Source: a virus
Strand: one strand, 5' to 3'
DNA: 6,953 nucleotides
Virus record (IMG/VR): IMGVR_UViG_3300029226_000131
Span: 1 to 6,953 of that record
The first letter of the stretch is position 1. The number at the start of each line of letters is the position of its first letter. This document shows, piece after piece, positions 1 through 6,953 of the stretch. Made by a program: the position numbers and the translations under genes. The notes under the pieces are model-generated. The model did not search any database and had not been told where the DNA came from. It worked only from the letters and a program-made list of their open reading frames with translations.

Positions 1-15
1 AGACAGAACAGACCG

Positions 16-44
16 AAATCGCATAATGCGGATTGATGTTAAAT
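16..44 (+). other. dif-like XerC/XerD recombination site A: AAATCGCATAA-TGCGGAT-TGATGTTAAAT, with a 7-nt central region
   Basis: Compared with E. coli dif (GGTGCGCATAA TGTATA TTATGTTAAAT), the inner XerC arm CGCATAA is identical and the XerD arm matches 10/11. A second copy lies at 6820..6848. Confidence 0.6.
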
Positions 45-63
45 GTACTGCATCCTCGAAAAC

Positions 64-100
64 GAAAATGACATTTTCTGGTTGGGAAAATGCCATTTTA
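64..100. repeat. Two near-identical 15-bp palindromes, GAAAATGaCATTTTC (64..78) and GAAAATGcCATTTTA (86..100), with centres 22 bp apart
   Basis: Read directly from the sequence. Each is a 7-1-7 palindrome. The two can also pair with each other at 13/15 positions around the loop 79..85. Repeated at 6868..6904. Confidence 0.7.
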
Positions 101-114
101 AAAAGTTGCAGTGC

Positions 115-149
115 AAGTAACATAATCACGCAGTTACATTATGCGAAAT
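115..149 (-). other. dif-like XerC/XerD site B, inverted relative to site A. The minus strand reads ATTTCGCATAA-TGTAACTGCGTGA-TTATGTTACTT, with a 13-nt central region.
   Basis: The XerC arm shares the 10-mer TCGCATAATG with site A. The XerD arm matches TTATGTTAAAT at 9/11. Repeated at 6919..6953. Confidence 0.55.
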
Positions 150-247
150 CAATCTTCATATTGATCAGACAACGAGATATATAAATATTTAACACTGTAA
201 TAACCAAATAAAAGTGTAAAAGTAATCATTCCAACCAAGTAATCCAT
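149..247 (-). CDS. Hypothetical 32-aa single-pass membrane peptide (MDYLVGMITFTLLFGYYSVKYLYISLSDQYED). It is below the cutoff of the supplied ORF track.
   Basis: Hand translation: ATG at 247..245 and TGA at 151..149. A GAGGTG Shine-Dalgarno sits 7 nt upstream and overlaps the stop of the 259..465 ORF (TGAGGTG). The peptide has a hydrophobic core and an acidic tail. Confidence 0.3.
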   Translation of the reverse strand: MDYLVGMITFTLLFGYYSVKYLYISLSDQYED

Positions 248-258
248 TAGCAAACACC

Positions 259-465
259 TCAACTATTATAAAGTTTATAAATTTGATCTGCGATTAAATA
301 AGCCTTATCAAACTCATCAAGATCTTTATAAACACCACAATTTTTAAATGCATCAAGAACAGCAAAGAAAGATTTATAAAGTTCAGAACCTTTATCATTA
401 AACCTATTGTTCACAACCTCTATTGCTAATTCCTCTAAATATTCTAACGCTGTCTTGAATTCCAT
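259..465 (-). CDS. Hypothetical 68-aa acidic, predicted all-helical cytoplasmic protein. It is accessory cargo downstream of gI/Zot.
   Basis: ORF on the operon strand, separated from gI by a 120-nt spacer. No signal peptide or TM segment. Net negative charge: 13 D/E versus 8 K/R by count. No convincing SD before the ATG. No family recognised. Confidence 0.55.
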   Translation of the reverse strand: MEFKTALEYLEELAIEVVNNRFNDKGSELYKSFFAVLDAFKNCGVYKDLDEFDKAYLIADQIYKLYNS

Positions 466-585
466 AATTATCAGTTCGCGCCTACGGACGCTCTAAAAAT
501 AAAGATTAAGATCATAAGGGAGCTTGTAATCAAAGAGAAGAAATTTCAATGTTTTAATTGCTTCTCGTCACTCGTAGACACTCGT

Positions 586-1272
586 TTAAAATGCACTAAA
601 ACTTGCTAAATTATTTGCCCCGTTTGTTGTCTTAGCTTCAAGTCGGCTATCTACTTGATTATTTGCGATCTGAGCTGGTGGCGGTACATTACTAGGAGTT
701 GATTGAGGCTGCTGTTGTTGTATTTGACTAGGTGAAGTCTGTTGATTGGTTTTTGCATTGAAATAATCAAATGGTCGTCTTGAACTGTCGTGCATAAGGT
801 CCTTGCAGACTTTTTTATCAATTCCGTCAATTTTTGTTCCCTGTTGGTCATATGCTGAACATGAATTTTTCGTACAAAAACAACCGCTAAAAGTACGGCT
901 ATTGACAACATTAGGGGTAATGTTAGGTTTAAAAGCGAATGGATCTGATACTTCATAAGTAGGCTCAGAAGATGAAACAAAATCAACAACTGGAGCACTA
1001 GCAGGATTTTCATTTTGATTTTGAACTTGCGTAGGGTCTGTTGGGCTTGAAGCTGGTAATTGATTAGGATTTGATTTATCTGGTTGTTTTGATGTTGATT
1101 CATTTTTTTTAGATTCCTGAGATGTCGAAGATGCTTTATCTCCAGTAAATGTAGATACAAGTGGATTTTTACCAGTACCAGATAAAAGAAACATGGCGAT
1201 GATAAAAAATAGAACCGCAAGGACAAGACAAATAACAATTTTCTTTGGAATACGTTTTTTACGAGTATGCAT
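586..1272 (-). CDS. Possible in-frame internal restart product, analogous to pXI (residues 279-506 of pI)
   Basis: The in-frame ATG at 1272..1270 gives MHTRKKRIPKK followed by the TM helix. This mirrors the f1 pXI start (MKLTKIYLKKFSRV plus TM). No clear SD is present. Confidence 0.3.
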   Translation of the reverse strand: MHTRKKRIPKKIVICLVLAVLFFIIAMFLLSGTGKNPLVSTFTGDKASSTSQESKKNESTSKQPDKSNPNQLPASSPTDPTQVQNQNENPASAPVVDFVSSSEPTYEVSDPFAFKPNITPNVVNSRTFSGCFCTKNSCSAYDQQGTKIDGIDKKVCKDLMHDSSRRPFDYFNAKTNQQTSPSQIQQQQPQSTPSNVPPPAQIANNQVDSRLEAKTTNGANNLASFSAF

Positions 1273-2106
1273 CGTTGATGATTTATACAAGTTGTAAACG
1301 TGCTTTGGAAATCTCCAACGACTTATATTTTCAGCACGAGCAATTGATTTGATTGCATTCGGTGAATCTTGTACTACAGACCACTCCATACGCATTGATT
1401 GTTCCCAGCCAAAAATATTGACTAGATGTATATGCATACTGGCTAATTTTCTGATGTATTTATGAACAAATGATGGTTCTTGAGTGATGAATAAAAAATC
1501 ATAACCCTTATGACGATGGATTGTCAGCTCTTTAACAATCGGGTCTGCTTTAGTTGTTTCATCTGAAAAAATTGGAATTAATTGTGCTTCATCAATGACA
1601 AAATAGGAACCTTGAGGCGTCTTTCTCCAGTCGCAATCAGGTGGCAAAGGACGGCACTGGACAAGCTTTAAATCGGCAATATTGGTATAAATAGTGCGGA
1701 CAGGTTTAAAACCCTGAAACTTGGTATTTTCATTGACATTAATGTTTTCAATAATCAGATTTAATAATGAAATTCTTTCAAAATAATATGCTGGGAAGTT
1801 ATTAACAATATCGTCAGTCTGAGGATTACTAATAACATTAATAAAATATTCAGTTTTTAAGAAATCAAAAAAATCAGGTTCTAAAAATATAATTTCAGAT
1901 GTTCTTTCTAAACCTTGACCTTTAGTAACTAGTATTAAATCAAGATATTCTTGAAGTTTTAAATTAGCAATTTTCTCAAAAAAAGCTTTAGCATAATAAT
2001 AATTATGTTTTAAATTTGCGATGTTATCTCTTGATAAATCTAGCATCATTTCTGTTGCTAGTAGAGATTTCCCCGAACCCGGAGTCGCTGATAAAAAGTT
2101 AATCAT
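586..2106 (-). CDS. gI: Assembly NTPase pI (Zot family)
   Basis: N-terminal Walker A (SATPGSGKS) and Walker B-like motif (YFVIDEAQ). An NLYKSST motif precedes a basic stretch and a TM helix (KKIVICLVLAVLFFIIAMFLL), as in f1 pI. It is the last gene of the morphogenesis block, and its ATG overlaps the gVI stop (ATGA, 2103..2106). Confidence 0.93.
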   Translation of the reverse strand: MINFLSATPGSGKSLLATEMMLDLSRDNIANLKHNYYYAKAFFEKIANLKLQEYLDLILVTKGQGLERTSEIIFLEPDFFDFLKTEYFINVISNPQTDDIVNNFPAYYFERISLLNLIIENINVNENTKFQGFKPVRTIYTNIADLKLVQCRPLPPDCDWRKTPQGSYFVIDEAQLIPIFSDETTKADPIVKELTIHRHKGYDFLFITQEPSFVHKYIRKLASMHIHLVNIFGWEQSMRMEWSVVQDSPNAIKSIARAENISRWRFPKHVYNLYKSSTMHTRKKRIPKKIVICLVLAVLFFIIAMFLLSGTGKNPLVSTFTGDKASSTSQESKKNESTSKQPDKSNPNQLPASSPTDPTQVQNQNENPASAPVVDFVSSSEPTYEVSDPFAFKPNITPNVVNSRTFSGCFCTKNSCSAYDQQGTKIDGIDKKVCKDLMHDSSRRPFDYFNAKTNQQTSPSQIQQQQPQSTPSNVPPPAQIANNQVDSRLEAKTTNGANNLASFSAF

Positions 2107-2441
2107 TTCTTTCTACCCGCAACTAACGCAGGCTGTAAATCTGTTGTAAATGACCAAACTACAGCAGTTGTAATGTATCCAAAAATGATGGTTAAGCACG
2201 TATCAAATTGTGCTACACCTAGATAAGCCAAAAAATACGAGCCTACTGGGAAGCCCTCATTTGAATAATTTGCAATATTATAAAGAGCCGCTTTTGAATC
2301 AAAAATAACTTTATCTAAATAAGTGTACATTGCTAAAACTAAAGGAATAATAATAGCCATAGCCGCAGCTAGACGAACATAACTTGTTCCAGAAAATTGA
2401 GTTAATATCGTTTTTAATACTTCATATAATTTTTTAAACAT
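2103..2441 (-). CDS. gVI: Minor coat / virion-cap protein, pVI-like
   Basis: 112 aa, the same length as f1 pVI, and strongly hydrophobic with several TM segments. It lies between gIII and gI. The assignment rests on position and composition, not on recognised sequence identity. Confidence 0.7.
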   Translation of the reverse strand: MFKKLYEVLKTILTQFSGTSYVRLAAAMAIIIPLVLAMYTYLDKVIFDSKAALYNIANYSNEGFPVGSYFLAYLGVAQFDTCLTIIFGYITTAVVWSFTTDLQPALVAGRKK

Positions 2442-2445
2442 GTAA

Positions 2446-3858
2446 TCACCACTTAATTTCTTTTCTAACTACCGTTTCATATAAAATCCAAAGCCCTGTT
2501 AAATGAGCAATGAGTTGAAGCGGATAACCGAGAAACGTGAAAATCACACAAAGCCAATTTAAACTAATTGTGAAACTTCCCTTAAAATACTGAGTTTCTA
2601 ATACATATGGAACGTCTGGTGGGCATTGTTTCGAAAGTGAAAAAACAGTATCAAAAGCGCGTGAGAAAATACCTTGGTCATCAATTTCCGGTCTTTCTGG
2701 TTCTTCTTCTTTTTCTGGTTCTTCTTTAGTCCACTCTATCCATTCACATACAACACTTGCCCAATCACAAAATGCAGGTAATAGAGATTCCGATGAACCA
2801 GTACCAGTAGTTGTACTTGTAGAACCATCAGGATTTTTTGTTGTACTTGTAGAATCTGTTTTTGTATCTGTTGCAGTATTTGCAGGCGTTACATAGCCCT
2901 CAACAGTTTTGGTACCATCAGTGATTTTGTAATAACCAGGCCTTTTAGGGTCAGTCGGTTTATTTACTGAATTATCTATCGCATTTGTAATGTCTTTTGA
3001 TGCATCTTTAGCTAACTGATTACTAGCAGAATCAATAGTTTGACCGTTTGAACCATCATAAGAGTAAGCATTATTAATAATAGTATTAGATATATTATTC
3101 GTTGTATTGTTCGTTATATATTGAGTAATTTTATTCTCTAAATCAGAATTGGAAACAGGTGTTGAAGTGCTAGGATTATTAGGGTCATAATTTTGATTTT
3201 TAATTCTATTAACTGAAAACCAATCTAAGAGATAACCAGCAGAATTATATCCTATGCAATTATATCGATCAGAAGTTGAAATAGTACATGAAGGATCTTT
3301 AAGACCATTTTGAACAAAACATAATTCAAATTCTTCAATAGCATCTGCAGAATTATTAAACTTTGTAGGACTTTTACATACTGGATCACCATCAGACCAA
3401 ACATTATTAGAAACCCAATAATATTCACCTAGTGAACCGTCTTTCTTACTTACTTTACCGCCCTCATCCATTACCCATCCAACACCCTTAATTAATGCAG
3501 CAACAGCAGCAGAACCTAAGAAACTAGGTAAAGTTGCTTTACCTAGTGCTTTGGCTTTGTCGAGTCTTGAAACAATAGCTTTTGCAACACCTGATGGATT
3601 AATAGGTTTGGTAACAGAACCACCGCCCGTGACTTTACCGCCACTTGAGGCACTCATAGAAGAAGAAGCAGATTGTGTTACATTTTTACCATCATTGGCG
3701 GCTGCAATCGAGCGATCTAACATGTCGTGAGTACGCTGCATTGCATTTGCATATTCTCTGCGTGCTGCTTCTTGATTCATGTAATGTTGTTCAGGCGTAA
3801 TTGCAAGCGTTACTTGTGAAAAAAATAATAGAGAGAAAATAATAAAAATAGTTTTCAT
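2446..3858 (-). CDS. gIII: Adsorption / minor coat protein, pIII-like
   Basis: Signal peptide MKTIFIIFSLLFFSQVTLA followed by ITPEQ. Cys-containing N-terminal domains. S/T/G/N-rich linkers (for example TDTKTDSTSTTKNPDGSTSTTTGTGSSES). C-terminal hydrophobic anchor followed by RKEIKW. It lies after the gVIII terminator. Confidence 0.85.
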   Translation of the reverse strand: MKTIFIIFSLLFFSQVTLAITPEQHYMNQEAARREYANAMQRTHDMLDRSIAAANDGKNVTQSASSSMSASSGGKVTGGGSVTKPINPSGVAKAIVSRLDKAKALGKATLPSFLGSAAVAALIKGVGWVMDEGGKVSKKDGSLGEYYWVSNNVWSDGDPVCKSPTKFNNSADAIEEFELCFVQNGLKDPSCTISTSDRYNCIGYNSAGYLLDWFSVNRIKNQNYDPNNPSTSTPVSNSDLENKITQYITNNTTNNISNTIINNAYSYDGSNGQTIDSASNQLAKDASKDITNAIDNSVNKPTDPKRPGYYKITDGTKTVEGYVTPANTATDTKTDSTSTTKNPDGSTSTTTGTGSSESLLPAFCDWASVVCEWIEWTKEEPEKEEEPERPEIDDQGIFSRAFDTVFSLSKQCPPDVPYVLETQYFKGSFTISLNWLCVIFTFLGYPLQLIAHLTGLWILYETVVRKEIKW

Positions 3859-3926
3859 GGCAGTAATGCCTTAAAAATTAAATATGAAAAAAAAGAAAGT
3901 GTAATGAGAAGAATTAAATTTGACAT
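3855..3926 (-). CDS. Hypothetical 23-aa hydrophobic peptide (MSNLILLITLSFFSYLIFKALLP) immediately upstream of gIII
   Basis: Hand translation: an AGGGG SD sits 6 nt before the ATG at 3926. The stop TGA overlaps the gIII ATG (ATGA, 3855..3858). It could be a leader or coupling ORF or a tiny coat component. Confidence 0.3.
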   Translation of the reverse strand: MSNLILLITLSFFSYLIFKALLP

Positions 3927-3939
3927 GCTGAACCCCTAT

Positions 3940-3966
3940 ATAAAAAAGGGAGCGAACTCCCTTTTC
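3940..3966 (-). terminator. Rho-independent terminator after the major coat gene
   Basis: The minus-strand RNA reads AAAAGGGAG-UUCG-CUCCCUUUU followed by UUAUAU. That is a 9-bp stem, a UUCG tetraloop and a 6-U run, 8 nt after the gVIII stop. Ff phages have a terminator in the same place. Confidence 0.85.
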
Positions 3967-3973
3967 TTGGTTA

Positions 3974-4264
3974 TTAGCCAGCTCGACGAATACCGCCACG
4001 AGAGTTTGTGAAAGCAATAATTACAAGGGTGATGCCGATTGCAACAACAAAAAGCGCACCCAAGCTAGTACCGATACCACCTAAAGCGGCTTGTGCTGGG
4101 GCCAAAAAATCAGGAATAGCTGAACCTTCAGCAGCATTTGCATTTGATGCAACTAAAACACCAGTGGCAACAGCGGCAGGCGCAAGTTTTGATTTGAATT
4201 TTTGGAACCAAGTTTTTTTATGAACTTCTTGTTGTTCAATTACTTCTACGTTTTTAAAAGTCAT
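3974..4264 (-). CDS. gVIII: Major coat protein precursor, pVIII-like
   Basis: Strong SD (AGGAGA) upstream. The leader ends in SNANA, followed by AEGS. The predicted 52-aa mature protein has an acidic N-terminus (AEGSAIPDF), a hydrophobic core (GALFVVAIGITLVIIAF) and a basic C-terminus (SRGGIRRAG). Confidence 0.9.
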   Translation of the reverse strand: MTFKNVEVIEQQEVHKKTWFQKFKSKLAPAAVATGVLVASNANAAEGSAIPDFLAPAQAALGGIGTSLGALFVVAIGITLVIIAFTNSRGGIRRAG

Positions 4265-4274
4265 GAGGTTTCTC

Positions 4275-4478
4275 CTAAAGTTTGACTTTTTTTAATCCAT
4301 AAACTGACCACTTGTAAGCCAGAATCATGGTGTATATCGACCACTGAAGCCCCACAAATTTAAAAACTGATGCTAATGGTAAGTACTGTTCTAGATATTG
4401 ATCCAGATTCACTGACATGCAGTTAATACCTACCTGTTGAGCATTTTCTAAAATTTGTAGTGATTCACAAATGATCAA
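4275..4478 (-). CDS. Small membrane protein, candidate minor coat (pVII/pIX analog). The start is uncertain: TTG at 4478 gives 67 aa, ATG at 4418 gives 47 aa.
   Basis: The ORF ends inside the gVIII SD. The 47-aa version (MSVNLDQYLEQYLPLASVFKFVGLQWSIYTMILAYKWSVYGLKKVKL) has an acidic N-terminus, a hydrophobic core and a basic tail, with AGGTAGGT 9 nt upstream of its ATG. Confidence 0.55.
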   Translation of the reverse strand: MIICESLQILENAQQVGINCMSVNLDQYLEQYLPLASVFKFVGLQWSIYTMILAYKWSVYGLKKVKL

Positions 4479-4576
4479 TTTTTATTCCCCTTACATTGGT
4501 AAAAATGCAAGAAGTAGGAATTTTGATTAGGTAAGACACAACCGCATTTCTTGCATTTAATTTGTAGTTGTGTCAT
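4475..4576 (-). CDS. Doubtful 33-aa Cys-rich ORF (MTQLQIKCKKCGCVLPNQNSYFLHFYQCKGNKN)
   Basis: Hand translation: weak SD, and the stop overlaps the TTG start at 4478 (TTGA). The ORF contains an 11-bp inverted repeat, so the stretch may be structured non-coding DNA instead. Confidence 0.2.
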   Translation of the reverse strand: MTQLQIKCKKCGCVLPNQNSYFLHFYQCKGNKN

Positions 4577-4602
4577 GATTATTATTACCTAAGTTATTGA
4601 TT

Positions 4603-4630
4603 TATTTACATATTATACATTATGCGAAGT
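4603..4630 (-). other. Third dif-like site C. The minus strand reads ACTTCGCATAA-TGTATA-ATATGTAAATA.
   Basis: It contains the same 10-mer, TCGCATAATG, as sites A and B. The central region is identical to E. coli dif (TGTATA). The XerD arm is degenerate (7/11). It lies in the gap between two small ORFs. Confidence 0.45.
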
Positions 4631-4638
4631 TGGTATAA

Positions 4639-4743
4639 TTAAGGTATTGATAAGTAATGTCTTGTTTGCATTTCTGAACATTTAGCGTCAAACAATGCAA
4701 ACACACAAAGACCTAAAACCGTAATAAATACGAACTCTTTCAT
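4639..4743 (-). CDS. Hypothetical 34-aa hydrophobic protein (MKEFVFITVLGLCVFALFDAKCSEMQTRHYLSIP), pVII-position minor coat candidate
   Basis: Hand translation: the ATG overlaps the gV stop (ATGA, 4741..4744 region). Its size and hydrophobicity resemble Ff pVII (33 aa), which also directly follows gV. Confidence 0.5.
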   Translation of the reverse strand: MKEFVFITVLGLCVFALFDAKCSEMQTRHYLSIP

Positions 4744-5039
4744 CACTTAGCAACTTGCTGGTGGTTTGGTTTAACAACTGGCTTAACACTAAAAATCTGC
4801 ATCTGTGCACCAAACTTTGTTTGTGACTCTACAAATTGAATTTCGACTTCTTGGGCGTTGTCTGCACATTCAACAAGGACTGCTTGAATCTGTTCTACTG
4901 GCATAACTCCCGATCCAACGGATAAGTTATAGCGAACTGGTGAAAATACAGTTGTAGATAGATAAACCTTTTCTACACCGTCTTTCTCAGTCTTATAGGC
5001 AGTTGGTAAAATTGTGCGTGTATTGAATTGAACTTGCAT
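4743..5039 (-). CDS. gV: ssDNA-binding protein, pV-position. The likely start is ATG at 5039 (98 aa); the ORF track extends it to a TTG at 5060.
   Basis: It immediately follows gII. A GAGGAGG SD sits 9 nt before the ATG at 5039 and overlaps the gII stop (TGAGGAGG). The C-terminal segment FGAQMQIFSVKPVVK resembles f1 pV FGSLMIDRLRLVPAK. Otherwise the call is positional. Confidence 0.7.
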   Translation of the reverse strand: MQVQFNTRTILPTAYKTEKDGVEKVYLSTTVFSPVRYNLSVGSGVMPVEQIQAVLVECADNAQEVEIQFVESQTKFGAQMQIFSVKPVVKPNHQQVAK

Positions 5040-5052
5040 GGTTAAAGCCTCC

Positions 5053-5421
5053 TCAGGCAACTAAATGTAAACGCTGTTTAGGCGTGTATTGTGAAACTGG
5101 TAATTGATAATCTTGTGGTAATTGATCGCACATCTTGAGTTCAAACATGCGTACAAATGGAATGACCTTACCGTTTGGATTCTTAGCAAGGTTTTGTAAG
5201 TGTGATTTGCTAATTTCGCATTCTAAAAGCGAGTTGATGCACTTATGAAATTGAGCTTTGCTATAAATTTTTTGAGTAGCTTGTAAACCCATTTGACGTA
5301 CTAATGAGTAAAATTTCATAGCGTTCATTGCTTTGATATAACTGGGCTTACCAGTCTTTGTATATGTAACCAACTTAGATTTAAGTAAATCTAAGATTTC
5401 TCCATCTGATGAAAAATTCAT
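5053..5421 (-). CDS. gX: Nested in-frame gX-like product (C-terminal 122 aa of pII)
   Basis: The in-frame ATG at 5421 is preceded by AAGGG 7 nt upstream. MNFSSDGEILDLLKSK aligns with the f1 pX start MNIYDDSAVLDAIQSK (remembered sequence). Confidence 0.5.
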   Translation of the reverse strand: MNFSSDGEILDLLKSKLVTYTKTGKPSYIKAMNAMKFYSLVRQMGLQATQKIYSKAQFHKCINSLLECEISKSHLQNLAKNPNGKVIPFVRMFELKMCDQLPQDYQLPVSQYTPKQRLHLVA

Positions 5422-6276
5422 ATATTTACCCTTCATTGTGTCTAAGATCGGGTCGAAAGCTACGTGCCAGAGGCGTAGCAATAATTCTGGCTGTTCATGT
5501 TGAAGCTTTATTAGCTCAAATAAATTTGTCGGATAACCGTTTTTGGTCATGTATGTTTTACATATACGAGCTTCTAAACGAAGAACTGCATTAGCAAACG
5601 GTAAGGCATCATGCATTGCAAAAACTAAGGCTTTAGAGCGTTGACAGCCCTTGTCTGCTTGTTTCTGAATCTTGTTAAGTTGGCTTTTTACTTCTTCGAA
5701 TTTGCCGTAAGCCTTTGGACGAACACTGGCACCGTCATTACCCCAAGTAATATAGTTTTCATATTTGATTTGACGGGCTTTACGGTGTCCAGATGCAAGA
5801 TTTGCCATGTAATCCAAAACAGGTTGAACCATGTTCTGATGAGGCAATCTAAATAAGTAAGTCGTATCAAGGTGCAATACTTCGGTTTTTTCAAAATCTA
5901 AAATTGGAACCAAATTAGGAAATGCTTCAATCAACATGCCAAGCATTTGATCTGCACCTAATTCAATAGATTCAAAACCATATACGTTGTGACCTTGAAG
6001 CAATTTAAGCGGTGATGCTTTGATTTCAACATAAGGCGGTGTATTCATCGTATTTGTATAGAACTTCATAGCCATATCAGTAAAGTCTGAGGCTAATGAC
6101 TCATAAGGATGATACAAATCCCCTGTTATTGTCTGACCATCATCTGACTTACTTACATGGCGTGTAGCTGCAGGAATTCCATAGTCGCGAATATCACCAT
6201 TAAACCAATGGTGATTATCAAGACTGCGAACAAACGCAATATTGATTGGAATCGCTAAACGGAGAAAATCGAGCAT
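5053..6276 (-). CDS. gII: Rolling-circle replication initiator / nickase, Ff gene II family
   Basis: Several blocks match remembered f1 pII. MLDFLRLAIP matches MIDMLVLRLPF. HPYESLAS matches HPFESLPT. VEIKASPLKLLQGHNVYG matches VEIKASPAKVLQGHNVFG. LRLEARICKTYM..NLFELI matches VRFEARIKTRYL..NLFDAI. ECEISKSHLQNL..VIPFVRM matches ECGIPKSQLMNL..VVPLVRF. Confidence 0.93.
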   Translation of the reverse strand: MLDFLRLAIPINIAFVRSLDNHHWFNGDIRDYGIPAATRHVSKSDDGQTITGDLYHPYESLASDFTDMAMKFYTNTMNTPPYVEIKASPLKLLQGHNVYGFESIELGADQMLGMLIEAFPNLVPILDFEKTEVLHLDTTYLFRLPHQNMVQPVLDYMANLASGHRKARQIKYENYITWGNDGASVRPKAYGKFEEVKSQLNKIQKQADKGCQRSKALVFAMHDALPFANAVLRLEARICKTYMTKNGYPTNLFELIKLQHEQPELLLRLWHVAFDPILDTMKGKYMNFSSDGEILDLLKSKLVTYTKTGKPSYIKAMNAMKFYSLVRQMGLQATQKIYSKAQFHKCINSLLECEISKSHLQNLAKNPNGKVIPFVRMFELKMCDQLPQDYQLPVSQYTPKQRLHLVA

Positions 6277-6390
6277 ATGAAATCACAAATTCATAAATCA
6301 CTTTTAACACATAAAAACATAAATCACATATGAATTCAATCACAAATCACAAATTCATTTAGAATTAAGTGATTTTAAAAGGATTATCAA
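6277..6390. promoter_or_regulatory. Divergent control region between gII and the RHH regulator. It carries six AATCAC[A/T] heptads and a 15-bp direct repeat.
   Basis: Direct heptads lie at 6281..6287, 6296..6302, 6322..6328, 6338..6344 and 6345..6351 (the last two are contiguous). One inverted heptad lies at 6368..6374. AAATCACAAATTCAT occurs at 6280..6294 and 6344..6358. A possible plus-strand -10 TAGAAT lies at 6360..6365, and SD AAGGA at 6379..6383. Confidence 0.7.
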
Positions 6391-6594
6391 ATGGCTAAGA
6401 CATTTCGTTTTACAGATGAAGAAGAACAAGCACTTAATGAAGTTGCTTTAAAATTGAATAGAGATTTAGTTAAAGCAGGTAAAAAGCCTTTGAGAGATAC
6501 TGAAATATTTCATGAAATCATCAAACAAACTTTACTTGATGGAATAATTGAAGTTAATAGAGATGGAAATGTAAAAGTAGAAACAAAAAACTAA
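6391..6594 (+). CDS. Small transcriptional regulator, ribbon-helix-helix-like, in the rstR position (candidate phage repressor)
   Basis: 67 aa. The N-terminal KTFRFT strand followed by the helix DEEEQALNEVALKL is the typical RHH (Arc/CopG/omega) pattern. It is the only plus-strand gene, is divergent from gII, and has SD AAGGA 7 nt upstream. Confidence 0.65.
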   Translation: MAKTFRFTDEEEQALNEVALKLNRDLVKAGKKPLRDTEIFHEIIKQTLLDGIIEVNRDGNVKVETKN

Positions 6595-6710
6595 AATTAG
6601 TGATCAATATTTAATCGAAATAGTGGTTAAATAAGAAACATTCTCAATAACTCTGAAAGCTCCGTTATATATAGCTCACAGCAGGAATTGAAAAAAACTT
6701 TCGAGACTCA

Positions 6711-6736
6711 GGCACACTATTAGATAGCAGTGTGCC
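6711..6736 (-). other. Candidate plus-strand replication origin hairpin with an Ff-like nick motif
   Basis: The minus strand reads GGCACACT-GCTATCTAAT-AGTGTGCC, an 8-bp stem with a 10-nt loop. TAATAGTG spans the loop and 3' arm exactly as in f1 ori (GAGTCCAC-GTTCTTTAATA-GTGGACTC, nicked before AATAGTGG). Confidence 0.5.
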
Positions 6737-6749
6737 CTATCTCAAATCT

Positions 6750-6818
6750 GGTTCTGTTCTGCTCGGTCGGGCGGTCGAACGTCCCTCCTCCCTTCCTTGG
6801 TCGCAGACAGAACAGACC
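6750..6818. repeat. Imperfect 11-bp inverted repeat enclosing a 46-nt GC-rich loop that has its own hairpin. Candidate packaging signal or minus-strand origin.
   Basis: CTGTTCTG (6754..6761) pairs with CAGAACAG (6808..6815), and flanking pairs extend the stem. Bases 6761..6804 are 31/44 G+C. An inner hairpin spans 6769..6785 (GGGCG-GTCGAA-CGtCCC). CGGTCG occurs twice. A 17-nt homopyrimidine run lies at 6782..6798. Confidence 0.5.
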
Positions 6819-6953
6819 GAAATCGCATAATGCGGATTGATGTTAAATGTACTGCATCCTCGAAAACGAAAATGACATTTTCTGGTTGGGAAAATGCCAT
6901 TTTAAAAAGTTGCAGTGCAAGTAACATAATCACGCAGTTACATTATGCGAAAT
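6805..6953. repeat. Copy 2 of the exact 149-bp direct repeat. It carries second copies of dif-like sites A (6820..6848) and B (6919..6953) and of the twin palindromes (6868..6904).
   Basis: Identical to 1..149. Confidence 0.97.

Follow-up and report, generated by a model that had tools for sequence, protein, structure and literature searches.

[quoted passage not shown] The original prediction, which held that the phage lysogenises by hijacking XerCD at the host dif site, is supported by the prophage junctions of related phages and by the position of the crossover in them. It did not include a second dif-like element, here called site2 (4603–4630), at which most of the right-hand prophage ends are formed.

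[quoted passage not shown] Positions 1–149 and 6805–6953 are 100% identical (149-nt overlap, spacing 6,804), and this exact terminal repeat indicates that the window represents a circular inovirus genome of 6,804 nt whose first 149 nt are given again at the end; the second hairpin copy at 6805–6953 is therefore the same as that at 1–149, and each genome carries one hairpin. Nearly all the sizeable ORFs are on the minus strand. The morphogenesis, or core, module (150–4602, minus strand) consists of small ORFs and the genes for the major coat protein (3974–4264), a pIII-like protein (2446–3858), a pVI-like protein (2103–2441) and Zot (586–2106, PF05707), all on the minus strand, together with orf68 and orf37. 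The replication/regulation module (4631–6804, minus strand), which is RS-like, consists of an ORF for a ssDNA-binding-like protein (4743–5060, minus strand, phrog_19820), Rep gpII (5053–6276, minus strand, PF05144 at 1.6e-41 and also PF05155), and a regulator-like ORF of 67 aa (6391–6594, plus strand, phrog_5642), which is divergent from Rep. The PHROGs matches of this module also include phrog_702, and a GC-rich second hairpin within it adjoins site A. All ORFs of at least 60 aa were assigned to Rep, the ssDNA-binding-like, coat, pIII-like and pVI-like proteins, Zot or small proteins, and the Pfam and PHROGs scans of these ORFs gave no match to a recombinase, integrase or transposase, in line with the original remark that the phage has no integrase. 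In inoviruses, the packaged strand is usually the strand with the sense of the genes. Because all the morphogenesis and replication genes are read from the minus strand, the packaged strand is probably the minus strand of the window. A query of the annotated phage records with the whole genome returned only a 10% match to a Rep gene and a 56-nt match, to Acinetobacter phage M02, and no described close relative was found among these records. The 56-nt match pointed to site2.

Site A (16–44, plus strand), which is attP2-like, consists of the XerC arm AAATCGCATAA (16–26), the 7-nt centre TGCGGAT (27–33) and the XerD arm TGATGTTAAAT (34–44). Site B (115–149, minus strand), which is attP1-like, consists of the XerC arm ATTTCGCATAA (149–139), the 13-nt centre TGTAACTGCGTGA (138–126) and the XerD arm TTATGTTACTT (125–115). 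The two sites are inverted with respect to each other and are located between orf37 and the divergent 67-aa ORF. Neither is a canonical duplex dif site, as the centre of site B has 13 nt and that of site A is TGCGGAT against TGTATA in dif; the centre of site B begins with TGTA, as does that of dif. The spacer of 70 nt between the XerD arms (45–114) is composed of an extension of the stem, where 45–52 pairs with 107–114, and an inner hairpin with the loop 79–85. On re-reading, the sequences of both sites and their inverted orientation as originally given were exact, and so were the three pairings proposed: 19–28 with 137–146 (10/10 Watson–Crick), 34–52 with 107–125 (15 Watson–Crick pairs and one G-T pair out of 19) and 64–78 with 86–100 (13/15), the last being the inner hairpin.

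The DNA fold of positions 1–170 reaches −32.5 kcal/mol (z −5.40) on the plus strand and −31.9 kcal/mol (z −5.97) on the minus strand, the putative packaged strand, and none of 200 shuffles was as good in either case. A hairpin of about 130 nt is predicted on both strands, as expected from the original prediction of a stable fold. The central bubble described there holds for TGTAAC of site B, which lies beside the XerC arm and is unpaired in the predicted fold, but not for the adjoining part, where TGCG of the site B centre pairs with CGCA of site A. Because G35 of site A forms a single-base bulge in the predicted fold, an alternative reading of site A is a 6-nt centre followed by the canonical TTATGTTAAAT arm with one extra base. 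With lenient thresholds, a single dif-like site is found 0.35 times per shuffled genome and is not rare in an AT-rich genome; as this statistic proves little, it was replaced by that of a convergent inverted pair within 200 nt, which was found in 7 of 5000 shuffles.

The hairpin might instead be only a signal for replication or transcription (a minus-strand origin or a terminator), a miniature pdif pair or an assembly artefact, where the likeness to dif would be incidental. Filamentous phages need a hairpin for the minus-strand origin in an intergenic region, the spacers of relatives contain GC-rich stem-loops followed by T runs when the alignment is read by eye, Acinetobacter plasmids are rich in inverted pairs of XerC/D sites, and the edge of site B falls at the end of the contig. 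The infrequency of such a pair in shuffled genomes argues against an incidental likeness, and so do the chromosomal junctions described below, which fall exactly at the border between the arm and the centre of site B, next to a dif that is otherwise empty. The spacer of about 70 nt is non-coding and holds no gene module; no credible ORF is contained in it, and the ORF at 26–184 merely overlaps the repeat. A terminator scan of the spacer in the window and in one relative (L025) gave nothing on the phage strand, and therefore the inner hairpin is not claimed as a terminator. The same structure is present in dozens of independent assemblies, including complete chromosomes, which rules out an assembly artefact. 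The incidental reading as a whole is thus highly improbable, and a possible dual role of the hairpin as an origin would not replace its role as an attachment site.

Relatives of the Rep protein were found only in Acinetobacter genomes, including those of A. bouvetii, A. johnsonii, A. albensis and A. tjernbergiae, and hence the host genus, which the original prediction had left to be identified, is Acinetobacter. The Rep search also matched 50 IMG/VR contigs. When the loci were oriented with Rep on the plus strand and scanned for the pattern XerC arm, spacer and XerD arm, the same three sites, namely site B, the inverted site A and site2, were found in almost all the related loci. In the relatives, site B is on the gene strand and has a centre of 7–13 nt and the arm TTATGTTAC/TTT; site A is inverted, 35–105 nt downstream of site B, with a 7-nt centre and the arm TGATGTTAAAT; and site2 lies just after the gene for the ssDNA-binding-like protein, with the centre TGTATA and a degenerate XerD arm (ATATGTAAATA and variants).

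The conservation of the hairpin was analysed with 43 distinct sequences of the inverted pair, taken from phages and prophages in Acinetobacter genomes and IMG/VR contigs. In 42 of the 43, the XerC arm pairs with the XerC arm over 8–11 bp and the XerD arm with the XerD arm over 6–10 bp; the exception, L052, is a pairing of site2 with a site A over 206 nt, without pairs between the XerD arms. Apart from this exception, whole hairpins measure 93–163 nt, and the spacers vary in length and are unrelated between lineages. An alignment of 16 diverse members shows compensatory double changes in 10 of the 29 consensus pairs, with 97.8% of the cells paired. None of 500 column shuffles matched the observed paired fraction or the covariation score, and the pairing falls to 25–39% when the register is slid by one to three columns. 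The motif is thus kept with covariation throughout the related hairpins, as the original prediction required. The strongest covariation is found at the six pairs just beyond the XerD arms and at the last position of the centre, and the covariation at these positions of the stem extension and the centre, as read from the alignment, is not explained by the recombinase arms. That within the XerC arms could be partly ascribed to both arms tracking the specificity of the host XerC. In native hairpins, position 7 of the XerC arm is concordant, C/C or T/T, and the discordant combination T/C occurs only in recombinant junctions, again with L052 as the one exception.

The centres of the two sites vary in different ways. 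All but three of the site A variants have a 7-nt centre beginning with TG, like dif, and this start is kept in nearly all lineages, even where the centre of site B starts with TA, TT or TC. The site B centres of the relatives range from 7 to 13 nt; most lineages, including this phage, have 10–13 nt, and some A. baumannii lineages have only 7–8 nt. Such a short-centre site B might act as duplex DNA, which raises the question of whether site B recombines as an ordinary duplex in general, where site A would have no role in recombination and the inverted repeat would be kept for another reason. The products at a site B junction would be the same for duplex and folded substrates, and the centres of 7–8 nt are close to that of VGJphi, whose site has 29 bp with a 7-bp centre. 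This explanation is nevertheless quite improbable, because site A changes together with site B, including positions near the centre and in the stem extension, and because its own centre starts with TG even where that of site B does not. The prevalence of centres of 10–13 nt also stands against it, and in CTXphi the 12-bp centre of attP1 reportedly does not work in duplex form (PMC4246890).

The junctions with the chromosome were determined in relatives with Rep identities of 70–95%; no prophage of this exact phage was found among the loci examined. The FadL-like gene to the right of the putative dif in loci of the A. baumannii type was used as a protein query, which gave ten A. baumannii chromosomal contexts. 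In two of them (L065 and L061) the dif site is empty and reads ...actatataat TGTTCGTATAA TGTATA TTATGTTAAAT aaaagattt.... In L064, a chromosome-level A. baumannii assembly with a phage related to Acinetobacter phage M02, the left edge consists of the flank of the empty site and the dif XerC arm followed by the centre of the phage site B, TGTTCGTATAA|TGTGATGTTCAGA TTATGTTACTA..., and the distance from the left-flank gene to the junction is 880 nt, as it is in the empty site. Inside the same locus, a further copy of site B keeps the own arm of the phage, AGTTCGCATAA|TGTGATGTTCAGA..., and at the end of the array the site2 arm is fused to the dif centre, the XerD arm and the right flank, ACTTCGTATAA|TGTATA|TTATGTTAAAT aaaagattt.... 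In L051, the core module is followed immediately by AGTTCGCATAA|TGTATA|TTATGTTAAAT and the right chromosomal flank, so that the arm of site B is joined to dif; this right edge is the attR predicted for a CTX-type event. The homologous left chromosomal flank also abuts site B in A. bouvetii (L003) and A. johnsonii (L004), where the centre of site A is identical to that of this phage in the former (TGCGGAT) and differs by one base in the latter (TGCAGAT). The comparison of occupied sites with the empty dif in A. baumannii indicates that the prophages of the relatives sit at the chromosomal dif and not at tRNA genes, as the original prediction implied.

All the visible left ends (L003, L004, L045, L062 and L064) are at site B. 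The right-hand junctions number about 25; in one (L051) the site B arm is fused to dif, and the rest are at site2. No chromosomal junction at site A was seen in the loci examined. The occurrence of the junctions at site B and of none at site A agrees with the gene-sense strand as the recombining strand.

To locate the crossover, the XerC arm and the 25 nt upstream were tabulated for each site B centre. Throughout the loci, the XerC arm follows the identity of the upstream flank, and the centre and XerD arm stay linked to the downstream hairpin. For example, the centre TACGGCA is preceded by the own arm AGTTCGCATAA after phage core sequence in about 19 loci, by TGTTCGTATAA where the upstream sequence is the left flank of the chromosome (L045) or a replication module's end (L042), and by GCTTCGTATAA after the end of a Rep_trans-type module (L062 and L063). 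This swapping of arms places the exchange between position 7 of the XerC arm and the first bases of the centre. Judged from these junction sequences, strands are exchanged at the XerC cleavage position, which in the long-centre site separates the XerC arm from the centre. A different kind of breakpoint was seen at site A, where 6 of the 30 variants occur with two or more downstream contexts immediately past the XerC arm; these mosaic breakpoints fall outside the folded-site model. Site A was considered as a crossover point and was not adopted, as it has no chromosomal junction and the variants with multiple contexts are ambiguous.

Site2 (4603–4630, minus strand) is a duplex dif-like site consisting of the XerC arm ACTTCGCATAA, the 6-nt centre TGTATA, which is identical to the centre of Acinetobacter dif, and the degenerate XerD arm ATATGTAAATA, which matches dif at 7 of 11 positions. 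It has the same orientation as site B and lies just after the ssDNA-binding-like gene. A core of 34–44 nt in the site2 region is 90–100% identical in about 40 related loci, against only 70–95% for Rep; no other non-coding stretch of the family is conserved as strongly. Site2 forms the end of at least 20 prophage arrays, where its XerC arm is joined to the centre and XerD arm of dif and the right flank of the chromosome. The array order of hairpin, Rep, site2, core, hairpin, Rep and dif was found in L003, L017, L060, L063, L064, L066 and L068, and the order of hairpin, Rep and dif alone, without the morphogenesis genes, in L004, L005 and L007. The ends at site2 indicate that recombination between site2 and dif is needed. 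Possible routes to these ends are the deletion of the terminal core module, the integration of a replication-only circle, or the integration of the duplex RF beside a resident replication-only copy.

These features allow a reading where the working attachment site is the duplex site2, recombining as RF with dif in the manner of VGJphi and Ypfphi, and the hairpin is secondary, for example a remnant or accessory site, a minus-strand origin or the terminus of the structural operon. The exact dif centre, the good XerC arm, the conservation of the region and the arrays ending with the site2 XerC arm fused to dif are all in its favour, and a single duplex integration beside a resident replication-only copy would yield the array of replication, core and replication modules in one step. 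The corresponding left junction, however, consisting of the chromosome, the dif XerC arm, TGTATA and the site2 XerD arm, is absent from the arrays with a visible left end, all of which start at site B, and for this reason the duplex route is unlikely as the sole mechanism. Furthermore, the site B arm is fused to dif in L051, the XerD arm of site2 matches dif poorly, and an inverted partner kept everywhere with compensatory changes would be left unexplained. Taken together, a primary role of site2 with the hairpin as a secondary element is considered rather unlikely, and the attachment site is more probably the hairpin. Much of the traffic may run through site2 as duplex DNA, since all the right-hand junctions but that of L051 lie at site2.

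The Xer sites also mark the limits of exchange between phages. The morphogenesis module of L064 is 97.4% identical to those of L068 and L033, and the core modules of these relatives are 97–99% identical although they are joined to three unrelated replication modules, namely a Phage_CRI type with about 34% identity to the Rep of this phage, a Rep_trans type and a Phage_CRI type close to that of this phage. The homology of the core begins at the first bases of site2 and, between L064 and L033, ends exactly at the border between the XerC arm and the centre of site B. These breaks indicate that both Xer sites are borders of module reassortment. It can be proposed tentatively, with somewhat less than an even chance of being correct, that the filamentous phages of Acinetobacter are two-module genomes bordered by two Xer sites, one a folded, one-way entry to dif that exists only in the single strand and the other an internal duplex mimic of dif. 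These sites would let XerCD shed the core to give RS1-like satellites, dock incoming phages beside residents, and swap modules across unrelated Rep proteins (two Phage_CRI lineages and Rep_trans), as a phage counterpart of the plasmid pdif modules. For L033, a role of duplex site2 or site B as the target for docking within a phage genome was considered separately; it is not claimed, as sequential integration at a regenerated dif fits this array equally well.

In the proposed mechanism, site B would pair with site A on the packaged minus strand, bringing the XerC arms together and the XerD arms together around a mismatched centre, and the folded pair would be a dif look-alike present only in single-stranded DNA. 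Site B would provide the top strand on the packaged strand and site A the bottom strand of the folded site. The host XerC, presumably the only catalyst required, would cut the strand of site B between ATAA and TGT, the cut strand would be exchanged with the top strand of the chromosomal dif, and the insertion would then be fixed by replication. The left edge would consist of the dif XerC arm and the site B centre followed by the rest of the hairpin, now duplex and inactive, and a working dif would be regenerated at the right edge. Site2 would recombine with dif or its regenerated copies, and the arrays would thereby usually end in a replication-only copy, like RS1 beside CTXphi; with such an end copy, a prophage unable to excise could still yield phage DNA by rolling-circle replication.

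The junction products at site B are identical for recombination of the single strand and of the duplex, and hence the sequence cannot separate the two. The TG start of the site A centre is understandable only when the strand pairing with the incoming dif strand comes from site A, which argues for the folded substrate. The main uncertainty concerns whether the substrate is the folded single strand or the duplex, and the share of the traffic that passes through site2.

To our knowledge, single-strand integration through a folded site with XerC alone has been worked out experimentally essentially for CTXphi alone. The present results point to the same design throughout a phage family of a distant genus, to which the hospital pathogen A. 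baumannii belongs, with at least three replication modules, and give an independent system for the rules of homology beside the XerC cut, of bulges and mismatches, and of irreversibility. They also provide exact rules for the prophage borders at Acinetobacter dif, where automated tools perform poorly on arrays, and the added duplex site suggests an origin for satellites and mosaic phages. The filamentous prophages of A. baumannii, termed Af, were described as having "replication modules on both sides", given without a mechanism (PMC11209303), and the present findings account for this layout. In the literature search for a folded dif-type site in Acinetobacter, only a speculative sentence in the same paper was found.

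[quoted passage not shown] Its attP1 is AGTGCGTATTA TGTGGCGCGGCA TTATGTTGAGG, with a 12-nt centre that starts with the dif1 triplet TGT, and its attP2 is AATGCGTATTA TACGCCA TTATGTTACGG, with a 7-nt centre (PMC4246890, PMC3089051). The centres of CTXphi have 12 bp and 5–7 bp, being 12 nt and 7 nt in El Tor, and the sites are inverted about 90 bp apart between ctxB and rstR (PMC4246890, PMC3089051), which bears out the sizes of 12 and 7 nt and the spacing of about 90 nt given in the original prediction. The plus strand forms a forked hairpin of about 150 nt from attP1 and attP2, integration requires catalysis by XerC only, and it leaves one functional dif and two non-functional sites (PMC4246890, PMC3089051). 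The present phage resembles CTXphi/RS1 in the absence of a phage recombinase, in the two inverted dif-like sites, spaced about 70–90 nt and flanked by the last core gene and a divergent regulator, in a long centre of 12 nt (CTXphi) or 13 nt (here) starting with TGT and another of 7 nt, and in a stem, predicted here, that joins XerC arm to XerC arm and XerD arm to XerD arm. The crossover on the XerC side, seen here in the relatives, the two inactive dif-like sites at one edge with the working dif at the other, and the arrays that include replication-only copies are also shared, and the CTXphi rule that the bases beside the XerC cut match dif fits the TG start of the site A centre. The differences are that the recombinases are those of Acinetobacter (Moraxellaceae), in a different host class, that Rep belongs to the Phage_CRI type and has at most a distant relationship to RstA, and that an extra duplex site2 is located at the border of the replication and core modules; we know of no counterpart of site2 in CTXphi. 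The replication-only copies end here at site2, unlike those of CTXphi/RS1, which end at a second hairpin-derived site, and the mechanism of CTXphi is known from experiment, whereas the present system is known from sequence alone.

Site2 itself resembles the attachment sites of VGJphi, Ypfphi and CUS-1phi, as it is one duplex dif-like site whose centre agrees with that of the host dif, the right prophage ends are hybrids of site2 and dif, and tandem arrays are formed at dif. In integration of the VGJphi/Ypfphi type, both prophage edges are hybrids of the same site; here, only the right ends conform to this pattern. Every left end that is visible lies at site B, and none has the junction that a duplex integration through site2 would leave there. 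The phage also differs in carrying an inverted pair in addition, and in the degenerate XerD arm of site2 (7/11). CUS-1phi and Ypfphi also show features suited to single-strand integration, according to a 2011 review (PMC3089051). In its good XerC arm and poor XerD arm, site2 is similar to the sites of TLCphi and the gonococcal genetic island, whose poor XerD arms were proposed to limit excision driven by FtsK. No XafT-like activator was recognised among the ORFs assigned in this phage.

The pdif modules of Acinetobacter plasmids share the genus and the recombinases with the present system, and in both cases Xer sites bound exchangeable modules. In the pdif modules, an inverted XerC/D pair encloses a gene cargo, whereas the inverted pair here encloses only the non-coding spacer; moreover, site B and site2, the module borders here, point the same way and differ in kind, and the genomes are those of phages and not plasmids. 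As a whole, the system probably uses the folded-site mechanism already known from CTXphi, here in another genus and with an internal duplex site in addition, and is not categorically new.

A second hairpin is predicted on the phage strand at 6746-6804, continuing into 1-19 (the same sequence as 6805-6823), where it directly adjoins site A, the plus-strand member (16-44) of the inverted dif-like pair, and its arms are formed by GGTCTGTTCTGTCTG and CAGAACAGAACC. The loop is unusually GC- and purine-rich in a genome of 35% GC, and GC-rich sequence also occupies this position in relatives, for example in the related locus L004 and in the flanks of site-A variants. This second hairpin is a candidate origin of replication. 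The 15-nt sequence AAATCACAAATTCAT is repeated exactly, in direct orientation, at 6280 and 6344 (within 6280-6358), and related copies occur (repeat families D17 and D20); located between the Rep start codon and a divergent 67-aa ORF, the repeats look, as judged from their placement, like operator or iteron sites. An ORF of 52 aa (26-184, plus strand) spans the inverted repeat; it had no match in a family search and is most likely not a gene.

In 6 of the 30 site-A variants, the same hairpin has more than one downstream sequence, joined no more than a few bases from the outer edge of the XerC arm in site A, and this divergence is found in loci L013, L016, L003, L017 and L064. The joining of identical hairpins to differing downstream sequences indicates that this outer edge may be a third recombination-prone border, which the model of a CTXphi-type XerC crossover at the arm/centre border of site B (149-115, minus strand) does not account for.

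A separate inovirus, with oppositely oriented Zot and pIII genes, lies on the right-hand side of the apparent dif, the host chromosome-resolution site, in several loci (L004, 8636-8785; L007, 5591-5739; L009, 10759-10908; L035/L044, from 2459; and L069, reverse complement, 2290-9827). It carries its own inverted dif-like pair; the two sites have 6-nt centres (TGTATA and CGTATA) and are separated by about 95 nt. In L069 the sequence at the far end of this inovirus is AAGTCGCATAA CTTCATT TTATGTTAAAT, and the dissimilarity of the centre CTTCATT to the dif centre is a hint of XerD-side crossover in this inovirus.

The Acinetobacter sp. ANC 3781 phage (L002/L011; sites at 903-1063, 3122-3149 and 7214-7241) has three centres, TATGATCGTGA, TACGGAT and TATAGA, all of which start with TA instead of TG; this suggests that they are co-adapted to a host dif having another centre. 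An additional dif-like site, ATTTCGTATAA TAGGCA TTATGTATCAC, is located about 200 nt ahead of site B in this phage.

The contig overlap of the window (1-149 and 6805-6953) ends exactly at base 149, which is the outermost base in the XerC arm of site B, and therefore the contig, read in phage orientation, opens with the attachment site's first base. Such a start may reflect branching of the assembly graph at a prophage or array junction rather than chance. The deposited "complete genome" of Acinetobacter phage M02 (L001, OQ693633) holds, at record positions of about 5927-5954 and 111-138, a perfect dif-type site, ACTTCGTATAA TGTATA TTATGTTAAAT, and a site of the site2 type, the duplex dif-like site; because both site types are present, the record may derive from an integrated array instead of virion DNA. 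In L039 (1-14303), a single isolate-derived contig, at least six replication-only elements of three families follow in succession, and the array ends with GATTCGTATAA TGTATA TTATGTTAAAT, followed by the A. baumannii right flank. Each of these elements has, as its left junction, a site B whose XerC arm is that of the element before it.

Follow-up and report, generated by a model that had tools for sequence, protein, structure and literature searches.

Acinetobacter inoviruses carry, between their replication and morphogenesis genes, a near-copy of the Acinetobacter dif site (site C) that is likely to be a working double-stranded XerC/XerD site, making RS1-like elements and allowing the exchange of gene modules. 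The proposal starts from three observations, namely the conservation of the site, the positions of recombinant junctions within it, and the dependence of these junctions on the identity of the target centre. The current classification of Xer-exploiting phages has three types (CTX, VGJ and TLC), and each type has one kind of attachment site. In the lineage described here, a CTX-type hairpin is joined with a separate dif-centred site, and the comparative record shows that both have been used. Full-text literature searches on Acinetobacter inovirus dif sites and on phage M02 brought up no earlier account of a phage that has both types of site.

The window, the whole stretch of 6,953 nucleotides that was analysed, holds a circular genome of 6804 bp with an overlap, its bases 1-149 being repeated at 6805-6953. 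The phage is a filamentous phage (inovirus) of Acinetobacter, and all relatives found by database matches come from this genus. Nearly all genes of the window lie on the minus strand (Table 1), and a small repressor-like ORF is on the plus strand.

Table 1. Sites, flanking motifs, genes and modules of the window
Feature	Position	Strand	Sequence or description
Site C	4603..4630	-	dif-like core; XerC arm, centre and degenerate XerD arm
Site C, XerC arm	4630-4620	-	ACTTCGCATAA
Site C, centre	4619-4614	-	TGTATA
Site C, XerD arm	4613-4603	-	ATATGTAAATA; degenerate
Right motif	4590..4602	-	AATCAATAACTTA; exact IHF-consensus match; abuts the XerD arm; in the orf33 leader
Left motif	4640..4652	-	TATCAATACCTTA; exact IHF-consensus match; ends 9 nt upstream of the XerC arm; overlaps the orf35 stop
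Site A	16..43	+	AAATCGCATAA TGCGGA TTGATGTTAAA; inverted partner of B; repeated at 6820-6847
Site B	117..149	-	ATTTCGCATAA TGTAAC TGCGTGATTATGTTAC; one hairpin arm; repeated at 6921-6953
pII	6276-5053	-	Phage_CRI and G2P_X_C domains (Pfam)
pV-like ORF	5060-4743	-	replication module
orf35	4746-4639	-	follows pII and pV and closes the replication block; stop at 4639
orf33	4576-4475	-	Cys-rich; opens the morphogenesis block; ATG at 4576
orf67		-	morphogenesis module, downstream of site C
Coat protein	4264-3974	-	morphogenesis module
pIII-like	3858-2446	-	morphogenesis module
pVI-like	2441-2103	-	morphogenesis module
Zot/pI	2106-586	-	morphogenesis module
Replication module	4639..6276	-	pII, pV-like ORF, orf35; upstream of site C
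Morphogenesis module	586..4576	-	orf33 to Zot/pI; downstream of site C
Small repressor-like ORF		+	

An earlier note on this DNA, made from the sequence alone, had read site C on the minus strand with a TGTATA centre, and our analysis confirms this reading for 4630..4603. The note had also taken a recurrent 10-mer as a sign of related sites, and rightly so: TCGCATAATG occurs at 19-28 (+), 137-146 (-) and 4618-4627 (-), so that each unit has three copies where chance would give 0.03, and the stretch common to sites C and B extends to 13 bases (TACATTATGCGAA). Further copies at 6823-6832 and 6941-6950 merely repeat the first 149 bases through the circular overlap. The distances of about 2.2 and 4.5 kb that it gave between the site and the hairpin come to 2186 nt one way and 4453 nt the other. 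Its description of the site as buried in the structural module, however, has to be corrected. Site C lies in a 62-nt gap between the orf35 stop and the orf33 ATG, and is located at the boundary of the replication and morphogenesis modules, outside the structural module.

The chromosomal dif sites of ADP1, GATTCGTATAA TGTATA TTATGTTAAAT (PMC2731167), and of A. baumannii, TGTTCGTATAA TGTATA TTATGTTAAAT (PMC10132070), have a centre identical to that of site C. Its XerC arm also occurs in one entry (CP026616) of a table of Acinetobacter chromosomal dif sites (PMC10132070); it fits the host consensus nnTTCGYATAA and is within the range of functional Acinetobacter sites. The XerD arm of the window matches TTATGTTAAAT at 7 of 11 positions, or at 10 of 11 with one T inserted, the very counts of the earlier note, and many relatives reach 9/11. 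This T indel is a real polymorphism of the XerD arm: the commonest variant, ATATGTTAAAA (9/11 matches), is found in 45 of 107 sites and the arm of the window in 40 of 107. The innermost base of the XerD arm is A and not T in about 98% of the sites, with L056 as an exception. In work on TLC-phi, a T at this position was important for FtsK-driven recombination (PMC9226527). The weakness of this arm counts against site C as a working Xer site, and we posit that the innermost A may act as a brake on the loss of the structural module. The T-to-A change also creates the hexamer TATAAT.

Relatives were retrieved via their pII protein alone, so that the set is not biased for site C. A site of this kind was found 250-700 nt after pII in all 52 evaluable replication-module copies, of which 33 are intact, 13 are hybrids of the left part of C with dif (C-left/dif) and six are hybrids of the left part of C with the rest of B (C-left/B-rest). 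The comparison of relatives, which the earlier note had proposed as a check, thus came out in favour of the site. The 20-base core TCGYATAATGTATAATATGT is present in at least 119 IMG/VR contigs. An 18-nt core is near-invariant in the alignment, while the flanks and the neighbouring genes diverge. There are 16 variants of the XerC arm across the 107 sites, all of which keep CGYATAA, and TGTATA is kept by all relatives but one (TATAGA in L002). Median amino-acid identity to the window is 77% for pII and 27% for Zot, and at least three types of upstream module precede site C. In a megablast comparison of the whole genome, Acinetobacter phage M02 was the only deposited phage to match, by 59 bases that cover site C; this block has the same position in M02, between a pV-like gene and a small Cys-rich ORF. 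According to our analysis, site C is a conserved joint between reassorting modules. The block is also carried by small circular records of 6.4-7.0 kb, which shows that replicative forms exist. The first unit of locus L016 has the A/B hairpin and lacks site C; the site is therefore not essential for this lifestyle.

That site C is an inert scar, left by an old captured hybrid attachment site or arisen as an AT-rich coincidence, with no activity at present, is scarcely conceivable. A good XerC arm and a dif centre next to an off-consensus XerD arm do give it the look of an old attL. However, the chance expectation stands at only 0.03, the core stays invariant in modules whose amino-acid identity has fallen to about 27%, and repeated, independent recombinant junctions occur in several species. 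A chance look-alike is ruled out by the conservation of the site together with the prophage ends that lie at site C next to host DNA.

Left junctions at site B, together with the hairpin fold, establish that primary entry is of the CTX type and takes place at site B. The region 5-160, folded as single-stranded DNA, reaches -31.3 kcal/mol, where shuffled sequences give -13.5 (z = -6.6); it forms a forked hairpin whose XerC and XerD arms pair while the centre bulges out. In the loci examined, sites C and B always have one orientation and site A the other. At the left ends, a host flank and an XerC arm are followed by the centre and right part of site B (B-rest), and this junction, with a chromosome or a plasmid on the left, is found at every observed left end (L003, L004, L005, L045, L165, L166 and L167; at 2219 in L003, 6414 in L004, 9191 in L005 and 1163 in L045). 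In L003 and L004 the DNA to the left is homologous chromosome as far as site B, and the left flank of L045, actatataat TGTTCGTATAA, is the published left flank of A. baumannii dif (PMC10132070). The metagenome contig L167 (39 kb) contains the window phage at 100% identity; in it a LysR-side chromosomal flank meets B-rest at 7347, followed by site C at 9638 and a second B at 14119, both intact. The A/B pair is like the attachment site of CTX-phi, which consists of two inverted dif-like sites about 100 nt apart that fold in the (+) strand, and in which XerC exchange joins one hairpin site to the chromosome with the junction at the boundary of XerC arm and centre.

Where a locus has host DNA on either side, the array starts at B and stops within C. 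Right ends with junctions inside site C were found in 17 loci (L001, L003, L004, L005, L006, L007, L009, L016, L017, L020, L025, L032, L035, L039, L044, L077 and L164). In these C-left/dif-right junctions, the pV-side flank of the phage, the XerC arm and TGTATA are followed by TTATGTTAAAT and then by non-phage DNA, and the host DNA beyond several of them agrees with aaaagatttg, published as the right flank of dif in A. baumannii (PMC10132070). Among arrays at TGTATA-centred targets, 17 of 19 end within C and only L051 and L163 end with the left part of B (B-left), counts that are drawn from contigs lacking phylogenetic independence. Where both can be compared within one locus (L003, L017, L032 and M02), the intact site C and the terminal hybrid are the same through the centre and diverge at base 1 of the XerD arm; the crossover switch point lies between the XerC arm and this base. 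The six C-left/B-rest hybrids of the pII-retrieved set are located in L019, L033, L039 (twice), L042 and L059, one of them sitting in the replication-only array of L039. The inspection of prophage junctions that the earlier note had recommended has yielded crossovers inside C of two kinds, 17 with dif and six with B.

Targets with other centres offer a natural control. They comprise plasmid pC9_1 (L165; centre TAGAGA, tandem dimer), plasmid pmZS (L166; centre TGCCCA, single copy) and L080 (centre TAGAGA). At all three of them, i.e., the two plasmid pdif sites and L080, B-left forms the right end, and both an intact site C and the structural genes are retained. The proportion of B-left ends is thus 3/3 at other centres versus 2/19 at TGTATA (Fisher p = 0.0065, computed by hand and with loci that are phylogenetically non-independent). 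A requirement for an identical centre is the typical sign of complete exchange by a tyrosine recombinase. Insertion at B accepts any centre, which is expected of a one-strand XerC exchange resolved by replication. As a counterpoint, homologous recombination over the ~17-23 shared bases would likewise depend on the identity of the centre.

Replication-only elements of ~2.2-2.8 kb are composed of B-rest, A, the repressor region, pII, pV and C-left. Lone elements of this type adjoin dif in L004 and L005, and L007 shows a more complex arrangement. L039 is an array of replication-only elements linked by C-left/B-rest hybrids, and L042 is a 2771-bp unit with a 375-nt terminal repeat, which indicates a circle or a tandem. 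The common array, exemplified by L003, L017, L032, M02 and L164, reads replication module, C, structural module, B, A, replication module, C-left/dif, and its two replication modules are 99.8% identical in L003 and L017. The morphogenesis segment is missing from the last unit of chromosomal arrays.

Every observed structure can be derived from hairpin insertion and recombination between C and dif. Entry would come first, by the folded A/B hairpin with XerC exchanging one strand at site B as in CTX-phi, and would leave the prophage with a complete, regenerated dif at its right end. Site C would then stand in direct repeat with the regenerated dif at a distance of ~4.5 kb, with the same type of XerC arm and the whole TGTATA centre, and because of this common arm type and full centre XerCD could complete a two-strand exchange of C with dif. 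Such an exchange would drop the C-to-B segment (coat, pIII, pVI and Zot) and leave a replication-only element ending in C-left/dif, while the reverse exchange would insert the segment. In arrays, recombination of C with the terminal C-left/dif, or of C with C, would free or re-insert a complete circular genome. The C-left/B-rest hybrids are the expected product of hairpin insertion into C-left/dif and record later insertions. The outcome would be RS1-like elements, arrays ending in a replication module, and a fixed crossover point for the reassortment of modules.

We infer XerC and XerD as the enzymes, the direction of the reaction, the order of strand exchange and any advantage to the phage or role of IHF. 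Deletion of the structural genes has no obvious benefit for the phage, and the selected function may be the reverse reaction or another one. The scheme offers a concrete origin for RS1-like replication-only elements. Arrays with a replication-only element after the prophage are likewise known for CTX-phi/RS1; CTX-phi, however, is without a third, dif-identical double-stranded site, and RS1 is an independent satellite, which has hairpin ends of its own and is not the product of recombination at an internal Xer site. The predictions are directly testable in a priority pathogen, as XerC and XerD of A. baumannii have been purified and in vivo assays exist (PMC11705084, PMC7399989).

The earlier note had envisaged alternative integration modes as well as XerCD-mediated deletion or inversion between the sites. 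The recombinant junctions inside C support a role in recombination, but chromosome-left/C-right is found at no observed left end, and inversion finds no counterpart, with neither a C-left/A type nor an inverted arrangement in any locus. A related explanation is that site C serves as a reversible attP, by which the double-stranded replicative form integrates at and excises from dif like VGJ-phi or TLC-phi, either in addition to the irreversible hairpin route or in its place, with the remnants as by-products. We consider this conceivable, though rather doubtful. The layout is that of the TLC-phi attP, which is double-stranded with a good XerC arm, a dif-identical centre and a degenerate XerD arm, and which regenerates a perfect dif upon recombination with dif, as site C would. 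In the five examples of the common array, a full genome lies between C and C-left/dif as an excisable unit, replicative forms exist, and reversible lysogens would be under-represented in genome sequences. However, the 99.8% identical module pairs also fit tandem insertion followed by deletion, all observed left ends lie at B, and chromosome-left/C-right, the VGJ-type attL that direct integration via C would leave, occurred 0 times among the genome loci and the 112 unique C sites covered by a core-motif scan. The Pfam scan, taken over 10 window ORFs, gave no hit for the activator XafT (DUF3653), although a non-homologous factor is possible.

Site C further differs from the TLC-phi attP in having A at base 1 of the XerD arm and keeping G at the fifth base, and it is not seen as the primary integration site but coexists with a hairpin attP. 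VGJ-phi, too, has a dif-like site on an inovirus replicative form and, together with neighbouring elements, is excised as a hybrid molecule. Its 29-bp site, however, is its sole attP and has no dif1 homology in the centre next to the XerD arm, so that only XerC acts, whereas site C has the full 6-bp dif centre. Exchange between C and a dif regenerated by hairpin entry is the preferred explanation.

The IHF consensus, WATCAANNNNTTR, has three matches in the whole window, and two of them flank site C on its own strand. In a set of 107 unique sites, 101 have the right motif without a mismatch, at +27 to +29, while 70 have an exact left motif and 89 have it with at most one mismatch; both motifs are at fixed offsets, with none on the opposite strand. 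The left motif overlaps the stop codon of the preceding ORF, which is pV in most relatives and orf35 in the window, and this overlap with differing ORFs suggests that the motif is conserved at the DNA level. Judged by their sequence, the flanking motifs are candidate IHF sites. To our knowledge, no report names IHF as an accessory factor of Xer at a phage attachment site, and a full-text search found no paper combining IHF, XerC, filamentous phage, attP and dif. A recombinase core flanked at fixed distances by consensus matches for an architectural protein would liken site C to the lambda attP and to cer and psi, although these rely on Int, or on PepA with ArgR or ArcA.

The likeness to cer and psi raises the question of whether site C mainly resolves dimers of the replicative form, with the IHF-type motifs as accessory sites and recombination with dif as a side effect. 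Such a role would suit a double-stranded Xer site carried by a small circle in many copies, and it would also suit the conserved motifs at fixed distances on both sides and the presence of site C on plasmid-like records. We nevertheless regard it as unlikely, since plasmid resolution sites normally avoid the dif centre, which C keeps in nearly all copies, and since the placement at a module boundary would be left unexplained.

As a tentative extension of the proposed C-dif exchange, for which we would claim only a limited likelihood, site C and its flanking IHF-type motifs may form an attP-like assembly on which the host XerCD would act without FtsK. A whole lineage of Acinetobacter inoviruses would in that case carry two mechanistically different Xer sites per genome. 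The hairpin would then provide irreversible entry and site C reversible exit, satellites and module swaps, which would make it a phage counterpart of pdif. The pdif sites of Acinetobacter are found in the same host genus and have the same Xer arms, and the Xer-bounded modules are reassorted between replicons. These modules are, however, bounded by oppositely oriented sites (C/D and D/C), usually with non-dif centres, whereas C and B are in direct orientation in every locus and C has the chromosomal centre.

The earlier note had further suggested that TATAAT could make the site double as a late promoter. A consensus scan of the minus strand from 4200 to 5100 found no sigma-70 -35/-10 pair at 16-18 nt spacing, and the suggestion fails with respect to a two-hexamer promoter at the site. 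A purely regulatory element, in which TATAAT and the IHF-type motifs drive the morphogenesis operon and the likeness to dif is incidental, is very improbable. The hexamer does precede the orf33 ATG by 35 nt, conservation of the block reaches across the leader into the first orf33 codons, and the T-to-A change is almost universal. In addition to the missing -35 hexamer, however, an intact XerC arm and a dif centre are needless for a promoter, L056 keeps the site without TATAAT, and the junctions inside the site would be unexplained. A secondary role as a promoter, including a -10-only promoter, is possible for a site that recombines with dif.

Two candidate junctions were rejected during the analysis. 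The left flank of site C in M02 (aactatataac), considered as chromosomal for its likeness to the A. baumannii dif flank, is phage DNA from the 3' end of the pV-like gene, of which the record contains a duplicate. Two short metagenome contigs, considered as a fork between C-right and dif-right, both end after TGTATAAT, which is already C-right, and were uninformative. Pfam was likewise uninformative for a 1.8-kb element that lies to the right of several junctions. In lysogens, the XerC half of the chromosomal dif is phage-derived, and at least one "complete phage genome" in GenBank is a prophage excerpt that includes host DNA.

Site C, the dif-like site between the replication and morphogenesis modules of this Acinetobacter inovirus (window 4603..4630, minus strand), is interrupted in some related loci, missing from one unit and has an unusual centre in one phage. 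In locus L059, site C has received a segment that separates pV from the structural genes. The segment starts with the right half of a hairpin site, and at its other end its own left flank adjoins the right half of site C; the same left flank is found in L066, L087, L100 and L121. Locus L016 carries a unit with a hairpin of the A/B type (the inverted dif-like pair forming the attP) and a distant pII (36% identity), in which the pV-like gene is directly followed by a small Cys-rich ORF without site C; not every Acinetobacter inovirus with a hairpin, therefore, has the third site. The centres of all three sites in one phage (L002/L011) start with TA, not TG; they may have co-varied with an unusual host dif. 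L174 and L175, short metagenome contigs each from a different sample, both end at the same base within site C, after TGTATAAT, and this shared end suggests an assembly fork, with different variants of the right half linked to one replication module.

Positions of features in the window and in related loci
Feature	Record	Position	Strand	Description
orf33	window	4475-4576	-	33-residue Cys-rich peptide KCKKCG...YQCKG
Direct repeats AAATCACAAATTCAT	window	6280 and 6344		related 18-mers in 6280-6358
Additional bases	window	6683-6714		32 bases
GC-rich stretch gctcggtcgggcggtcgaacgtccctcctccc	window	6750-6810		adjoins site A
Additional element	L004	8664-10510		~1.8 kb, between C-left|dif hybrid and true chromosomal flank
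Insert at site C	L059	709-3372		~2.6 kb
Hairpin unit	L016	1887-2613		A/B-type hairpin
Site centres	L002/L011	906, 1060, 3125		C: TATAGA; B: TATGAT; A: TACGGA

The left half of site C is also found in hybrid sites. A replication-only unit (L042, 2771 bp with a 375-nt terminal repeat; an array in L039) is joined to itself via a hybrid of this left half with the centre and right part of site B, the site that joins phage to chromosome, and its assembly in an isolate genome is that of a circle or a tandem. We posit that the unit of L042 may be a free mini-replicon similar to RS1, the replication-only satellite of CTX-phi.

In the C-left|dif hybrid, the phage flank, XerC arm and TGTATA are followed by the chromosomal XerD arm. 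The additional element of L004 beyond this hybrid has the first bases agcatatccaagactgtrgcc, and its left end is also present in L007, L009, L035, L044 and L047, being followed in L035 and L044 by Zot and pIII genes in reversed orientation. Judging from its terminal sequence, ATGTCGCATAA CGTAAT(T) TTATGTTAAAT, the crossover of the element seems to lie on the XerD side. A Pfam search of the element to the right of the hybrid returned nothing useful.

The same hybrid occurs in OQ693633.1 (L001), a record flagged as circular and entitled "Acinetobacter phage M02, complete genome", whose sequence appears to have been cut out of a prophage array. Positions 1-127, comprising the end of the pV-like gene and the left half of site C, are duplicated at 5817-5943, and positions 5955-6243 are located after the hybrid. 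Directly past the hybrid, the sequence is very similar to the A. baumannii chromosomal flank that L025, L032, L039 and L051 have at this junction. The left flank of the A. baumannii chromosomal dif has been published as actatataat (PMC10132070), and the flanks aactatataac and aactatatag to the left of site C (L001, L084 and plasmid pC9_1, L165) are similar to it. The A. baumannii XerC arm, TGTTCGTATAA, is identical to the site C arm of A. baumannii-type phages, and the XerC half of this reference dif may itself be of phage origin.

The site C block is also present in three small Acinetobacter "plasmids", NZ_CP156799.1 (6373 bp), NZ_CP051873.1 (6619 bp) and NC_025170.1 (6977 bp), whose size makes it probable that they are replicative forms of inoviruses deposited under the name of plasmids.

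Within the window, orf33, the first morphogenesis ORF after site C, starts 26 nt past the 28-base core of the site and 13 nt past the right flanking motif. A Pfam search with orf33 gave no match; its first codons are kept even where the remaining structural module diverges. The AAATCACAAATTCAT repeats and related 18-mers separate the divergent pII and repressor-like genes and look like operator or iteron repeats. The additional bases distinguish the window from the copy integrated in the 39-kb contig L167, the two being otherwise 100% identical, and the GC-rich stretch next to site A is atypical of this AT-rich genome.

Follow-up and report, generated by a model that had tools for sequence, protein, structure and literature searches.

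A conserved 67-residue protein and its AAATCAC repeats as a probable regulator-operator cassette of an Acinetobacter filamentous phage

Introduction

[quoted passage not shown] The central G-C pair of the heptad is contacted by Thr29, and binding is lost in the T29A mutant (PMC2441792, PMC9499535). Native sites have the sequences AATCACA, AATCACT and AGTGATT (PMC9499535). These reports agree with what a preliminary description of the present locus had stated about omega, namely recognition of WATCACW in both orientations and a requirement for at least two contiguous heptads. Among inoviruses, PMBT54 of Pseudomonas is reported to have an omega-like ribbon-helix-helix (RHH) open reading frame (PMC10534721), while the first characterisation of a filamentous phage of Acinetobacter mentions just a "replicative/regulatory module" (PMC11209303).

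Here we analyse an Acinetobacter inovirus in which a gene for a 67-residue protein faces a set of AAATCAC repeats. Comparison of related sequences makes it probable that this protein is the sequence-specific transcription regulator of the phage and that the repeats are its operators. The protein is always accompanied by conserved repeats between its own gene and the replication gene, so an on/off switch is its most likely role; DNA binding, the positions of the promoters, the direction of regulation and a part in lysogeny are what we infer from this arrangement.

Results

Organisation of the phage genome

The window, that is, the whole stretch of 6953 bases that was analysed, has a terminal redundancy of 149 bp, positions 1-149 being identical to 6805-6953, and therefore corresponds to a circular genome of 6804 bp. 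It is a circular 6.8-kb Acinetobacter inovirus, with a filamentous-phage gene set on the minus strand. The replication initiator gene gII, the presumed target of the regulator, heads the leftward phage operon and is followed downstream by the remaining identifiable phage genes, all on the minus strand. The open reading frame at 6391-6594 is the sole conserved plus-strand gene identified. A hairpin-rich region, in which the origins are expected, occupies positions 6600-6953, away from the AAATCAC repeats. An Rfam scan of the window gave no match, and no ParA-like gene is seen among the open reading frames of the 6.8-kb genome. The main features are:

5053..6276, minus strand: gII, replication initiator (Pfam Phage_CRI, 1.6e-41, and G2P_X_C)
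586-2106, minus strand: Zot/gI-like open reading frame, from the open reading frame list
minus strand: open reading frame of gV size and g8-like, g3-like and g6-like open reading frames, from the same list
6391..6594, plus strand: putative regulator gene, 67 aa (MAKTFRFTDEEE...), phrog_5642 member, no Pfam family

The AAATCAC repeats and their conservation

The sequence AATCAC[A/T] occurs six times in positions 6281-6374, five times in direct and once in inverted orientation: AATCACW is found on the plus strand at 6281, 6296, 6322, 6338 and 6345, and on the minus strand at 6368-6374. The heptads at 6338-6351 form the sole contiguous pair, and all six fit WATCACW. The 15-mer AAATCACAAATTCAT is present in exact copies at 6280 and 6344 and nowhere else in the window. 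Number, orientation, positions and consensus match of the heptads, as well as the 15-bp repeat, are thus as the preliminary description gave them. The whole window contains 11 AATCACW, compared with 3.8 expected, a number reached in none of 200 shuffles, and six of the 11 fall inside 94 bp. Dinucleotide shuffles of 6277-6390 contain on average 0.33 copies of AATCAC; six copies were reached in 0 of 20,000, and any 6-mer at all attains six copies in 0.8% of them. The conserved unit exceeds the heptad and can be written as (A)AATCACA[A/T]AT, found at 6280, 6321 and 6344, with start-to-start distances of 41 and 23 bp.

Conservation was analysed in 35 IMG/VR loci with a regulator 86-100% identical to that of the window, the upstream regions of which collapse to 20 distinct sequences. 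Site by site, the following is observed:

6280..6290 (heptad 6281-6287), plus strand: S1, AAATCACAAAT; AATCACA in 20 of 20 variants
6295..6302, plus strand: S2, AAATCACT; AATCAC in 8 of 20 variants, AATCAT in 12 of 20
6321..6331 (heptad 6322-6328), plus strand: S3, AAATCACATAT; AATCACA in 20 of 20 variants
6338..6344, plus strand: S4, AATCACA; in 2 of 20 variants, AAGCACA in most relatives
6344..6361 (heptad 6345-6351), plus strand: S5 with its flank, AAATCACAAATTCATTTA; in 20 of 20 variants, 17 nt invariant
6368..6374, minus strand: S6, inverted AATCACT; GTGATT in 10 of 20 variants

The heptads of S1, S3 and S5 are 100% conserved, against a mean of 85% for the rest of the region, and S1 forms the left edge of the conserved cassette. 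S2, in which AAATCA is invariant and the next base is C or T, appears to be a weaker or variable site. S4 is a lineage-specific extra copy that makes the only contiguous pair; the AAGCACA found there in most relatives is part of ACACAA (reverse complement TTGTGT). Both the sequence and the orientation of S6 vary: variants other than those with GTGATT either have AAATCAT or AAATCAA in direct orientation or lack a site. The comparison across related phages therefore upholds three of the heptads, invariant in 20 of 20 variants, but not S4 and S6, which are variable. The array of heptads in the sense of omega, as first described, is not conserved: the conserved sites follow one another at 15, 26 and 23 bp, and with the contiguous pair in 2 of 20 variants only, the contiguous-heptad cooperativity of omega cannot be the conserved mechanism here.

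A mosaic cassette

When the window is compared by blastn with the loci of its relatives, similarity is in many cases confined to 6277/6280-6594/6614. The first repeat is the exact start of the conserved block and the stop codon of the regulator gene its end; gII falls outside it. Since in many relatives similarity is confined to about 6280-6600, repeats and regulator form one mosaic cassette. It adjoins G2P proteins that are 95, 84, 74-70, about 35 or about 31% identical to pII of the window. In one relative (L032), a 72-aa open reading frame followed by a Rep_trans (PF02486) initiator is located beyond the repeats, and three more (L006, L007 and L034) encode a protein of 385-387 aa homologous to this initiator. 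The repeats travel with the regulator, independently of the type of replication initiator. Of the two genes with which they might covary, regulator or gII, it is the regulator, the same repeats being found beside G2P proteins of 31-95% identity and beside Rep_trans.

The 67-aa protein and its family

The 67-aa open reading frame at 6391-6594, originally proposed from the sequence alone, is real and conserved, as its close homologues make up 130 cluster representatives. The 120 listed are 73-98% identical to it and nearly all are 66-70 aa long; among the matches listed, all that carry a species name are from Acinetobacter. The protein belongs to phrog_5642, an unnamed family of unknown function (E=1.9e-23, residues 1-65 against profile positions 5-67 of 68). 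Pfam and NCBIfam scans of the protein gave no family above threshold, nor did such scans of its family give a helix-turn-helix family. The wider family comprises at least 62 representative clusters at 50% identity, found in an exhaustive profile search at E<=0.001. The family signature reads M-x-x-T-x-R-L-T-x-x-E ... I-N-K-x-L ... G-x-x-P-x-x-D-S-E-L-x-H; N23 never varies, and variation is rare at R6, E11, L26, P33, H41 and G59.

The contexts of distant members were retrieved by exact-protein look-ups. In 11 of 12, inovirus contigs of 6-8 kb, the gene is divergent from a replication gene (Phage_CRI/G2P or Rep_trans), in some cases with a small open reading frame between the two. The retention of this position in 11 of 12 distant contexts supports the functional analogy with RstR/ig-2 that had been drawn for the window. 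The exception, P0128, has a Fic gene immediately before it and no phage surroundings. Queries of IMG/VR with the alignment, or with P0128 and P0152, found no distant relatives.

Predicted fold

The AlphaFold monomer, predicted with 59 diverse sequences (pLDDT 92.7, pTM 0.70), consists of a coil (residues 1-8), two helices (residues 9-28 and 36-49) and a beta-hairpin (residues 51-65); a shallower alignment leads to the same topology. The order of an RHH protein, an N-terminal non-helical segment with the alternating pattern K-T-F-R-F-T followed by two helices, is found in the model, and R6, in this putative N-terminal strand, is nearly invariant. Helix A, with 20 residues, and the loop of 7 residues are atypical for RHH proteins, and the C-terminal hairpin is an addition to the fold.

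Foldseek searches with two models gave no match at E<1 in the PDB and nothing at E<=0.001 in BFVD. A weak BFVD match is a 58-aa uncharacterised phage protein (TM 0.66/0.76, E=0.3), and a match named "Arc-type RHH" has a probability of 0.75 but an r.m.s.d. of 11.5 Å. The top PDB sequence match of the family profile is NikA (2ba3), sub-threshold at E=0.35 and covering the strand and helix A, while Pfam scans over 44 members gave NikA-like in three and DUF6290 in two, with a best E of 0.011. Taken together, the Pfam, PDB-sequence and Foldseek PDB and BFVD searches contain no significant match to any DNA-binding fold; hhalign of the family profile against the single sequences of omega, CopG and Arc gave probabilities below 1% and is uninformative. 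An RHH fold is plausible and rather more probable than all other outcomes taken together. The original assignment to the RHH class is compatible with the secondary-structure order and the sub-threshold NikA match, without confirmation from the fold searches. Likewise, of the strand and helix proposed for the beginning of the chain, the helix is present in the model (residues 9-28) and residues 1-8 are non-helical, but the strand is not directly seen.

Repeats upstream of distant family members

Repeats are also present upstream of the gene in distant branches of the family:

L043, 52% identity, strand KTVRLN: three AATCAC, 15 and 49 bp spacing; P<2e-4
L040, 34% identity, strand MTIRLN: two AATCACA; P=0.006
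Dulem virus 62 (L001), about 50% identity, strand KSFRLT: five ATAAATNA
L041 and L050, 33-34% identity, strand TNIRLT: three direct TGCACACACG, 40 and 25 bp spacing
phage NEU2023, strand TNIRLT: slightly varied copies, three direct (T)GCACACA-type repeats
other branches, lower identity, various strands: yet other repeats

The upstream repeats thus change along with the protein, the closer branches, L043, L040 and Dulem virus 62, having sites related to those of the window. The spacing of 15 and 49 bp in L043 is that of S1, S2 and S5, so that the 15 bp between S1 and S2 recur. In the TNIRLT branch the spacing of 40 and 25 bp compares with 41 and 23 bp in the window. Retention of the three-site layout with replacement of the repeat sequence is what co-evolution of operator and repressor predicts.

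As far as the sequences tell, no simple code leads from the strand residues to the site. P0187 and P0196 are 69% identical and share the strand MTIRLN, and AATCACA is found upstream of P0187 (L040) alone. A code in which T or S at strand position 4 reads an ATCA core was considered and rejected: ATCA is enriched in no distant locus, L052 (strand KSLRIK) lacks it, and the upstream repeats of P0187 and P0196 differ in spite of the shared strand.

Palindromes of the ATGCAT type recur upstream of many distant family members.

Candidate promoters and a possible mode of action

Two back-to-back promoters can be proposed in the repeat region:

6311..6339, minus strand: candidate promoter of gII and the whole leftward phage operon, manual reading
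6360..6365, plus strand: candidate -10 of the regulator promoter, TAGAAT, manual reading; TA[G/A/C]AAT nearly conserved

The candidate leftward promoter has TTGAAT as its -35 (6339 to 6334), a spacer of 17 nt and an extended -10, TGtTTTTAT (6319 to 6311). Its ATAAAAACA is conserved, and relatives mostly have TTGTGT at the -35. The leftward equivalent in L043 is TTGTGT-16-TATAAT. For the candidate regulator promoter, the matching -35 position (6337-6342) reads CAATCA, which is poor; in L043 the last AATCACA is followed by TATAAT at an equal distance. A consensus promoter scan of 6277-6390 called no site, and the positions given are therefore weak hypotheses from manual reading.

In the mechanism that we propose, each (A)AATCACA[A/T]AT would be read by dimers, the two-stranded N-terminal sheet of which would enter the major groove. 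The strand would consist of K3-T4-F5-R6-F7-T8, and T4, R6 and T8 would point towards the DNA. The three invariant sites and one to three weaker ones would cover both promoters at their spacers and starts. S3 would lie inside the spacer of the putative leftward promoter, S2 near its start, and S2 and S1 within the gII leader, at about +2 to +23; S5 would lie inside the spacer of the putative rightward promoter and S6 near the start of the regulator transcript. If the promoters hold, occupancy of S1-S3 would block the whole leftward gII-to-gI operon, and S5 and S6 would autoregulate the regulator's own promoter. Operator region and gene would then be a self-contained, exchangeable immunity or copy-control cassette which, by blocking the phage operon and regulating itself, would play the part of rstR/ig-2 in CTXphi or of CopG in its control of repB.

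Discussion

Alternative explanations

That the heptads are a chance product of intergenic sequence has a negligible probability. The region is AT-rich and the motif short, but none of the 20,000 local shuffles gives six copies, three copies are invariant in the 20 variants and the motif is found again in L043 and L040; a chance origin is ruled out by this conservation. The repeats might instead be iterons or origin elements bound by pII, with the small open reading frame unrelated to them. They begin 4 bp from the gII start codon, three of them are inside the presumed gII leader, and direct repeats beside replication genes are classically iterons. However, they are kept invariant beside G2P proteins of just 31-35% identity and beside Rep_trans, the conserved block runs from the first repeat to the regulator stop codon without gII, and the origins are expected in another region, 6600-6953. 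As the same cassette stands beside diverse G2P proteins (31-95% identity) and an unrelated initiator, we reject the reading of the heptads as pII-binding iterons, which had been offered as an alternative in the preliminary description and to which we give very little credence.

The other two alternatives concern the protein. It could be a non-DNA-binder, such as a small adaptor, an antirepressor or an antitoxin-like protein, the repeats being linked promoter or host-factor elements. This would agree with the empty fold searches despite a confident model, with the lack of a significant match to a DNA-binding family and with the paralogue just downstream of a Fic gene. Host elements, on the other hand, would not be expected to swap wholesale to another repeat with the same three-site spacing where the strand differs; the invariant R6, N23 and R/K24 and the pattern of the N-terminal strand fit a nucleic-acid reader, and the gene is the sole conserved one on the plus strand, at the divergent promoter region. 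We regard this explanation as unlikely. Somewhat less likely still is true, if highly diverged, membership of the omega family, with a left-handed array of the protein on WATCACW that would serve partition or copy control of an episomal phage. In its favour, the heptads have the very sequences of native omega sites (PMC9499535), the K-T-hydrophobic-R-hydrophobic pattern is also that of the strand whose Thr29 reads the heptad (PMC2441792), and an inovirus, PMBT54, has an omega-like RHH open reading frame (PMC10534721). But hhalign of the family profile against omega gives a probability of 0.2-0.3%, with the strands unaligned, and neither Pfam scans of the 67-aa family nor its profile searches of the PDB, which includes 1irq and 2bnw, gave a match to omega, in keeping with the earlier remark that the protein does not obviously resemble omega. 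When inovirus records were searched by tblastn with omega, none showed a homologue, and no link of PMBT54 ORF13 to the 67-aa family was established. Moreover, omega needs at least two unspaced heptads, and the contiguous pair is present in 2 of 20 variants; the phage protein, with its added C-terminal hairpin and elongated helix A, is without a flexible N-terminal tail, and no ParA gene is seen in the 6.8-kb genome.

A regulator acting on its own operators remains our preferred reading. Weighing against it are the lack of a significant match to a DNA-binding fold, the atypical helix A and loop, the negative promoter scan, the want of a simple strand-to-site code, the ATGCAT-type palindromes and the family member beside a Fic gene. 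A further-reaching version of it is possible, if doubtful: the family may be an undescribed class of inovirus master regulators, either a non-canonical RHH protein with a C-terminal oligomerising hairpin or a new fold, with an exchangeable operator cassette, which in the Acinetobacter clade would have arrived independently at the K-T-x-R-x and AATCAC[A/T] of omega. If true, this would be a natural demonstration of a transferable rule for the recognition of DNA by a strand.

Significance

The regulation of Acinetobacter filamentous phages is essentially undescribed, and a concrete regulator family and operator sites are now proposed, which suggests a function for a so far unannotated family that counts 62 or more representative clusters at 50% identity. 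The cassette of putative regulator and operators moves between phages with unrelated replication proteins and provides a handle on immunity and superinfection among Acinetobacter inoviruses. It may also be regarded as a natural experiment in DNA recognition, one branch having the strand and heptad of omega and a sister branch the same layout with a different repeat.

Comparison with known systems

The window carries the three native words of omega, AATCACA, AATCACT and inverted AGTGATT, and in both systems heptads in direct and inverted orientation lie over promoters, candidate ones in the phage. By inspection, K3-T4-F5-R6-F7 of the phage protein matches K28-T29-V30-R31-V32 of omega, a register without alignment support; the strands read D-K-T-V-R-V-R in omega (verified against 1irq) and A-K-T-F-R-F-T in the phage protein. 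With strands and native heptads both matching, the putative reading head and the DNA word coincide with those of omega. In both cases, too, a small protein controls a replication-related promoter and its own, as predicted for the phage protein. The differences are in the layout and the protein: unspaced arrays of 7-10 heptads in omega against conserved sites 15-26 bp apart, a conserved unit extended to about 10-11 bp, and an additional C-terminal beta-hairpin and longer helix A. The phage protein has neither a ParA partner nor the ParA-activating N-terminal tail, because its putative strand begins at residue 3, and the carrier is a Gram-negative phage instead of a Firmicute plasmid. To judge from the sequences, the likeness to omega is real at the level of the DNA motif, not in site layout or protein family, and it is plausible that the phage protein reads the word of omega, possibly with the same residues.

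NikA, the RHH protein of the R64 relaxosome (PDB entry 2ba3, Pfam NikA-like), is the best, yet sub-threshold, sequence match. Its strand and helix A (TLRFSPVEDETIRKKA) align with tlRLtdeEqealrkKa of the 67-aa family; however, the match has an E of 0.35 only, and NikA acts at oriT in conjugation and is no regulator of phage promoters. CopG of pMV158 and other small RHH repressors, such as Arc and Mnt of P22, have a similar size (about 45-70 aa) and read DNA with an N-terminal sheet, as predicted here. Repression of the promoter of a rolling-circle initiator, likewise predicted here, and several sites that allow cooperative occupation are shared with CopG-type control. CopG differs in being co-transcribed with repB and in binding a 13-bp pseudo-symmetric element; the sites of the phage are direct and non-palindromic, and in its protein helix A and the loop are longer and a C-terminal hairpin is added.

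RstR and ig-2 of CTXphi resemble the locus in that the gene is divergent from the initiator gene, with repeated sites in the intergenic region, and in that gene and sites behave as a module; the phage also looks dif-integrating. By analogy, silencing of the phage operon and immunity may be presumed. Unlike the 67-aa phage protein, RstR is a helix-turn-helix protein of the Xre type, with about 112 aa. Otherwise similar CTXphi phages vary in the module, whereas here it is the conserved part across widely differing replication genes. From the sequence comparisons, the pairing of regulator and operator and a role like that of RstR appear well supported: what the phage probably has is a new protein family in the familiar job of repressor and operator.

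Genome ends and small features

The first 149 bp of the window are exactly repeated at its end (1-149 = 6805-6953); the window is therefore a circular 6804-bp genome that was assembled with overlapping ends. Apart from the larger genes, it contains the following small features:

26-184 (+), 52-aa ORF, overlapping the dif-like hairpin described below
259-465 (-), 68-aa ORF, downstream of zot
6711-6737, 8-bp GC-containing hairpin, GGCACACT-N10-AGTGTGCC, about 120 nt past the regulator stop codon
6746-6823, second, imperfect hairpin, within the genome's single GC-rich stretch

The 52-aa ORF is probably not a gene, and the 68-aa ORF has no family match. The hairpin at 6711-6737 is not accompanied by a T-run; it and the second hairpin are both candidates for packaging-signal or origin structures.

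Regulator-family loci

At four loci carrying members of the regulator family (L006, L007, L032 and L034), the same cassette of regulator gene and operator repeats is joined, in place of a G2P protein, to a 72-aa ORF and a Rep_trans (PF02486) initiator, as exemplified by L032 (1513-2888). The regulatory cassette appears to be constant, with the replication modules swapped around it. Upstream of many distant family members (loci L040, L044, L045, L046, L048, L049, L052 and L041/L050), palindromes of the ATGCAT, ATGTAT and TGTATACA type recur, accompanying branch-specific direct repeats; these palindromes could be the site of a second factor or promoter elements.

Upstream repeats are absent from P0128 (L038/L039, 2098-2704), a family member with 58% identity and the N-terminal strand KTFRLS. 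It is found in Acinetobacter DNA outside a phage, with a gene for a 129-aa Fic-domain protein 13 bp upstream, and may be a case in which the regulator-family fold has been domesticated or put to use with a toxin. ORF13 of Pseudomonas inovirus PMBT54 has been described as omega-repressor-like, of the RHH type (PMC10534721); a tblastn search of the phage collection with omega as query gave zero inovirus matches.

Candidate attachment site

An inverted pair of dif-like elements is located within residues 6810-6953 (repeated at 6-149):

6820-6849, dif-like element 1, AAATCGCATAA-TGCGGA-TTGATGTTAAAT
6953 to 6921 (-), dif-like element 2, ATTTCGCATAA...TTATGTTAC

For the minus strand of this region, as single-stranded DNA, a long forked hairpin is predicted, with a folding energy of -29.4 kcal/mol and z = -6.0. 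Two copies, L025 and L026, share one contig, an arrangement that fits tandem prophages. The region 6810-6953 looks like a single-stranded attP for XerCD integration of the CTXphi type.
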